Shown: positions 1 to 64,000 of the stretch, piece by piece
Layout: each line of letters opens with the position of its first letter
Position numbering within the stretch: the first letter of the stretch is position 1
Source of the DNA: Candidatus Campbellbacteria bacterium
GTDB lineage: Bacteria; Patescibacteriota; Minisyncoccia; Phycocordibacterales; UBA1006
DNA: 64,000 nucleotides
Reading direction: 5' to 3'
NCBI GenBank assembly: GCA_002698305.1
Contig: NZWR01000005.1
Location: 66,047-130,046, forward strand
Made by a program: the position numbers and the translations under genes
The notes under the pieces: generated by a model
The model's input: the letters and a program-made list of their open reading frames with translations, nothing else
Databases searched by the model: none
Told to the model about the DNA's origin: nothing

Positions 1-303
1 GAGGTAGATGGGGTTCCTGTATATGAAACTGATGTTCGGATAGATACCAACGACAGCAGAATCAGAATCGGGATGAATGCAAAAGCAAAAATAGTTGCTG
101 AGGAAGTAACTGATGTTATTGCCATTCCAAAACACTATACACAAGAAAAATCTGATTCAGTTTTTGTATTAGTTGAAACACAAGAGCGACCTCAAAAATA
201 TGAACAAAGAATAATCACGACAGGGTTTACCGGAAATAATGGTTTGATTGAGGTTACGGAGGGCTTATCAGTTGGCGATGTTATTCTTTTAGAAAAAGAA
301 TAA
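1..303 (+). CDS. Membrane-fusion (HlyD/MacA-like) periplasmic adaptor of an ABC efflux system, C-terminal fragment (5' end outside window)
   Basis: Frame 1 is open from base 1 (EVDGVPVYETDVRIDTNDSRIRIGMNAKAKIV...GLSVGDVILLEKE*), so track ORF 73..303 is the tail of a longer gene. It lies directly upstream of an FtsX-type permease and an ABC ATPase (MacAB-like order). Confidence 0.55.
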   Translation, partial: EVDGVPVYETDVRIDTNDSRIRIGMNAKAKIVAEEVTDVIAIPKHYTQEKSDSVFVLVETQERPQKYEQRIITTGFTGNNGLIEVTEGLSVGDVILLEKE

Positions 304-307
304 GCGT

Positions 308-1630
308 ATGACTTTTTTTAAAAAAATTTCACGCTTTGCAAAAGTAGGTTCTTTTTTAGGAATACGACAGATTAAAAGAGGAAGTATTTGGATTAATCTG
401 TTAATTATTTCAATCATGACACTCACCTTTTTATCGCTGGTTGTTATTCCTGGAATACTTGTTGGATTGACAGAAGGAAGTTTTGAGCAGAATAGAGAGT
501 ATTTAACAGGAGATGTATATCTTACAACACTGCCAGATGAAGAAGCTATTGTTAACACTCAAGATATTATACGGGTGCTTGATACGCTTCCTGAGGTTCA
601 GGATTATAGTGTACGTTTTAAAATTGGCTCGACCGTAGAGTCAGGATATTTATACCGAGATGATTTTTCAGAAGAAGTAGAAAGTTTAAGTGTGAGTGCC
701 TTTGTTATTAATCCTGAACAGGAGGAGGCAACGACAGGACTTTCAAACTTTTTGGTAGAAGGAGAGATGCTTTCAAGTAATCGCTCTGGTGAAGTGCTAA
801 TCGGGTCTACGCTCCTGCAAAAATACTCTAATTTTTCTGACCTTTTTGAACCACTTTCTGATGTTGAAGTTGGACAAGCAGTAAAAATCACCCTACAAGG
901 AGAAGTGAAAGATGAGTTTCAGAGAGAACAGCAGTTACTAAACGGTAATGATGATTTTGGGCAAACAACTGAATTTATTGTTAAGGGAATTATTGACTCA
1001 AAGGTTGGTGAATTATCTTCATCTATCTTTATTACCGAGCAGGACTATCGAAGAATCGCAAAAAAAAGAAGCTTGCAGGCGCAAGAAATTGTTATTAAAC
1101 ATGACGGTTCATTAAATGATGAACAGTTTAAGGAGATTGCTTTGTCGTATGATTTTGGGCGCTATGCAAAGGTAAGAACAGCCACAGAAGCTATTCCTAA
1201 ATTTTTATCTGATGTGCAGCAAACGTTTGGTCTTTTGGGTAATATGATTGGATTTGTTGGTATTGTTGTTTCTTCAATTACTATCTTCATCGTTATATAC
1301 ATTAATGCCTTAACACGAAGAAAATTTATTGGGATTTTAAAAGGAATTGGAATATCAGAAGGGGCAATTGAATTTGCGTATATTATGCAATCACTTTTCT
1401 ATGCACTTTTTGGAATAGGTTTAGGACTCCTACTCTTGTATGGATTTATGGTTCCATTCTTTGTGCAGAACCCAATTGACTTTCCATTTAGTGATGGAAT
1501 TCTTGTTGCCGATTTGATCCCAACATTAACGCGAGCTGGAATTCTCATGGCGGTAACAATGATTGCTGGATTCCTGCCAGCACGGATTATTGTCAGACAA
1601 AACACTTTAGATTCAATTCTTCAACGATAA
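308..1630 (+). CDS. ABC transporter permease, FtsX/MacB-like
   Basis: 440 aa with an N-terminal TM helix, a large extracytoplasmic domain and three C-terminal TM helices (FtsX topology). There is a 1-nt gap to the downstream ATPase. Confidence 0.8.
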   Translation: MTFFKKISRFAKVGSFLGIRQIKRGSIWINLLIISIMTLTFLSLVVIPGILVGLTEGSFEQNREYLTGDVYLTTLPDEEAIVNTQDIIRVLDTLPEVQDYSVRFKIGSTVESGYLYRDDFSEEVESLSVSAFVINPEQEEATTGLSNFLVEGEMLSSNRSGEVLIGSTLLQKYSNFSDLFEPLSDVEVGQAVKITLQGEVKDEFQREQQLLNGNDDFGQTTEFIVKGIIDSKVGELSSSIFITEQDYRRIAKKRSLQAQEIVIKHDGSLNDEQFKEIALSYDFGRYAKVRTATEAIPKFLSDVQQTFGLLGNMIGFVGIVVSSITIFIVIYINALTRRKFIGILKGIGISEGAIEFAYIMQSLFYALFGIGLGLLLLYGFMVPFFVQNPIDFPFSDGILVADLIPTLTRAGILMAVTMIAGFLPARIIVRQNTLDSILQR

Positions 1631-1631
1631 T

Positions 1632-2312
1632 ATGATTACAGCAAAAAATCTAACAAAAACATACGTCAGTGGCGAAATTGTAACTCCCGTACTTAAAGGT
1701 ATAGATATGGATATAAAGAAAGGAGAGTTTGTTGCAATCATGGGAAAGTCCGGAGCTGGTAAATCAACGCTTTTATATCAGATTAGTTTATTAGATATCC
1801 CAACCGAAGGAAGGATTATCGTTGCTAATACAGATATATTAAACTTGTCGGAATCAGACCGGACGAAGTTTCGCCTTAAAAAGCTTGGATACATTTTCCA
1901 AGATTATGCTTTAGTACCCGAATTAACAGCTGAAGAAAATGTAGCAATACCGCTTCTGATGCAGGGGATTCCTCACAATGATGCAATACAGCAAGCTCGG
2001 AAAATTATTGATTCTATTGATATGGCTGGAAAATATACCAATCGACCTAACCAATTATCAGGGGGTCAGCAGCAACGTATTTCAATCGCTAGGGCTATTG
2101 TGCAATCACCTGAAATTTTATTTGCAGATGAACCTACGGCAAACCTTGACTCTGCATCATCAGAACAGGTTATTGAATTAATGCGTGACCTTCATGTGAA
2201 AGGTCAAACCATTGTTATGGTGACTCATGAGCCGGAATATACAAAATACTGCGATCGAATTATTTATTTAGATGACGGAAAAATAATAAGCCACGATTAT
2301 AAAATACAATAA
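1632..2312 (+). CDS. ABC transporter ATP-binding protein (MacB/LolD-type)
   Basis: Walker A GKSGAGKST, signature LSGGQQQR and Walker B ILFADEPT. Confidence 0.9.
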   Translation: MITAKNLTKTYVSGEIVTPVLKGIDMDIKKGEFVAIMGKSGAGKSTLLYQISLLDIPTEGRIIVANTDILNLSESDRTKFRLKKLGYIFQDYALVPELTAEENVAIPLLMQGIPHNDAIQQARKIIDSIDMAGKYTNRPNQLSGGQQQRISIARAIVQSPEILFADEPTANLDSASSEQVIELMRDLHVKGQTIVMVTHEPEYTKYCDRIIYLDDGKIISHDYKIQ

Positions 2313-2368
2313 AGTTATTGTATTTTTTTATTTGTATGTCAAAATAAATATAAATAAAACTGTATACA

Positions 2369-2869
2369 ATGAGAATGATTATTAATGCTAAAAAACAGAA
2401 AGCTGGCTTTTTTCATCAAAATAAAAATCTTGCTGACTCTTACACCATAGAATCTTCGCTACTAAAGTTAAAGGAGTATGAAAATTTAATGCGGAAAGTT
2501 GATATTGAAAAAAATGTTATAAAAATATTCAAAACCCAAGTGCTACCTACTAGGTATAAGGGTGGATTGACAACATTACTTCTAGCAACTGAGCTATTTC
2601 CTGATATTGTTTCTTTTGTAAGAAACAAGGAGTTTGAAGAGTATCAGATAAGAATCTGCTCTTCATTTACTGAATTAGGAACAAAATGTTGGATAGAAAC
2701 ACTTTCTGTTGATGGAGAACATGAATGGCTACAGGCAAGCGAGGATTTTTATCATCAAATGACAATAAATGATTTTATTTCAAAACTTTATATTTATGAG
2801 ATGATTGACTTTAGTCTTTTCAAAAAAATGGTTCACAATGCAAGTCAATATGATCTAACTCCTTCATAA
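2369..2869 (+). CDS. Hypothetical protein
   Basis: 166-aa ORF with no motif I recognise, followed by a hairpin plus T-run. Confidence 0.4.
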   Translation: MRMIINAKKQKAGFFHQNKNLADSYTIESSLLKLKEYENLMRKVDIEKNVIKIFKTQVLPTRYKGGLTTLLLATELFPDIVSFVRNKEFEEYQIRICSSFTELGTKCWIETLSVDGEHEWLQASEDFYHQMTINDFISKLYIYEMIDFSLFKKMVHNASQYDLTPS

Positions 2870-2883
2870 AGTGAATACATACA

Positions 2884-2910
2884 GCCCGGATTTTAATAAT
2901 TCGGGTTTTA
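2884..2910 (+). terminator. Intrinsic terminator candidate
   Basis: Hairpin gcccgga-N9-ttcgggt followed by tttt. Confidence 0.4.
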
Positions 2911-2939
2911 AATTTATTCGTTTAAATTAAGATGTAGTC

Positions 2940-3629
2940 ATGACACCTTACAAGAAAAAAAAGAGAAAAGAACGAATTCAAAAAATGCTTAAGGTTTTTA
3001 AAAAGATGTTTCCTGATCCAATTTCTGAACTTAATTATACGACTGACTTTGAATTTCTTGTTGCGGTTATTCTTTCAGCGCAATGTACTGATAAACGTGT
3101 AAACATTGTTACGGAAAAATTATTTAAAAAATATCCAAGGATTCAAGATTACGCACAAGCTGACATAAATGAATTTGAACAAGATATCTTCTCAACAGGA
3201 TTTTATCGCAACAAGGCAAAAAATGTTATTGCAGCAGCCAAAATGGTATTAGATGAATTTAACGGAGAATTACCTAAAAATTTAAAAGATCTAGAGCGCA
3301 TACCTGGAGCCGGACATAAAACTGCAAACGTTGTGCTTTCTAATTTATACGACATTCATGAAGGTATTGCCATTGATACCCATGCAATCCGTATTGCGAG
3401 AAAATTTGATCTTGTTGATCCACCTTATACACCAGTATCTATAGAGCGAGACCTTATGGAACTAGTACCTCAATCAGAATGGGGGAACATGAACCACTAC
3501 CTGGTACTATATGGTCGCTACCACGCACCAGCCCATGCGAAAGAAGTGCATGATGAACTTACCAAGATTTATCCTAAAGCAGCATATAAGGTTGATCCGC
3601 TTCCTAAAAAAATATCTGATAGAATATAG
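2940..3629 (+). CDS. nth: Endonuclease III-type HhH-GPD DNA glycosylase/lyase (no Fe-S cysteine cluster)
   Basis: HhH-GPD motifs LERIPGAGHKTANVVL (catalytic Lys) and IAIDTHAIRIARK (catalytic Asp). The C-terminal tail contains no Cys. Confidence 0.85.
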   Translation: MTPYKKKKRKERIQKMLKVFKKMFPDPISELNYTTDFEFLVAVILSAQCTDKRVNIVTEKLFKKYPRIQDYAQADINEFEQDIFSTGFYRNKAKNVIAAAKMVLDEFNGELPKNLKDLERIPGAGHKTANVVLSNLYDIHEGIAIDTHAIRIARKFDLVDPPYTPVSIERDLMELVPQSEWGNMNHYLVLYGRYHAPAHAKEVHDELTKIYPKAAYKVDPLPKKISDRI

Positions 3630-3631
3630 GT

Positions 3632-5002
3632 ATGTTAATTACATCTATATCAGGTATACGGGGAACCATTGGCGGAACTCCGCATGAAAATCTAACGCCA
3701 GTTGATATTGTAGGGTTTATTTCTGCATACGGGACCTGGCTGCAATCCCGATATTCTTCTCCGCGCGTGGTAATAGGGCGTGATGGGCGAGCTTCTGGGA
3801 ATATGATTCTTGGTATCGCTGTACAAACACTGATAAGTCTAGGGATAGATGTTGTTAATCTTGATTATGCTACTACACCAACGGTTGAGATGGAGGTCAT
3901 TCGAAGAGAGGCAAGCGGCGGTCTTATCATTACAGCCAGTCACAATCCAAAACCATACAATGGAATTAAGATGCTTAACGATAAAGGGGAGTTTCTTTCA
4001 TTAAAAGACGGGGAGTTAATTTTAAATATAAAAAATAAAGGAGACTATAGCTTTGCTGATGTTGATAGTTTAGGTAAAGAAAGTAAATCCTATAATCATA
4101 CAAAAGATCATATAGACGATATTCTGAATCTTGATTTAGTTGACGCTGAACTTGTTCGTTCAAAAAATTATACGGTGTGTGTAGACGCTATTAATTCAGT
4201 AGGAGGTCTTGCGGTTCCGATGTTGCTTAAAAAAATGGGGGTAGAGGTTGTTGGCCTTTATTGTGAGGTCAATGGTGATTTTCAACATGAACCCGAACCT
4301 CTTGAAAAAAATCTCGGAGAACTTATGAGTCTTGTTACTAAAACACATGCTGACCTAGGAATAGCGGTAGACCCAGATGTTGATAGGCTTGTATTAGTGG
4401 ATGAGAAGGGTCAAATAATTAATGAAGAATACGGCATTGTATTAGCTGCTGATTATGTGCTATCACAGACTGCTGGACCAACGGTTTCTAATCTCTCATC
4501 ATCACAGGCATTGGAAGATTTAACTACGCAGTATGGTAAAGAGTACAGCGCATCAGCTGTTGGAGAAAAAAATGTCGTCGAAAAAATGAAGGAAATAAAT
4601 GCTGTTATCGGAGGAGAGGGGAGCGGAGGTATTATTTACCCGGAACTTCATTATGGGCGAGACGCGTTAGTTGGTATTGCATTGATACTGAGTTTTATGG
4701 CAAAAGAAGATACTACTATTTCAACTTTACGTGATAGATACCAAGATTATTTTATGGTGAAAGATAAGCTTGAACTAGAGGATAGAGATAGTATCCCTGG
4801 TTTACTTGATGATTTAGCAGAAAATACTGATGGGCTAGTGTCACGGGTTGATGGCCTAAAAATCTCATTTGAAAATTCATGGGTACATATTCGTCCATCA
4901 AATACAGAACCAATATTAAGAATTATTTCCGAGGCACGAACCGAGACTGAAACTCTTTCTTTGGTTGATAAATATAAAGACCGAATTCTTTCTCTGATGT
5001 AA
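3632..5002 (+). CDS. glmM: Phosphohexomutase (phosphoglucosamine mutase / phosphomannomutase family)
   Basis: Active-site loop TASHNPKPYNGIK and metal loop GIAVDPDVDRL. 456 aa. Substrate assignment is an inference. Confidence 0.8.
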   Translation: MLITSISGIRGTIGGTPHENLTPVDIVGFISAYGTWLQSRYSSPRVVIGRDGRASGNMILGIAVQTLISLGIDVVNLDYATTPTVEMEVIRREASGGLIITASHNPKPYNGIKMLNDKGEFLSLKDGELILNIKNKGDYSFADVDSLGKESKSYNHTKDHIDDILNLDLVDAELVRSKNYTVCVDAINSVGGLAVPMLLKKMGVEVVGLYCEVNGDFQHEPEPLEKNLGELMSLVTKTHADLGIAVDPDVDRLVLVDEKGQIINEEYGIVLAADYVLSQTAGPTVSNLSSSQALEDLTTQYGKEYSASAVGEKNVVEKMKEINAVIGGEGSGGIIYPELHYGRDALVGIALILSFMAKEDTTISTLRDRYQDYFMVKDKLELEDRDSIPGLLDDLAENTDGLVSRVDGLKISFENSWVHIRPSNTEPILRIISEARTETETLSLVDKYKDRILSLM

Positions 5003-5021
5003 TTATGTATAATGGTTTTAT

Positions 5022-5462
5022 ATGAATAAAAATATTCAAAAAGCACGGAAAAACAAAAATGTACGTCTTATTGTCCTTTTGGTTATTATCGCTATTGCTG
5101 CAGGTATGTGGTGGTGGGGTGATAAAACTGACAATAATGTATTAAAAACAGGAGCAATCGTTGCTGGTGGAGCTGCTGGTATTGGAGCTGGACTTGAAGT
5201 AGCAGACAAAGATTTCGACTTGCAAAGATTATGGGAAACAGGGTCACTCAAAAAGTCACTATTGGAACGTGATGCAGAAGGTAACCTTATTAATCTTGAG
5301 CAAATTTGTGATGCACAAGATCAAGGATTCTATGACTATAATTGTGATGATTTTACTTCACAAGAAGAAGCACAGCGCGTATATGAAAAATGTGACACAG
5401 ATGTAAATCGCCTTGATGGTGACAATGATGGAATGGTGTGTGAACATTTACCTCAAAAATAA
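5022..5462 (+). CDS. Membrane-anchored protein with C-terminal Excalibur Ca-binding domain
   Basis: N-terminal TM helix. C-terminus [37 protein letters not shown] matches the Excalibur DxDxDGxxCE pattern. Confidence 0.6.
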
Positions 5463-5471
5463 GAATAAAAA

Positions 5472-5499
5472 AGAGCAGAAGACTGACTTCTGCTCTTTT
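5472..5499 (+). terminator. Intrinsic terminator
   Basis: 10-bp perfect stem agagcagaag / cttctgctct with a 5-nt loop, followed by tttt. Confidence 0.7.
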
Positions 5500-5506
5500 C
5501 TCTGTG

Positions 5507-5588
5507 TGCCCAGGGCGGGGCTCGAACCCGCATGCCTTAGAGGCCACGGCCCTCAACCGTGTGTGTATACCAATTCCACCACCTGGGC
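5507..5588 (-). tRNA. tRNA-Leu(GAG), type II with long variable arm
   Basis: Reverse complement is GCCCAGGTGGTGGAATTGGTATACACACACGGTTGAGGGCCGTGGCCTCTAAGGCATGCGGGTTCGAGCCCCGCCCTGGGCA. Anticodon stem CACGG/CCGTG with loop TTGAGGG, T-arm GCGGG-TTCGAGC-CCCGC. No encoded CCA. Confidence 0.9.
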
Positions 5589-5660
5589 ATCCGGTCGTGT
5601 TATCATCTCATGAAATAATAACACAGCAAAAATAAATATAAAATTTGCTATACTTAAGCT

Positions 5661-6038
5661 ATGTTAAAACTTATTCACTATTTTTTTAGAGCTAAGGGTA
5701 TTAAAGAATCATTTGATCATCCTGATGAATTTATAAAAAATACCTCATTAGGATTTATTGAGGGGTATTTTGTAACAGCTGGGATTGTTCTGTCACTGCT
5801 TACAATAGCCTCTCTCTCTATTGGGTATTATTTTTCACTATCATTTTTCGTTGTGGTTGGTTATATTTTTCTTGTTATTGCTGTAATCACTGCTGTACTC
5901 TACCTTAGAATACGCAAACTTATTACGCGATTATCACAAAGGGCAGGGGAGAGAGCAAGGAAGACCATGACACGTGCAAAAAATACTATCAATGTGGAAT
6001 CGCGAGTTGTAGTTGAATCAAAGAAATATGAAGAATAG
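5661..6038 (+). CDS. Hypothetical membrane protein
   Basis: 125 aa with two predicted TM helices and a basic tail. Confidence 0.45.
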   Translation: MLKLIHYFFRAKGIKESFDHPDEFIKNTSLGFIEGYFVTAGIVLSLLTIASLSIGYYFSLSFFVVVGYIFLVIAVITAVLYLRIRKLITRLSQRAGERARKTMTRAKNTINVESRVVVESKKYEE

Positions 6039-6714
6039 TGAATTTTATGTTGTAGCAACGCCTATTGGTAATCTTGGAGATATAACGTATAGGGCAGTAG
6101 AGATTCTTAAAGAGGTTGATATTATTCTTTCAGAAGACACGCGGGTTACTAAGCATTTACTTAATACTTACGGAATAATAACACAGCTTAAAAGCTATCA
6201 TGCTAATTCATCAGAACATAAAGAGAATGAGATAATTAACTTGCTAAACGAAGGAAAAAAGATTGCGCTTGTTTCTGATGCAGGAACACCAACAATATCT
6301 GATCCAGGAGTTAAACTTATCAGCCGAATACGAAGTGAGTCACCTGAAACATTAATACGTTCACTTCCTGGTCCGGCAGCACTTATAGCAGGACTATCGA
6401 TTACAGGATTCACCGGAAACCAGTTTACTTTTTATGGTTTTTTGCCTCATAAAAAAGGAAGAAATAGTTTGTTTCAAGAAATGAAAGATTCATCTCGAAT
6501 TAGCGTCTTCTATGAATCACCTCATCGATTAGTTAAAACCCTTCAGGCATTAAATCAGGTAATGGGGTCAAGTAGAAAAATGTGCGTTGCGAGAGAACTG
6601 ACCAAAATATATGAAGAACACCCAGTAATGACCGTAGAAGAGATGGTGTCTTACTATGAAATGCACCCTCAAAAAGTGAAAGGCGAATGCGTAATTATAA
6701 TAGATTCACTTTAA
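6028..6714 (+). CDS. rsmI: 16S rRNA (cytidine1402-2'-O)-methyltransferase RsmI
   Basis: N-terminus FYVVATPIGNLGDITYRAVEILKEVDIILSEDTR and SDAGTPTISDPG are typical RsmI/tetrapyrrole-methylase-fold motifs. Start is taken at MKNSEFY (track ORF starts at 6013). Confidence 0.85.
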   Translation: MKNSEFYVVATPIGNLGDITYRAVEILKEVDIILSEDTRVTKHLLNTYGIITQLKSYHANSSEHKENEIINLLNEGKKIALVSDAGTPTISDPGVKLISRIRSESPETLIRSLPGPAALIAGLSITGFTGNQFTFYGFLPHKKGRNSLFQEMKDSSRISVFYESPHRLVKTLQALNQVMGSSRKMCVARELTKIYEEHPVMTVEEMVSYYEMHPQKVKGECVIIIDSL

Positions 6715-6772
6715 AGAATAGGCTTAGGATAATAAATAATGCAGGGGCCTTTTATTTTGGTATACTTTCACT

Positions 6773-7078
6773 ATGAAAAATAAAGTTAACACTATTGTTA
6801 TTTTAAGCGGTCTGCTTTTGTTATTTCCATTTCTTGGTTTACCAGAACTATATGAACATTTTTATGTAATACTCATAGCTTTTATTATTGGGTATTCAGC
6901 GCTACGTATTAAACATATTCACAGAAATGAATACGAAATTAATGATGATGATAGTTCTCTTGAGAAATATGCGGAAGAACTGCAAGAACGTTTTAAGAAG
7001 CATGTAGAGGGGACACCAAAAAATACTGATGATGATCAGTTCCTAGAAACCAACGAAATAAAGGAAGGCAATGACTAA
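6773..7078 (+). CDS. Hypothetical membrane protein
   Basis: 101 aa with two TM helices and an acidic tail. Overlaps the next gene by 8 nt (ATGA coupling). Confidence 0.4.
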   Translation: MKNKVNTIVILSGLLLLFPFLGLPELYEHFYVILIAFIIGYSALRIKHIHRNEYEINDDDSSLEKYAEELQERFKKHVEGTPKNTDDDQFLETNEIKEGND

Positions 7079-8264
7079 ACGATCGTATTACACGACACCT
7101 GGATTGGTTGTCGTTTGTTTAACTACCCTTTTTTTATTAGTAGTAACATACAACTCACGTTCATACATACAAAGGACACACTCAAATGCAGCCTTAGAGT
7201 CTATAAGGTATTCTAATCATACCTTAGTAGAATTATATAATCTTGATCTGGTACGCAGCTCTCATATAGAAACACCAGAAAGTGTCCGTGCGATATATAT
7301 ATCAAGCTGGGTTTTTGGAACACCTTCATTGAGAAATAGACTTATAAATTTTGTTGAAGCTTCTGATATTAATGCTGTAGTTATTGATATCAAGGATTCT
7401 ACAGGTGTTATATCTTATAATATTGATCATCCTGTTGTTGATACTATAGGTGCAGATTCCACGCGTGTTGTAGGTATGCGGGAGCTTATTCAAAACCTCC
7501 ACGATAAAAATATTTATGTGATAGGTAGGCTTACAACATTTCAGGATCCTATAGCTGCCATAAAAAAGGATTGGACCTTTAAAAGGGTTGATAATGGAAC
7601 TCCCTGGAAAGATAGAAAAGGACTTTCCTTTATTGACCCTAGTAATCAAGATGCTTGGGATTACATTGCTGATATTGCTGAAATAGCCTATCGGGATGGA
7701 TTTGATGAGATTAATTTTGACTATATTCGTTTTCCATCAGATGGGGATATATCAAATATTGCTTATAATCTTCCTAAGGAAGACACGAAAGTTTCTGTTA
7801 TGAAGGATTTTTATGAGTATATTGGTCAGCGACTCAGGTCCCAAGGCATTCCAATCTCGGCTGATATTTTTGGCTTAGTAACAACGCAAACCGAGGATAT
7901 TGGTATTGGACAGGACTTGGAAGATGTACTTGTTCATTTTGATGCTGTGGCACCTATGGTCTACCCTTCACATTATCGTTCTGGTTTCTTTGGTTTGAGT
8001 AATCCAAATGCTGATCCGTACACTGTTATTCAACAATCCATGCAATCAGCAATTGATCGATCTGAGATGCTTAGATTAGAAAACCCTGATATCACTATAG
8101 CTGAGCTACGTCCATGGATTCAAGATTTTAGTTTAGGCACTCCGTCGTATGGACATACAGAAGTTCGCGCACAATTAGAAGCTACACGAGATATAGGGCT
8201 TGATTCGTATATGGTCTGGGATCCCAAAAATAGGTATACTCAATCTGCATATACTCCATTATGA
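7071..8264 (+). CDS. Putative TIM-barrel glycoside hydrolase (COG1306/DUF4015-like)
   Basis: N-terminal TM/signal anchor. RAIYISSW...NAVVIDIKDSTGVISY and EINFDYIRFPSDG resemble the DUF4015 family. Family assignment is from memory only. Confidence 0.5.
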   Translation: MTKRSYYTTPGLVVVCLTTLFLLVVTYNSRSYIQRTHSNAALESIRYSNHTLVELYNLDLVRSSHIETPESVRAIYISSWVFGTPSLRNRLINFVEASDINAVVIDIKDSTGVISYNIDHPVVDTIGADSTRVVGMRELIQNLHDKNIYVIGRLTTFQDPIAAIKKDWTFKRVDNGTPWKDRKGLSFIDPSNQDAWDYIADIAEIAYRDGFDEINFDYIRFPSDGDISNIAYNLPKEDTKVSVMKDFYEYIGQRLRSQGIPISADIFGLVTTQTEDIGIGQDLEDVLVHFDAVAPMVYPSHYRSGFFGLSNPNADPYTVIQQSMQSAIDRSEMLRLENPDITIAELRPWIQDFSLGTPSYGHTEVRAQLEATRDIGLDSYMVWDPKNRYTQSAYTPL

Positions 8265-9436
8265 AATTAGCAAAAAAACAAAAAATTTCATGGCATAATA
8301 TAATTTTAGCTGTCACTTTTTTTGTGATAGGTTTTTGGCTTTTCCCTCAGTTTATACATACAGTAAATAACCAAGCGCAAGAAGGGGTGGTCAATGAAGA
8401 TTATTTTAACTCGGTAGCACAACTTGTAGAAGAAAAGTATCCATTTGAAGAGCCGTCAGATCAAGAGAAAACCTATGGAGCCATACAAGGACTTGTGCTC
8501 TCTTATAATGATCCATATTCTACGTTTTTACCCCCTGAAAACAGCTCTGTATACAATGAGACCATATACGGTGAATTTGGTGGTATAGGTGCTGAATTAG
8601 CCTTATACAGAGGTTTTGTAACCGTTATAAGCCCATTAAAAGGTTCTCCAAGTGAAAAAGCTGGACTGAAAGCTCGTGATATTATTACTCATGTTAATAA
8701 TGAGGAAATACTAGGTAAATCATTCAACGCAGTAATTAACGAGATACGCGGTGAAGAGGGGAGTGAGGTTAGCTTAACTGTCATTAGAGAAGGATATGAC
8801 GAGCCTTTAGTTATTAGGATTACTCGTGCGCAAATAGAGGTTCCTGTTATTGAGACCTTTATCAAAAATGATGTCTTTGTTATTCAACTTTTCAATTTTA
8901 ACGAAAAATCAAGTAATAGATTTGAAGAAGCAATACATGAATTCAAAGAAAGTGGAAGTCAAAAACTGCTAATTGATGTACGTAATAATCCCGGGGGGTA
9001 CCTTGATGCAGCTGTTGATATGGCAAGTTATTTCTTACCACAAGGAGATGTTGTTCTTCGAGAAGAGATTGATGATGATGGAACCGAAAAACTGTATCGA
9101 AGTAAGGGTTATAAGCTTTTAGATGGGGCAGAGTTTGACCTCGCAGTGCTTCTTAACGGAGGATCAGCATCAGCATCAGAAATTTTAGCTGGTGCACTTC
9201 GTGATGGACTAGACGCGCGATTACTCGGAGAAAAATCATATGGGAAAGGGTCAGTTCAAGAATTAATAAGCCTTCCTGAAAATGCATCCCTAAAAATTAC
9301 AATAGCCAGGTGGCTTACACCTAACAAAACTATTATTGAGGGAGTAGGGCTAGAGCCAGATATTATTATTAAGCCTTTAGAGAATGAATCTCTAGAGGAG
9401 GATTCTCAGCTCGAAGAAGCAATTAATCTACTATAG
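8261..9436 (+). CDS. S41 family C-terminal processing peptidase with PDZ domain
   Basis: PDZ segment (SPLKGSPSEKAGLKARDIITHVN) and catalytic region NGGSASASEILAGAL...YGKGSVQ (Ser/Lys dyad). Confidence 0.85.
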   Translation: MKLAKKQKISWHNIILAVTFFVIGFWLFPQFIHTVNNQAQEGVVNEDYFNSVAQLVEEKYPFEEPSDQEKTYGAIQGLVLSYNDPYSTFLPPENSSVYNETIYGEFGGIGAELALYRGFVTVISPLKGSPSEKAGLKARDIITHVNNEEILGKSFNAVINEIRGEEGSEVSLTVIREGYDEPLVIRITRAQIEVPVIETFIKNDVFVIQLFNFNEKSSNRFEEAIHEFKESGSQKLLIDVRNNPGGYLDAAVDMASYFLPQGDVVLREEIDDDGTEKLYRSKGYKLLDGAEFDLAVLLNGGSASASEILAGALRDGLDARLLGEKSYGKGSVQELISLPENASLKITIARWLTPNKTIIEGVGLEPDIIIKPLENESLEEDSQLEEAINLL

Positions 9437-9442
9437 AAATAT

Positions 9443-9892
9443 ATGAAAGTTTTATTACAACAACATGTTAAAAATCTGGGTACCAAAGGTGATATTGTTG
9501 AAGTTCCTGATGGTTATGCTCAAAATTCATTAATTCCACAGAAAAAGGCTATTGCTGCTACTAAGAAAGTATTAAACGCAATTGAGCAAGAAAAACGCAG
9601 TAAAAAACTCCAAGCGGCTAAGCAAAGAGAAAATAATAACGCTCTGCTTGCTTTGATTGAGGGGAAAGGGGTGAGTTTTAAAGTGAAGTTGAATGAAAAA
9701 GATCAACTGTATCATGCCATCTCAAAGAAAGAGATTATAAAGGAATTTAAAGCTACACATGGAATTACACTTCCTAAAAACTTTTTTAGAGAAGATATAG
9801 CTTTAAAGGATACAGGAACATTTCCGATAGAACTTGCTCCACCTTCAAACAAAGGAAAGGCCAAGATATATATTCAGATAGAAGGTAAATAA
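9443..9892 (+). CDS. rplI: 50S ribosomal protein L9
   Basis: MKVLLQQHVKNLGTKGDIVEVPDGYAQNSLIPQKKA is the canonical L9 N-domain. 149 aa. Confidence 0.9.
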   Translation: MKVLLQQHVKNLGTKGDIVEVPDGYAQNSLIPQKKAIAATKKVLNAIEQEKRSKKLQAAKQRENNNALLALIEGKGVSFKVKLNEKDQLYHAISKKEIIKEFKATHGITLPKNFFREDIALKDTGTFPIELAPPSNKGKAKIYIQIEGK

Positions 9893-9920
9893 AACCCAGT
9901 CTCTAAATACTGGGTTTTTT
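9892..9920 (+). terminator. Intrinsic terminator
   Basis: Stem aacccagt / actgggtt with an 8-nt loop, followed by tttttt. Confidence 0.7.
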
Positions 9921-10009
9921 AGTTGAGGGAAGATATTAGGTAGAATTAGTATAACGTCGCACAACATATATTTTACGACATTGTATATAAAGAAATAGGA
10001 TTTAAAACC

Positions 10010-10609
10010 CTAAACCCCCTGTAATATGTATGATTGAAGTTTATCAAGATAGCGTTTAGTTTTTGCTGAGTAATATATTACCTGCCTATCTTCTATTCCA
10101 TAAGCTTTTAATTCTTTTTTAATCGCACTCATTCCTTTTTGATTGACTTTATCAATTTTATTAACGAGTATAACCAGATTCTTTTCATGCTGATTAAGCA
10201 GCTTCATATACTCCTTATCAAGCTCTGTGGGCCCTGCCTTTGGATCAATAATAAGACATATAAGCGCTGTATCTGCCTCAGGATGAGTTATGTACCATCT
10301 AATCAAACCATCAAGCTCATCGCGTTGTTTTTTTGAGAGCTTGGCATATCCATAGCCCGGTAGATCAACTGCATAGAAACATTGATTGTCTTGTGTTGTT
10401 ACATCGAAAAAATTAATCTGCTGAGTTTTTCCTGGTGTTCTACCTACTTTAACAAGGCTATTTCTTTCAAGTACAGCATTCAAAGTACTAGATTTTCCGA
10501 CGTTAGAACGCCCGATAAAGGCAATCTGCGGTGTTCCATCATAGAGAATTGCTTCTTCTCCTACAACACCTTTAACAAAGGTTGCTTTTTTTATGTGGGG
10601 TTTATTCAT
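10010..10609 (-). CDS. engB: Ribosome biogenesis GTPase YsxC/EngB
   Basis: G1 GRSNVGKSS, G3 DLPGYG and G4 NKID. 199 aa. Confidence 0.85.
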   Translation of the reverse strand: MNKPHIKKATFVKGVVGEEAILYDGTPQIAFIGRSNVGKSSTLNAVLERNSLVKVGRTPGKTQQINFFDVTTQDNQCFYAVDLPGYGYAKLSKKQRDELDGLIRWYITHPEADTALICLIIDPKAGPTELDKEYMKLLNQHEKNLVILVNKIDKVNQKGMSAIKKELKAYGIEDRQVIYYSAKTKRYLDKLQSYILQGV

Positions 10610-10892
10610 AACTTTCGCTTACCTCGTCAAAATACCCCTCAGGATCAGAGGTGAAATGTTCAACCTGCCTTTTAAAGAAATCCCAAATAGGTTCAACTAT
10701 CTGAGCAAGGTGCTCATTATAGAAATTAATAAGTGATTCTTTGATGTAGGCAAAATTTGACTGCGTCTGCTCATCCTCAACGGCCTCTTGGACATCAAAG
10801 TCAAAAAAATACGATGCGATAATTACAGCAATGACTATAAGAATAATCCACTTAATGGACCCCTTCTCTTTTTGTAGATATGTAGTCTCCAT
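10602..10892 (-). CDS. Hypothetical membrane protein
   Basis: 96 aa with one TM helix. Overlaps engB by 8 nt. Confidence 0.4.
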   Translation of the reverse strand: METTYLQKEKGSIKWIILIVIAVIIASYFFDFDVQEAVEDEQTQSNFAYIKESLINFYNEHLAQIVEPIWDFFKRQVEHFTSDPEGYFDEVSESYE

Positions 10893-10912
10893 GATAAATT
10901 AATTATACCACA

Positions 10913-12235
10913 CTAGTTGTGTTTAAAATAGGTACTATCAGTTACGGGTAAGTATTTTAAGGGATCTAGATAGGCGTTAGTCGGTGCCAGCGGCATTCGA
11001 TAGTTTGAACCTGGGCAGGCAGCAGATGGGCGTTCAGTAATACGAGCTCCTTGCTCCCCATCGATTCCTTTGGTCGCATACACGGTCAGGTGAAGGTGTG
11101 GTGCCGTACTTCTTCCGCTATTTCCCGAATAACCAATTAAATCACCTTTGCTTACCGTGTCTCCTGCACCTACTACAAATGATGAGAGATGCGCTGATGT
11201 GGTAGAAAGACCATTATTGTGTTCTATGAATATCCATTTTCCAAATGATGCTCTGTAGCATTGCTCGTCTGTATTTCCCACTCCCTTAACCATACCATCA
11301 GCTACTGCATAGACCGGGGTTCCTATGGCTGCTCTAAAATCAACACCACTATGTGAACCAGAGACATATAATCGCTCTGATGATACTGTTTTTCCAAAAC
11401 GTTGGGTAACCAGTACTTTTTCAAGTGGCCACGCAAAAGGGGTTGTTCCTTCTGACGGAAGATTATTTTTGTTCAAGGCAAATTGAAGGGTCGACTCGAA
11501 TGATCTAATTTCTGCATCAAGTGCAGCAATAGTATCCAGTGTCGTTGCTAAATTATTTTTGATACTACTTTCTTTTTTTTCTGTGGCTTCAAGAATTGAA
11601 TTTTTTTCAGCTTCTTGTTCTTTAATTATTTCCTTTTGATCGGAAAGAATTGCCTGTTCTTTGTTAAGTGCTTGTTGCTCCTCAGAAAGCTCTTCCGTTT
11701 TCTCAAAGGCAGCTGTTTTGTTTGTTCTCAGGGTGTTCGTGGTGGTAATCAAAGGTACCTGTAAGCGCTGATAGGTATCACGGTTAGCATAAAAATCAGC
11801 AATTGATTTTGATGAAGAAATAAACTCAAGGATTGTTTGACTTTCATCATGATGAATACCACGTAATATAGAAGCAAGGTTTTGAGCATTAGTAGTTATT
11901 TTAGAATTATACCTACTGATCTCTTCTTCTGTTTTGTTGATTTCAACTGATAACATATCGATCTCATTCTGAGTTCTTTTGATTGTGTTATCAAGACTTT
12001 TTTGTTCCCCTTCGATTCGTGCGAGTTCTTTATTAAGGGCACCCTTTTCGGAACCAACTTCAGTAAGTTCTTCTCGGATACGTTCTGCTTCACGTTCAAG
12101 CTCAGCACGCTCTTCACCGATGCTGCGGATCCTATCTTCAAGCTCTGACAGACTTGTTTGACTTTGAATATGCGGTGTGTAAACAAGGAATGTAAAGAGC
12201 ACTACAAGCCCTATTTTAAGTGGTAAAAATTTCAT
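10913..12235 (-). CDS. M23 family metallopeptidase with long N-terminal coiled coil (EnvC-like)
   Basis: Signal peptide, heptad-rich Glu/Lys region, then M23 motifs HSGVDFRAAIGTPVYAVADG and APHLHLTVY. Confidence 0.85.
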   Translation of the reverse strand: MKFLPLKIGLVVLFTFLVYTPHIQSQTSLSELEDRIRSIGEERAELEREAERIREELTEVGSEKGALNKELARIEGEQKSLDNTIKRTQNEIDMLSVEINKTEEEISRYNSKITTNAQNLASILRGIHHDESQTILEFISSSKSIADFYANRDTYQRLQVPLITTTNTLRTNKTAAFEKTEELSEEQQALNKEQAILSDQKEIIKEQEAEKNSILEATEKKESSIKNNLATTLDTIAALDAEIRSFESTLQFALNKNNLPSEGTTPFAWPLEKVLVTQRFGKTVSSERLYVSGSHSGVDFRAAIGTPVYAVADGMVKGVGNTDEQCYRASFGKWIFIEHNNGLSTTSAHLSSFVVGAGDTVSKGDLIGYSGNSGRSTAPHLHLTVYATKGIDGEQGARITERPSAACPGSNYRMPLAPTNAYLDPLKYLPVTDSTYFKHN

Positions 12236-12298
12236 GACAGTAGTATATCATGAAGGAAATTTAACAAGAAAAAATTGACTTTATAAAAAAATACTGTG

Positions 12299-13645
12299 TT
12301 ATCCAGTATTTTTTCTTAATTCGTTAATAGTACTTGTGATACGTCGCAAGGAGGTATCTTTCCCAAGTACTTCAAGAAGTGTGAATGGATCTGGTGACTT
12401 ATCGCGTCCAGACAGGCTGTATCGAAGTGGCCAAAGGACATCTCCCCTCCCTAGTTCATCAGCGTAGGGAAATATATGCGATTTCAAGTCCTCCTTGTTC
12501 CAGTCTTCTGAATAAGATCCAATCATCTCAGATACTTTTTCTAGGTGGCTGATTGTATCTTCTTTGGTTCCCTTTTTCCAAATAACTTTTTCAGTATTAA
12601 TTTCTGGATCAACAAAATAGTAATCGAGCTCCCCTTCTGTAATCATAGTCTGCACATCAGCAAGAACCTCAGTTCGTTCACGTATAAGAGGCGTAATTTT
12701 TTCCATTACCTCTTCTCGATAGATTGGTGTATCTCTCAATTCATTAAATAGTGGGTCAATATATGCACGGAATTCCTGTTCAGTGCGTTTGTTCAGCCAC
12801 TGCTTGTTCAGCCATGCTAGTTTTTCAAGATTATACCCTCCCGGACCTTTTTGTACCTGCTCTAAATTAAAAGCATTAACGAGTTCATCTTTAGAAAATA
12901 ATTCCTGTTCAGTACCAGGATTCCAACCGATGAAAGCTAAAAAATTAAGAAGAGCTTCAGGTAAATATCCTTGTTCTTTATAATCAAGAGCAGCTACGTT
13001 AGTATCCCGCTTAGACAGCTTTTTCTTACCGTCAGGGCCTAAAATAAAAGGAACGTGCGCGTACGTTGGTGTTGTAAAACCTAATGCCTCATGTAAAAGA
13101 ATTTGCCTTGGTGTATTTGCGACATGTTCTTGGGCACGGATAACGTGGGTAACCCCTTCATCATAATCATCAACAACAACTGCCAGGTGATAAAGTGGAC
13201 TTTGATTATTTCTGGCAATTACAAAATCACCAAGGTCTGTCGTGTCTACAGTAATGTCCCCTAAAATTTCATCAGAGAAGGTTATTTCCTTATTCGGATT
13301 TTTAAAACGGATAACGTTCCCTGATCCATCTTTGGCACCTTCTGCTTCATACGCATTGCCGTTGTCAATAAGATTGCGAAGAATTTCTTGATGGCGTTCC
13401 AAGTGCTCAGATTGGCGGTAGACTTCATCGTAATCCATCCCAACCCATTTAAAGACTTCGTAGATTTCATCCTCATATTCTTTTTGATTTCTTTCTTTGT
13501 CTGTATCCTCTATTCGTAAAATAAACTTTCCACCATGTTTTCTGGCAAATGCATAGTTATAGAACGCCGTTCTAATTCCCCCAACATGAAAGCGCCCTGT
13601 TGGTGATGGCGCCATGCGGGTAACAATATTTTTTTCTGTACTCAT
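12299..13645 (-). CDS. gltX: Glutamate--tRNA ligase
   Basis: HIGH-type motif PSPTGRFHVGG and KMSKS-type motif KLSKR. Start is taken at MSTEKNIVTRMAPSP. The track ORF extends to 13735 through a non-conserved, promoter-like region. Confidence 0.9.
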   Translation of the reverse strand: MSTEKNIVTRMAPSPTGRFHVGGIRTAFYNYAFARKHGGKFILRIEDTDKERNQKEYEDEIYEVFKWVGMDYDEVYRQSEHLERHQEILRNLIDNGNAYEAEGAKDGSGNVIRFKNPNKEITFSDEILGDITVDTTDLGDFVIARNNQSPLYHLAVVVDDYDEGVTHVIRAQEHVANTPRQILLHEALGFTTPTYAHVPFILGPDGKKKLSKRDTNVAALDYKEQGYLPEALLNFLAFIGWNPGTEQELFSKDELVNAFNLEQVQKGPGGYNLEKLAWLNKQWLNKRTEQEFRAYIDPLFNELRDTPIYREEVMEKITPLIRERTEVLADVQTMITEGELDYYFVDPEINTEKVIWKKGTKEDTISHLEKVSEMIGSYSEDWNKEDLKSHIFPYADELGRGDVLWPLRYSLSGRDKSPDPFTLLEVLGKDTSLRRITSTINELRKNTG

Positions 13646-13695
13646 AATCAAAAGTGTAACAAATACCCTATAATCTATAAAGTACTTATTAAACA

Positions 13696-13724
13696 TTGAC
13701 ATAATATATATTATTGTATATAAT
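13696..13724 (+). promoter_or_regulatory. Sigma-70-type promoter candidate
   Basis: TTGACA (13696-13701), 17-nt spacer, TATAAT (13719-13724). Lies 33 nt upstream of the ATG at 13757. Confidence 0.45.
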
Positions 13725-13756
13725 ATAGAAAACAATAACTTAAATTATTCAAAATT

Positions 13757-14008
13757 ATGGTAGGTCTTATTGCACGTCCGTTAATTTTAATCTTAATACT
13801 CTTTGTCGCGTTCCACCTTTTTTCCAGTAAAGAAAAACAGGAGCGAAAAGAAAGAGTTGATGAGGCCTTTTCTACAACTTCTAAATTTGTAGAGTTTGTA
13901 GAAAAAAAGGCTGAAAAGTGGCTTTTAAGGAAGGCTGTGTATGTGGTTGCACGTGGTTTATTTATACTACTTGCATTGTCTGCATTCTCCTATTGGCTTT
14001 ACAACTAA
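13757..14008 (+). CDS. Hypothetical membrane protein
   Basis: 83 aa with TM helices at both ends. Confidence 0.4.
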   Translation: MVGLIARPLILILILFVAFHLFSSKEKQERKERVDEAFSTTSKFVEFVEKKAEKWLLRKAVYVVARGLFILLALSAFSYWLYN

Positions 14009-14013
14009 AAAGA

Positions 14014-14050
14014 ATCTCCTAAGTATGGTTTTCATACTTAGGAGATTTAA
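14014..14050. terminator. Bidirectional intrinsic terminator
   Basis: 13-bp perfect stem tctcctaagtatg / catacttaggaga with a 5-nt loop. Flanked by an A-run and a T-run, between convergent genes. Confidence 0.7.
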
Positions 14051-14075
14051 TTTTTAGCGAATAATGCAAGGAATA

Positions 14076-15203
14076 TTATTTTTCATGATTAAGACCAATA
14101 CCGATAATCTCCTCGGCAATTTCTTGCGCCGCGCCTTCTATAGCAAATTTCTCTGCACCTTTCTTCATTTCCTCGCGGACCTCAGGGGTAGCTATGATTC
14201 TATTAATTTCAAATGTTAAGAGTTTTTCTGATAAGTTATTTTCCTCAATAACAACACAGGCTCCTTCTCTGGCATAATTATACGCATTTTTAATTTGATG
14301 ATTTCTATGAGACTCGGTAATTGGAATAACAATCGAAGGAATACTCCAGTGAGCAATTTCAAATAGTGTTGAGCCAGCACGTGTTATTACAATATCAGCG
14401 ACTCCAGCCATCATCTTCATTGATAATGTATTAAGTGAGTCAAAGATATGGTATCGATATTTAAAGTCGTGTTTAATTAAGGTTGCATCGGTAAGTTTTT
14501 TCATCGTATCAAAATTACTCTTACCAACTTGGTGAACTACTTGGTAGTTAGTCAGGAGTTCAGGAAGAGCCTTTTCGACAGCATAATTTATCGTTTCAGA
14601 ACCTAGTGATCCACCAAGCACCCAAATGATTGGAGTACTATCTTCAAGATTTAAAAACTCATATGCTCCTTCGGTAGTAGGTTCAATGAGATTGTGCCGT
14701 ATTGGCTGTCCTGTATGAACTACTTTTTCTTTATCAAAGTATTGAGCATCTTGCTTATAGGAAACAGCCACAGCACGAGCAAATTTTCCTGACCATTCAT
14801 TGACTCTACCTGGTACCGAATCAGACTCATGGATTATGACCGGGATACGGAGAATTTTTGCAGCAAGAACTGTTGGAAAAGCTGCATAGCCACCTTTGGA
14901 AAACACAACGTCAGGAAAAATACTAAAAACAGTAAAGAAACCTTGAAGAGCTCCTATTGCTGCACTAAAAAGATCACCAATACTTTTAAGAGATGGCGTT
15001 AGTCGGAGTTTACCAGCTGATACCTGTTTAAAGATGATTCTATTTTCATGTAGAATTTTTTCATCATAGGGTTCATTTGATATATAGTATATTTTTGCTT
15101 CTGCAATATTTTTCTCATCTATAATATTATTAAGAGCTTCCGCTACCGCGATAAGCGGATAGAAATGCCCCCCTGTTCCTCCTCCTGTTAAGACTACTTT
15201 CAT
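14076..15203 (-). CDS. murG: Undecaprenyldiphospho-muramoylpentapeptide beta-N-acetylglucosaminyltransferase
   Basis: MKVVLTGGGTGGHFYPLIAVAEAL N-terminal G-loop. GT28 architecture, 375 aa, in a mraY-ftsW-murG block. Confidence 0.9.
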   Translation of the reverse strand: MKVVLTGGGTGGHFYPLIAVAEALNNIIDEKNIAEAKIYYISNEPYDEKILHENRIIFKQVSAGKLRLTPSLKSIGDLFSAAIGALQGFFTVFSIFPDVVFSKGGYAAFPTVLAAKILRIPVIIHESDSVPGRVNEWSGKFARAVAVSYKQDAQYFDKEKVVHTGQPIRHNLIEPTTEGAYEFLNLEDSTPIIWVLGGSLGSETINYAVEKALPELLTNYQVVHQVGKSNFDTMKKLTDATLIKHDFKYRYHIFDSLNTLSMKMMAGVADIVITRAGSTLFEIAHWSIPSIVIPITESHRNHQIKNAYNYAREGACVVIEENNLSEKLLTFEINRIIATPEVREEMKKGAEKFAIEGAAQEIAEEIIGIGLNHEK

Positions 15204-15251
15204 GTCATTAATTATATCACGTTAGCTGCTTCAAGAAAAAAAGAAGCGCTC

Positions 15252-16382
15252 TTAACGATTCTTTTTTATTACGGTGTATTTTGAAATATTAAGAACAATA
15301 CCTATTTGAGCCAAGGTCACAATAAGAGCTGTTCCTCCACTACTCATAAAAATTAATGGTAATCCAGAAAGTGGCACCAGACCTGATATGGCTGCAATGT
15401 TAAAGAAAACTTGAACTGAAATAAGCAGAATGATACCAGCAGCAAGATTTTGTGAAAAAGTTGTTGGCGCCCGTCTTGCAATTCTTAGGCCAAAAAAAGT
15501 AAATACACTATAGAGCACGATAAGAAGAAACGAACCTAGATATCCAAACTCTTCTGCGTATACAGCAAATATTGAATCACTGTTTGATTCCGGTAGATAC
15601 GAACCAAATTTATGAACACTTTGCCCAAGACCTCTCCCAAAGAACATACCTGATCCTATAGCTATACGTGATTGCCGTATCTGATATGAGGCACCATATG
15701 GATCACTATTAGGATTAGTAAAAGTTTGTAGTCTATCCACAACATGCGGATTAAATGCTGCATATACTGATAAGGCTCCTGTAGCTGCTAGCATAATAAC
15801 AATAACATGCTTCCAGGACGCACCTCGCAACCAATATAAAATAAAACTAACCAGACCAATTAAAAGAAAAGAACCTGAATCTGGCTGCAACATAAGAGGA
15901 AGCACAGCTAGTCCTACGATAATACCAAAGGCCCAAAAACCATATTTCCATTCCTTGATGCGATCATGATATTGAGCAAACCAGGCAGAGAGGAAAACAA
16001 TAACGGCAAATTTTAAAAGCTCAGCTGGCTGAAAAGATATAAAGCCGAGTGATATCCAGCGTTGTGCTCCCCCGTGACTGAATCCTAGCGGTGAAAATAC
16101 TAAAAAGGTAAGTATAATTCCAATAATATAAATGTATGTTGAAAATTTTTTCCAAATTGAAAAATGTAGTTTGGAAAAGAGAATCATAATAGCAATACCA
16201 CCTACAACCCCAAAACCAAGGTGGCGAATAAGCATTGCATAAAAAAGCTCTGTATTTTCAGTATAAATTGATAGTGACGCAGACAGAAAAGTTGTTACCC
16301 CTACAAGTAACAATATTCCCGTGATCCACAAAAATTTCTTATCGATACCGTGAGCTTTAAATTTTTTTACTGATCGATTCAT
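15252..16382 (-). CDS. ftsW: SEDS family peptidoglycan glycosyltransferase (FtsW/RodA)
   Basis: About 10 TM helices. Motifs QPAELLKF, SDSIFAVYAEEFG and LPLIFMSSGGTA. Lies between mraY and murG. Confidence 0.85.
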   Translation of the reverse strand: MNRSVKKFKAHGIDKKFLWITGILLLVGVTTFLSASLSIYTENTELFYAMLIRHLGFGVVGGIAIMILFSKLHFSIWKKFSTYIYIIGIILTFLVFSPLGFSHGGAQRWISLGFISFQPAELLKFAVIVFLSAWFAQYHDRIKEWKYGFWAFGIIVGLAVLPLMLQPDSGSFLLIGLVSFILYWLRGASWKHVIVIMLAATGALSVYAAFNPHVVDRLQTFTNPNSDPYGASYQIRQSRIAIGSGMFFGRGLGQSVHKFGSYLPESNSDSIFAVYAEEFGYLGSFLLIVLYSVFTFFGLRIARRAPTTFSQNLAAGIILLISVQVFFNIAAISGLVPLSGLPLIFMSSGGTALIVTLAQIGIVLNISKYTVIKKNR

Positions 16383-16388
16383 ATTTTG

Positions 16389-17459
16389 TTAACCAATAAT
16401 AACAATAACAACACCTGCTATTGAGCACATTACAGAGATAATCCAATATCGCATGGTTATTTTTGCCCTACTCCAACCTAATCGTTCAAGGTGGTGATGA
16501 AACGGTGCAACAATAAAGACCTTGCGATTAAAGAAACGCCTACTAATAATTTGTACTAACGATGAAAATGATGTTAGTACCAAAGGAAAACCAATAATAA
16601 GAAATTCGACCACAGTGTCAGTGAGAAAAATAATTGATGCAAGCGATAGGGTAAGCGCCATAACACCAGTCTCCCCGAGATAAAATCGCGCGGGTGGAGT
16701 GTTAAACCAAAGAAAAGCCAGGATTGCCCCTACAACAACAAAACAAAAGGTAGCAATATCATATTGAGATTGGATTATTCCAATAAGACCATAGGCAAAG
16801 AAAATAGAACCAAATACACCTCCAGCAAGACCGTCAACCCCATCAATAACACCACTTGAGAAAAGAGCTAGGACAGTAAACATTATGAAAAATACCATTC
16901 CAACGCCAAGAAATAGTTCACTGCCACCAAAAGGTAGTGATATGTAGTCATAGCCAAGCCTATAGTAGAACCAAATTCCTATAATGGCACCTAAAAATAA
17001 CACAAAAGCTATTCGAATCCTTCGCGGAATACCTATCTGGAGTTGTCGTTTGCTTCCAAAAATTTGAAGCAAATCATCAGTAAGCCCGACAAGTGCTCCC
17101 AGAATAAGCGACATAAAAGGAATAAGCGTCTGACTTCTACTGATGAACATCAAACTTTCACCTCCTGGGTTTTGAATGAGACTTGCTGCAACAATGGTCG
17201 CTAATACACTTAAAGCAATTGAAAACCAAATAATAATTCCACCAACTCGTGGGGTTTTTGTTTCTTCTAGGTTATGTATTTCAGTAAACTCATGAGACAT
17301 TTCTTGGTGCCCTATGTTCGATTCATCAATACGTGAAGATCTTTTCCACAATTTATATCGATAAAAAATATGACTAAAAACCGGAGTCGTAACAATTCCG
17401 ATAATGAAGGCCACAATAGTTGGTATTAAGATTTTAAATAAAATAAATGATTCAATCAT
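16389..17459 (-). CDS. mraY: Phospho-N-acetylmuramoyl-pentapeptide-transferase
   Basis: Polytopic membrane protein with DDLLQI, DGVDGLAGG and APFHHHLE motifs. Confidence 0.9.
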   Translation of the reverse strand: MIESFILFKILIPTIVAFIIGIVTTPVFSHIFYRYKLWKRSSRIDESNIGHQEMSHEFTEIHNLEETKTPRVGGIIIWFSIALSVLATIVAASLIQNPGGESLMFISRSQTLIPFMSLILGALVGLTDDLLQIFGSKRQLQIGIPRRIRIAFVLFLGAIIGIWFYYRLGYDYISLPFGGSELFLGVGMVFFIMFTVLALFSSGVIDGVDGLAGGVFGSIFFAYGLIGIIQSQYDIATFCFVVVGAILAFLWFNTPPARFYLGETGVMALTLSLASIIFLTDTVVEFLIIGFPLVLTSFSSLVQIISRRFFNRKVFIVAPFHHHLERLGWSRAKITMRYWIISVMCSIAGVVIVIIG

Positions 17460-18013
17460 AGGTCATCGTGTGCTTGTTCTTCTTGATATTGTTTTTGAAT
17501 TTCCTCTAATTTTTCTTGTGCATCTTCAAAATATTCAAGATCATCTGATGATTGAATACCGAGAAATGCAAATAATTCAGGAGTTGCAATATATAATGGA
17601 GAGCGTTTATCCATAACATTTACTTTTTTTTCTATAAGTCCTCGCATTCGTAAGTTACGTAAAATAAACATAGAATTAACTCCCCTAATATAATCTAATT
17701 CTGACTTTGTTATTTTTTTGTTGTACAGAATGATAGCTAATGTTTCCAAGGCCTGTTTACTAAGATCACGGGCGTCTTCACTATTTTCTAGATGCTCAAT
17801 CATTTTCTGAGAAATCTCTGCAGTCATAAGTGTGACCTTGTCTTCTGTGATTACCAAGGTAATACCTCTATCTAGATATAAGTCCCTCATGCTATACACC
17901 TCTTCTTGTATATCTTTAGTATCAAGGCTTAGTTGTTTAGCTAACCATGAGAAACTGACAGGTTCATTTTTATAAAAAAGGAGCGATTCAATTTTCTGTT
18001 GTTTGCTATTCAT
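17456..18013 (-). CDS. scpB: Segregation and condensation protein B
   Basis: IESLLFYKNEPVSFSWLAKQL and ALETLAIILYNKKITKSELDYIRGV are tandem wHTH ScpB motifs. Overlaps mraY by 4 nt. Confidence 0.85.
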   Translation of the reverse strand: MNSKQQKIESLLFYKNEPVSFSWLAKQLSLDTKDIQEEVYSMRDLYLDRGITLVITEDKVTLMTAEISQKMIEHLENSEDARDLSKQALETLAIILYNKKITKSELDYIRGVNSMFILRNLRMRGLIEKKVNVMDKRSPLYIATPELFAFLGIQSSDDLEYFEDAQEKLEEIQKQYQEEQAHDDL

Positions 18014-18740
18014 AATTTTCCATAGTTATACTTTCAAAATTTTCGTTCTGATGGACAGATATCTGCTTGTTTTTTGACATTTCAAGCATACCGAGGAAAC
18101 CAACGATGGTATAGACTTTTGTCTCCTTTTTGGTTTGAGATGTTTGCGTGAATTTTTGTATAAAATCATTAAAGATAACTTTCCCGCTTGATTGTATTCG
18201 TTCAACCAGTGAATTCATAAGCTTTTGAATATGAATAACAATCTCTACCCCACTCTCTTTTTTCTTTGATGGAAGTTCCGGTACTTCTTGTAATACATCC
18301 CGAAGAGCATTTAGTAAATTCTTTTTTGAAATATTTTCAGTTGGGCTAAAAACAACGGTACGCTTTTTAGCTTTAGCAGTAAACATTTTTGGCTGGGCTC
18401 CAATAACATTTTTTAGGCCATCTGCTCTTTTCTGAAATAACGAAAATAAAGCCAAACGTTTTTTTAGGGTTGCAATATCCTCCTCTTCTTCGTCTGTAAG
18501 TTCAAGTGATGGGAGTAATGATTTTGACTTAATAAGAACCAAGGTTGAAGCAACAAACACAAAATGAGTTCGGCTAGAAAGATTTTGCTCGAATCCATCA
18601 TGCTCAAGAAAATGCAAATAATCATCAGCAATTGCTGCTAACGATACATCATTAATGGGAAGTTTACGTTTCTCAATGAGCCGAAGTAATATATCAATCG
18701 GGCCAGAAAAAGATTCAGTTGTAATAGTGAACTGACTCAT
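18006..18740 (-). CDS. scpA: Segregation and condensation protein A (kleisin)
   Basis: FSGPIDILLRLIEKRKLPINDVSLAAIADDYL is the canonical ScpA N-terminus. Start is taken at MSQFTITTE. The track ORF start at 18863 would overlap the upstream gene. Confidence 0.85.
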   Translation of the reverse strand: MSQFTITTESFSGPIDILLRLIEKRKLPINDVSLAAIADDYLHFLEHDGFEQNLSSRTHFVFVASTLVLIKSKSLLPSLELTDEEEEDIATLKKRLALFSLFQKRADGLKNVIGAQPKMFTAKAKKRTVVFSPTENISKKNLLNALRDVLQEVPELPSKKKESGVEIVIHIQKLMNSLVERIQSSGKVIFNDFIQKFTQTSQTKKETKVYTIVGFLGMLEMSKNKQISVHQNENFESITMENYE

Positions 18741-18816
18741 TATTCTCTTATTGTAGCAAGTAACAAAATGAATTGAAAACTTAATATTCAAAAAGCTAGT
18801 TTTCAAAACTAGCTCA

Positions 18817-20034
18817 TTAAAGAGTGAATTGACCTTTTTTGTAAATAACCTTCTCGGCCCCATCTAATAGGGTTGCCGTGACAGTTCGGTCAGTAGTTGA
18901 AATAATATCAGTATGCACTGATGAGAAATTATAGCCCATCTTCTCCCATTTTTCTTCGGATACTTCAGACGGATCACCTGAATAGCAATCATAGAAGGCC
19001 ATACCAAGCGCTATGTGTGTATTTCCGTATTTACCTCCCATATTTTCATCAAACAAGGTATCAGCCATTGGTTTGGTTATTTGTGAATGGCGCGCATCAG
19101 TCAAAGAGAATTCACCGAGTTTATCAGCATTTTTAGTGGCAATCATTTCTTTAAGCAGTTTTTCATTTTTTGAAGCCGTCGCCTTTACAACACGTCCCTT
19201 TTTAAACTCTAAATAAATACCCTTGATAATGTTTCCATAACGGTACAGTGGCTGATTAAAACGAATCCATCCCTCCGTTCCTCGCCAATCTGGGCTCGTA
19301 AATACCTCAAAGCTTGGGATGTTTGAACCGCTTGCTGCTTTCCAGCCATATTTTTCAGGTAATTTAATTCTAAGATCTACGTCATCCCCTACTACATGTA
19401 AGGTATCAATACTCATGTTATTTAATTTTCGTACGTTTTTTTGAACTTCTTTCTGAATACTCTTCCATGTTTGAACCGGGTTTTCATCTCGTAAATAGCA
19501 TGCTTTAATGATTTGATTCCAATACTGTTTAAGGCTCATGTTGGCAGCCTGGGCCCCCTTCTCTGTTCCATATTTACAGAGTGTCCATGAAAAATCTCCT
19601 TTATTTTCTTTCTCTTTCCGCCATTGAATCCATGGCTTCATTGCTTCCCCTCGCTGCATCATTTTTTTAGGGTCAGTATTTTTGAAAAGCTCAGGGTCTT
19701 CTTCCCCGATAATATAGATCGAGTGATCTAAGGTTTCAATCAGACCTTTGTAATACGCTTCTGGAAAAAATTCAATTTGTTTTTTACTTGCTTTCTCGTA
19801 AAAAATTTTAGCTGTTGAATAGTGTGGATCTGATATTCCGTAATTACTAATAACATGACCACCCTTTTCTATAATTTTTTTATATACCTCAAAATATAAA
19901 GGCTTGGTAATCTCACCTCCAGACAGCATTACCACCTCGCCTTTCTTTATTCCCTTTCCATTGTTAAGTCCATAATTAACTAGGACATCTGCATAATTTT
20001 CTAATACTTTTTTACTTGGTATATATGTTTTCAT
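18817..20034 (-). CDS. M29 family aminopeptidase (AmpS/PepS-like)
   Basis: 405 aa. N-terminus LENYADVLVNYGLNNGKGIKKGEVV and C-terminus HIALG...VHTDI are typical of thermophilic-metalloprotease M29. Confidence 0.8.
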   Translation of the reverse strand: MKTYIPSKKVLENYADVLVNYGLNNGKGIKKGEVVMLSGGEITKPLYFEVYKKIIEKGGHVISNYGISDPHYSTAKIFYEKASKKQIEFFPEAYYKGLIETLDHSIYIIGEEDPELFKNTDPKKMMQRGEAMKPWIQWRKEKENKGDFSWTLCKYGTEKGAQAANMSLKQYWNQIIKACYLRDENPVQTWKSIQKEVQKNVRKLNNMSIDTLHVVGDDVDLRIKLPEKYGWKAASGSNIPSFEVFTSPDWRGTEGWIRFNQPLYRYGNIIKGIYLEFKKGRVVKATASKNEKLLKEMIATKNADKLGEFSLTDARHSQITKPMADTLFDENMGGKYGNTHIALGMAFYDCYSGDPSEVSEEKWEKMGYNFSSVHTDIISTTDRTVTATLLDGAEKVIYKKGQFTL

Positions 20035-20078
20035 GAAAGGTATTCTATCGTATTTAGATTAATAAACAAAAAAGAACC

Positions 20079-21539
20079 TTATTCAGATTCTTTTTCTAGC
20101 GGCTTAAGTTCAAGATTAAGTTCATCAAGCTGGGTTTGTGATATTTCAGACGGTGACTCTACCATCGGTTCACGACCTTCTCCGTTTTTAGGGAAGGCAA
20201 TAACTTCTCGAATGGTTTTTTCATTTTGAAGAATCATCATAAGTCGATCAAATCCCCATGCGATTCCACCGTGTGGCGGTGTTCCTGAACCAAGTGCCTT
20301 GAGCATGTGTCCAAAATTTTCTTCAATCTTGTCATCTGAATGACCAAGAATTGAAAGAATTGATCTTAATACCTCTGGGTCATGTGCGCGGACTGAACCA
20401 CCCCCAATTTCATACCCATTTAAAGTAATGTCGTACTGCGCAGCGATAATATCAGCAATATTTTCTTTATTTCTAAGGTTACCTACGTGCTCGGGTTTAG
20501 ACAGTGAGAATGGATTATGGGTGAAAGTCCACTCCCCTTGTGCTTGGGGGTCATCAGAATCTGCTGTTTTCTCAAAGAATGGGAAATCAACAATCCACGC
20601 AAAGGCCAGAAGATTTGGATCGTCTTTATCCTCTCTAATATCTGGTCGATCGTTTCCATATTTTTCCATTGCCTCAGCATACGGAATACGCGGAAACGGA
20701 ACTTGCTGAATACGTTTTTCTGGATAGAGTTCGGTAACAATTTTAATAAGAAGTTCCTCATTCATCTGCATTACCTCTTCTTCGGTTACAAATGACATTT
20801 CAAGATCAAGCTGGGTAAATTCAGGTTGACGGTCACCGCGCAGATCTTCATCACGCATACATCGTGCAAACTGGAAATACCGTTCCATTCCGGATGACAT
20901 CAACAGTTGTTTGTATTGTTGGGGTGACTGAGGCAGCGCATAAAAATTATGTGGAGTTAATCGTGACGGCACAATATAATCCCGGGCTCCTTCTGGTGTT
21001 GATTTGGTAAGCATAGGTGTTTCTAATTCACAGAATCCTTGTTCATCAAGATAATCTCGACACAGCTTAGCGACGTTATGACGCATGCGCATATTTGTCT
21101 GCATCCGTTCTGTTCGCAAGTCTAAATATCGATTTTTAAGTCGCACTTCTTCGTTGGTATCTTGTGTTGATTCGGTAATCTCAAATACTGGTGTTTCTGC
21201 TTTGTTTAGAATTTCAAATCCAGTTATCTCAAGTTCAACATCTTTGATAAAGAAATCTCGAATTCCGGTTTGAGCTTCGTGTTCTTTAAATTCTTTGGCA
21301 TTTTTATCGTTACGTTCGTTAACGATTCCTGTTACCGCTACCACCCACTCTGGGCGAAGTGTTTTTGCGATTTCAAGTACATCAGGTTTACCAAATACAA
21401 CCCCTTGCACCTTCCCTGTTCCATCACGAAAATCAAAAAATGCCATTTTCCCCTGATCACGAGCTACGTCTACCCATCCCTTTATGGTGACTTCATTACC
21501 TAGCTCTTTTCCTAAATTTTTAATTAATGTTCGTTTCAT
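20079..21539 (-). CDS. aspS: Aspartate--tRNA ligase, bacterial type but lacking the GAD insertion domain
   Basis: OB-fold N-domain, motif 2 RCMRDEDLRGDRQPEFTQLD and motif 3 GGIAWGFDRLMMIL. The segment YGNDRPDIREDKDDPNLLAFAWIVDFPFFE joins directly where E. coli AspRS carries a domain of about 130 aa. Start is taken at MKRTLIKNL (track uses an upstream TTG at 21557). Confidence 0.9.
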   Translation of the reverse strand: MKRTLIKNLGKELGNEVTIKGWVDVARDQGKMAFFDFRDGTGKVQGVVFGKPDVLEIAKTLRPEWVVAVTGIVNERNDKNAKEFKEHEAQTGIRDFFIKDVELEITGFEILNKAETPVFEITESTQDTNEEVRLKNRYLDLRTERMQTNMRMRHNVAKLCRDYLDEQGFCELETPMLTKSTPEGARDYIVPSRLTPHNFYALPQSPQQYKQLLMSSGMERYFQFARCMRDEDLRGDRQPEFTQLDLEMSFVTEEEVMQMNEELLIKIVTELYPEKRIQQVPFPRIPYAEAMEKYGNDRPDIREDKDDPNLLAFAWIVDFPFFEKTADSDDPQAQGEWTFTHNPFSLSKPEHVGNLRNKENIADIIAAQYDITLNGYEIGGGSVRAHDPEVLRSILSILGHSDDKIEENFGHMLKALGSGTPPHGGIAWGFDRLMMILQNEKTIREVIAFPKNGEGREPMVESPSEISQTQLDELNLELKPLEKESE

Positions 21540-21559
21540 TGTGAATTTTTGAAGCAATT

Positions 21560-21704
21560 AAAAAATCGCTTGCATTATATTATTGCTAACAAATGCAGGG
21601 ACGATTGTGATACCGCGGTGCCACCCTGGTTCCCTCTTGTATATTAAGGGCGCTCTTGTGTTAAGTTAAGACCTCGGCTTTGTCAGTGCTTCATTGGTAA
21701 GTAA
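21560..21704 (-). promoter_or_regulatory. T-box leader (tRNA-sensing transcription attenuator) upstream of aspS
   Basis: Minus strand reads AACCAGGGTGGCACCGCGG (21631..21613), close to the T-box consensus AAnnAGGGUGGnACCGCG. Antiterminator: CAGGG[TGGCACC]GCGG-loop-TCGTCCCTG. Alternative terminator: TCGTCCCTGCATT / AATGCAAGCGA followed by TTTTTT (21565..21560). GACA (Asp codon plus purine) at 21684..21681 is a specifier candidate. TGATACAAT extended -10 lies at 21713..21705. Confidence 0.65.
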
Positions 21705-21747
21705 ATTGTATCAAAATAGACAAATAAAAAAAGCAGTACGTTCTTTT

Positions 21748-21909
21748 TTATTTCCTGCTTTGGTATTGATCTAGGTGGTCATCCTTATATAATTCATCAA
21801 GCTCATCTTGGGATAAATCAAGCGTGGATTTATGTACCTCTTCATCTTGATTCTCATTTCCATCTTTTTTTGGTCTATCAAAATTTAATTTGAATTGTTC
21901 TCCTTCCAT
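21748..21909 (-). CDS. Small acidic hypothetical protein (53 aa, below ORF-track cutoff)
   Basis: The ATG lies 1 nt after the stop of the upstream gene. Product is MEGEQFKLNFDRPKKDGNENQDEEVHKSTLDLSQDELDELYKDDHLDQYQSRK*. No homology recognised. Confidence 0.25.
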   Translation of the reverse strand: MEGEQFKLNFDRPKKDGNENQDEEVHKSTLDLSQDELDELYKDDHLDQYQSRK

Positions 21910-21910
21910 A

Positions 21911-22288
21911 TTACTCTCTTTTTCTAAATGCTAATAATAGTATTCCCCCAACAATCAGTGCCGACACCCCATCTACAATGTTTTCTTTTTGACTATTTTT
22001 GAATCGTACTTTTTCCTCCTCTGTTTTTTCTTCAAGACAGGTAGCTATTTCTTCTTCAGATGCTTGTGCTTCCTTGGAATCCTCCGTGGTATCAGTATCG
22101 ATAGCATAATTAAAATGCTTATACCTACATTGATCTTCTGAGATAAAGCTATACGGACTTGTTTCAAAAAGAGCGAGTTTTAATGATGAGCTAACTGCCA
22201 TTATTCCCCCTACTGATGTGATAATTATCCCTGCAACAAATGCAAGTGAGGGTACCAGACGAGCCATCCAATGTTTTGTATCTGACAT
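21911..22288 (-). CDS. Hypothetical membrane protein
   Basis: 125 aa with TM helices at the N- and C-termini and an acidic central region. Confidence 0.45.
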   Translation of the reverse strand: MSDTKHWMARLVPSLAFVAGIIITSVGGIMAVSSSLKLALFETSPYSFISEDQCRYKHFNYAIDTDTTEDSKEAQASEEEIATCLEEKTEEEKVRFKNSQKENIVDGVSALIVGGILLLAFRKRE

Positions 22289-22313
22289 ACTAAAAGTATA
22301 ACAAAAAAGCAGC

Positions 22314-23294
22314 CTAGAGGCCTACTTTCTCTCGTACTTCTTTCATCTTTTCTCTTCCGATAGCTTGAATTTTCGTTCTCCCTTCATCGAGAATTTGTCT
22401 CACAATACCTGGATTATCTTCATAATACTTTCTTTTTGCCCTCATTGGTGTAATAAATGCCAGATAATTTTTAAGAAGCATTTTTTTTGAATCACCGTAC
22501 CCAAGACCACCATCTTCATACCCTTTTTTAATCTCAGAAAGCTCTGGTTCAGGAGTTATTAATCTGTGAAGGGCAAAGACATTACATTCATCTGGGTTCT
22601 TTGGCTCTTCAGGTAGTTTACTATCAGTAACAATACCCATGATTGCTTTTTTAATTTCTGCATCAGTGCCAAACAATGGAATAGTATTTCCATATGATTT
22701 AGACATTTTTTGTCCGTCTGTTCCTGGGACGGTTTGTGTTGACTCTACAACATGTTCTTCTGGTTCACTAAAGGTGTTTCCATAGGTGTTATTGAATTTA
22801 CGTGCTATTTCTCGCGCCATCTCAACATGCTGAATCTGGTCTTTACCAACAGGAACTATTTGACTGTTGGGTAGTAAAATATCTGCAGCCATAAGAACTG
22901 GATAATTGAAAAGCCCTACTGTCGCCTCAATCCCTCTTTCTGATTTATCCTTAAACGCATGAGCCCTTTCAAGCCATGGTACGGTTACGAGGCAATTAAA
23001 CATCCACGTAAGCTCGGTAAGCTCAGGAATATCAGATTGACGATACAGTGTAACTTTTTCAGGGTCAAGACCGATCGCAAGGTAATCAAGGATAAGATTG
23101 TGAATATTTTCTTTAAGAGTTTTTTTGTCTTGGACTGTTGTCATTGCGTGATACTCAGCAACAAAAACATGCAGATTAAATTCATCCTGCATTTCTACAA
23201 ACTGCTTCATGGCACCAAAATAATTACCGATATGTGGTGTACCTGTTGGCTGAATTCCTGAAAGAGCTATTTTTTTGTTATTTTCCTTCATCAT
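22314..23294 (-). CDS. trpS: Tryptophan--tRNA ligase
   Basis: SGIQPTGTPHIGNYFG (HIGH) and DGQKMSKSYGN (KMSKS). Start is taken at MMKENNKK (track ORF extends to 23360, into the upstream gene). Confidence 0.9.
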   Translation of the reverse strand: MMKENNKKIALSGIQPTGTPHIGNYFGAMKQFVEMQDEFNLHVFVAEYHAMTTVQDKKTLKENIHNLILDYLAIGLDPEKVTLYRQSDIPELTELTWMFNCLVTVPWLERAHAFKDKSERGIEATVGLFNYPVLMAADILLPNSQIVPVGKDQIQHVEMAREIARKFNNTYGNTFSEPEEHVVESTQTVPGTDGQKMSKSYGNTIPLFGTDAEIKKAIMGIVTDSKLPEEPKNPDECNVFALHRLITPEPELSEIKKGYEDGGLGYGDSKKMLLKNYLAFITPMRAKRKYYEDNPGIVRQILDEGRTKIQAIGREKMKEVREKVGL

Positions 23295-24153
23295 TGTTAT
23301 TTTTCTGAATGTTATACACAACACGTGTTTGATACGGAATTTCGATTTTATGTTGCTCAAAAGCTTTTTTGAGCCGTTTTCGCATCTCCCCAGCTACAAG
23401 ATACTGCTGTTTTGGATATACCTTACCTAAAATGCGTGCTTTGATTGCGTTATCTGAGAAATCATCAATTCGCAGAAAATGTGGAGCTTCAATAATATGA
23501 TGATTAAATTCAGGGTCATCATATAGTTCCTGCCCTACAGAATCAATAACCTCTTTCAGATGTTCTACTTTGGTGTTATAGCCAACATCAACAATGATAT
23601 CTACCATTGAATAATCCATTGATTTATTTGATGCGACTTTTATTTCACCGTTTGGAATATAGTGAACAGTTCCGTTTAGTTGCCGTAGCTTTGTAACACG
23701 TAAGGTCATTCCCTCAACCGTTCCATAGTGTTCACCAACCTGCACCACGTCCCCAATTCTGAACTGATTTTCAGCTATAATAAAAAGACCGTTGATAATA
23801 TCTTTTACAAGTGATTGTGAACCAAAACCAAGCGCTACTCCTAAAATCCCAGCCCCAGTTAACAGTGGCGCAATAGGGACCCCAAGAGAATCAAGAAGTA
23901 CCAAGAATGCAGCAATCCAAATAAGAATCCCAAAGAAATTTTGTGAGATTTTTATTAGCGTATCCTCTCTTTTTTTCTCTTCTTCTGGTGAAATAAATGA
24001 GCCGCGTGGGATCATTCTGCGTACAATCCGCGTGATGATTGAGTTCATAAAATGCGACACTACCCACGTTACTATAAAAACCAAGAGAACAATCAACGCA
24101 TTCTCAACTAACCACAGTTCAACTGTGGTTATTATGTTTGTTAAACTTTCCAT
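23278..24153 (-). CDS. Mechanosensitive ion channel, MscS family
   Basis: Three TM helices followed by FRIGDVVQVGEHYGTVEGMTLRVTKLR, the MscS beta-domain signature. Confidence 0.85.
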   Translation of the reverse strand: MESLTNIITTVELWLVENALIVLLVFIVTWVVSHFMNSIITRIVRRMIPRGSFISPEEEKKREDTLIKISQNFFGILIWIAAFLVLLDSLGVPIAPLLTGAGILGVALGFGSQSLVKDIINGLFIIAENQFRIGDVVQVGEHYGTVEGMTLRVTKLRQLNGTVHYIPNGEIKVASNKSMDYSMVDIIVDVGYNTKVEHLKEVIDSVGQELYDDPEFNHHIIEAPHFLRIDDFSDNAIKARILGKVYPKQQYLVAGEMRKRLKKAFEQHKIEIPYQTRVVYNIQKNNNDEGK

Positions 24154-24187
24154 AGCCTAAATTGTAACATATTCACGATGAGCAATC

Positions 24188-24955
24188 CTATTGTTGTTGC
24201 CGCTTCCACTCATACATAGCAATTGCTGCAGCTACTGATACATTGAGAGACTCAATAGTATGCTCCATAGGAATAGAAACTATGAAATCAGCGTTATCGC
24301 GAACTTTTTCAGACACCCCCTTCCCTTCAGATCCTACAACAAGCACGGTTGCTGTATCAAATGTATGATTCCAAAGAGAAAGTGGCTTTTTCGCGTGTTC
24401 GTCCATATCAATTGCGGTAACCCAAAACCGTGCCTCCTTAAGTTTGCTAATAGCTTGGTTAATATTAGAAACACGTACTACCGGAACATGTATCAATGCA
24501 CCTGCTGATGTTTTATACACAGTCCCGTTAATAGGTGCTTGTCTGTCTTTTGAGACAATAACACCAGCAACCCCAAGCGCTGCTGCACTGCGCAGAATAG
24601 CCCCAAAATTGTGAGTATCTTCAATATGATCAAGAACAAGAACACATGGATTGCTTTCAGTATCAAGTTGATCAAACCACTTATCAAAATCAACATAATC
24701 TGCCTGCTTTAAAAGAGCGATGACCCCTTGATCGTTAACGTCACCGACGTACTCTTCTATTTTCGCCTTGGTCACTGGGTTAACAGGAATTTTATGATCT
24801 TTAGCATAGGCTTTAAGTTCCTTAAAGTCATTTTCGTATTTTGCCATCGTATTTGATACGAATACGCGCATGACATTATCTGGATTCCGCATAAGTTGTT
24901 CTTCAACTGGCTTTTTACCAAAAATATAAAAATGAGATGTTTTTTTTCGTTTCAT
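24188..24955 (-). CDS. rlmB: SpoU/TrmH-class 23S rRNA 2'-O-ribose methyltransferase (RlmB-like)
   Basis: N-terminal L30e-like substrate-binding domain plus SPOUT motifs LDHIEDTHNFGAILRSA, VVGSEGKGVS and ESLNVSVAAAIAMYE. Confidence 0.8.
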   Translation of the reverse strand: MKRKKTSHFYIFGKKPVEEQLMRNPDNVMRVFVSNTMAKYENDFKELKAYAKDHKIPVNPVTKAKIEEYVGDVNDQGVIALLKQADYVDFDKWFDQLDTESNPCVLVLDHIEDTHNFGAILRSAAALGVAGVIVSKDRQAPINGTVYKTSAGALIHVPVVRVSNINQAISKLKEARFWVTAIDMDEHAKKPLSLWNHTFDTATVLVVGSEGKGVSEKVRDNADFIVSIPMEHTIESLNVSVAAAIAMYEWKRQQQ

Positions 24956-25008
24956 GGTATGTAGTGTATATGATTTTCTTGTTTTTGGTATAGGAAGCTA
25001 TTAAATAC

Positions 25009-25038
25009 AAAAAAACAATACTCAAGGTATTGTTTTTT
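25009..25038. terminator. Hairpin with flanking A/T runs (native terminator downstream of the tRNA-Ala site)
   Basis: aaaaaacaatac-tcaag-gtattgtttttt. Confidence 0.45.
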
Positions 25039-25039
25039 G

Positions 25040-25090
25040 CGTTTCGAGTGGACCTGACAGGACTCGAACCTGCCACCTCGTCAGTGCAAG
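25040..25090 (-). repeat. att site copy 1: orphan 3' half of tRNA-Ala (51-bp direct repeat)
   Basis: Identical at 51/51 positions to 28220..28270 (period 3180 bp). Corresponds to tRNA positions 32-73 plus 9 nt of trailer. No matching 5' half follows. Confidence 0.9.
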
Positions 25091-25117
25091 GTTTGTCTAG
25101 AGGCTTATTTGGCTCTC

Positions 25118-25140
25118 AAACCTTATTTTATAAGGGTTTT
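25118..25140. repeat. Hairpin motif, inverted copy of the 28191..28218 hairpin
   Basis: The reverse complement of aaaccttattttataagggtttt is AAACCCTTATAAAATAAGGTTT. This matches AAACCCTTATAAAATAAGGGTTT at 28194..28216 except for one missing G. Confidence 0.5.
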
Positions 25141-25315
25141 GGAAAATTCTGAGGTATCTATTTGCCTTATTTTTTACTAGCCCGTCAGGAACCACTTTTC
25201 TCTTGGTATTACAACATTCAATACAGGTTAAATCTGATTAAATATCGACATCATAATTATATCATATTGTCTTCATCTACATTGTAGCTTGATTTAGTAA
25301 CCAGAAGATACTGTC

Positions 25316-25344
25316 AATAAAAAGACCTGCATTTCTGCAGATCT
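25316..25344 (-). terminator. Intrinsic terminator of the int-ncRNA-RT unit
   Basis: Minus strand reads AGATCTGCA-GAAA-TGCAGGTCT (9-bp stem with one G:U) followed by TTTTTATT. Lies 7 nt after the RT stop. Confidence 0.75.
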
Positions 25345-25350
25345 TAGATT

Positions 25351-26250
25351 TCACTTAATTTTTGTTTTAAATTCTTGATAAAGCTCTAGAACTTTTTGCT
25401 CAGTTCTATTGAGCTTCCTTCCTTTCGATACAGATAAGAACAATCCCATCTTCCCATGAATTATTTGTGGGCTAATATTAGTTTTCTCTTTAAGTACAAG
25501 ATTTAGTAAACCTCTAATATGAGATAAATAGTGTCTTGGTGTAAATATCACATAAGAGCTACTAGTTTTTCTTAATCCTATACCATTTATTTCTATAGCT
25601 TTTTTATGTAAATCACCAAGATGTGTCTTCTTAATGTTTATCTGGAACTCACCCTCCCTTACGATATTTAAGAGTTTCTTCCTCTTTTTTCTACCAATAG
25701 GAAATTCAGAAGAGAATGTTAAGTCATCTAAGTAACGAGAGTAGGTTATGGAATGCATGTCACAATACTTTCTTAACGATTCATCAATTTTTTTTTCGCA
25801 ATAAATATTAAAGAGTAGAGGAGAAAGTGGTGCTCCTACAACAAGCCCTCCATCTTCACTCATACAATATCGTAGAAAAAATTGCTCTATCATTTCCTCT
25901 TCAATGATTTCTATAAAATACTCTCGAGTAGCTTCTATGAGTAAATCCAATTTAACATTCCCATAAGCGTTAGAAATATCTGTCATAAACCAATATCGTG
26001 GATAAAACGGTTTATGAGATGACTTTGTTTGACGCTTGTGACGCATTAGGTTTCTTTTAGGTGAATTCCCTGGCAAACCACCAGCAGCACTTGGTAAAAT
26101 AATTTCTTGTTTTTTAAACCAGTTCAAAATTTCGTAATGTATTTCTTTCATGGGTTCATTTGGCACCCATATTTTTCTTTTCTTAGTCTGACCACTAATG
26201 TTATTAACATCACTGATATAAACCTTCTGAAATGTGGGTGTTGAATCCAT
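25351..26250 (-). CDS. Reverse transcriptase, compact retron/UG-like (RT domain only, 299 aa)
   Basis: RT motifs in order: KRKIWVPNEPMKEIHYEIL (RT1), LPGNSPKRNLMRH (NAxxH-like, RT2), WFMTDISNAYGNV (RT3), GLVVGAPLSPLLFNIYCEKKID (RT4), YSRYLDDLTFSS (RT5, YxDD), INIKKTHL (RT6) and IEINGIGLRK (position of the retron VTG motif). No maturase, endonuclease or other appended domain. Confidence 0.85.
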   Translation of the reverse strand: MDSTPTFQKVYISDVNNISGQTKKRKIWVPNEPMKEIHYEILNWFKKQEIILPSAAGGLPGNSPKRNLMRHKRQTKSSHKPFYPRYWFMTDISNAYGNVKLDLLIEATREYFIEIIEEEMIEQFFLRYCMSEDGGLVVGAPLSPLLFNIYCEKKIDESLRKYCDMHSITYSRYLDDLTFSSEFPIGRKKRKKLLNIVREGEFQINIKKTHLGDLHKKAIEINGIGLRKTSSSYVIFTPRHYLSHIRGLLNLVLKEKTNISPQIIHGKMGLFLSVSKGRKLNRTEQKVLELYQEFKTKIK

Positions 26251-26303
26251 TTTATATAGTTTTAGTTTTTTAAATTAAAACATATATTAATTTATAAGTA
26301 AAT

Positions 26304-26328
26304 AAGCCCACCATGTTCTGGTGGGCTT
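26304..26328 (-). terminator. GC-rich hairpin between the ncRNA region and the RT start (attenuator/terminator or structural element)
   Basis: Minus strand reads AAGCCCACCA-GAACA-TGGTGGGCTT (10-bp perfect stem) followed by ATTTACTT. The U-tract is weak. Confidence 0.35.
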
Positions 26329-26339
26329 TGATTCAGTGA

Positions 26340-26555
26340 GGAAGGTCTGAAGGACGAGTAAGATTCTGAGATGAGGTCGTTTATTATCTCTAATAAGAAA
26401 GAAAAAAGAAAAACGTACTCCTTTTCATAAAAGGTTTCCTTAAGAAAAACCTTATTTTGTCACATGGGTGGCAAAATGATCTCATACCATAACTTATAAA
26501 GCTGGCATTGTGTAGGTAGGAAATAGGGCTCCTCTGCCTTTGTTTCAAACCTTCC
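26340..26555 (-). ncRNA. Candidate RT-associated structured ncRNA (msr-msd-like template RNA)
   Basis: Minus-strand GGAAGGTTTGAA (26555..26544) pairs with TTCAGACCTTCC (26351..26340): 12 bp with one G:U, enclosing about 190 nt. Internal hairpins: ATTTTGCCAC-CCAT-GTGACAAAAT (26477..26454), AAGGTTT...AAACCTT / CCTTTT-ATG-AAAAGG (26453..26420). A 5' hairpin GTCCGA-TTC-TCGGAC lies at 26573..26559. The region is directly downstream of a consensus promoter and upstream of the RT. No folding or expression data. Confidence 0.4.
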
Positions 26556-26600
26556 TTTGTCCGAGAATCGGACGGTTTATTTTCATTTGGGTTCATTATG

Positions 26601-26629
26601 ATTATAACTACTTTCAGTGTTATATGCAA
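26601..26629 (-). promoter_or_regulatory. Sigma-70-type promoter reading toward the ncRNA region and RT
   Basis: Minus strand: TTGCAT (26629..26624), 17-nt spacer, TATAAT (26606..26601). Lies 10 nt downstream of the integrase stop. Confidence 0.5.
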
Positions 26630-26638
26630 TTAATAATT

Positions 26639-27571
26639 TTAAAATGAAAGCTTATCAATATACACCCGCGCATTCTCAGAGCCAATAGATCTCACATACC
26701 GATCCGTCATCGTCACACTGCTGTGCCCAAGTGCTGACTTAATACTCACAATATCTGCATTGTTTTGTGCGAGAGAGGTAGCGAAGGTGTGGCGCAAGCT
26801 ATGAGTAGAAAAAGAAACTCCAGAAAGTGCTTTATACTTTTCTACCCAGGCTTTAAGTCCGTGAGTAGTGAGCCCAGTGTCTTGTTTACTTGAGATAAAT
26901 AGATACGCTGCTTTAGATTTTCGTTTACACAGTAACTTGAAATACGCTCTTAGGGAGAGTGTTAAGAGTGGGTTCATCGGAATATGTCGCCCTCTTCTTG
27001 ATTTAGATGACTGGGCTTTGATAAAAAGGAGCCGCTGGTCGAAATCTATATCAAAGGTTCGAAGGCCAAGTAGTTCCCCTCTTCGTATACCGGTATAGAT
27101 CAGAGTGTAGAAGAGAGCGATATTACGTGCTCGCAAAAAATCATTCTGTGGGTTAGCTAGTGAGATGGTAGCGATTAATGACTCTATTTGCTTTTTAGAG
27201 AGTGCTTTAACGTCACTGTAGTGTGGCTGCTGAGGCTTGGGTACCTTGTTGTAGAGTGTGCCAGGCGTGAGGTATCCTTGATGCTCTAGCCACTTAAAGA
27301 AGGCGTTTAGTTTTGAATGGTAGGTGTAGATGGTTGATCGCTTCACTTCCCTGCTTTCTTCCTGTGCTCTTCGGTGAATACGTTTATGGAACTCGACGAT
27401 GATGCTTGGTGACAGATGGTCTAGTGACTGTACCTCCGGCATTGTTTTGAGAAAGTTCTTCAGTACATCTCGATAGCTTCTGAGGGTTTCTGATTGTAAG
27501 CATCGAGCGAACTGAGCTTCTTGTAAATAGACGTAGCAGTAGTAATTAATTTGGTTTGATGTGTTATTCAT
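26639..27571 (-). CDS. int: Tyrosine recombinase / phage-type integrase
   Basis: N-terminal SAM-like core-binding domain. Catalytic region TGIRRGELLGL (Arg I), HSLRHTFATSL (HxxR) and LGHSSVTMTDRYV (His, Tyr nucleophile). Confidence 0.9.
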   Translation of the reverse strand: MNNTSNQINYYCYVYLQEAQFARCLQSETLRSYRDVLKNFLKTMPEVQSLDHLSPSIIVEFHKRIHRRAQEESREVKRSTIYTYHSKLNAFFKWLEHQGYLTPGTLYNKVPKPQQPHYSDVKALSKKQIESLIATISLANPQNDFLRARNIALFYTLIYTGIRRGELLGLRTFDIDFDQRLLFIKAQSSKSRRGRHIPMNPLLTLSLRAYFKLLCKRKSKAAYLFISSKQDTGLTTHGLKAWVEKYKALSGVSFSTHSLRHTFATSLAQNNADIVSIKSALGHSSVTMTDRYVRSIGSENARVYIDKLSF

Positions 27572-27657
27572 ACCTCTGTAGTGTATGAATAGTTTAGTGG
27601 AAATGAATGAGGGGTTATAGTATCAAACATAGATACAATTTTTGATATACTAGTTTT

Positions 27658-28146
27658 ATGCTGAACTTATTAAAACAAATAGCAGATAAATTTTATATTA
27701 ATCTTTTGAACAAGAATGATTCGGATAGTTTTAAATCTGTCATAAAAGAGTCAACAACAGGTGACATCGCAGGAAGAGATTTATATAAAACTTCCAATAC
27801 AGAAAAACTCTTATCTAATATTGAAAAGAAAATATTGAAAATACTATATCGCGAGTATCAAGATCGGGGTAAAAATGGATTTAAAATACGTAATACCCAC
27901 AGTGAATTAGAAATTGATGATGGTTTTGACTTAACTTGTGTAAATGATAGTGAATACATAAAAACAGAAGGTGATTTTTATAAAATGACACCCCATGGTA
28001 TTAGATATATGGATAATCTTACACCAATAGATTTATCACAAATAATGCTACCGAAGGAGGAGGGAGAAAGGGAATTTATTATGCGGCAACAAAGACAACG
28101 ATTTGAGCAGAACAGAGCGAATTTCAAAAAGAACTCTAGTAGATAA
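27658..28146 (+). CDS. Hypothetical protein (orphan cargo of the element, divergent from int)
   Basis: 162-aa ORF preceded by an extended -10-like TGATATACT. A central KILKILYREYQDRGKNGFKI segment is faintly wHTH-like, and the tail is basic. No family recognised. Confidence 0.5.
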   Translation: MLNLLKQIADKFYINLLNKNDSDSFKSVIKESTTGDIAGRDLYKTSNTEKLLSNIEKKILKILYREYQDRGKNGFKIRNTHSELEIDDGFDLTCVNDSEYIKTEGDFYKMTPHGIRYMDNLTPIDLSQIMLPKEEGEREFIMRQQRQRFEQNRANFKKNSSR

Positions 28147-28190
28147 AAGACGTGGTGCAAAAAATTGATACTTTCCAAGCTTGAGCAAGC

Positions 28191-28218
28191 AAAAAACCCT
28201 TATAAAATAAGGGTTTTT
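28191..28218. terminator. Hairpin with A/T flanks abutting the att core (element-borne terminator for tRNA-Ala and the orphan ORF)
   Basis: aaaaaacccttat-aaa-ataagggttttt. Ends 2 nt before the 51-bp core. Confidence 0.55.
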
Positions 28219-28219
28219 A

Positions 28220-28270
28220 CGTTTCGAGTGGACCTGACAGGACTCGAACCTGCCACCTCGTCAGTGCAAG
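28220..28270 (-). repeat. att site copy 2 (51-bp direct repeat inside the intact tRNA-Ala)
   Basis: Identical to 25040..25090. Confidence 0.9.
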
Positions 28271-28302
28271 TGACGCGCTCTAGCCAGATGAGCTACAGGC
28301 CC
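28229..28302 (-). tRNA. tRNA-Ala(UGC)
   Basis: Reverse complement is GGGCCTGTAGCTCATCTGGCTAGAGCGCGTCACTTGCACTGACGAGGTGGCAGGTTCGAGTCCTGTCAGGTCCA. G3:U70 alanine identity pair, anticodon loop CTTGCAC, discriminator A73, no encoded CCA. Confidence 0.9.
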
Positions 28303-28444
28303 CAATACAGCAAAAACTGCTGTGTTGTAAATTAGTGAAGGCGCAAGCCTTCCAAAGAACAACTGGAAAAGATTATATAGGCTAGTATGAAATATGCAAG
28401 TATCTTGTTGTACGAAGAGTAAGAATGGAATAGTCAATCCTTTG

Positions 28445-29497
28445 TTAGTTGCTCAGCAACTTACCTAATGAACGGGTCTTTTTTATTTTGAGGAAAAATA
28501 CATTAAGTATTGCAAGGAGTGGAATAGCGAGGATCATCCCTGTTACTCCCCATATAGTGTTTCCAACTATAACGGCAAGAATAACGAAAAAGGGATTTAA
28601 CTGTACTTCATGACCTATAACATATGGTTGTAGAATATAGCTCTCGATAAACTGCGTTAAGCTAAAAGAAATAATTATCCCTACAAGCACAAAAGTTTCT
28701 CCATTACTTAGATACCCAAGTACAACAGCGAGAAGAAAAGCAATAATATTACCGATATAGGGAATAAGCGTAAGAAAACTTGCAAGAACGGCAATAAGTA
28801 TAAAACTATCTACCCCAGATATACCGAGCCCAATACTATATATGACAATAAGAAGTCCGATGAGTTTAGTTTTCCCGTACAGATATGCGATAGTTGTGTT
28901 CATGCTCTCTGAAAGTGTTGAACGCAATGTTTTTTCTTTTGAGTTTTTCACTAGTGAAAGTAAGAACTTCTTGAAAGAGCTACGATTAAGAAGGATGAAG
29001 AACAGGTAGATGAATGTCAAAAGATAGCTTCCAATTGCTCCAAAAATGATTTGCGTAAGATATGTTGCGTTATTCGTGTTAAGGTACTCTTCTTGAATTT
29101 CATTGATTGAAGTCGTTTTAAATACGTTATCAAGCGTCTTGCTCTCAATAGGTGTATTTTGTGTAAGATAGGTTTTAAATTCTGATAGCTTTTCTTCTGT
29201 TGTTTCAGATATCGTACTCCATTTTTCAGTAATGTTGTTTACTTGCAGTGTAACAACCCCTAGGAATACAAGTGAAATGATGAATACACCTAAAGTCGGT
29301 AGAATTGCTGATACCGCTCTACTGTGCGTAATTTTCTGAAGGTAACGTGCAAACGGTAATAGTGCAAGAGCAAGTAATAAAGCAATGATAAGAGGCGCTA
29401 GTAAGCTTTTACCAACAATCAGCCCATAGATTATTAACGTAAGTGAAGCCAAAACAGCGAACATATTAATCAAAACATTTTGATGCAGGTGAAACAT
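28445..29497 (-). CDS. AI-2E family transporter (PerM/UPF0118)
   Basis: 350 aa with about 8 TM helices. C-terminal LNPFFVILAVIVGNTIWGVTGMILAIPLLAIL is typical of the family. Confidence 0.8.
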   Translation of the reverse strand: MFHLHQNVLINMFAVLASLTLIIYGLIVGKSLLAPLIIALLLALALLPFARYLQKITHSRAVSAILPTLGVFIISLVFLGVVTLQVNNITEKWSTISETTEEKLSEFKTYLTQNTPIESKTLDNVFKTTSINEIQEEYLNTNNATYLTQIIFGAIGSYLLTFIYLFFILLNRSSFKKFLLSLVKNSKEKTLRSTLSESMNTTIAYLYGKTKLIGLLIVIYSIGLGISGVDSFILIAVLASFLTLIPYIGNIIAFLLAVVLGYLSNGETFVLVGIIISFSLTQFIESYILQPYVIGHEVQLNPFFVILAVIVGNTIWGVTGMILAIPLLAILNVFFLKIKKTRSLGKLLSN

Positions 29498-29570
29498 ATT
29501 TTTTATTATACGTGAAATAAATAAGAGTAAAATAGAGGTGCTCTGAAGGTTTTTAGGGTATGCTTATGGT

Positions 29571-30161
29571 ATGGAATTTTCACAAACAGAACTCCTTTCA
29601 TTTTTTACTGAAGTAAGCCCGTTCGTGCGTAATTTAGTAATCGGGCTTTTTGCCTTTGGTGAAGGGCTTCCTGTTATCGGTTCTTTTTTACCTGGTGGTA
29701 CCGTTGCTATTTTGATTGGGGCTCTTTCTGAAAAAGGAATCATGAACTCATGGCATGCTGTTCATATTATTGCCTTGGGAAGTATGCTTGGTGACCTGAT
29801 TGGATTTTACGCAGGTCGCAATCTAAACAAGGTATCGTGGTTCAAAAGGTTTGTGCACGGAGAAAATCACAGAAAAAAATGGGATCTTTTTGATCGTCAT
29901 ACGGCTATCGTTATTATTCTAGGAAAGCTTCTTCCTGTTATTCGATCCACCCCCGCTCTCTTTGCCGGTGCGCGTCGAATGAATATTTTCCGCTACATTT
30001 TTTATGTATTAATAGGCTCATACCTGTGGGCAATTGCTGGAGTATTCGCTGGTAAATATATAGCTCAAGTTGCTGGAGATTATATCATCCCGGTTATCTT
30101 TGCTATTGTAGTTGTGTCAATCCTTGTTGCTATCGTTTCAAGATTTAAAAAAAGTTCTTAG
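29571..30161 (+). CDS. DedA/VTT-domain membrane protein
   Basis: FGEGLPVIGSFLPGGTVAILIGAL and GKLLPVIRSTPALFAG are DedA signatures. Confidence 0.8.
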   Translation: MEFSQTELLSFFTEVSPFVRNLVIGLFAFGEGLPVIGSFLPGGTVAILIGALSEKGIMNSWHAVHIIALGSMLGDLIGFYAGRNLNKVSWFKRFVHGENHRKKWDLFDRHTAIVIILGKLLPVIRSTPALFAGARRMNIFRYIFYVLIGSYLWAIAGVFAGKYIAQVAGDYIIPVIFAIVVVSILVAIVSRFKKSS

Positions 30162-31384
30162 CTCTTTAAGAACTTTTTGCTTCGCTTTCGTTTATGCTGT
30201 TTTAGTGCAAATCGATGAGATTCAGCGTTAAGAGCAACAATTTCTTTTGCATATCTACGGCTAATCTTGTGTTGCCCCAGCAGCTCTTTAGCTTTATGTT
30301 TAGTATCCTTTACGACAGCAATAACGGGAATACGTATGTCATGGACTCGAATGGCTCGTTCAACGGCCCGTTTCTGTGCGACACCTCCATCAACGACAAT
30401 AACATTAGGGTATGCCCACTCTTTATGTGTAAATCTTCTTGAAACAGTCTCAAAAAGTGCGGCTGTATCATTTGATGTATTTACGCTGTGAATATTGAAT
30501 ACTCTATGTTCTGATGAATCAATCTCGACACCATTATAAACGCACATAACACCGACCATATGCTCTCCTTCCATGTGCGCGATATCATAGGCTTCCATGC
30601 GAAATTCATCTAGATATGACGCATGATCAAAATTATGTTTCATTAATGCAATATCATGAATATGATCAAGTGAGTAAATTTGTTTTTTTATAACTTGAGC
30701 TCTTTCAAATTCAAGTTCTTTAGCATGACTCATCATGTCCTTTTTTAACTGCCGAATAAGGTCTTTTTTCTGACCTTTAAAAAATTGAGCGATATACTCT
30801 ACATTCTTTTGGTAGATATTTTTTGAGTCTCTGTCATGCGCATCAGGAGCAAGCCCAAGCTGGTTATAGAATTCAATATTATGTTTTTGTGTTGTTTTTT
30901 TACCCAAAAAAGGAAATATCTTTCGTATTATTCCTAATGCGGTTGTCAGCTGCTCTCTACTTGGAAATGGACCAAAAACATGTTGTAAGCTCTTATCTTT
31001 TTTTCCAAGAATAATATTTAAACTGCGCTGTCGCACAGTAAAAATACGAGGTAATTCTTCGTTTGTTATAACTACATAGTTATAGCTCTTGTTATCTTTC
31101 TCCTTGCTGTTGTATAGTGGCTGGTATTGTTTTATAAGGTATGACTCTAACAGAAGTGCCTCTAGGGCTGAATCAGTTTCTCTCCACTCCATTTGATCAG
31201 CATCGTCAACCATTTTTACAATTAATGGACCTCGGGTTTCCATAAGCTTACTTTGAAAGTAACTTGCAGTTCTTTGTGCAAGATTTGTTGCTTTTCCTAT
31301 ATACAAAACATCATTTCCTTTCTTAAAAAAATATACTCCAGGAGATTTCGGTAAGGGTATTTTTTTGTACTGAGTAAGATTCAT
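30158..31384 (-). CDS. uvrC: UvrC-like excinuclease subunit, short form (GIY-YIG + UVR + RNase H-like endonuclease domain, no C-terminal HhH2)
   Basis: PGVYFFKKGNDVLYIGKATNLAQR...YQPLYN (GIY-YIG), ELEFERAQVIKKQIYSL (UVR), IVVDGGVAQKRAVERAI...IPVIAVVK (endonuclease domain). Ends at 408 aa, versus about 600 aa for canonical UvrC. Confidence 0.75.
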   Translation of the reverse strand: MNLTQYKKIPLPKSPGVYFFKKGNDVLYIGKATNLAQRTASYFQSKLMETRGPLIVKMVDDADQMEWRETDSALEALLLESYLIKQYQPLYNSKEKDNKSYNYVVITNEELPRIFTVRQRSLNIILGKKDKSLQHVFGPFPSREQLTTALGIIRKIFPFLGKKTTQKHNIEFYNQLGLAPDAHDRDSKNIYQKNVEYIAQFFKGQKKDLIRQLKKDMMSHAKELEFERAQVIKKQIYSLDHIHDIALMKHNFDHASYLDEFRMEAYDIAHMEGEHMVGVMCVYNGVEIDSSEHRVFNIHSVNTSNDTAALFETVSRRFTHKEWAYPNVIVVDGGVAQKRAVERAIRVHDIRIPVIAVVKDTKHKAKELLGQHKISRRYAKEIVALNAESHRFALKQHKRKRSKKFLKS

Positions 31385-31403
31385 TATATTTTAAAGTATA
31401 GCG

Positions 31404-31432
31404 AAAAAAAGAACTTAGGTAAGTTCTTTTTT
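31404..31432. terminator. Bidirectional intrinsic terminator
   Basis: aaaaaaa-gaactta-gg-taagttc-tttttt. Confidence 0.6.
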
Positions 31433-32723
31433 ATTTCATGCAATCAAATAGATGCTGAAAATTTGTTCCATTGGATGCCTTTAAAAGAATAATCGAATTA
31501 TTAATTGTTGTGCCATCAAGACTCCTTGCAGCACTCACAACATTATCGTAAACCTGATACTCTTCATGATTAGTTTTTTTAAATTCATGACCCACAAGGA
31601 TAACGTTGGTAATTCCTATTTCCTTAGCGTGATCAACAGCAGCTTGGTGGTCCTGGAGACTGTACTCACCAAGCTCAAGCATGTCCCCCATAATTGCCAC
31701 GGTCTCTTTTTTTAGCTGAGCCCCTATTTTCTTCAAGTTTTCAAGAGCAAGTTTCATGCTCGTCAGGTTGGCGTTGTAAAAATCTTTAATAATAATATTT
31801 CCATTGCCCGCAGTATAAATCTCTGAACGATTGGCTATTGGCTCGTAATTACTAACTGATTGTGCGATATTTTCAAACAATATGTTGCATTCAACCGCAA
31901 TCGCTATGGCAGCATTAATATTCTCGATATTATATTCTCCAGTAAGTGATGTTGAGATTTCTCTGTGATTCCATAAAAAACTAATATATGGAACAGTAGA
32001 AAGAGATTGTATTCCATATTCATTTTTTAGCTGAGTCCCATAGACAACTGTCCGGGCTCCTTCTGTATGGCGAAGAAGCTGCGCATTATTATTGTTAACA
32101 AAAATAACCCCATTCTTGTTCTTTAAATAGGTATATAGTTCTAAATTTGCCTCAATGATTGCTGACTCACTTCCAAACAAGCCAATATGATCACGACCTA
32201 AATTTGTGATAATTCCATGTGTTGGCTCGGCTATATGGCAAAGTTCTTTAATTTCACCAAGATGATTGGCGCCAAGCTCAAGAACGACAACATCAGTGTT
32301 TTTTGTTATTCGCAAAAGTGTTTTTGGAACACCTGTATGATTGTTTTCACTTCCAAATGACGCAACCGTATCTTTTTGAGTACTTAGGATCTGAGCCGCT
32401 AACTCTTTTGTTGTAGTTTTCCCATTACTTCCTGCAATAGCAATGACTGGAATATCAAATTGACTTCTATGATAGTGAGCTAATTTTTGCAGTGCTTGAA
32501 TACTGTCAGTAACAAGAATATAACGATTATCAATTGCGTACTTTGGGTTATCTACTACAGCATACCGAGCTCCTTGTTCAATAGCCTCTTTGGCAAAATG
32601 GTTACCGTCTAGAGCACTCCCTTTCCATGCAAAAAAAATTGAGTCTTTAATAACACGACGACTGTCAGTTGATATCAGTTGGTTGCATTCAATGAATTTT
32701 TGGTGGAGCCTATAAATATCCAT
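31431..32723 (-). CDS. murF: UDP-N-acetylmuramoyl-tripeptide--D-alanyl-D-alanine ligase
   Basis: Mur ligase P-loop IAIAGSNGKTTTKE and central and C-terminal Mur domains. N-terminus resembles MurF (DSRRVIKDSIFFAWKG). Confidence 0.85.
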   Translation of the reverse strand: MDIYRLHQKFIECNQLISTDSRRVIKDSIFFAWKGSALDGNHFAKEAIEQGARYAVVDNPKYAIDNRYILVTDSIQALQKLAHYHRSQFDIPVIAIAGSNGKTTTKELAAQILSTQKDTVASFGSENNHTGVPKTLLRITKNTDVVVLELGANHLGEIKELCHIAEPTHGIITNLGRDHIGLFGSESAIIEANLELYTYLKNKNGVIFVNNNNAQLLRHTEGARTVVYGTQLKNEYGIQSLSTVPYISFLWNHREISTSLTGEYNIENINAAIAIAVECNILFENIAQSVSNYEPIANRSEIYTAGNGNIIIKDFYNANLTSMKLALENLKKIGAQLKKETVAIMGDMLELGEYSLQDHQAAVDHAKEIGITNVILVGHEFKKTNHEEYQVYDNVVSAARSLDGTTINNSIILLKASNGTNFQHLFDCMK

Positions 32724-32773
32724 ACCGATAAGTATACCAAAAAGAAAACCCTCAGAAAGAATTTTCTTCGGGT

Positions 32774-33019
32774 TTATAGTTTATTTACTTTTTTACCAAA
32801 CCTATCACGAACAAGCTCTGGCAAATCATCCAAACACCATGGGATAAATTTATATAAAGAGCAGCAAATTATAGTAAGGCCAAAAAATATAAGGTAAGGA
32901 AGAAAACATACCACCCATCCTAGCTCAGCTGAATACCCAATAATTGGCCACACAATAAAAATAATAATAACGAGTAGGATTATAACGAGGATCTTTCTCG
33001 TAGCATGTGTTACTGACAT
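32774..33019 (-). CDS. Hypothetical membrane protein
   Basis: 81 aa with two TM helices. Confidence 0.4.
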   Translation of the reverse strand: MSVTHATRKILVIILLVIIIFIVWPIIGYSAELGWVVCFLPYLIFFGLTIICCSLYKFIPWCLDDLPELVRDRFGKKVNKL

Positions 33020-33103
33020 ATTTATATAGTTTTATTTTATTATAATATGTTTTTTATAAAAATCAACAATAAAAAAATATACATCATCATGTATACTGAT
33101 GGT

Positions 33104-34474
33104 ATGAAAAAGTCTCAGTATGAACATTATTTCAAGAATAAGAAGATTACAGTAATGGGTATCGGACTCCTGGGACGTGGTGTGGGTGATATTAAATTTC
33201 TCGCCTCGTGTGGAGCTGATATAGTAGCTACTGACCTTAAAGAGAAGTTAAAATTAAAAAAATCACTTCTTAAACTTAAGCGCTATAGAAATATTGATTA
33301 TACGCTTGGTAAACATCTAGTTTCAGATTTTAAGAATAAAGATATGATCCTTAAGGGTGCTGGTGTTCCGCATGACAGTAAATACATTGATGCTGCTGAA
33401 CAAAACGATACACCTGTTTACATGTCATTTGGTCTAGTGTTAGACATCCTTCAAAAAGAAAACATTGATGTAACGGTTATCGGTGTTACCGGCTCAAAGG
33501 GAAAATCTACTACAACTGGACTTATACAACACCTTTTAGAGCACAGCGGTACATCATTTCATATGGCTGGTAATATTCGCGGTGTGGCAAATCTTCCTCT
33601 TCTTAAAAAAATAAAAGATGGGGATATTATTGTTGCCGAACTTGATTCGTGGCAGCTACAAGGTCTCCACACGGTTCACATTTCACCTGACATAGCTGTC
33701 TTTACCAATTTCTTTGAAGATCATTTGAATTACTATGACGGGTCAATGAAGCACTATTTCAAAGATAAATCAGCAATATTCAAGTACCAGAAAGAAGAGG
33801 ATCATCTTGTTCTTACTTCTGCATCTACCCGAGCAATTAAAAAATATTTCAGAGGAACTATACAAGCTAAAAAACATATTGCTCGATTTAAACACATGCC
33901 CAAATCCTGGACCTATAAAATCTTTGGAAAGCACAATCAAAAAAATCTAGCGCAAGCATTTCACGTAGGCAAATTATTAAATATACCTCACTCAACAATT
34001 AAGGAAGCTCTGACAAGTTTTGAGGGAGTAGATGGACGATTTCAGTATATTGGAACACATAATGGTATTTCATTTTATAACGACAATAACTCTACAACAC
34101 CAGAATCAACCATAATATCTCTGCGTTCACTTAAAAAAGAGTTTCCTCAAAAGGACATAATACTTATCGGCGGCGGGAGCGATAAAAATTTTCACTTCCA
34201 AAAAATGGCAAAGTATATAGCAAGAAATATTAAATACACTCTTCTCTTTTCTGGAGGTGGCACCGACAAGCTACGGAAGCATTTCCCTGCTAAGTTTGAA
34301 GCCTTTACTGAAACGCTTCATATGAGAACAGCTATGAATATTGCCCTTAAGTATGCTGATAAAGGTGATATTGTTATCCTTTCTCCTGGAGCAGCTTCAT
34401 TTGGAGTCTTCAAGAATGAGTACGACAGGAACGACCAATATTTAAGGTATATAAAGAACTACATGAAAAAGTAG
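33104..34474 (+). CDS. murD: UDP-N-acetylmuramoylalanine--D-glutamate ligase
   Basis: Rossmann N-terminus KKITVMGIGLLGRG, P-loop IGVTGSKGKSTTT and the MurD-like SPGAASFGVFKNEYDRNDQY C-terminus. Start is taken at MKKSQYEHY (track starts at 33047). Confidence 0.85.
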   Translation: MKKSQYEHYFKNKKITVMGIGLLGRGVGDIKFLASCGADIVATDLKEKLKLKKSLLKLKRYRNIDYTLGKHLVSDFKNKDMILKGAGVPHDSKYIDAAEQNDTPVYMSFGLVLDILQKENIDVTVIGVTGSKGKSTTTGLIQHLLEHSGTSFHMAGNIRGVANLPLLKKIKDGDIIVAELDSWQLQGLHTVHISPDIAVFTNFFEDHLNYYDGSMKHYFKDKSAIFKYQKEEDHLVLTSASTRAIKKYFRGTIQAKKHIARFKHMPKSWTYKIFGKHNQKNLAQAFHVGKLLNIPHSTIKEALTSFEGVDGRFQYIGTHNGISFYNDNNSTTPESTIISLRSLKKEFPQKDIILIGGGSDKNFHFQKMAKYIARNIKYTLLFSGGGTDKLRKHFPAKFEAFTETLHMRTAMNIALKYADKGDIVILSPGAASFGVFKNEYDRNDQYLRYIKNYMKK

Positions 34475-34520
34475 TTCTTTATTTTATAACGTGGGTGTAA
34501 GTTCTTGGTATACTATAGCT

Positions 34521-35825
34521 ATGAAATTTTTAGAAAATATAAAAAAAGTACACTGCGTTGGTATAGGTGGAATTGGTATGTCTGCACTTGCCAAGTTTTT
34601 GCGCCACCATGGAATTCTTGTTACTGGATCAGATCTTGTACCATCAAGCGTTACCGATGATCTAAGAAATAACTATAATATTGATGTGTGTATTGGTAGT
34701 AATGAAGGGCATGTTACAGCAGAGCATGACATGCTTATATATTCACCAGCGGTACCAAGTACAAATGGGGAACGAATGGCTGCACTAGATTTTGGTATCC
34801 AAAAGTTCTCTTACCCAGAGGTGCTTGGCCAGATTTCGCGTGAGATGAAGACTATAGCTATTTCAGGTACAAATGGAAAAACAACGACATCAACCATGCT
34901 TGTTGAGCTTTTAAAGCATCTAGGTGTAGACCCTACCGCAATTATTGGTGAATATTTACAAAAATATAATTCTAATTTTGTTGCCGGTCAATCAGAATAT
35001 TTTGTCACTGAAGCCTGTGAGTACAAGGATTCATTTCTTAATATTCACCATGATATTCTCGTTATCACCAACATTACAGAAGATCATTTGGATTATTTTA
35101 AAAATCTACAAGGCATTCAACAATCTTTTACGGAGCTTGTTCATAATAAAAAAGAAACTGGCACTCTCGTTTGTAATAAAGGGCTTAAAGAATTAAAGCC
35201 AATAATAGAAGAGGCTCAGAAACTTGGCTACTCAATAATTGATTATGGAGAATATATTGAAAGCACTCAACTTTCAATACCAGGCAATCATAATATTTAC
35301 AACGCTGCCGCTGCTCTTGGTGTCATCAAAGCTCTTGGCCTTTCATTTAAAGAGGCGCAAGAATATCTTCACAAAAGTTTTCAAGGAGCAAAACGAAGGA
35401 TGGAGCATGTTGGATTTACCGAACACGGTGCTCTTATTTTTGATGACTATGCGCACAACCCTGAAGGCTTAGAGCATTTAATCCAAGGATTGAGAGAGTA
35501 TTATCCTACCAAAAAGATTGTCATGCTCTTCGAACCTCATTTGTATTCAAGAACAAATGACTTCAAAGAATCCTTTGGTAAAATTCTTTCGACCGTTGAT
35601 GCCCTGTACCTATTTCCAGTTTATAAAGCACGAGAAGTCCATAGACCAGAAGAGGATTTTCTGCTTGAAAGATTTATTAAAAAGGACAAGCTTATCTTTA
35701 ATAAGGTATTAGACAAGGAAGTTTTTATATCTGAATTTACTAGTAAAAAATATGGAACTGATAGTATTATTGTTACAGCTGGTGCCGGAGACATATGGAA
35801 AATTGGTTTAAATTTAAAAAAATAA
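34521..35825 (+). CDS. murC: UDP-N-acetylmuramate--L-alanine ligase
   Basis: VHCVGIGGIGMSALAKFL, P-loop IAISGTNGKTTTS and DDYAHNPEGL. Start is taken at the ATG for MKFLENIKK (track uses an upstream GTG at 34491). Confidence 0.9.
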   Translation: MKFLENIKKVHCVGIGGIGMSALAKFLRHHGILVTGSDLVPSSVTDDLRNNYNIDVCIGSNEGHVTAEHDMLIYSPAVPSTNGERMAALDFGIQKFSYPEVLGQISREMKTIAISGTNGKTTTSTMLVELLKHLGVDPTAIIGEYLQKYNSNFVAGQSEYFVTEACEYKDSFLNIHHDILVITNITEDHLDYFKNLQGIQQSFTELVHNKKETGTLVCNKGLKELKPIIEEAQKLGYSIIDYGEYIESTQLSIPGNHNIYNAAAALGVIKALGLSFKEAQEYLHKSFQGAKRRMEHVGFTEHGALIFDDYAHNPEGLEHLIQGLREYYPTKKIVMLFEPHLYSRTNDFKESFGKILSTVDALYLFPVYKAREVHRPEEDFLLERFIKKDKLIFNKVLDKEVFISEFTSKKYGTDSIIVTAGAGDIWKIGLNLKK

Positions 35826-35848
35826 ACAGCGCTTGGCGCTGTTTATTT
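35824..35848. terminator. Bidirectional intrinsic terminator between convergent murC and murE
   Basis: aaacagcgc-ttg-gcgctgttt (9-bp perfect stem) with A/T flanks. Confidence 0.7.
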
Positions 35849-35860
35849 CCCTATATACTT

Positions 35861-37312
35861 TTAAGATTCAAGATATTTTTTTAAAATTTTTCTGTCATCA
35901 AAATTTATTTTCTTTTTTCCGATGATTTGATAGTCTTCGTGCCCCTTACCAAGAATAGTAATAATATCGTTTGGAAGTGCCATACGAACAGCGGCAGCAA
36001 TTGCCTCTTCCCTATCATGAATCACCAAATAACTTTCTTTATCTAAATTTTGTATCATATCCCTGAATATTTGATCAGGGTTTTCAGTGCGCGGATTATC
36101 TTGGGTAAAAATTGCTACATCAGCTTCTGTAACAGCAGCTTCAGCCATATAAGGTCTTTTACCAGGATCCCTATCTCCTCCACAGCCAAGCACGGTAATA
36201 ATCTTTCTGTGTTGTATAGTGTGTAGTGAATGAAGAAAATTTTTAACAGCATCTGCACTATGCGCATAATCAACAAGCGCGAGTACTCCCTTATCATTGG
36301 GGATAATCTCAGCTCTTCCGGGAACTGATGACAAGGAAGATAGTGTATATATAATCTTGTCTGTTTTTTGACCTAAACTGTATAAAACTCCATACACTAA
36401 CGCTATATTTATTGCATTAAAAGAGCCAAAAACATTCACACTGAAGGTAGCATTATTTATAGTAAGAGACATTCCCTCTACTGCCTGCTTTTTTATTGAG
36501 TAATGCACATCAGCCTCTTTCTGCGATGAAACAGAGAGTACAGAGCTCTCTGAAAGAATGCCCGTCATAAACTCATAATAATCATCATCTTTGTTGGCAA
36601 CGACCGTCCCACCTTCCTTTATTAGATCAAAGAGCTTTCTTTTACTTGCAGCATAATGATTCATAGTTAGGTGATAATCCAGGTGGTCTTTTTCAAGATT
36701 CGTAAAGACAGCACAATCTATGCTAATCCCTGCAAGTCTATTCTGATCGAGTGCCTGAGATGTTGCCTCAAGGCAAATATGAGTCACCCCCTTTTCTTTA
36801 TATTGTTGGGCTACTTTAAAAAATTCAATAGTTTCAAGAGTTGAAGGGGCCTCGCGATTAAGAGCTATGGTCTTTTTTTCAAAATAGTCACCTGCCGTTG
36901 AGAGTAATAGCGGTTTATAGCCTAAACCAAGAAGCGCCTGGTATGTATAGTTTGCCACACTTGTCTTTCCGTTCGTACCTGTAACAGCAATAACCTTTAC
37001 GTTTTCAAGAGGATACTCAAAAAATATATTACAAATAAGACCTAACACTTGTTTTGTATTTTCTACAAGTACATAACTAACATGATTAGCATATGAATCG
37101 AGTTTTTTTTCATGAAAGATGATGTCAGCCTTGTTACTGATCGCATGACTGATAAATTCATGACCATCTGCATGAGTTCCTTGAATAGCAAAAAAAACAT
37201 TATTACTGCTAGATGATTTTCTACTGTTGTGCGTCAAGCCATATAACTTTCTGTTATCAGCACCAGTCAGTTCATACTGGTCCAGACTGTGTAGTATTTC
37301 TTTTAAAATCAT
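35861..37312 (-). CDS. murE: UDP-N-acetylmuramoyl-L-alanyl-D-glutamate--2,6-diaminopimelate ligase
   Basis: P-loop IAVTGTNGKTSV and DYAHSADA. The DNPR motif (TQDNPRTENP) is associated with meso-DAP-adding MurE. Confidence 0.9.
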   Translation of the reverse strand: MILKEILHSLDQYELTGADNRKLYGLTHNSRKSSSSNNVFFAIQGTHADGHEFISHAISNKADIIFHEKKLDSYANHVSYVLVENTKQVLGLICNIFFEYPLENVKVIAVTGTNGKTSVANYTYQALLGLGYKPLLLSTAGDYFEKKTIALNREAPSTLETIEFFKVAQQYKEKGVTHICLEATSQALDQNRLAGISIDCAVFTNLEKDHLDYHLTMNHYAASKRKLFDLIKEGGTVVANKDDDYYEFMTGILSESSVLSVSSQKEADVHYSIKKQAVEGMSLTINNATFSVNVFGSFNAINIALVYGVLYSLGQKTDKIIYTLSSLSSVPGRAEIIPNDKGVLALVDYAHSADAVKNFLHSLHTIQHRKIITVLGCGGDRDPGKRPYMAEAAVTEADVAIFTQDNPRTENPDQIFRDMIQNLDKESYLVIHDREEAIAAAVRMALPNDIITILGKGHEDYQIIGKKKINFDDRKILKKYLES

Positions 37313-37369
37313 TATCTCAGTATATAAAAAAAAGACTTTTCAGTCTTCTTTTGAAATATTTACTTACAT

Positions 37370-38473
37370 CTAAAGGAGCTTAGTTATGTCATTAAATGTA
37401 ACTAAGAGCATTAATCCAATGAGCACGATAAACCCTATTCCATTAATAGCGTTAATTACCTTTGGATTGAGTCGTCTTCGTAGAATTGATTCTACAAAAA
37501 TAATCAAAATTCGTCCTCCATCGAGTGCTGGGAATGGTACCAAGTTTAGAACCGCAAGGTTTAGCGACAGAATTGCCGTAAAGCCAATAAGATATTGAAA
37601 TCCAACCTTACTCGCATCCCCCACCTGCTTAACAATACCAACTGGACCCGATACATTATCTGCTGATATCGAGCCAGTAATAAGGTCCCAAAAACCAATA
37701 GCAATATTTTTAATAAATCCAATTGTATTAAGGGCTCCGTAATAAAACGCATTAAAGAATGAAAGCTTCAGTTCACCCATTCTTTCTGCTGAAACTCCAA
37801 CAGCATATTTACCTTCAATAATTCCTTCTTCAGGAGTTAGATTTATAATTTCTAAGGACTCATCCCGTAGTACAACAAGGCCAATATTTTCATCTTCAGG
37901 ATACTGTTCATTAATAAAATTAGAAAAATCTTCTATTGTCTCATCAGATACACTCACTTGTGTGTCATCACTGAAAAACTCAACAATGATATCTCCTGGT
38001 AGTAATCCACCTGCTTCAGCTGGTGAATTTTGATTAACTGAGCTAACAATAAGCTCTGTTTCATTAAAGTCATATCCTGAAGGAGCTGACCCGACAGGAG
38101 CATTAATCCCCGACATATAGATGCCCGACAACAAAATCCATGCGAATACAATGTTAAAAAGAACTCCACCAAACATGACAAGAAACTGCTGCCAGCGAGG
38201 TTTATGTATTAACGAAACTTTTTTTTGCTCTTCAGTAAGCTCTGATCCATCATCTGATTCACCAAAAATCTTAACAAAGCCACCAAAAGGAATCCAATTC
38301 AACGTGATGTCAGTTCCTTTAAAATTTCCTATTGTAAATGCTTTTGGTGGGTAGCCAAAACCAAATTCGTCGACTCGAATACCGAACATCTTTGCAAAAA
38401 GAAAATGTCCAAGTTCATGTATAAAAACTAAAATCCCTAAGACAAGGATAAAAATAATAATATTCATAAACAA
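37370..38473 (-). CDS. rseP: RIP metalloprotease RseP (site-2 protease, M50)
   Basis: HELGHF zinc motif in TM1, a PDZ domain (SPAEAGGLLPGDIIV) and the C-terminal NLVPFPALDGG motif. Confidence 0.85.
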   Translation of the reverse strand: MFMNIIIFILVLGILVFIHELGHFLFAKMFGIRVDEFGFGYPPKAFTIGNFKGTDITLNWIPFGGFVKIFGESDDGSELTEEQKKVSLIHKPRWQQFLVMFGGVLFNIVFAWILLSGIYMSGINAPVGSAPSGYDFNETELIVSSVNQNSPAEAGGLLPGDIIVEFFSDDTQVSVSDETIEDFSNFINEQYPEDENIGLVVLRDESLEIINLTPEEGIIEGKYAVGVSAERMGELKLSFFNAFYYGALNTIGFIKNIAIGFWDLITGSISADNVSGPVGIVKQVGDASKVGFQYLIGFTAILSLNLAVLNLVPFPALDGGRILIIFVESILRRRLNPKVINAINGIGFIVLIGLMLLVTFNDITKLL

Positions 38474-39028
38474 CTATACAGACATTATATCTTGCTCTTT
38501 TCTCTTAAATATTTCTTCTGCTTGAGTATTTGCCGTATCAATCTTTTTTTGTAGCTCTTCTTGTAGACGCTTTTTATCGTCTTCCGCAAAATCACCATTT
38601 GACTCTCCAAGATCTATCTTTTTCATGGCATCCTGCCGCACACTTCGGATTTTTACCCGTGCATCTTCAAGTTTTTCTTTAATCAATTTAACAATCTTTA
38701 TTTTTGACTCTTCTGTCATTTGCGGTACATGTACGCGTACCCCAGTATCACCAACAGAGATTGAAAATGGAAGCCCTGAGTCTACTAGTGCTTTTTCTAT
38801 GTCTTTAATTTGACTTTTATCCCATGGAGAGATATTCATTGTCCGGGCATCTTCAAGATTGATAGAAGCTATATTCTTTATAGGTTGATATGAGCCATAT
38901 GATTCGACCTGAACCCCATCCAAAAGAGCAGGATTAGCTCGCCCTGTTGATATTTGTAAATATTCTTTCTTTAAAAAGTCATGAATGTCATGAAGACTTT
39001 TGTCAGTTTCTGTAAAATCAAAATTCAT
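38474..39028 (-). CDS. frr: Ribosome recycling factor
   Basis: 184 aa. LQISTGRANPALLDGVQVESYG and EDARVKIRSVRQDA are canonical RRF segments. Confidence 0.9.
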   Translation of the reverse strand: MNFDFTETDKSLHDIHDFLKKEYLQISTGRANPALLDGVQVESYGSYQPIKNIASINLEDARTMNISPWDKSQIKDIEKALVDSGLPFSISVGDTGVRVHVPQMTEESKIKIVKLIKEKLEDARVKIRSVRQDAMKKIDLGESNGDFAEDDKKRLQEELQKKIDTANTQAEEIFKRKEQDIMSV

Positions 39029-39055
39029 ACTACAGATATACCATATTTAGCTTTT

Positions 39056-39724
39056 TTAATGAATATCTTGCTCAATGGTAAGTGCAAGAGAATCAAGAAT
39101 CATCTTAAGTGAAGCACCGTTAGAGGAGATATATTCTTTAAGTTTGTATACTTGAGTTATGACATTCTGATAACGAGGAATATCCTGTACAAAGTGTGTT
39201 TCTGCAACATTCAAAATGTCTCTGACATCTGAATGGTTGAGGAAATCATCCTTTTTCTTGTCAGTACTTTTTTTAATGAATTCCAGTTTCTCAAATAATG
39301 AAAGAGAGAGAAATGCCAAGAACCATTCTTTATTTTTTTCAACAGTATTACGGTCAGCAACGTGAATAATTTCAAGTCGAGAAAGCATGGTATCAAGAAG
39401 ATCTTGAGTATTAGCAATAGTGAAAAAGAAATACGTATTTGAACTTGGATTTTCTATTGTTTTTAATAATGCATTTTGAGCCTGATAATTTATTGAGTCC
39501 GCATTGATTATAAAAATAACTGCTTTTTTAGTTTTTTCCTTTTGAAGGTTAATAATGTTTCTCGCGTCATCAATTTTAAACGATTCATACCTTTTAGCGT
39601 GGATATATTCAATATGCTTATCTCCAATATGCTCTCTTAGATCATCTACTGAAGGCATCATATTTATAAGGTAAGCATGGTGAGAGAAAGGAAACGTAGG
39701 AATATTGTTAGTAACAGAATTCAT
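39056..39724 (-). CDS. holB: DNA polymerase III delta'-like clamp-loader subunit (short, no P-loop)
   Basis: IDDARNIINL...AVIFIINADSINYQAQNALLKTIENPSSNTYFFF...DTMLSRLEI matches the sensor and SRC-like motifs of delta'. 222 aa. Confidence 0.6.
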   Translation of the reverse strand: MNSVTNNIPTFPFSHHAYLINMMPSVDDLREHIGDKHIEYIHAKRYESFKIDDARNIINLQKEKTKKAVIFIINADSINYQAQNALLKTIENPSSNTYFFFTIANTQDLLDTMLSRLEIIHVADRNTVEKNKEWFLAFLSLSLFEKLEFIKKSTDKKKDDFLNHSDVRDILNVAETHFVQDIPRYQNVITQVYKLKEYISSNGASLKMILDSLALTIEQDIH

Positions 39725-39776
39725 AACTATTAGTATAGCAAAAAGAATGTTCTCTGACCGGAATTATAAAAAGCAA

Positions 39777-40787
39777 TCATTTACTTATAATTGCTTTTTT
39801 ATAGGTATCAAGATGTTCAAGTGCAATTCCTGTTCCACGTGCAACGCAGAACAGTGGATCTTCTACAACATAGGCGCTAACCCCTGTTCTTCTATGAATC
39901 AAATCAGTTAAATTACGTAACTGTGATGTTCCCCCGGTCATAGTAATACCGTTATCAATAATATCTGATGCAAGTTCAGGTGGTACTTGGGCAAGTACAT
40001 CCTTGATTGCTTGAATCATGGTTTTTAATTCTTCATCAATAGCCTTTGTAATTTCGTTGGTCGATATTTTTACCGAACGTGGCAACCCAGTAACATAATC
40101 TCTTCCCTTTATCAGTACCTCAAGCTCTTCATCAAGAGGAATAGCTGAAGCGATTTTAATTTTAATTTTTTCGGCTGTCCGGTCTCCGATGGCAAGATTA
40201 TAGGTCTTTTTGATGTAATCAATAATAGCATCGTCGAGACGACGTCCAGCACATTTTACTGAATTTGAGGCAACAATCCCTCCAAGCGATATTACCGCAA
40301 CATCAATTGTTCCTCCACCAATATCTACAATCATATAGCCATTTGGTTGCTGAATAGAAATTCCTGCTCCAATTGCGGCAAGAATTGGTTCCTTTACAAC
40401 ATAGGCATTCTTGGCTCCTGCTCGGCGTGCAGCCTCGATAACAGCACGACGTTCTGTTGAGGTAATTCCAGCTGGAACAGACAAAAGAACGTCAGGTTTT
40501 AGAAAATTAAACCCTCCTAATGCTTGCTTAAAATAATAACGCAGCATCGTTTCTGTGACGCGGTAGTCAGCAATAACCCCATCTTTCATTGGCCTATAAG
40601 CAACAATTTCATCGGGCGTTCGCCCAATCATTTGTTTTGCTTCAGACCCAACTGCTAGCACCTTGTTATCCTGAATCGATATGGCAACAACTGACGGCTC
40701 ATCCAGAATAACTCCCTTCCCTGGTACAAAGACCAAGATATTTGTTGTTCCAAGATCAATTCCTAGTTTTTTAGTAAACATTCCCAT
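39777..40787 (-). CDS. mreB: Rod shape-determining protein MreB
   Basis: LGIDLGTTNILV, DIGGGTIDVAVISLGG and GITMTGGTSQLRNL are actin-fold phosphate and adenosine motifs. Confidence 0.9.
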   Translation of the reverse strand: MGMFTKKLGIDLGTTNILVFVPGKGVILDEPSVVAISIQDNKVLAVGSEAKQMIGRTPDEIVAYRPMKDGVIADYRVTETMLRYYFKQALGGFNFLKPDVLLSVPAGITSTERRAVIEAARRAGAKNAYVVKEPILAAIGAGISIQQPNGYMIVDIGGGTIDVAVISLGGIVASNSVKCAGRRLDDAIIDYIKKTYNLAIGDRTAEKIKIKIASAIPLDEELEVLIKGRDYVTGLPRSVKISTNEITKAIDEELKTMIQAIKDVLAQVPPELASDIIDNGITMTGGTSQLRNLTDLIHRRTGVSAYVVEDPLFCVARGTGIALEHLDTYKKAIISK

Positions 40788-41032
40788 ATCGCCATACTAT
40801 CATAGCTGGGTTTTTTGAGAATATTTGCTAGGGTATGAAAAACAATAAATTTATGAAATTCAAACATTTTATATTGTGCACTATTTTCAATATACACGAC
40901 TCAGAAAAAGCACCACTTGGAAAAATTGAAAGATGCAGGAGGTGTAAACACGAGAAAATATCTCAGCTATAAAAACACTTTAATAACCTCTGTTTCTTGG
41001 AAATAAATAAAGAAGAAGATGCAGAGAAGAAA

Positions 41033-41061
41033 TAAAAAGCCTCACGAACATGAGGCTTTTT
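41033..41061. terminator. Hairpin with A/T flanks in the mreB-murA intergenic region
   Basis: aaaaagcctca-cgaaca-tgaggctttttt. No annotated gene ends here. Confidence 0.4.
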
Positions 41062-41068
41062 TAGTTTT

Positions 41069-41094
41069 AAAATATAACATATATGTTATATTTT
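41069..41094. promoter_or_regulatory. Perfect 26-bp palindrome, candidate operator for the HTH domain of the downstream gene
   Basis: aaaatataacata|tatgttatatttt is self-complementary at 13/13 positions. It ends 4 nt before the ATG at 41099. Confidence 0.5.
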
Positions 41095-41098
41095 CAGT

Positions 41099-42634
41099 AT
41101 GCAAAAAGATACCTTACTGAAAGAACAAAAAAGAATTGGAACTTTTATTCGGTCCATTAGAAAGCAGCGTGGGATGACTCAAGCTGATTTTGCCAAAGAA
41201 TTAGGTACTGCCCAATCAGCTGTAGCTCGGATGGAGAAAGGAGGTCAAAACTTCTCTACCCAAGAATTAATTAGAATTGGGAATGTATTAGACCACCAAC
41301 TTATTAAACTTCAACGTGAGGAGCGTGATGATTTTATTATTCATGGAGGGAAAAAGCTCAAAGGATCGATAGAAACCAATACCTCAAAAAATGGGGCCAT
41401 GGGACTTATGCATGCAGCCCTTCTTAATAAAGGTACAACAATTCTTCATGGAATCCCTAAAATCCAGGAGGTTTATAGAATCATAGAAATTTTTCAAAGC
41501 ATCGGCGTTAAGGTTGAATGGATTAAAAAGAAAAGTATCAAAATAACCCCTCCAAAGAGGTATAAATTTGAAGATATCAATAAAAAATCTGCTCGTCGAG
41601 TTCGGTCATTTATGATGTCAATTGGACCACTTATTCACCATCTTAAATCATTTGAAATTCCAACAGCTGGGGGATGTAAAATGGGCGAACGTACGATAGC
41701 AGCTCACAGGCACGGTATTGAACAGTTTGGGGTAACGATTACGACAAAAAACTCTGGTTATCTTGTAGAACGTGGTCGGCTTAAACCAGCAGAAATTGTT
41801 ATGTACGAGGCATCTGATACAGCAACAGAAAATATTGTTATTGCTGCTGCTGGTATCCCTGGAACAACAGTTATTCATTTTGCTCAGCAGAACTATATGG
41901 TTCAAGATGTATGTTTTTTCTTAGAGAAACTCGGAGTTAAAATTGAAGGGATTGGTTCATTAAAACTAACTATTCACGGAGTTAAAAATATACATATTGA
42001 TGTTGAACATCATAACAGCGAAGATCCTATTGAATCAATGATGTTTATAGCCTCAGCGATTGCAACAAATTCAAAACTTACCGTTACACGTTGCCCGTAT
42101 GATTTCTTAAAACTTGAACTCCTTAAGTTGAAAAAAATGGGGGTTGAATTTTCATTTTCAGACCACTACACGTCGCGTAATAAAAAAACAAATCTTGTTG
42201 ATGTCACTATTCTAAAGTCAAACAAATTAAAAGCTTTATCAGATAAAATCCATGCTCAACCATATCCAGGGATTAACACTGACAACCTTCCATTCTTTGT
42301 ACCTGTGGCACTTAAAGCAAAAGGAACAACTCTTATTCACGACTGGATGTGGGAAAACAGAGCAATTTATTTCACTGAGCTTAATAGACTTGGTGCATCA
42401 GTCAGACTCGCTGACCCGCACCGCGTATATATCGAAGGAGGTGAAAAACTATCTAATGGTGAATTAGTCTGCCCTCCTGCCTTGCGGCCATCAACCATGC
42501 TATTGGTTACCATGCTGGGGATACCAGGACGATCAATTCTTCGTAATGTATATTCAATCAAACGTGGATATGAAAATATTGTTGAACGATTAAACTCTAT
42601 TGGTGCTGAAATTGAAGAGGTTAAAGAAATATAG
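41099..42634 (+). CDS. murA: XRE-family HTH domain fused to UDP-N-acetylglucosamine 1-carboxyvinyltransferase
   Basis: Residues ~10-70 (IGTFIRSIRKQRGMTQADFAKELGTAQSAVARMEKGGQNFSTQELIRIGNVL) form a Cro/C1-type HTH. The remainder is full-length MurA (IHGGKKLKGSIETNTSKNGAMGLMHAALL, catalytic-loop PTAGGCKMGERT with Cys retained). 511 aa versus about 420 aa for typical MurA. Confidence 0.85.
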   Translation: MQKDTLLKEQKRIGTFIRSIRKQRGMTQADFAKELGTAQSAVARMEKGGQNFSTQELIRIGNVLDHQLIKLQREERDDFIIHGGKKLKGSIETNTSKNGAMGLMHAALLNKGTTILHGIPKIQEVYRIIEIFQSIGVKVEWIKKKSIKITPPKRYKFEDINKKSARRVRSFMMSIGPLIHHLKSFEIPTAGGCKMGERTIAAHRHGIEQFGVTITTKNSGYLVERGRLKPAEIVMYEASDTATENIVIAAAGIPGTTVIHFAQQNYMVQDVCFFLEKLGVKIEGIGSLKLTIHGVKNIHIDVEHHNSEDPIESMMFIASAIATNSKLTVTRCPYDFLKLELLKLKKMGVEFSFSDHYTSRNKKTNLVDVTILKSNKLKALSDKIHAQPYPGINTDNLPFFVPVALKAKGTTLIHDWMWENRAIYFTELNRLGASVRLADPHRVYIEGGEKLSNGELVCPPALRPSTMLLVTMLGIPGRSILRNVYSIKRGYENIVERLNSIGAEIEEVKEI

Positions 42635-42641
42635 GGCGTAC

Positions 42642-42671
42642 AAATCTCTGCATTTGCAGAGATTTTGTTTT
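42642..42671 (+). terminator. Intrinsic terminator
   Basis: aaatctctgca-tt-tgcagagattt (11-bp perfect stem) followed by tgttttg. Confidence 0.7.
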
Positions 42672-42719
42672 GCCAGTTGAAAACTTGTATCTCCTTCATA
42701 ATACTTTTACTATAGAGGT

Positions 42720-44648
42720 ATGTTTATTCTTGAAGTTACTCCTATCGCAAAATCTTCTCACGCTGATACACTCAGCTATTTTTCGGTAAAAAAAGTAGAT
42801 CCAGGAGGCATCGTCGAGGTTCCTCTGCGTAAACAAAACGTCCTTGCTGTCGTTATGAGCGTCAACCCGGTCACCAATATAAAATCACAGATAAAATCTG
42901 CAGGCTATTCATTAAGAAATATTCATAAAATTATAGAGGGTCAGTTATATTCAAAAGCTCTTCTTGCAACAACGTACACACTGAAAGATTACTTTTGTAT
43001 CCCTCAAGGAAAGATTACCAGCCTCTTGTCACCAAAATTTTTGCAGGAAAACCAAAGCCTCTGGAAAAAAAGATCAAGCCATAAAAAAAGAGCTATAAAA
43101 AAACAAATACTAATGCGTCCATTTCCTGAGCGTATAGATTATTATAAGTCATTTATTAGAGAAAAACGCTCTGACAATGAATCACTTATTATTGTATGTC
43201 CGACTACTCATGAATGTGAAGAACTGTTTTATCAGCTTAATAAGAATACGACACATGTATTTTGCCTACATAGCGCTATATCCAAAAAGAAGAGAGTTGC
43301 GGGATATGCTGAAATCACTGAAAGAGAAAGCTCATCAGTATTGATCACCACTCCAAGCTTTATTGATACGCCGCTGTTTAATCTCACCACTCTTATTCTC
43401 GAGCATGAGTCATCCCCTCGGTATATAGCTGCTGCTCAGCATCTTGATTTACGAGTAGTCATAGATACTTTTGCTCGGTATGTCCATGCAGATATTATGT
43501 ATGCTGACAGCATCATTCGTCCTGAACGATGGTACGAGATAGAAAGAAAGTACATCGAGCGCATAGAACCATTTCAAAATGTTTTGCGAGATGTTACAAA
43601 CAGAATCGAGGTAGAGCAATTGAATGTACCCATCACCAAAAAAATAACAGACACAGAGCGAATAGCTCAACTAAATAAACAGGTGGCAGAGTTTAGTACA
43701 CTTTCAAAAAAATCGCATTCGCGTATTAAAAAAAGTATCAAAGACAAAGAGAATATTTTTATATTTTCATCTCGTAAAAGCTTGGCTCCTTCTATTATAT
43801 GTAATGATTGTGGGAATATTGTTGTATCTCAAAAAACGGGCCGGCCCTACTCTCTTTTCAATAAAAAATCAAAGCACGGGGGTACGACACGAGTTTTCAG
43901 AGACCCGCTTACCAAGGAAGTAATACCTGCCTATGATAACTGTATGTATTGTAAAGGTAATCGCCTCGTTCAACTTGGAGTTGGTACTGAAAGAATTTAT
44001 GATGACCTGAAACAATATCAAAAAAATGCAACGATAATTATTCTCGATGACAACCATAAGCTTTTAAAGAAAGAACGAGCAGAGCTATCTTCATTAATGA
44101 AGGACACCAAACACCCGGTAATAGTAATAAGTACGAGCAAAGGGTTCTCGTTAGAGGAAAAATTTGATAACGCGATAGTTGCATCACTGGACAGTATGCT
44201 CGGTAGACCACATCAAAACGTTGTTACTGAATGTTTATGGGTCTTATCCTCGATACTGAGAATGACAAAAGGTAGTGTTTATATACAATCTCGAAACATA
44301 ACGGAAAATCAGTTAGCAATTATCTATACTGGAAGGTATCAAGAATTTATCCAAAGAGAGTTACAACTCAGAAAAGAACTTGATTTACCTCCATACCTGA
44401 CAAAAATTTATATATCAAAAGAAATACAGAAAATACAACTTAAAAAAGTACATGTATTCATACAAGAACTTTTTCAAAAGGAAATGGTACATATCGATAT
44501 TATGTCTGGAAGAAAGAAATCGACTATAACGCTACGAGCAGAACTCACGATACCTAAAGGTACGTGGAATCCATCCTATCAAGAACCTGAGCTCCTTTTG
44601 AAAATAAAAGAACTTGCACGCACCTGGAACATCGAAATTGAAGCATAA
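42720..44648 (+). CDS. priA: PriA-like primosomal protein N' with degenerate helicase motifs
   Basis: PriA-type N-terminus (LSYFSVKKVDPGGIVEVPLRKQNVLAVV) and Cys-rich insert (CNDCGN...CMYCKG). No GxGKT Walker A (position reads RPFPERIDYY), and DExH is replaced by LEHES. Confidence 0.65.
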   Translation: MFILEVTPIAKSSHADTLSYFSVKKVDPGGIVEVPLRKQNVLAVVMSVNPVTNIKSQIKSAGYSLRNIHKIIEGQLYSKALLATTYTLKDYFCIPQGKITSLLSPKFLQENQSLWKKRSSHKKRAIKKQILMRPFPERIDYYKSFIREKRSDNESLIIVCPTTHECEELFYQLNKNTTHVFCLHSAISKKKRVAGYAEITERESSSVLITTPSFIDTPLFNLTTLILEHESSPRYIAAAQHLDLRVVIDTFARYVHADIMYADSIIRPERWYEIERKYIERIEPFQNVLRDVTNRIEVEQLNVPITKKITDTERIAQLNKQVAEFSTLSKKSHSRIKKSIKDKENIFIFSSRKSLAPSIICNDCGNIVVSQKTGRPYSLFNKKSKHGGTTRVFRDPLTKEVIPAYDNCMYCKGNRLVQLGVGTERIYDDLKQYQKNATIIILDDNHKLLKKERAELSSLMKDTKHPVIVISTSKGFSLEEKFDNAIVASLDSMLGRPHQNVVTECLWVLSSILRMTKGSVYIQSRNITENQLAIIYTGRYQEFIQRELQLRKELDLPPYLTKIYISKEIQKIQLKKVHVFIQELFQKEMVHIDIMSGRKKSTITLRAELTIPKGTWNPSYQEPELLLKIKELARTWNIEIEA

Positions 44649-44691
44649 TAGTGCTTGATGAAATAAATATCCATGATAGTATCTCTCTTAT

Positions 44692-44931
44692 ATGGCAACG
44701 AATGCAGATGTAAAGAAAACAAAAAACGATAACAATCTTGGACTTATTCGAAAATTCTCTCGAAAAGTTAAACAATCAGGAGTTATCCCAAAAGTTCGAA
44801 AAAAACGATATCACCAGCGTGAGGATTCTGATTTTAAAAAGAAAACAAATGCTCTTGTTAAGATCGAAAAACGAAAAGAATACGAGCGAAAGGAAAAAAT
44901 GGGGTTGATCAAACCTCGTGGACGTCGCTAG
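44692..44931 (+). CDS. rpsU: 30S ribosomal protein S21
   Basis: LIRKFSRKVKQSGVIPKVRKKRYHQRE matches the S21 core (RRFxRxxxxxGxxxExRxRxxxE). Highly basic, 79 aa. Confidence 0.8.
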   Translation: MATNADVKKTKNDNNLGLIRKFSRKVKQSGVIPKVRKKRYHQREDSDFKKKTNALVKIEKRKEYERKEKMGLIKPRGRR

Positions 44932-44932
44932 T

Positions 44933-45328
44933 ATGACAATCGTGGAATATAACAATTTTACAATCCAAAGAAGAACAAAAGGCACTATACCAAACGTGCC
45001 TTTTTTGGAATTAAAAAATGCTCTGCTTGGCAAAAAATATGAGCTCTCTCTCGTATTCCCCACCCTTAAAGAATCTATTGAGCTTCATACAGCATGGAAA
45101 AATAAATCTAATCCAGTTAATATTCTTTCGTTTCCTTTAGATGATAATGAAGGTGAAATTTTTATTACGCTTTCAAAAGCGAGGAGTGAGGCAAGAAAAT
45201 ATGGACGAACCTACCATAATCATCTTATATTTCTTTTTATTCATGGATGCCTTCATTTGAAAGGAATGGTTCATGGTGATAAAATGGAAGAAGCAGAAAA
45301 ATTTTGGTGTTCAAAATTTTTCATCTAA
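44933..45328 (+). CDS. ybeY: rRNA maturation endoribonuclease YbeY
   Basis: Zinc motif IHGCLHLKGMVHGD (HxxxHxxxxxH). Start is taken at MTIVEYNN, directly after the rpsU stop. Confidence 0.85.
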   Translation: MTIVEYNNFTIQRRTKGTIPNVPFLELKNALLGKKYELSLVFPTLKESIELHTAWKNKSNPVNILSFPLDDNEGEIFITLSKARSEARKYGRTYHNHLIFLFIHGCLHLKGMVHGDKMEEAEKFWCSKFFI

Positions 45329-45348
45329 CCACCCCATCAAATAACAAT

Positions 45349-46515
45349 ATGAAAAACGATAGCTACACAATTGGAATTGATATAGGATCAGAACAGATTA
45401 AAGCTGTTGTTATCGATGCTGCAAGCCGAAACGAAAAACAGCCAACTATTTTAGCAGCACTCTCCACAGCTTCATCAGGAGTCACGAAAGGTTATATTAA
45501 CAACCAAGATGCTGTTGAGTATTCCTTGAATGAGCTTGTAGAGAAAGTACTAAAAAAATATCCTGCAAAATATTCTGATATCAACGTAGCCATTAATGGT
45601 ATTGGGTTACGCTCTCAGTATGTACGTACCAGTAATGATATTCAAAATAAAAGCCGTGAAATAGAGGCTGCTGATATTGATGCTGTTGTAGCAAAGGCCG
45701 AAGACCTGTTCTCAAAAAAATATCCAAACAAAAAAATACTTTACATAAACAGTCAAAAATACCGCGTAGATGATCGGGATGTATTAGGATCTCCTGTTGG
45801 AATGTACGGAGAAACAATCGAAGCAAAGATATTATTTGTTACTGTTCCAGAACATCACTATGAATCATGTATTAGAATCTTCGAATCATCATCACTTTCA
45901 ATAGATAATCTTGTAGCTGCTCCCCTAGCTGAAGCAGCACTTCTAAGCCCTGCTCAAAAAAATAATGGTTGTGTCCTTCTTAATATTGGAGCCCAGACAT
46001 CATCTATGTCAGTCTACGAAAATGGATTTATGTCATCACTTGAAGTATTCCCTATTGGCTCAAATGATATTACTAATGATTTGGCTTTGGGTCATCAGAT
46101 TTCACGAGAAGAAGCTCATGAACTAAAATTGGATGCCAAAAATAAAGCATCAAAACAAACCCAGGAAATAATTCAAGCTCGAATGTATGATATTTTAGAA
46201 TTGATGGAGCGCCACCTAATACGTATCAAAAAAAATCGGTTGTTGCCTGCAGGGGTAATCATCACGGGTGGAAGCGCATATCTTGAAGGAATAGAAGCCT
46301 ATACAAAATCACAACTTAAAATTCCTGCTGAAACAATTAAAATCTTGAAAAAATCACCAAGTCAAAAACGAGCCTCGGCGCTTGATCCTAAGTTTTCACT
46401 TGCGTATGCCTTGACGCTGCCAAGTCAAAACGCGCGACATTTTAAAAAGAGCTTATTCTCAATAAAAAAGATTTTCAAAAATGCAAAAAAGTTATTTGAT
46501 GAACTCATGCCTTAA
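45349..46515 (+). CDS. ftsA: Cell division protein FtsA
   Basis: Actin fold: IGIDIGSEQIKAVV, LLNIGAQTSSMSVYENG and IITGGSAYLEG. Immediately upstream of ftsZ. Start is taken at MKNDSYTIG. Confidence 0.85.
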   Translation: MKNDSYTIGIDIGSEQIKAVVIDAASRNEKQPTILAALSTASSGVTKGYINNQDAVEYSLNELVEKVLKKYPAKYSDINVAINGIGLRSQYVRTSNDIQNKSREIEAADIDAVVAKAEDLFSKKYPNKKILYINSQKYRVDDRDVLGSPVGMYGETIEAKILFVTVPEHHYESCIRIFESSSLSIDNLVAAPLAEAALLSPAQKNNGCVLLNIGAQTSSMSVYENGFMSSLEVFPIGSNDITNDLALGHQISREEAHELKLDAKNKASKQTQEIIQARMYDILELMERHLIRIKKNRLLPAGVIITGGSAYLEGIEAYTKSQLKIPAETIKILKKSPSQKRASALDPKFSLAYALTLPSQNARHFKKSLFSIKKIFKNAKKLFDELMP

Positions 46516-46579
46516 CGACATTGCCTTTAAGGCCTTTTTTGATAAAATACAACTATTCACTTATTAAACTAATTACATT

Positions 46580-47719
46580 ATGCCTAAAGTAAATCCAGAA
46601 ATTGAAACATTTGCACGAATCAAAGTAATCGGTGTGGGAGGAGCAGGAACAAATGCTATCAACCATATGATTGACTCTGAAATAGCAGGAGTAGAGTTTA
46701 TTGCCATCAATACTGATACGCAAGATCTCCACCATTCTCAAGCAGCTAAAAAAATACATATTGGTAAAAATCTTACCAAAGGCCTAGGGTCAGGAATGAA
46801 TCCCGAGATTGGTCAATCTGCTGCTGAAGAAACAAAAGCAGAAATCCAAGAAGCCATTAAAGGCGCAGACATGGTGTTTGTAGCAGCCGGAATGGGAGGT
46901 GGAACAGGAACAGGAGCATCACCAACGGTTGCACGAACAGCAAAAGAACAAGGAATTCTTACTATTGGAGTTGTTACAAAGCCATTTAGTTTTGAAGGAC
47001 AGCAACGAAAAAAAATTGCAGATGGTGGTCTTGAAGAATTAGAAAAAGAAGTAGATGCACTGATTACTATTCCAAACGACAGACTTCTTTCAATAGCTGG
47101 AGATGATATGAGTTTCAAAGATGCATTTGAAATTTCTGATGATGTACTAAAACAAGCAGTCGAAGGAATCTCAGAACTTATCACAACCCCAGGAATCATT
47201 AATATTGATTACGCTGATATTCAAACCACCCTATCAGATACGGGATCAGCATTTATGGGAATTGGTAAAGCTGCCGGAGAAAGTCGCGCCAAAGACGCTG
47301 CAGTTGAGGCAATTAACTCACCGCTTCTTGATATCGCTATTGATGGAGCAAAAGGAGTACTCTTTGCAATATCAGGTGGTGATGATTTAACGATGAATGA
47401 GGTAAATGAAATCGCTACAATTATTACTGATTCAATTGATGATTCAGCACGCGTAATCTTTGGAACTATCCGAGATACCAAACTGAAAAAAGGTGAAATT
47501 AAAGTAACAGTGATTGCTACTGGATTTGATACCATTATCCAGAAAAAGCCAGCTTTTAACGCTTTTACTTCTAAAAAAGAAGAAGCATCAGTGACTGATG
47601 AAACACCGGTGAAAAGAAAAAAACCAGTTGAGGAAATTGAAGAGATTGAAGAAATCGATGATACTGACGACGATTGGTCGGCGGTACCAGCATTTCTTAG
47701 ACGTGGAGGAAAAAAATAG
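46580..47719 (+). CDS. ftsZ: Cell division protein FtsZ
   Basis: IKVIGVGGAGTNAINHM and the tubulin signature AGMGGGTGTGASP. Acidic linker and C-terminal peptide DDWSAVPAFLRRG. Confidence 0.95.
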   Translation: MPKVNPEIETFARIKVIGVGGAGTNAINHMIDSEIAGVEFIAINTDTQDLHHSQAAKKIHIGKNLTKGLGSGMNPEIGQSAAEETKAEIQEAIKGADMVFVAAGMGGGTGTGASPTVARTAKEQGILTIGVVTKPFSFEGQQRKKIADGGLEELEKEVDALITIPNDRLLSIAGDDMSFKDAFEISDDVLKQAVEGISELITTPGIINIDYADIQTTLSDTGSAFMGIGKAAGESRAKDAAVEAINSPLLDIAIDGAKGVLFAISGGDDLTMNEVNEIATIITDSIDDSARVIFGTIRDTKLKKGEIKVTVIATGFDTIIQKKPAFNAFTSKKEEASVTDETPVKRKKPVEEIEEIEEIDDTDDDWSAVPAFLRRGGKK

Positions 47720-47738
47720 CACTCATGCTATTTTTTTT
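47716..47738 (+). terminator. Intrinsic terminator
   Basis: atagca-ctca-tgctat followed by ttttttt. Confidence 0.55.
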
Positions 47739-47805
47739 GCTATACAACAAGAATATTAGCGATATACTAGAAGCATACACATTTATCCGACTAACTTTGT
47801 AAACT

Positions 47806-48732
47806 ATGTATGATCTTATAATTATTGGCGCAGGACCAGCAGGAACAGCTGCTGGTGTATATGCTGCGCGTAAACGTCTCAAAACCCTTTTAATAACTGA
47901 AGAATTTGGTGGTCAATCCGTTGTGTCTGACGTTATCTATAACTGGATCGGTGAGCCGGAAATCAAAGGAAGCGAGCTCGCTGAATCTTTTAAAAAACAT
48001 CTTGAATACTATGCTGACGATGATATCTTAACCCTTAAACCAAGACTTCGAGCAAATACAGTGGAAAAGAATGATGATGGCACATTTACCGTTATTGATT
48101 CTAACGACGAAACATACCAAACAAAAACAGTGTTTATCGCCACAGGATCAGTACGACGCAAACTTCCCGCTGCTGGTGCAGACGAACTTGAACACAAGGG
48201 TCTCACGTACTGTGCAAGCTGTGATGGGCCTCTTTTTACAGGAATGGATGTGATTGTCGTTGGAGGTGGAAATGCAGGTTTTGAATCTGCTGCGCAGCTT
48301 CTTGCGTATACCAAGTCAGTCACCCTTCTTCAACGTGGGGATGAATATAAGGCCGACCAAATTACCGTCGATAAGGTGTTAGCTCATCCGAACATGACTG
48401 GAATTTTGAATGCCAGTACCGTTGAGGTTCACGGCGATACATTTGTGAGCGGTCTTACTTATCTTGATCTTTCAACAAATGAGAAAAAGAAGCTCGACGC
48501 TCAAGGAATCTTTGTTGAAATTGGACAGGTTCCTAATAGCCACATCGTCCAGGAGCTTGTTGAACTTAATGACTTCAAACAAATCGTTGCTGACCCATAC
48601 ACCCAAAGAACATCAATTGTTGGTGTTTGGGCTGCGGGTGACGTAACAGACGTAAAGTATCACCAAAACAATATTTCTGCAGGTGATGCTGTAAAAGCCT
48701 TAGAAGATATTTATAAATACCTTCACACATAA
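47806..48732 (+). CDS. trxB: Thioredoxin-disulfide reductase
   Basis: FAD motif IIIGAGPAGTAAGVYAAR, redox-active CASCDG and NADPH motif VVGGGNAGFESA. 308 aa. Confidence 0.8.
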   Translation: MYDLIIIGAGPAGTAAGVYAARKRLKTLLITEEFGGQSVVSDVIYNWIGEPEIKGSELAESFKKHLEYYADDDILTLKPRLRANTVEKNDDGTFTVIDSNDETYQTKTVFIATGSVRRKLPAAGADELEHKGLTYCASCDGPLFTGMDVIVVGGGNAGFESAAQLLAYTKSVTLLQRGDEYKADQITVDKVLAHPNMTGILNASTVEVHGDTFVSGLTYLDLSTNEKKKLDAQGIFVEIGQVPNSHIVQELVELNDFKQIVADPYTQRTSIVGVWAAGDVTDVKYHQNNISAGDAVKALEDIYKYLHT

Positions 48733-48759
48733 AAAATACTCACATAGTGAGTATTTTTT
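48731..48759. terminator. Bidirectional intrinsic terminator between convergent genes
   Basis: aaaaa-atactcac-ata-gtgagtat-ttttt. Confidence 0.65.
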
Positions 48760-49501
48760 ATAGGTAATTATGCAGAAATGCTAACTGCTCCTTGGTATTC
48801 GCACCAAGTGATTCTTCTTCAGGTATATCAATTGATGAAATTTCATGCTGTTGATCAAATGCTATCTGAACAAGATCAGTCAAATAGTATTCACCTTGAT
48901 TGTTATCATTTTTAAGTGCCCGCAATGATTGCAGCATCCATTTTTTATCACAACAGAAGATTGCAGGATTAACTTCTCGAATACCAAGCTCAGTATCAGT
49001 AGCATCCTTTGCTTCTACAATTTTTTCTATTTTTCCATCAGCTCCACGTGCGATTCTTCCAAATCCAGAGAAATGTCGCGTGAACAAATCCTCATCGCGT
49101 ATTGTAGCTGTAGCAATAGTAATTGGAGAAATAGTATCTTCATTTGCCTGGGCAAGGCGTTCAATTGTCTCCTGTGAGACAAATGGCATATCAGCATAGA
49201 GAATAATAACGCGGTCAGTCTGCTCTTTTAATTTATCCTCTGCACACATTACGGCGTGCCCAGTACCTTTTTGTTCATCCTGATGCGCATAGGTTACAGC
49301 GTCGCCGAGTGCCTCTATAATCAGCTCTTTTTTGTATCCTACAACAACTACGGGTGGTTTGCTGTATTCGATACTATCGAGAGTAGTGATAACACTTTCA
49401 AGCATGGTCGTCTCCCCTAGTCGCGTCATTGCTTTTGGCAGGTCACTTTCCATACGTGTCCCCTTTCCTGCTGCTAAAATTATGATTTGTGTTTGTTCCA
49501 T
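48758..49501 (-). CDS. Sugar-1-phosphate nucleotidyltransferase equal to the GlmU N-terminal (uridyltransferase) domain only
   Basis: IIILAAGKGTRMESDLPKAM, YAHQDEQKGTGHAV and ILYADMPF match the GlmU pyrophosphorylase domain. The protein ends after about 247 aa with no left-handed beta-helix acetyltransferase repeats. Start is taken at MEQTQIII. Confidence 0.75.
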   Translation of the reverse strand: MEQTQIIILAAGKGTRMESDLPKAMTRLGETTMLESVITTLDSIEYSKPPVVVVGYKKELIIEALGDAVTYAHQDEQKGTGHAVMCAEDKLKEQTDRVIILYADMPFVSQETIERLAQANEDTISPITIATATIRDEDLFTRHFSGFGRIARGADGKIEKIVEAKDATDTELGIREVNPAIFCCDKKWMLQSLRALKNDNNQGEYYLTDLVQIAFDQQHEISSIDIPEEESLGANTKEQLAFLHNYL

Positions 49502-49601
49502 AGATAATGAAAAGCACATTACGTGCTTCTGTGTGTAATTAAGTATAGAAAATAGACCATATACTGCAAGCAGATATCCCAAACAGAGCCACATATAGCA
49601 G

Positions 49602-49629
49602 TTGCATCAGATACTTAATATGCTATACT
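49602..49629 (+). promoter_or_regulatory. Promoter candidate for tRNA-Glu
   Basis: TTGCAT, 16-nt spacer, TATACT with an upstream TGn (extended -10). About 45 nt before the tRNA. Confidence 0.35.
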
Positions 49630-49673
49630 TTTTTTCGTTGCACACGCAACACTTTTCAATTTTATGTACATTT

Positions 49674-49745
49674 GGTCCCATCGTCTAATGGTTAGGACAT
49701 CAGGTTTTCATCCTGGAAATCGGGGTTCGACTCCCCGTGGGATCA
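49674..49745 (+). tRNA. tRNA-Glu(UUC)
   Basis: GGTCCCATCGTCTAATGGTTAGGACATCAGGTTTTCATCCTGGAAATCGGGGTTCGACTCCCCGTGGGATCA. Anticodon loop TTTTCAT, T-arm CGGGG-TTCGACT-CCCCG, no encoded CCA. Confidence 0.9.
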
Positions 49746-49753
49746 CACATCCA

Positions 49754-49798
49754 ACAAAAACGATAGTATTCTTGTGAATACTATCGTTTTTGTTATTT
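49754..49798 (+). terminator. Strong intrinsic terminator after tRNA-Glu
   Basis: 18-bp perfect stem acaaaaacgatagtattc / gaatactatcgtttttgt with loop ttgt, followed by tatttg. Confidence 0.7.
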
Positions 49799-49936
49799 GA
49801 TTAAGGCTTTAACGTATGATTTTTTGCCTGCTAGTACTTGCAACTAATCATAAATCAATTATGATATAGATATCTAGGGGTTAGAAAAACCGCTAGGGTA
49901 CTACATCCAAGAGTCGCCTCCATTAGGGGGCGACTT

Positions 49937-50503
49937 TTATTTATTCTTTTGATTTCTAAAATTTAACTTTTTACCCCAAATATCTTCTTGTATCTTCAAC
50001 ACATCTCTGTATCCATGGCCGCCAGTTCTTAATTCTGATGAAATATTATTTTCTGATGAATAAATAAAAACCTTTTTACCCCCGTTTTTAAGGTAATTTA
50101 CAAGTGCTAGGTAATCAGAATCACCTGTAAATAATAACGCTGTATCAAATTGATCCTTCGTATGCATAACATCAAGAGTAAGTTCAACATCCATATCTCC
50201 TTTCTCTTTGATACCAATCCCCTCATCGGTCAATATTTTAATTTGTTTTAATGGCTTTTTTCTTACCACAAAGTTAAGACCTTTTTTAAGATAGGTATAG
50301 AATGAATGTTTTGATGAAACATCGTAATCACGGGTACCATCTTTAGGGTATGCTGTATAGTAATATGCTTTAATGGTATCAGCAGCATGCTCCCTTTTCA
50401 AAAAAGAGATCAATTTTTTATAGTCAAAAAGCATTCCTTTTGCTTGCTGAGCATTCCAAATATTTGATGCATCTATAAAAACATGTACAACGTTGCTCTT
50501 CAT
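49937..50503 (-). CDS. NYN-domain (LabA/COG1432-like, PIN-fold) putative ribonuclease
   Basis: VHVFIDASNIWNA (N-terminal Asp) and ALLFTGDSDYLALVNYLKNGGKKVFIYS (DxD) fit the NYN/LabA active-site pattern. 188 aa. Confidence 0.75.
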   Translation of the reverse strand: MKSNVVHVFIDASNIWNAQQAKGMLFDYKKLISFLKREHAADTIKAYYYTAYPKDGTRDYDVSSKHSFYTYLKKGLNFVVRKKPLKQIKILTDEGIGIKEKGDMDVELTLDVMHTKDQFDTALLFTGDSDYLALVNYLKNGGKKVFIYSSENNISSELRTGGHGYRDVLKIQEDIWGKKLNFRNQKNK

Positions 50504-50541
50504 GCTATTAAGTATATCAAAAAAACTATCTGCAGATAGTT

Positions 50542-53500
50542 TTACTCACTTTCTATATCCCAGACCTCATCGATCTCCTTCATGATGCGGTCGGTATGTG
50601 TCAGTGCATGGATAATTTTATGATAATGCTCGATATCATCAAAACTTAGAGTCCTGTCACGGCGATCTTTGAGCCATTTTTGCGCTGGCTGATAGCCACC
50701 AATATAGAACTCCCATGCCAATTCCGGAACGCCATCAAAATATTGCAGATCGTTAATCCACACTCTCCCGGTTTTATTCTCAATATCAGTCAGTTCAAAC
50801 CCAATACTATTCTTGGTTAAACGGCGTGTAATTTTGTTATCACTTTCTGCATCGCCTGACACAGGATAGCTTGTAATATAATCACTGCGTGAAATATTCT
50901 CAAGAAGATGTAACTGACGAAGCTCAGTTCCTTTTTTAACTAATTCCCAGAATAATTCTTTGGATTCTGGGTATGGTACTCGCGGGAAATCTATCTTCAA
51001 AAATTCTTGATATTTATCTCTATATGATGGGCTGTGTAGCACTGCATAAATATAATCCAAGATATCTTCAGGCGCGGTATCTCCTGTAATTTTACCAATA
51101 TCATCCCAAATTTGCTGGTCAAGATTAGGTACCTTGGTGCCGTCGTTATGATAAAGATAAAGAGGAAATACAGAAGTCGAATCTCCAGCTGAATCTAAAA
51201 CATGAAAATCAGATAATATTTTTGTAATATAAAAATATCCTAAGCTTTGCTGTCTATTAATTCTTGTTGTAATCAATGCGAGATTCTCTTTTTGCACAAA
51301 ATGCTGCATCACATTTTCGCGAAGCCTCCATATTACCTTTGAATCATAATAGAGATATTTATCATCAAATGGTCTATAGGAAACCTTTTGAATGAGATTT
51401 TTATCAACATCAACCTCATCAATATTTTCTAGTAGCCACTTTCCGTAATTTTTTCCAAGGTTGTATTCATTTTTGAATTCAGGCTCTGATGGTTTATTTT
51501 CTTGTACTTTTCTTAATCGTTCATTAATTTCTTCTTTGGTATCAGCAATTGCAAAGCCGTCTCCCATAGTTACAATTCCTGTAACATTAGTTGTAAATAG
51601 CTCTTGTACACCAAAAAATTTTTGATATGCACGCTCTGCCTGATAATCAAATGTATGGAAATAGTAGGCACTTCCTTCTGGATGTACCTCCTCCCAATTC
51701 ATGCTTTGCCAATCGCTGGTATCAAGCTGATGATATTTATCGGCACGTTTTCCATAGAGGTCAGCCCGAAATACGCGACCCAGCTCGTTATCCTGCTTTT
51801 CTCCTGTTTTAATTCCAAAAAAAATACTTACTCCTGTTTTAATGTCAAAAATATTTTCATCTTTTCCGCCGTTTGGCGTGGTTTCTTTTTTATTCGCATT
51901 ACCGTGTAAATCCAATACATAAATCTCATCAAAGGTTTTTAATAAATGCCAGCGCATGCCACGGAATGTTGGATTATCAAGATAACCGTGTGAAGTAATG
52001 TAGTTTACAATTCCTTTTCCAGTATTAGCAATCTGTGATTCTGCTAGTGATATAAATTTAACATAATCATCATTTAACCAATGTTTTCGTTCTTGTAATT
52101 TTTGTTTAGCTCCTGGTTCGATTTTATATTTATTAACAAGTTCTTTTGCAAAATCAGTTTCGTTCGAACTTACTCCACTGTATGGAGGATTTCCCATCAC
52201 AACCATAATTGGCAGTTCTGATTTGATTCGGCCCGCCTCAGCTGCCTCTTCAGTCAACCAGCGGCTCATCAGTATTTCAAGAGGTCGTTGTTTGTCATTT
52301 GCAGCCTCAAGACTGTTTGTAAGCCAGACTGATAATCGGTCATTTCCCGCATAACCAAACTCGCGCAAGGTAATTCCTAATTTCATATGGGCCATAGTGT
52401 ACGATGCCATCATCAGTTCAAATCCATGGAGTCGTGGTAGAAGATGCTTGCTAACATAACTATTCCATGCCCCTGCATCATTTTTGTAGTCATTATGGAT
52501 ATGACGAATAACCTCATTAAGAAATGTTCCTGTCCCTGTTGCTGGATCAAGAATCTGAACCTGGTGGATATCGCGCTTTGCTTTTTTAATACCGTCTTTA
52601 GTACGATTGTCTTCCATATCGGTCGCAAATTCATGTGAAATTTTATTCCTACCAGCTAATCCATCTGTAAGATTAAATTTATCTTTCAAGATCTGGTCAA
52701 CACTACGCACCATGAATGAGACAACCGGTTCAGGGGTATAGTACACACCACGTGAAGCCCGTAATTTTTGATCATATTCTGCAAGGAATGTTTCGTAAAA
52801 ATGAAGAACCGGATCTTTTTTCTTTTTCTCAAACTCTTGGTGCATGATTTTTTTCACATCGGTTGCTAGATATGCTTCTATCAGAGAATCTACCATCCAC
52901 GCAATCTTGTTATCATAATCTGTTCCTGCAACATGACCAAAGAATTTCTTGAGTAATGGATTGGTTGAAGGCAACAAATCGTGAGCCTCATACCGTGAAA
53001 AATTATGGAGGCTTTCATCGAAATAACGTGCTACAAATAGACCATACACCAAAGTTTGTGCATACATATCTGCAAAATCCTCATAGGAAAGATCATGAAT
53101 TAAAACTTCTTTAAAAGCACCATATTGTTGAGCAATGGTTGATTTTTTATTTTCTGTAAGAGATGCTAATGCGTTAGCACGCAACAGCTGTCCTTTTGCA
53201 GCCATAATTTCTGCTAAACGTTTAGCTGATTTAATCGTCTGAGGAGTAGATTTAAGGTAGTCCTTAATCAAAAGAAGTTTTGATGCTACAACATCCTCAT
53301 TATATTGCCTAAACCTGTTGTCCTTAAAATCTATAAGAGAAAATTCTGATACGAGACCTGTTTCATTAATGATTTGAAATTCATGGTAATTTGTTAGAAG
53401 AATTTTTCCAAATGCATCAACATAGCGTTGTGCTTGCGATTGAACTTTTTTATCATTAAGATCTACTGTAATATCCTTACATTCAGCGTAGGCTATTGGT

Positions 53501-53691
53501 ACACCACTCTTCTTAAAAAGAAAGTCTGGCGCATTTCCTCCGGTATAAGCAGGTTCATTAATAACCTCGATTTCATCTGATAATGATTCAACAAGCATTT
53601 GAAATGCAGATCTATAGGCATGCTCACGAGCATTTCCTGAATTATGAAGTGATTGTATAGATAAGAAGTAATCCTGAATATTTGCTTTCAT
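50542..53691 (-). CDS. Single-polypeptide restriction-modification enzyme (Type IIG/ISP-like): N-terminal PD-ExK nuclease-like domain + gamma-class N6-adenine DNA methyltransferase + C-terminal specificity domain
   Basis: MTase motif I QILDPATGTGTFLNEV lies before motif IV VVMGNPPYSG. N-terminus NAPDFLFKKSGVPIAYAECKD fits PD-X13-ExK. C-terminal AVLHSPSYRDKYQEFLKIDFPRVPYP resembles the type ISP/YeeA-type C-terminal domain. No helicase or ATPase motifs seen. 1049 aa. Confidence 0.8.
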   Translation of the reverse strand: MKANIQDYFLSIQSLHNSGNAREHAYRSAFQMLVESLSDEIEVINEPAYTGGNAPDFLFKKSGVPIAYAECKDITVDLNDKKVQSQAQRYVDAFGKILLTNYHEFQIINETGLVSEFSLIDFKDNRFRQYNEDVVASKLLLIKDYLKSTPQTIKSAKRLAEIMAAKGQLLRANALASLTENKKSTIAQQYGAFKEVLIHDLSYEDFADMYAQTLVYGLFVARYFDESLHNFSRYEAHDLLPSTNPLLKKFFGHVAGTDYDNKIAWMVDSLIEAYLATDVKKIMHQEFEKKKKDPVLHFYETFLAEYDQKLRASRGVYYTPEPVVSFMVRSVDQILKDKFNLTDGLAGRNKISHEFATDMEDNRTKDGIKKAKRDIHQVQILDPATGTGTFLNEVIRHIHNDYKNDAGAWNSYVSKHLLPRLHGFELMMASYTMAHMKLGITLREFGYAGNDRLSVWLTNSLEAANDKQRPLEILMSRWLTEEAAEAGRIKSELPIMVVMGNPPYSGVSSNETDFAKELVNKYKIEPGAKQKLQERKHWLNDDYVKFISLAESQIANTGKGIVNYITSHGYLDNPTFRGMRWHLLKTFDEIYVLDLHGNANKKETTPNGGKDENIFDIKTGVSIFFGIKTGEKQDNELGRVFRADLYGKRADKYHQLDTSDWQSMNWEEVHPEGSAYYFHTFDYQAERAYQKFFGVQELFTTNVTGIVTMGDGFAIADTKEEINERLRKVQENKPSEPEFKNEYNLGKNYGKWLLENIDEVDVDKNLIQKVSYRPFDDKYLYYDSKVIWRLRENVMQHFVQKENLALITTRINRQQSLGYFYITKILSDFHVLDSAGDSTSVFPLYLYHNDGTKVPNLDQQIWDDIGKITGDTAPEDILDYIYAVLHSPSYRDKYQEFLKIDFPRVPYPESKELFWELVKKGTELRQLHLLENISRSDYITSYPVSGDAESDNKITRRLTKNSIGFELTDIENKTGRVWINDLQYFDGVPELAWEFYIGGYQPAQKWLKDRRDRTLSFDDIEHYHKIIHALTHTDRIMKEIDEVWDIESE

Positions 53692-53699
53692 ACTATTAA

Positions 53700-54623
53700 T
53701 TATAGCGTACCTTCAATAAACTCTCGAATTCCCTTCATACTGCAGTCAAATTTATCAATAACACATGGTATACCGTCAATATAGGCAATTTTTTGTACTG
53801 GTTCTGCGATACCGATAGCATAGGCAAGCTCGACGCGGACTTCGTTCGCTGCGTGTTCTTTGAGAAGTTTTTGAGCTATGGCGCGAGCATAACGAGCACC
53901 GCTTCGATCAACCTTGGTCCAATCTTTTCCAGAAAATGCACCGCCCCCAACAGGAACTCGCGGACCATACTGATCAATAACTATTTTACGACCAGTCAGC
54001 CCTGTGTCAGCTTCGAATCCACCAATCGACCACTCGCCTGCTGGATTCAATAAAAAACGGCAATCGCTAGCAATTTTAAAATTATGCACTGTTAACCATT
54101 TCTGAACATGTTTTTCTAAATCCTTGGTTTTTGAAAGCTGGAAGCTTGCAACTATATGAGTAATAACGAAATTACTATCTATTGTTATCTGCGTTTTTCC
54201 ATCAGTTTTATAAATAGCATATAAAAAATCACATAACGATTTAGCTAGATAGAGCTCCTCGGGAATCATCTCATCATTATCATTGCATGCATAGCCTATA
54301 ACGATACCTTGATCCCCTGCACCCCCTGCGTCGACACCATGGGCTATTTCTGGTGATTGCTCTCTAGTGTGAACAGCCACCTTGTATGTATCACTACCAG
54401 TAACACCAGCAACTATTTGTTCATATTCTTTATGTGTAAGGTTTCCCGTACTAGTGATTTCACCAACGATAAAAATGCTTCCATGACCACCTAATGTCTC
54501 AACCGCAACACGGCTGTTGGGATCTTGGTATATAAATGCATCTAATATTGCATCAGAGATACGGTCGCACATTTTGTCTGGGTGTTTTGGTGATACGTAC
54601 TCTGCGGTATATGTTTGTTTCAT
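53700..54623 (-). CDS. metK: S-adenosylmethionine synthetase, compact form
   Basis: SPKHPDKMCDRISDAILD, GAGDQGIVIGYA, DTGLTGRKIVIDQYG and GGGAFSGKDWTKVDRSGAYYAR-like motifs. 307 aa versus about 385 aa for typical bacterial MetK. Confidence 0.85.
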   Translation of the reverse strand: MKQTYTAEYVSPKHPDKMCDRISDAILDAFIYQDPNSRVAVETLGGHGSIFIVGEITSTGNLTHKEYEQIVAGVTGSDTYKVAVHTREQSPEIAHGVDAGGAGDQGIVIGYACNDNDEMIPEELYLAKSLCDFLYAIYKTDGKTQITIDSNFVITHIVASFQLSKTKDLEKHVQKWLTVHNFKIASDCRFLLNPAGEWSIGGFEADTGLTGRKIVIDQYGPRVPVGGGAFSGKDWTKVDRSGARYARAIAQKLLKEHAANEVRVELAYAIGIAEPVQKIAYIDGIPCVIDKFDCSMKGIREFIEGTL

Positions 54624-54772
54624 AAAAATAAAAGTATATTAATTGATTAATATACTTTCATCGATTCTCTCTGAGTTTGGGTCATCAGCTGTAAATGGAG
54701 CACCGTAGAATTGCTTCTCGGTTGCTGGTAGGTCATAGAGTTACATCTCTCGCTACACTCTCGATGAAAGTA
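54623..54772 (-). promoter_or_regulatory. SAM-I (S-box) riboswitch with terminator expression platform, upstream of metK
   Basis: Minus strand: P1 CTTTCATCGA (54769..54760) / TCGATGAAAG (54663..54654). Core reads GAGAGTGTAGCGAGAGATGTAACTCTATGACCTACCAGCAACC...GGTGCTCCATTT...GAGAGAATCGATGAA, following the S-box pattern AGAG..GGAGGGA..AUGA..GGCAACC..GGUGC..AGAUGA. P3 is CCGAGAA-GCAA-TTCTACGG. Terminator is AAGTATATTAAT-CA-ATTAATATACTT plus TTATTTTT (54656..54623) and overlaps the P1 3' strand. Confidence 0.75.
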
Positions 54773-54791
54773 TTATTAGTATATACCAAAA

Positions 54792-54813
54792 TAAAAAACG
54801 CTGTAGCGTTTTT
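54792..54813 (-). terminator. Intrinsic terminator downstream of the 54820..56052 gene
   Basis: aaaaaacgct-gt-agcgtttttt. Confidence 0.6.
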
Positions 54814-54819
54814 TATTTA

Positions 54820-56052
54820 TTAATAACTTTTATTGCTTCGTGATGAATTATAATCTGTTGCTTGTTGTACTGTAGCAACAGGAATAAAAATCATGGTACC
54901 AGTTTCAAATTTCAGGTTAAGCTGTCCATCATTATCAATAGAGTAATTCTCAATCTTTGATAGTAATGCTATATATTCACTCTCAAAAGTTTCGCCTGGG
55001 CAGGCCATCTTTGTAGACAGAAGTGCACCAAAGTCTAAATCATTTCCATCAACCATATAAGCACCCCCTATGGTATTACAATCTGTTTGGGAACTAAATT
55101 GACCAGCATTACTGAAGGTTGCGATAAATGCATCTGAATCTAATGTGACATCATCTTGGTTATCATACTCTATCGTCGTCAACATCCATGCAGAACTTGC
55201 TAGCGGCCCTACCGTTTCGATAACATCTTGAGCTGCACCTTCTGTCGGAATAGCATCGCCATCTGAATCATCATCTAAGGCCTCTGGATCACCTTGACCT
55301 ACGACAATTTCAATACCCGGAATTGGGTCACCCGGAGAGCATCGAGAGCTATCGTCGCTATCATCACAATCATTATCTACATTGTCTGACTGAAAATCAT
55401 ATTTGTTTGCGCTCGGATCTCCTTGTTTATTTGATTTTAAAACCTCAACACGTCGGTACGCGTATGCACCGGCATCAGCAGGTACATTTTCTTTTGCTGT
55501 TCGCTCTACCAAAATGGTGTACTCCACCCCCTCTTTAAAATCAAAACCTTCTATACTATCGTAGAAGAGCTCACCATTCACCACAAGGCATTTCATAGGT
55601 CCAACACCAACGCAGTCAGCTTTTTCCGCTGCAATGTCGAAGGTCAGTAATGTCGAATTTTCACTATTGGCATTTTGCGTCAGGCGTATCTCATTCACAT
55701 CTGCGATAACCTCACCGTTTTGTTCAATAATTGCCTCGTCGCCTTTTGCAAAAAACACAAAACTTTGATCTGCGTTTGCGTATCGTGTTCCTGATGCTGA
55801 TTCAGTTCGAGTAAGTTCATATGTCTCCCCTTTGTATTTAACGGTTGCCTGCTCTTGCCCTCGGTAGGTAATGCGACCTTCTTCACCTTGAGCTGTTGTA
55901 AAGATGGCTTCACGTGCTTGAACCTCTGTATGTACAGAACCTGCCAATGAATCTGTCTGCTGAAGAGCTTTGTATTTGATTGCAGCACCTACCGTAACTG
56001 CAGCCAAAATAAGAATAATAAATAATAATAACGTTTGTGTCTTATTGGTCAT
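54820..56052 (-). CDS. Secreted/anchored multidomain protein (MliC-like + DUF4377-like + META/HslJ-like domains)
   Basis: TM anchor. VKYKGETYELTRTESASGTRYANADQSFVFFAKGDEA is MliC-like. GVGPMKCLVVNGELFYDSIEGFDFKEGVEYTILVER is DUF4377-like. An acidic Cys-containing linker precedes WMLTTIEYDNQ...QTDCNTIGGAY...LSTKMACPG (META). Start is taken at MTNKTQTLLL (avoids overlap with gatB). Confidence 0.6.
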   Translation of the reverse strand: MTNKTQTLLLFIILILAAVTVGAAIKYKALQQTDSLAGSVHTEVQAREAIFTTAQGEEGRITYRGQEQATVKYKGETYELTRTESASGTRYANADQSFVFFAKGDEAIIEQNGEVIADVNEIRLTQNANSENSTLLTFDIAAEKADCVGVGPMKCLVVNGELFYDSIEGFDFKEGVEYTILVERTAKENVPADAGAYAYRRVEVLKSNKQGDPSANKYDFQSDNVDNDCDDSDDSSRCSPGDPIPGIEIVVGQGDPEALDDDSDGDAIPTEGAAQDVIETVGPLASSAWMLTTIEYDNQDDVTLDSDAFIATFSNAGQFSSQTDCNTIGGAYMVDGNDLDFGALLSTKMACPGETFESEYIALLSKIENYSIDNDGQLNLKFETGTMIFIPVATVQQATDYNSSRSNKSY

Positions 56053-56098
56053 ATGACTAAGTATAGCAAATAAAAACAAGCTACTAAACAGTAGATTG

Positions 56099-57538
56099 TT
56101 ATTTTTGTAATTCTTCGACAAATAAATCAGTTAAGATTTTTGGATTACCTGCTCCTTTTGTTTCTTTCATTCCCATACCCACAAAAAATTTCATAAGTGT
56201 TTCTTTCCCGTTTTTATATTCTTCAGCCTGGGTAGAGTTATCTGCAATAATCTTTTGTACTACCGGACGTAATGCTTCTGGATCATTATCTTGTATTAAT
56301 CCCTTTTCTTCAGCGAGCTCTTGTGGATTTCCACCGTGCTGAATCATGTGTGCAAGAATATCTTTTGCCCCACGTGAGCCGAGGTCTCCTGAATCAACCA
56401 TCGTTATCAGCTGAGCAAATAACTTCGTATCCAAAGTATTCCAGACATCAATCTTTTGATCCTTTAAATCGTCTGATTTTAGAATTCCAATAATATCTGA
56501 TGTTATGTAATTTGATGCCGCGGTGATTTTCTTGGCATCACCTGCTAATTCTTGCGCAGTGTTTTCAAAAAACTGAGCCATGTCAGGTTCATTAATATAT
56601 GATTCGATATCCTCGTCCTTTAACCCATACTTAGTCTTGAAACGCTTTCGTTTTGCATCAGCCAGTTCTGGTAACTCTTGTTTCATTTGATCAAGGTCAA
56701 ATATTTCATGAAGATAGAGTTTTGGTAAATCAGGTTCCGGGAAATAACGATAGTCTTTGGCATTTTCTTTTGATCGCTGTGACACAGTGATCTCTTTTTG
56801 ATCATCCCACCCTCGCGTTTCTTGGGTTAATGTTTCTCCGTTCTCAAGAGCGTTGATTTGTCGCTGTATTTCAAATGCAGCTGCTTTTCCTGCTGCAGAA
56901 ATCGAACCAATATTTTTAACCTCTGATTTAATTCCAAGTTCGTCAGTTTTTGAGACTGATAAGTTTACTTCAACCCGCATTTCTCCCTTTTCAATATTGG
57001 CATCTCCTGCGCCAAGATAGCGTAGGAGTAACTGTAACTCGCGAGCAAAAGCCATGACATCTTCTGGTGTATGAAGGACAGGTTTAGTAACCAATTCCAT
57101 CAATGGTGCTCCTGCCCGGTTATAGTCTATGAGGGTTTTATCTTCAAGGTGTTTTGATGTAGCAGTATCTTCCTCCAAGTGAATACGTTCAAGCTCAAAC
57201 CCAGCAAGGTTTCCACCTGAAACAATAGGGTATTTATACTGTGAAATTTGGTATCCTTTTGGGATATCAGGATAAAAATAGTTTTTACGATCAAACTCAG
57301 TAAAGTTTGCTATTTCACCACCAACAGCAAGTCCAATACGGACCATGTGCTCGACTGCCTTTTTATTGATGGTCGGAAGTGTTCCTGGGTGCGCCAAATC
57401 TACAGGTGAAATATTTTGATTTGGTTCTGCATGATGTGGATCATTGAGGGACTTGGAAAACATTTTTGTCTTTGTCTTCAGGTGAGCGTGAATTTCAAGT
57501 CCAATAGTTGCGGTATAGCCTTTCATATCGATATTCAT
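56099..57538 (-). CDS. gatB: Asp-tRNA(Asn)/Glu-tRNA(Gln) amidotransferase subunit B
   Basis: TIGLEIHAHLKTKTKMFS, NRAGAPLMELVTKP and a C-terminal YqeY-like domain. An alternative start lies at 57526. Confidence 0.9.
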   Translation of the reverse strand: MNIDMKGYTATIGLEIHAHLKTKTKMFSKSLNDPHHAEPNQNISPVDLAHPGTLPTINKKAVEHMVRIGLAVGGEIANFTEFDRKNYFYPDIPKGYQISQYKYPIVSGGNLAGFELERIHLEEDTATSKHLEDKTLIDYNRAGAPLMELVTKPVLHTPEDVMAFARELQLLLRYLGAGDANIEKGEMRVEVNLSVSKTDELGIKSEVKNIGSISAAGKAAAFEIQRQINALENGETLTQETRGWDDQKEITVSQRSKENAKDYRYFPEPDLPKLYLHEIFDLDQMKQELPELADAKRKRFKTKYGLKDEDIESYINEPDMAQFFENTAQELAGDAKKITAASNYITSDIIGILKSDDLKDQKIDVWNTLDTKLFAQLITMVDSGDLGSRGAKDILAHMIQHGGNPQELAEEKGLIQDNDPEALRPVVQKIIADNSTQAEEYKNGKETLMKFFVGMGMKETKGAGNPKILTDLFVEELQK

Positions 57539-57633
57539 ATTCTTATTGTAATCAAGAAGAAGTAAAAAACAATAATATTTACAATATTAATATATATGAT
57601 ATTTTAAATGTAAATATTAACTAAAATTACTAT

Positions 57634-57999
57634 ATGATAGGCAAAGCATATTTGATATTTCCGGAAAATTGGTTTAGAGCGAAAGCAGATCCTCAGATTT
57701 CATGTGAGTTGATTGCAAGAAAAGACTTAGCAGAGAAAATACTTAATGAAAAAATTCGTGGTTTCAAGATCAAGGAAATACAATCTGAGCATCTTATAAT
57801 TCCTGATACTGGATTTATATCTGCGGAAATTTTTCAAACAAGACATAAAAAATTACGGAAAATTGCTGATGAAAATGGATATATGTATTACAGTATGACA
57901 ATCCCAAGAGAAGAGTTCTGCGAACATTTGTATCCTAAAATTATACAGGCTGCGAAACACGAGGCTGTAAAAAATAAAATACTAGAGCTTAATAACTAA
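57634..57999 (+). CDS. Hypothetical protein
   Basis: 121-aa ORF in an AT-rich divergent intergenic context. No motif recognised. Confidence 0.4.
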   Translation: MIGKAYLIFPENWFRAKADPQISCELIARKDLAEKILNEKIRGFKIKEIQSEHLIIPDTGFISAEIFQTRHKKLRKIADENGYMYYSMTIPREEFCEHLYPKIIQAAKHEAVKNKILELNN

Positions 58000-58032
58000 G
58001 AAAATCTCCCAGATACCATTTGGTACTGGGAG

Positions 58033-59010
58033 TTATTTATTTTCTAAGTATTTAATAAGTTCTTTTTTAACTTGTGCAATTGATTCGTCATCATAGGCTG
58101 ACATCACAAATATTTTTTCAGGATCTACTTTAAAAGCAAATTCGTCTTTTAGTTTTTCAATATCCTGAGCTTCTGCAGCGTCAGATTTTGACAAGAGAAT
58201 AAGTTCTTTTTTATCTAATAGCGTTTTGTCATAGGCGGCAAGTTCATTTCTAATCACATTGTAATCCTCAAAAGGATACTCTGACTCTAATGAAATAACA
58301 TGCAGAAGAACTTCTGTTCGTTTGATATGTTTCAGGAATTTGTGACCAAGACCTTTTCCATCTGCTGCGCCTTCAATGATTCCAGGAATATCTGCCAAAA
58401 TATGACCGTGCATATCTCCCAAGTGTGGATCAAGCGTTGTAAAGTGATAGGCAGCAACTTTTGATTTTGCATTGGTGAGTGCATTTAGCAATGTTGACTT
58501 ACCGGCACTTGGTAAACCAATAATTCCAATCTCAGCAAATAAGCGAAGCTCTACAAAAAACTCTGCAGTTTCTCCGGGTTTACCTGGTGTCCATTCCATT
58601 GGCGTGGTGTTGGTAGAGGATTTAAAATGTTGATTACCAAGCCCTCCTTGGCCACCCTTCAAAAGTAATATTTTTTCACCAACCGTATCTAGACTCATTT
58701 CTTCACCAGTGTTTTTATTAATAAGAACCGAACCACGAGGGAATTTAAGAATAATATCTTCTCCATTTTTCCCTTCCATACCAAGTTTACCACCAGGATC
58801 TCCTGCTTGCGCCGCAAAACTTTTTTTATGAAGATAGTAGTCTAAATACCCAAGATCAGAAACGACCTCTGCATATACATCTCCACCACGTCCACCGTTT
58901 CCACCGCCTGGACCTGCTTTTGGTTTAAATTTTTCACTACGCCAGCGGACAACTCCATTCCCTCCATCACCAGCCTTTAGCTGCAGCGTTACTTCATCTA
59001 TAAGTGCCAT
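58033..59010 (-). CDS. obg: GTPase Obg/CgtA (no C-terminal extension domain)
   Basis: Gly-rich Obg fold (KAGDGGNGVVRWRSEKFKPKAGPGGGNGGRGGDVY), G1 GLPSAGKST, G3 DIPGIIEGA and G4 SKSD. 325 aa. Confidence 0.9.
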   Translation of the reverse strand: MALIDEVTLQLKAGDGGNGVVRWRSEKFKPKAGPGGGNGGRGGDVYAEVVSDLGYLDYYLHKKSFAAQAGDPGGKLGMEGKNGEDIILKFPRGSVLINKNTGEEMSLDTVGEKILLLKGGQGGLGNQHFKSSTNTTPMEWTPGKPGETAEFFVELRLFAEIGIIGLPSAGKSTLLNALTNAKSKVAAYHFTTLDPHLGDMHGHILADIPGIIEGAADGKGLGHKFLKHIKRTEVLLHVISLESEYPFEDYNVIRNELAAYDKTLLDKKELILLSKSDAAEAQDIEKLKDEFAFKVDPEKIFVMSAYDDESIAQVKKELIKYLENK

Positions 59011-59061
59011 ACTCTACTCAGTCTAGAACTTTTGGATAATAAGTCAAAATAGGTTACTATT

Positions 59062-59220
59062 ATGAAAAATTATCGTTCTATGAGCATCGGATGTGGAGTT
59101 GAATTACCAAAAAGAGAGCCTGTTGTTGATTTTACAGAAGAGGGAGTATATTCGAAAGAAAATCACAAGGGGTTTTTATTAAATCTATTTCAATCAGTAT
59201 CAAAACTAAAAATTGTATGA
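59062..59220 (+). CDS. Small hypothetical ORF (52 aa, below ORF-track cutoff)
   Basis: MKNYRSMSIGCGVELPKREPVVDFTEEGVYSKENHKGFLLNLFQSVSKLKIV*. No support beyond the open frame. Confidence 0.2.
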   Translation: MKNYRSMSIGCGVELPKREPVVDFTEEGVYSKENHKGFLLNLFQSVSKLKIV

Positions 59221-59259
59221 AAAAGTAAAAACCTGCGTGAATAAAATCACTGCAGGTTT
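59221..59259 (-). terminator. Intrinsic terminator downstream of the MYG1-family gene
   Basis: Minus strand: AAACCTGC-N14-GCAGGTTT followed by TTACTTTTT. Confidence 0.5.
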
Positions 59260-59264
59260 GTTGT

Positions 59265-60185
59265 TTATGCTTTCAAAGCAAGTTTCGCTAATTTCCAGGC
59301 TCCTTCTTTTGATTTAGCAACTGCCATCCACCTGGCATTGTGGCAGAATAATGCATCTTCAACCCCGGTAATTTCTGCAAGTTCAGCATCACGCTTCCCT
59401 GCCCATGATTCTGGCATTGATTTTCTGTTTTCAAATGAACATGCTGTTTTTCTCATAGCTAACGCTTTCCAGTTAGTGTTACTACGACTGACAATAAACA
59501 TGACTTCTTTATGCTTATCAAGCACTCTCATTAATGAACCAATGGTCACATGGTATGGGATTTCTAAAATTCTTGTGTCTTCGGTAGCGTCATAAATCTC
59601 TTGAATTTTATCAATCATTTCAAGTCTATGTCGCGAGCGTTCAATCTCTCGTTTAATTAGTTTTTCAAAAAAACTCACAAGGTAAACAAATTTTTCATGT
59701 TGTTTTGATTCAGCTCCTGATTCTTTCCAAGTATTTTGATACGCCGAGATAATCCCATACAAACCATAATCACACAGACCAAGTTCAGTTGGATTACTGA
59801 TACTAATACCATTATCAATAGCATCTATAGGTTGAACCAACCTACGATCAATTTCTTGGCTAATTTCTTCATTACCACATAATTCAAACCCATAGTGTTT
59901 CCATATTAAGCCAAACGACGCATACGGTATTCCGTTATCACGAGTACCTGCACCTTCAGGTTGATGGTGATCATACCGCTTTAGATCGTGATCATACACA
60001 CCGCCAACATCAAGAACGATATTCGCTCGCCTAATAATATCCTTGTCACGTGTTCGAGTAATAGCGATGTTTTTACCCTGTTGTTTGTAATATAACGACA
60101 GGGCTGCGCAGGCAAACAAATCGTCTGCATGAAATGAACCATTGTGCGTTACCACGCTTATTTTTTTGTTAAATAGTGAGAACAT
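59265..60185 (-). CDS. MYG1/UPF0160 family metal-dependent hydrolase (DHH-like exonuclease)
   Basis: VVTHNGSFHADDLFACAAL and LDVGGVYDHDLKRYDHHQ are MYG1 signatures. Start is taken at MFSLFNKK. Confidence 0.8.
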   Translation of the reverse strand: MFSLFNKKISVVTHNGSFHADDLFACAALSLYYKQQGKNIAITRTRDKDIIRRANIVLDVGGVYDHDLKRYDHHQPEGAGTRDNGIPYASFGLIWKHYGFELCGNEEISQEIDRRLVQPIDAIDNGISISNPTELGLCDYGLYGIISAYQNTWKESGAESKQHEKFVYLVSFFEKLIKREIERSRHRLEMIDKIQEIYDATEDTRILEIPYHVTIGSLMRVLDKHKEVMFIVSRSNTNWKALAMRKTACSFENRKSMPESWAGKRDAELAEITGVEDALFCHNARWMAVAKSKEGAWKLAKLALKA

Positions 60186-60309
60186 AATCTTAGTATACCT
60201 CAAGAGTACTAGCAAAACTATATTTATTAGTTTTAGGGCATATAGGAAGTGTTATATAAAGAAAAAACCCAAAATAAAGCGGGTTTTAAATATGATTTTC
60301 CTGTATAAC

Positions 60310-60651
60310 TTACCTGGCAACTTTATCAAGTATCCAATTTCCTACGGTAAGAATAATTGACCCATAGACGGCATCCATAAAGGTCAGGACAACAAAGCCA
60401 TCAATAATATCTGCCACGAACCAAAATAGTAAGACGTTAACAATAAATCCAAAAATACCTAAGGTTATTAAATTTAGCGGTAATGTAATAACTGATACAA
60501 TAGGTTTTACTGCAAAATTGATAACCGCAAACAAAAGCGCCACAATAATTGTCGTACGTACAGTATCAATGCTAATACCATTAACAAGTTCAGGTAAAAG
60601 AAAATATACAATTAAACCTGAACCGATAATATGAAGTAAGAATTTACGCAT
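60310..60651 (-). CDS. Small 4-TM membrane protein, holin family IV / YvlD (DUF360)-like
   Basis: 113 aa. FAVINFAVKPIVSVITLPLNLITLGIFGFIVNVLLFW matches the DUF360 pattern. No phage genes nearby. Confidence 0.6.
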   Translation of the reverse strand: MRKFLLHIIGSGLIVYFLLPELVNGISIDTVRTTIIVALLFAVINFAVKPIVSVITLPLNLITLGIFGFIVNVLLFWFVADIIDGFVVLTFMDAVYGSIILTVGNWILDKVAR

Positions 60652-60701
60652 ACCTAGATTTTCTCATGAAAACGTAACTTTGCAAAATAAAAAACTTGGA
60701 A

Positions 60702-61151
60702 CTATCCAAGCATTTCGTCGACAACTTCTTTTACATCATTTCCATCTGCCTGCCCTTTTAATTCGGCCATCAGCGCTCCCATTAATTGCCCTTTGTTTAC
60801 ATCATCTCCTAGCTCTGCTTTTTTTGCTTCAGCTTTGGCTCTAATATCATCTTTTGACATCATTTCTGGTAGGTACTGCTCGATAATAGCAAGTTCTGTT
60901 TTTTCGTCTTCTGCTAGCTCTGGGCGCCCTGCATCTTCATATTGCTGGATCGCATCCTTTCGTTTTTTAGATTCTTTGGTTAGTACCGCCAGCGCCATAT
61001 CATCATCAGCAGGTGTATCTGGTGATTTTCCTGCTGCAACGACAGCATTTGTCATCTCTGACATCAATCCCCTATAGGTAGTAACTGCAGTCATATTTCG
61101 TTCCTTCATAGCAGCTTTCATGTTTTCTTTCATTTGTTCTTGTAGTGTCAT
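60702..61151 (-). CDS. GatB/YqeY domain-containing protein
   Basis: MTLQEQMKENMKAAMKERNMTAVTTYRGLMSE...IIEQYLP is a typical YqeY sequence. 149 aa. Confidence 0.85.
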   Translation of the reverse strand: MTLQEQMKENMKAAMKERNMTAVTTYRGLMSEMTNAVVAAGKSPDTPADDDMALAVLTKESKKRKDAIQQYEDAGRPELAEDEKTELAIIEQYLPEMMSKDDIRAKAEAKKAELGDDVNKGQLMGALMAELKGQADGNDVKEVVDEMLG

Positions 61152-61260
61152 AATGAAATAAGTTTAAAATTATTATTCCGAAGTTGCAAGTTAATTTCAA
61201 AATATAATTTAAAATCATTGATTAATTTCTATTAGGTGATTTAATTATAAAAAACGTAAA

Positions 61261-61635
61261 ATGAAGATATTTATCATAAAGCCTAGTAATTTTAAATTAA
61301 TTGAAGGTGAGGTAAGAAAAATTTTGAAAAAAGATATCCAATTTCTGAAGAAAGAGAAAATCTACAAAAGAAAGAATGGCAGATTACCAAAGATAAGTAA
61401 TGTAAGTGGTAAAAAAGTATGTAAACTTTTTATAGAAGCTCCATTATGGAAACCTGATGTGTTTGGCATCACCGGAAAAGAACTTGATTTTCAAGAAAGT
61501 GACGCGGGATACTCTCGCTTGATTTACTTACCGTATGGTACAAAAATGATTATAAATGGAAATGATATTCATTTTATTGAATTCTTTGATAATTCAAAAT
61601 TGCGCATGAGTTACTCTCTAATCGCATTAAGTTAA
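61261..61635 (+). CDS. Hypothetical protein
   Basis: 124-aa ORF followed by a clear terminator. No motif recognised. Confidence 0.4.
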   Translation: MKIFIIKPSNFKLIEGEVRKILKKDIQFLKKEKIYKRKNGRLPKISNVSGKKVCKLFIEAPLWKPDVFGITGKELDFQESDAGYSRLIYLPYGTKMIINGNDIHFIEFFDNSKLRMSYSLIALS

Positions 61636-61658
61636 AAATCCAAAACTAAAGAGACATG

Positions 61659-61690
61659 ACCTTATCATACCTGATGAGGTTTTTCTTTTA
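61659..61690 (+). terminator. Intrinsic terminator
   Basis: accttatca-tacc-tgatgaggt (9 bp with one G:U) followed by tttttctttt. Confidence 0.65.
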
Positions 61691-61716
61691 CACCAGTTCC
61701 CTGTTATAATTTAACC

Positions 61717-62436
61717 ATGAAACACACTCTTATATTTATCGACACCGAAACGACTGGAGCTGGGCCTGACGACCGATTAATCCAAATTGGCTACCGCACA
61801 ACTGACGGTAAAGATGTAAACCAACTGTACTCATGCGGGCGGAAAATAGAGATTGGCGCCATGGCCGTTCATCACATTACCGAAAAGATGATTGCCAATA
61901 AGCCTGTTTTTACTGATAGTCCCGAATACCACGACTTGAAAGATCGTTTTGAAAAAATGCAGGTTTTTGTTGCACATAATGCGCCATTTGATGTTGCCAT
62001 GATTGAAAAAGAAGGGCTTGATGTTGGGCCTGTTATTGATACTTTGAAAATTGCCCGTGCCCTCGACCCTCATGAAAAAATTGAATCTTACGCCATGCAG
62101 TACTTGCGATATTTACTAGGAATCGAAGTCGAAGCAACAGCACACGACGCCTGGGGAGATATATTAGTTTTAGAACAATTATTCTATCGCCTTTTGAAAA
62201 AAATAACTGAAGAGAAAAATATCACCCAAGATCAAGCAATTGACTGGATGATTGAAGAATCTAAAAAACCTATTCTCTACCGCAGCATTAGGTTTGGAAA
62301 ATATGCTGGTCAAAAATTTGAAGATATCGCAAAAAATGATCCAGGGTACTTGCGTTGGCTCTTAGGTGAAAAAGAAAAAGAAGAAATACCAGATGAAAAC
62401 TGGTTATACACCCTAAAACACTACTTGCATATGTAG
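61717..62436 (+). CDS. DEDDh 3'-5' exonuclease (DnaQ-like) with C-terminal DUF3820-like tail
   Basis: Exo I FIDTETTG, Exo II VAHNAPFDVAM and Exo III HDAWGDILV. C-terminus RFGKYAGQKFEDIAKNDPGYLRWLL. Confidence 0.75.
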   Translation: MKHTLIFIDTETTGAGPDDRLIQIGYRTTDGKDVNQLYSCGRKIEIGAMAVHHITEKMIANKPVFTDSPEYHDLKDRFEKMQVFVAHNAPFDVAMIEKEGLDVGPVIDTLKIARALDPHEKIESYAMQYLRYLLGIEVEATAHDAWGDILVLEQLFYRLLKKITEEKNITQDQAIDWMIEESKKPILYRSIRFGKYAGQKFEDIAKNDPGYLRWLLGEKEKEEIPDENWLYTLKHYLHM

Positions 62437-62478
62437 TGTTTTATTATATTCGAGATACAATCAATAAAAACAGATGCT

Positions 62479-62592
62479 ATGAATACAATTTATTTAGAAG
62501 ATATTATTTGGGCAATAGGTATTTTGGTTTTTGTTGTTGGGATTATTATGTTGCTTTTATATATACAACTACAAAAAAGAAAAAATAACTAA
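62479..62592 (+). CDS. Small single-TM hypothetical ORF (37 aa)
   Basis: MNTIYLEDIIWAIGILVFVVGIIMLLLYIQLQKRKNN*. Hydrophobic core plus basic tail. Below the ORF-track cutoff. Confidence 0.25.
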   Translation: MNTIYLEDIIWAIGILVFVVGIIMLLLYIQLQKRKNN

Positions 62593-62655
62593 ATAAATCC
62601 TGGTATCCCCTACCAGGATTTTTCTATGAAATTATGACCATGATATACTGTCATT

Positions 62656-63741
62656 ATGTTAAATATTGCACTACTGATCCTGGCTATCCTTATTACTGGC
62701 CTTCTAATATTTCTTATTCTTGAGGTTCGGAAAAGTAAAAAACCACAAGAGGATTCTTCATCCATGCAAATGCTGCTACAACAAATGAATGATTTGCGTT
62801 CTAATATGGATGAAAAAATTACTGGTTCACAAAAAGACATGTCCGAAGCCGTTCGTAATCAGTTTTCTGAATCTCAAAAATTAATCCAACGAATTAATGA
62901 GCAAATGTCCTCTAGTCTTCTTAACGTCACCAAAGAAATAACAGAAACAAAAGAAATGAACAAGCAAGTCTTTGACCTAGCTGGACAGTTATCTGATCTT
63001 GAAAAGGTTTTAAAAAATCAGAAAACTCGGGGTAATCTTGGTGAAATGGGACTTGAATTAATTCTTTCAAATGTATTATCCCCCTTGAATTACGAAATGC
63101 AGTACTTGTTCAAAGACGGGAAACAGGTCGACGCTATTATCAAAACAGAATCTGATAAATTTATTCCAGTTGATGCAAAATTTTCATTGGATAATTACCG
63201 AAGATTGGTGGATGAAACCGATGATGATAAACGAGCCGAAATCGAAAAAGCGTTTAAGAATGATTTGAAAAAACGTATTGATGAAACAGCTCAATACATC
63301 AGACCATCAGAAGGAACCCTTCCCTTTGCCTTTATGTTTATTCCTGCTGAAGGAATCTATTATGACCTTCTTATTAACGAAGTCGGAGCTGTTAAGGCAA
63401 ATACTCGTAACCTTATTGATTATGCCTACCATGACAAAAAAGTTATTATTGTTTCTCCAACAACGTTTAGTGCATACTTGCAATCAGTGCTCTATGGATT
63501 CAAAGCATTCCAAATTGAAAAATCAGCTGTAGAAATTCAAAAAAATGTCCAAAAGCTTGGACGCCACCTTTCTGCCTACCATGAAGTATTTGAAAAAATA
63601 GGAAATACACTAGGAACAACGGTGAATCATTATAATAAGGCCTCTAAGGAGTTAGGGAAAATTGATAAAGATATAACCAAGATTACCGGAGACTCACCAG
63701 AACTTGGCATTGACCTTATTGAAAAGCCACAAAAAGACTAA
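62656..63741 (+). CDS. rmuC: DNA recombination protein RmuC
   Basis: N-terminal TM and coiled coil, then RGNLGEMGLELIL...VDAIIKT...IPVDAKF...FMFIPAEGIYY (RmuC nuclease-like core). Confidence 0.85.
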   Translation: MLNIALLILAILITGLLIFLILEVRKSKKPQEDSSSMQMLLQQMNDLRSNMDEKITGSQKDMSEAVRNQFSESQKLIQRINEQMSSSLLNVTKEITETKEMNKQVFDLAGQLSDLEKVLKNQKTRGNLGEMGLELILSNVLSPLNYEMQYLFKDGKQVDAIIKTESDKFIPVDAKFSLDNYRRLVDETDDDKRAEIEKAFKNDLKKRIDETAQYIRPSEGTLPFAFMFIPAEGIYYDLLINEVGAVKANTRNLIDYAYHDKKVIIVSPTTFSAYLQSVLYGFKAFQIEKSAVEIQKNVQKLGRHLSAYHEVFEKIGNTLGTTVNHYNKASKELGKIDKDITKITGDSPELGIDLIEKPQKD

Positions 63742-63796
63742 TTTTGACAGAGTCTTTTTTTTATTTAGAATATATATTAAACAAACACACCAAATA

Positions 63797-63985
63797 ATGA
63801 TAAAAGTACTACGATCAATCGGAAACCTTAATCTAACAAAGAAATTTTTCAGTAAAAAAAACTCGCTACAGGTTGTACACAGAGGAGGTAGAGATATACC
63901 TGGTGTATATACAAGTAGTGAAGACGGACTTGCTCAGAGTCTTGTAGAAGGAGAACAACACACTGCTGGAGGAATTCAAAAATAA
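63797..63985 (+). CDS. Hypothetical small protein
   Basis: Start is taken at MIKVLRSIG. The track ORF start at 63704 overlaps rmuC. No motif recognised. Confidence 0.25.
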   Translation: MIKVLRSIGNLNLTKKFFSKKNSLQVVHRGGRDIPGVYTSSEDGLAQSLVEGEQHTAGGIQK

Positions 63986-64000
63986 TAAGAGTTGATACCT

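Follow-up and report, generated by a model that had tools for sequence, protein, structure and literature searches.

The HTH-murA locus

Analysis of the window, that is, of the whole 64-kb stretch of DNA, revealed one murA gene, the product of which is an XRE-type HTH fused to a full MurA (Table 1). Two Pfam families were recognised along this 511-residue protein, HTH_3 (residues 17-65, E 1.6e-11; 44.5 bits, cutoff 23) and then EPSP_synthase (residues 82-498, E 2.7e-45), and the N-terminal domain was also matched by HTH_31 (34.1 bits against a cutoff of 27). The sequence-only reading of this DNA, according to which both domains lie in one frame and the window holds no other murA, is borne out, since a single open frame contains both Pfam domains, and neither a second murA nor a second copy of the same HTH was found in the 64 kb. 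The NCBI annotation of the identical protein (P0001) places the start at a CTG six codons downstream, with the HTH still included.

Table 1. Features of the HTH-murA locus, numbered from the first position of the window
Feature	Position	Strand	Remarks
mreB	39777..40787	-	divergent upstream neighbour of HTH-murA
Terminator-like hairpin	41034..41061	both	11-12 bp stem, A-run before, T-run after
Perfect 26-bp palindrome AAAATATAACATA/TATGTTATATTTT	41069..41094		zero spacer; ends 4 nt 5' of the ATG
Predicted operator core TATAACATATATGTTATA	41073..41090		local variant of the family consensus TATATCATATATGATATA
Extended -10-like element TGtTATATT	41084..41092	+	right half-site plus 2 nt, read from the sequence
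HTH-murA gene	41099..42634	+	one open frame, 511 aa
XRE/Cro-C1-type HTH domain	41132..41302	+	aa 12-68; Pfam, PDB relatives, AF2 model
Predicted recognition helix TAQSAVARME	41207-41236	+	aa 37-46
MurA (UDP-GlcNAc 1-carboxyvinyltransferase, EC 2.5.1.7) domain	41327..42625	+	aa 77-509; PDB MurA matches

In the AF2 monomer model the HTH consists of four helices (residues 3-23, 28-35, 39-47 and 54-64), the second and third of which form the HTH pair, and it is connected to the MurA domain by a linker of about 12 residues (65-76) modelled with low confidence (pLDDT <50 for residues 71-74). The residues of the predicted recognition helix are near-invariant in the family. The closest solved relatives of the HTH in the PDB are dimeric operator-binding XRE proteins, namely PezA, HipB, C.BclI, SinR and the 434 repressor. 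An obvious dimer interface was not seen in the AF2 model, and MurA is usually described as monomeric; judged from the model, a four-helix HTH on a floppy linker, together with the monomeric habit of MurA, would count against dimeric binding.

The MurA domain was matched by PDB MurA chains with E values of 1.5e-54 to 1e-39, the best of these matches spanning residues 80-509, and by AroA chains only at 1e-7 or weaker; likewise, the aroA model TIGR01356 scored 60 against a cutoff of 287. The protein passes the NCBIfam MurA subfamily model NF006873 (333.9 bits, cutoff 297) and falls below both the stricter equivalog TIGR01072 (322.9 bits, cutoff 392.7) and NF009470 (234.8 bits, cutoff 552). Passing the subfamily model while failing TIGR01072 points to a divergent, Patescibacteria-type MurA. 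AF2 modelled this domain with confidence, and residues K97, N98, R169, C193, R198, D395, R421, R463 and R489 occupy the positions of K22, N23, R91, C115, R120, D305, R331, R371 and R397 of E. coli MurA, respectively (31% identity); the numbering of the E. coli sequence agrees with the known residues. The position of E. coli D369 is taken by Ala461. Across 42 family members each of the nine catalytic and binding residues is either invariant or conserved to at least 90%, and the motifs GGCKMGERT (with Cys193) and SKNG (with Lys97), on which the suggestion of an intact active site had been based, are in place. Judged from residue conservation, the MurA domain is catalytically competent. P0122-P0124, close relatives without the fusion (52-58% identity), have these catalytic residues as well, including Ala at the Asp369 position, and do not have the HTH, which suggests a working enzyme for this type of MurA.

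Immediately upstream of the gene lies a palindrome which is, as had been claimed, perfect over 26 bp and without a spacer. It is the longest zero-loop palindrome of the window, and its arm length of 13 was reached in none of 100 Markov-1 simulated windows (maximum 12, twice). It is composed of an 18-bp core conserved in the family and of four A/T pairs on each side which are specific to its own lineage. Within three mismatches the core has one match in the 64 kb, at murA, where it attains a PWM score of 20.9 bits, the next best site (49851) scoring 9.7 bits. A regulon within the window was considered and rejected: no other copy of the operator occurs at up to three mismatches, and the site at 49851 resembles an ordinary TTGCAA-N17-TATGAT promoter.

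The site was previously said to overlap -10-like sequences, and the family alignment at the core specifies this overlap as an extended -10 element of the pattern TGnTATAnT. The element is recognised only through that alignment; a generic sigma-70 -35/-10 scan calls no promoter at the palindrome, owing to a weak -35. Transcription would probably start at or beside the A of the ATG (41099), yielding a leaderless mRNA. Further upstream, the hairpin proposed as a terminator scores as terminator-like on both strands (two such sites, compared with 0.2 expected from shuffled sequence) and sets the murA promoter/operator apart from the divergent mreB and a 311-nt spacer upstream. In relatives that also have mreB upstream the spacer is shorter (about 87 nt in L009), so that the hairpin segment looks like a lineage-specific insertion. 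Rfam searches returned only sub-threshold terminator-like matches near the hairpin (40700-41200, E-value mode) and, over the whole window at the gathering threshold, two tRNAs elsewhere; a known RNA element accounting for the region was not found in these searches, nor was a murB in the 64-kb window.

Distribution of the fusion and of the palindrome among relatives

The combination of HTH and EPSP_synthase domains was present in all 120 best homologues, which share 61-100% identity and derive from many independent assemblies. The fusion is common in Paceibacteria, and recurrence of the same layout across hundreds of independent assemblies shows it to be genuine rather than an artefact of a frameshift or of a misplaced start codon. 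A scan of species representatives confirmed 236 stretches encoding a relative, of which the best 80 loci were kept. Among these best 80 of 236, the 18-bp core TATAWCATATATGWTATA was found upstream in 77 of the 79 fused loci with upstream DNA, at no more than two mismatches and with A at position 5 and T at position 14 taken as matches. The core is retained down to 58% protein identity, and its flanks carry almost no information. Altogether, 87 sites were counted in 577 kb of loci plus window, nearly all of them at murA.

In an independent metagenome sample, searched with a three-sequence alignment and with genes called fused or unfused by an HMM of the HTH (alignment A1), the site (up to three mismatches) accompanied 37 of 43 fused and none of 32 unfused murA genes (Fisher p = 2e-15). 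Four more fused metagenome loci bear weaker matches (4-5 mismatches), with at least two recognisable GC-type variants, and two further unfused relatives are likewise without the site. A recognisable site was not found in the fused species loci L015 and L020 or in the metagenome loci L088 and L108. The phyletic check proposed for the palindrome shows that it follows the HTH in both collections. Fused genes and unfused ones intermingle in a neighbour-joining tree (about 24 parsimony changes), and the link between HTH and site is thus not one single phylogenetic event. A separate HTH of the HTH-MurA family was not found within 900 nt of the unfused genes.

Differences in the recognition helix are accompanied by differences in the site. 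Of 17 loci with the helix TSQSS[IV]PRME, 16 have GAGATA/TATCTC half-sites; of 12 with TTQS.., nine have GCTATA/TATAGC; an Asn-variant helix is paired with GGTAT. The operator variants change symmetrically in both half-sites, tracking the helix, although this co-variation is confounded by common ancestry. A homologue in the culturable genus Nonomuraea occupies an operon position behind a Formyl_trans_C/ECH gene and has the Asn-variant helix; an AT-rich palindrome was not found within 4 kb of it, an absence which, given that helix, is uninformative rather than contradictory.

The ATG most often begins 8-11 nt beyond the core, as it does in 48 of 107 loci, and this interval contains no Shine-Dalgarno sequence. 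A divergent murB, placed as a mirror image about the same site, is found in 34 of 72 loci, and its start lies at the mirrored 8, 10 or 11 nt in 22 of these 34. Predicted sites in scattered loci also adjoin murC, Mur ligase, ddl, NTP_transferase and NUDIX genes. Full symmetry is retained in seven loci in which the upstream gene, encoding DUF3048, is co-directional, one of them (L058) having a 32-bp perfect palindrome. Flank pairing beyond the core is over-represented, with at least three extra pairs at 16 of 106 sites against 4.8 expected.

Four distant fused relatives (P0128, P0130, P0132 and P0143; 34-40% identity) retain the HTH and the same operator and have lost the equivalents of Cys115, Arg91 and Arg120, apart from P0132, which still has that of Arg120. 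Their MurA-like domains keep the equivalents of N23, D305 and R331. Three of these loci have, on the other side of the operator, a divergent and separate murA which is intact and is accompanied by murB or a Mur ligase; at the fourth, the fused gene follows site-bearing NUDIX and NTP_transferase genes. Retention of HTH and operator in these pseudoenzymes is what would be expected if the regulatory role is real and able to outlive catalysis.

Predicted autorepression and alternative explanations

Comparison of about 160 related loci suggests that HTH-MurA occupies a conserved palindrome that overlaps the promoter of its gene, and it appears quite probable that the protein is bifunctional, both an enzyme and an autorepressor acting on that palindrome. 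The autoregulation put forward in the sequence-only reading is thus supported, as it holds under the comparative tests. The XRE-type HTH would bind the 18-bp core, most likely as a dimer; the right half of the palindrome would supply the extended -10 of the HTH-murA promoter, with the ATG 8 nt beyond the core, and bound HTH-MurA would block RNA polymerase and repress its own synthesis, amounting to negative feedback at the first committed step of peptidoglycan synthesis. The position of the site over the putative extended -10 fits repression; that the protein binds, that it does so as a dimer, that it represses and does not activate, and that the start is leaderless are all steps which we infer. 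About half of the related species have the site between HTH-murA and a divergent murB, and there it would govern the two genes together. In the window only murA adjoins the site, and the two-way terminator would insulate mreB.

Modulation of DNA binding by the ligand state of the MurA domain is a tentative extension of this proposal. UDP-MurNAc is the most attractive candidate ligand, being a known feedback inhibitor of MurA and the product of MurB. The full version, in which a ligand-gated autorepressor senses UDP-MurNAc/UDP-GlcNAc (or PEP) through the open-to-closed transition known from MurA and thereby alters operator occupancy, is conceivable but somewhat unlikely. One protein would then be enzyme, sensor and transcription factor of a minimal mur regulon consisting of murA and murB, to which some lineages would add murC, murE, ddl and nucleotide-sugar genes. 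The family would have split repeatedly into pure enzymes, with HTH and operator lost, and pure regulators, with catalysis lost and operator kept. Substrate sensing, speculative as it is, becomes more plausible in that the pseudoenzyme relatives keep the MurA-like domain alongside HTH and operator.

The alternative that most deserves weighing, albeit an unlikely one, is that the palindrome is only a compact bidirectional promoter read by RNA polymerase, whose overlapping pair of divergent extended -10 elements would give leaderless murB and murA mRNAs; the HTH would have another DNA target or none, and its co-occurrence with the site would be inherited baggage. Each half-site with its 2 nt does read TGnTATAnT, the start codons of murA and murB alike lie 8-11 nt from the core, the second-best PWM match has the look of an ordinary promoter, and part of the conservation could be due to promoter function alone, especially where murB is divergent. 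However, two-fold symmetry is full even where there is no divergent gene to be served, both in the window with its terminator and 311-nt spacer and at the seven DUF3048 loci, and unfused murA genes also need promoters, yet none of the 32 has the site. The full motif is almost absent elsewhere in the 577 kb, its symmetric variants track the recognition helix, unlike a sigma-factor element, and the pseudoenzyme copies retain HTH and site together. Another candidate owner of the operator is a separately encoded regulator, with the HTH of MurA reserved for a purpose such as protein contact or non-specific tethering of the enzyme to the nucleoid. Among the abundant XRE domains some serve in protein interaction, and the AF2 model is without a dimer interface; nevertheless, the presence of the site depends on an HTH fused in cis through many apparent independent gains and losses, the recognition helix hardly varies as long as the site is invariant and differs where the site differs, and no HTH of the same family was found within 900 nt of the unfused genes, which leaves this explanation very unlikely.

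The least probable explanation is that the element acts as a nucleic-acid structure, either a hairpin in the 5' leader RNA or a DNA cruciform, occluding the start region or pausing transcription. Symmetric compensatory changes fit base pairing too, the excess of flank complementarity beyond the core points in the same direction, and the RNA fold of 41062-41101 has an energy of -7.2 kcal/mol (z = -2.7). The stem, however, is almost all A-U and weak, a start from the overlapping -10 would leave the palindrome outside the mRNA, and conservation over 18 bp concerns the sequence itself, beyond its pairing. Flank symmetry can also arise neutrally, by template-switch 'correction' of quasi-palindromes, and structure alone leaves the strict link to the HTH unexplained. 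A further proposal concerns the protein rather than the site, namely that HTH-MurA is mainly a regulator with the MurA domain as its sensor, an unfused MurA elsewhere in the genome being the catalyst. Such a division exists in the distant relatives, the visible part of the genome is 64 kb, and the TIGR01072 score is below the cutoff of that equivalog. It is very unlikely all the same, as the nine catalytic and binding residues are present here and conserved in the close family, with losses in the pseudoenzyme copies, the unfused P0122-P0124 share these residues without any HTH, and the small genomes of Patescibacteria rarely retain paralogues.

Significance and comparison with known systems

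Peptidoglycan synthesis is entered through MurA, which fosfomycin targets, and to our knowledge the controls described for this enzyme so far are all post-translational (feedback inhibition, proteolysis and kinase-linked partners). If the proposed autorepression is correct, MurA acting as its own transcription factor would be a new layer of control, exerted by a self-regulating enzyme not described before, and would extend the class of trigger enzymes beyond cofactor and amino-acid metabolism to peptidoglycan synthesis. It would also provide a rare and directly testable case of gene regulation in Patescibacteria, whose biology is almost wholly inferred from genomes. Should the ligand-gated version hold as well, peptidoglycan precursor synthesis would gain its first described transcriptional feedback circuit, and Patescibacteria their first reconstructed regulon. 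The system is experimentally approachable, with a 511-residue protein and a defined 18-bp predicted site, and natural controls are at hand in the unfused enzymes, the pseudoenzyme regulators and the operator variants matched to helix variants. Leading from a bifunctional protein either to a pure enzyme or to a pure regulator, the series would be a clean case of transcription-factor sensor domains arising from enzymes.

A published description of the HTH-MurA fusion was not found in a literature search covering mainly papers from outside the subscription journals. The DNA-binding part resembles XRE repressors (434 repressor, SinR, HipB, PezA and the controller proteins of R-M systems), both in a sequence-level match of the HTH (E 1e-3 to 1e-2) and in a two-fold symmetric site of 14-18 bp placed over the promoter of a gene that is probably leaderless or has a short leader. 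These repressors are small stand-alone regulators or antitoxins which dimerise via a fifth helix or a C-terminal domain, whereas HTH-MurA has a four-helix HTH and a short linker with a 47-kDa enzyme attached. Known controls of MurA itself include feedback inhibition by UDP-MurNAc (PMC12077105), control by ClpCP/ReoM/IreB and a PASTA kinase, and activation by CwlM (PMC12077105; PMC7286690; PMC4946905). Target and logic are the same, in that flux is limited where the pathway first becomes committed to peptidoglycan, but those controls act after translation, through inhibition, proteolysis and protein partners, whereas that predicted for HTH-MurA is transcriptional and exerted by the enzyme itself.

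BirA is described as an essential enzyme with an N-terminal HTH and a palindromic operator over the promoter of its own pathway, the ligand state of the enzyme coupling metabolism to transcription (PMC5397151; PMC4016012). As with HTH-MurA, versions without the DNA-binding domain (group I) occur in other lineages. The two differ in the type of HTH (winged in BirA, XRE in HTH-MurA), in the regulated target, the classic case repressing the bio operon and not its own gene, and in the pathway, which is cofactor rather than cell wall synthesis. Dimerisation of BirA is driven by the corepressor biotinoyl-AMP, while we know of no corepressor for HTH-MurA.

PutA, NadR and the archaeal RbkR likewise each combine a DNA-binding domain with at least one working enzyme domain and regulate genes of the same pathway, and the known trigger enzymes with a fused DNA-binding domain all belong to vitamin, cofactor or amino-acid metabolism (PMC5397151). 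No known member of this class acts in peptidoglycan synthesis or has the enolpyruvyl transferase fold; the DNA-binding folds also differ (RHH in PutA, HTH in NadR and wHTH in RbkR), as do the enzymes. RbkR was defined by comparative genomics, from conserved palindromes of 16-20 bp and autoregulation in 36 genomes, with loss of the DNA-binding domain in some lineages, and was later confirmed by binding assays (PMC5397151). The evidence for the predicted operator of HTH-MurA is of the same comparative-genomic kind.

HTH-MurA fusion and its distribution

Domain analysis of the HTH-murA gene, which belongs to a Candidatus Campbellbacteria genome (Patescibacteria), agreed with the sequence-only reading, where a full MurA with an HTH head had been described in one gene (see table). 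The encoded protein scored 333.9 bits against the NCBIfam MurA model NF006873 (cutoff 297), but reached just 322.9 bits with the strict equivalog TIGR01072 (cutoff 392.7), and is therefore a divergent MurA; its residues 80-509 matched solved MurA structures with an E value of 1.5e-54. The identical protein at NCBI is annotated as plain MurA, its start being placed 6 codons downstream. In the AlphaFold model the MurA fold is confident (mean pLDDT 89.5), and the HTH, consisting of four helices, is joined to it by a low-confidence linker of ~12 residues. By alignment, the enzyme residues of the MurA part are in place: K22, N23, R91, C115, R120, D305, R331, R371 and R397 of E. coli MurA align to K97, N98, R169, C193, R198, D395, R421, R463 and R489, respectively, and in an alignment of 42 members the catalytic/binding positions are either invariant or conserved to at least 90%. 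The position of E. coli D369 is occupied by Ala461, an Ala common to close unfused relatives (murA genes without HTH). Neither a second murA nor a second copy of the same HTH was found within the 64-kb window.

The fusion is real. Each of the 120 best homologues in the databases, at 61-100% identity (NCBI, JGI, ENA and Logan assemblies), has both domains, which excludes the two separate genes, frameshift or downstream start that had been considered earlier. A one-genome-per-species scan yielded 236 stretches confirmed to encode a relative; in the best 80 of these, used as the locus set, matches began within query residues 1-25, i.e. inside the HTH, in 80/80 cases. An exhaustive profile-free search extended the fused members down to ~31% identity and revealed a 246-member fused cluster, at 48% identity, in the cultured actinomycete genus Nonomuraea, a possible sign of transfer between Patescibacteria and actinomycetes. 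The catalytically intact gene of Nonomuraea sp. NEAU-A123 (JAHFZZ010000002.1; 48% identity) lies 16 nt behind a Formyl_trans_C/ECH gene, with an AMP-binding enzyme and an integrase close by and no AT-rich operator within 4 kb, and may be a paralogue belonging to a small locus of biosynthetic or mobile character. In public databases HTH-MurA proteins are labelled just 'MurA' or 'helix-turn-helix domain-containing protein'.

Coordinates of features in the window and in the loci of relatives (L-numbers)
Feature	Position	Strand	Remarks
HTH-murA ORF	41099..42634	+	511 aa, single uninterrupted frame
XRE-type HTH domain	aa 17-65		Pfam HTH_3, E 1.6e-11
EPSP_synthase-fold domain, full	aa 82-498		Pfam
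Palindrome, 26 bp	41069-41094		perfect, without spacer; ends 4 nt before ATG
Conserved core, 18 bp	41073-41090
Outer AAAA/TTTT	41069-41072 / 41091-41094
Extended -10 element TGtTATATT	41084-41092
Hairpin	41034-41061		terminator score on both strands
Extra mreB-murA spacer DNA	40788-41033
45-aa ORF	40835..40972
GlmU-type nucleotidyltransferase-like gene	48758..49594	-
tRNA	49674-49745
Promoter-like intergenic stretch	49838-49935
188-aa ORF	49937..50503	-
Second-longest perfect palindrome	50522-50543		arm 11, contains CTGCAG
Methyltransferase-like ORF	50542..53691	-	1049 aa
Secondary site and small gene, L029	~1745-2030
Secondary site and small gene, L041	1613-1873		site with 2 mismatches
Secondary site and small gene, L054	480-764		site with 2 mismatches
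Secondary site and small gene, L070	3656-3920		site with 2 mismatches
Operator-like site and gene, L022	1064-1932		276-aa protein
Nonomuraea HTH-MurA gene, L081	4001-5530
Pseudoenzyme locus L164	4624-7503
Pseudoenzyme locus L166	3768-6740
Pseudoenzyme locus L168	95-5003
Pseudoenzyme locus L167	3685-6554		P0132

The palindrome and its association with the HTH

The palindrome noticed ahead of the murA ATG and the terminator-like hairpin upstream of it were both recovered; the former is the longest in the window, and its length was equalled in none of 100 composition-matched simulated windows. Alignment of the loci on the site gave high information content over a stretch of exactly 18 bp, with next to none on either side. 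The sequence TATAWCATATATGWTATA was detected within 2 mismatches upstream of the gene in 77 of the 79 species loci with upstream DNA, with only about ten further, weaker sites in the 577 kb of loci plus window, and one site in the window itself. An independent metagenome sample, seeded with unfused MurA relatives, returned a mixture in which the site was present within 3 mismatches in 37/43 fused and 0/32 unfused genes (Fisher p = 2e-15), so that the phyletic comparison proposed by the sequence-only reading, palindrome against fusion, came out in its favour in both samples. Weaker matches, with 4-5 mismatches, were seen at four more fused metagenome genes, and at least two of these matches are recognisable as GC-type variants; the palindrome was not found at two further unfused relatives, both behind tRNA genes. 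In a quick neighbour-joining tree of MurA domains, built without bootstrap, fused and unfused genes are interleaved (~24 parsimony changes), making it unlikely that the association stems from a single ancestral event. No recognisable operator was found within 200-300 nt upstream of four fused genes (species loci L015 and L020, metagenome loci L088 and L108); L015 and L020 share their recognition helix with the site-bearing L019 and L050.

Loci with an invariant site also show almost no variation in the predicted recognition helix (consensus TSQSAVARME), and helix variants come with changes in both half-sites. The helix TSQSS[IV]PRME pairs with TATCTC/GAGATA in 16/17 loci, TTQS.. with TATAGC/GCTATA in 9/12 loci (2 of ~75 for TSQS helices), and an Asn variant with GGTAT; these counts are inflated by shared ancestry, but the three separate variant classes still agree. 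The window combines the helix TAQSAVARME with half-sites TATAAC/GTTATA. Among solved structures, the HTH comes closest to the dimeric operator binders PezA, HipB, C.BclI, SinR and 434 repressor.

Extra, non-conserved flank symmetry was observed at 16/106 sites, against 4.8 expected and a permutation maximum of 14 (n=2000), and the outer AAAA/TTTT of the window belongs to this class. In ~15% of loci, including L019, L072, L058, L030, L061, L011 and L037, the palindrome runs 3-12 bp past the core with locus-specific sequence. Such symmetry may be neutral and stem from template-switch correction of quasi-palindromes; additional contacts or DNA structure are other possibilities. The second-longest perfect palindrome of the window, AAAACTATCTGCAGATAGTTTT, lies between the stop of the methyltransferase-like ORF and the start of the 188-aa ORF.

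Promoter anatomy and secondary sites

Together with two further bases, the right half-site spells TGnTATAnT, which is an extended -10 element. In 48/107 loci the distance from core to start codon is 8-11 nt (8 nt in the window). Bases in this gap show no conservation, and no Shine-Dalgarno sequence was found there in the compared loci; the simplest reading would be a leaderless mRNA whose first base is the A of the ATG. A divergently oriented murB (Pfam MurB_C + FAD_binding_4) is the next gene upstream in 34/72 loci; in 22 of these 34 its start codon mirrors that of murA, 8, 10 or 11 nt beyond the opposite end of the core. The palindrome thus forms the centre of a tightly packed bidirectional promoter; in our reading, it is also the predicted operator that shuts it. 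In the clade of the window the neighbour is mreB, here 311 nt away behind a two-way terminator; the window itself has no murB. The corresponding spacer in the relative L009 is ~87 nt, and the extra DNA of the window contains the 45-aa ORF and ends at that terminator; it may express this ORF or a small RNA.

In L029, L041, L054 and L070 a gene for a small conserved protein (~75-84 aa, motif H[VI]VLKD..GK[IM]V) is preceded by an operator-like secondary site (that of L029 similar to the other three), accompanied in every case by a -35-like TTG element and a Shine-Dalgarno sequence; a divergent murC also adjoins the L041 site. No obvious site was seen at the homologues in L052 and L059, and the gene is absent from the window. 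In L022, operator-like TATCTCATATATGGTATA lies ahead of the gene for a 276-aa protein that, by its motifs, we take to resemble the YfiH/PgeF (peptidoglycan editing factor) family. The second-best operator PWM match of the window (9.7 bits) is a promoter-like TTGCAA-N17-TATGAT in the intergenic stretch after the tRNA, followed by ~75 nt that have a GC-rich hairpin and T-run at their end. This stretch, which adjoins the putative GlmU-type gene and matched no Rfam family, could be a small RNA or leader.

Pseudoenzymes, rival readings and known systems

The Cys loop and the equivalents of R91 and R120 are missing from four distant fused members (P0128, P0130, P0132 and P0143; 34-40% identity), except that P0132 still has the R120 equivalent; judging by these residues, the four cannot be MurA enzymes. 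The HTH persists in all of them, as does the same operator (TATATCATATATGATATT, TATAACATATATGCTATA, CATATCATATATGATATA and TATATCATATAGGATATA). At three of the loci a separate intact unfused murA is divergent across the operator, together with murB or a Mur ligase gene, and ddl or Mur ligase genes come after the pseudoenzyme gene; at the fourth, L167, sites lie ahead of NUDIX and NTP_transferase genes. The family thus shows three states, pseudoenzymes with the site, bifunctional proteins with the site and enzymes alone without it, a pattern that would be difficult to account for if the HTH and its operator did not form a functional mur-gene regulatory module. These loci are the strongest single piece of evidence.

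The main rival, that the palindrome is a bidirectional promoter and nothing more, accommodates the mirrored murB and murA starts, but is weakened by the persistence of the symmetry where the divergent gene is absent, by unfused murA genes lacking the site, by the covariation of helix and operator, and by the retention of both HTH and site at the pseudoenzyme loci. The palindrome could instead act as an RNA hairpin, a weak alternative given a fold of just -7.2 kcal/mol and an mRNA that, if leaderless, would not contain it. These comparisons argue that the window quite probably encodes a bifunctional MurA, which would sit on the 18-bp core and so shut its own promoter. Much more tentatively, and with doubt prevailing, binding might respond to a UDP-MurNAc-type ligand: UDP-MurNAc is attractive in this role since, as a feedback inhibitor, it traps MurA in a closed 'dormant' complex (PMC12077105), and since the partner gene predicted to be co-regulated is so often murB.

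No mention of the fusion or its motif was found in the literature searched, and the MurA controls described there are post-translational (PMC12077105; PMC7286690, PMC4946905). HTH-MurA would follow the 'trigger enzyme' principle of BirA, NadR, PutA and archaeal RbkR, with a fused DNA-binding domain. RbkR was discovered by comparative genomics of the kind applied here and confirmed later by binding assays (PMC5397151). HTH-MurA differs from these four in its XRE DNA-binding fold, in its enolpyruvyl transferase enzyme fold and in its pathway, peptidoglycan synthesis, whereas all known fused trigger enzymes belong to cofactor or amino-acid metabolism (PMC5397151).
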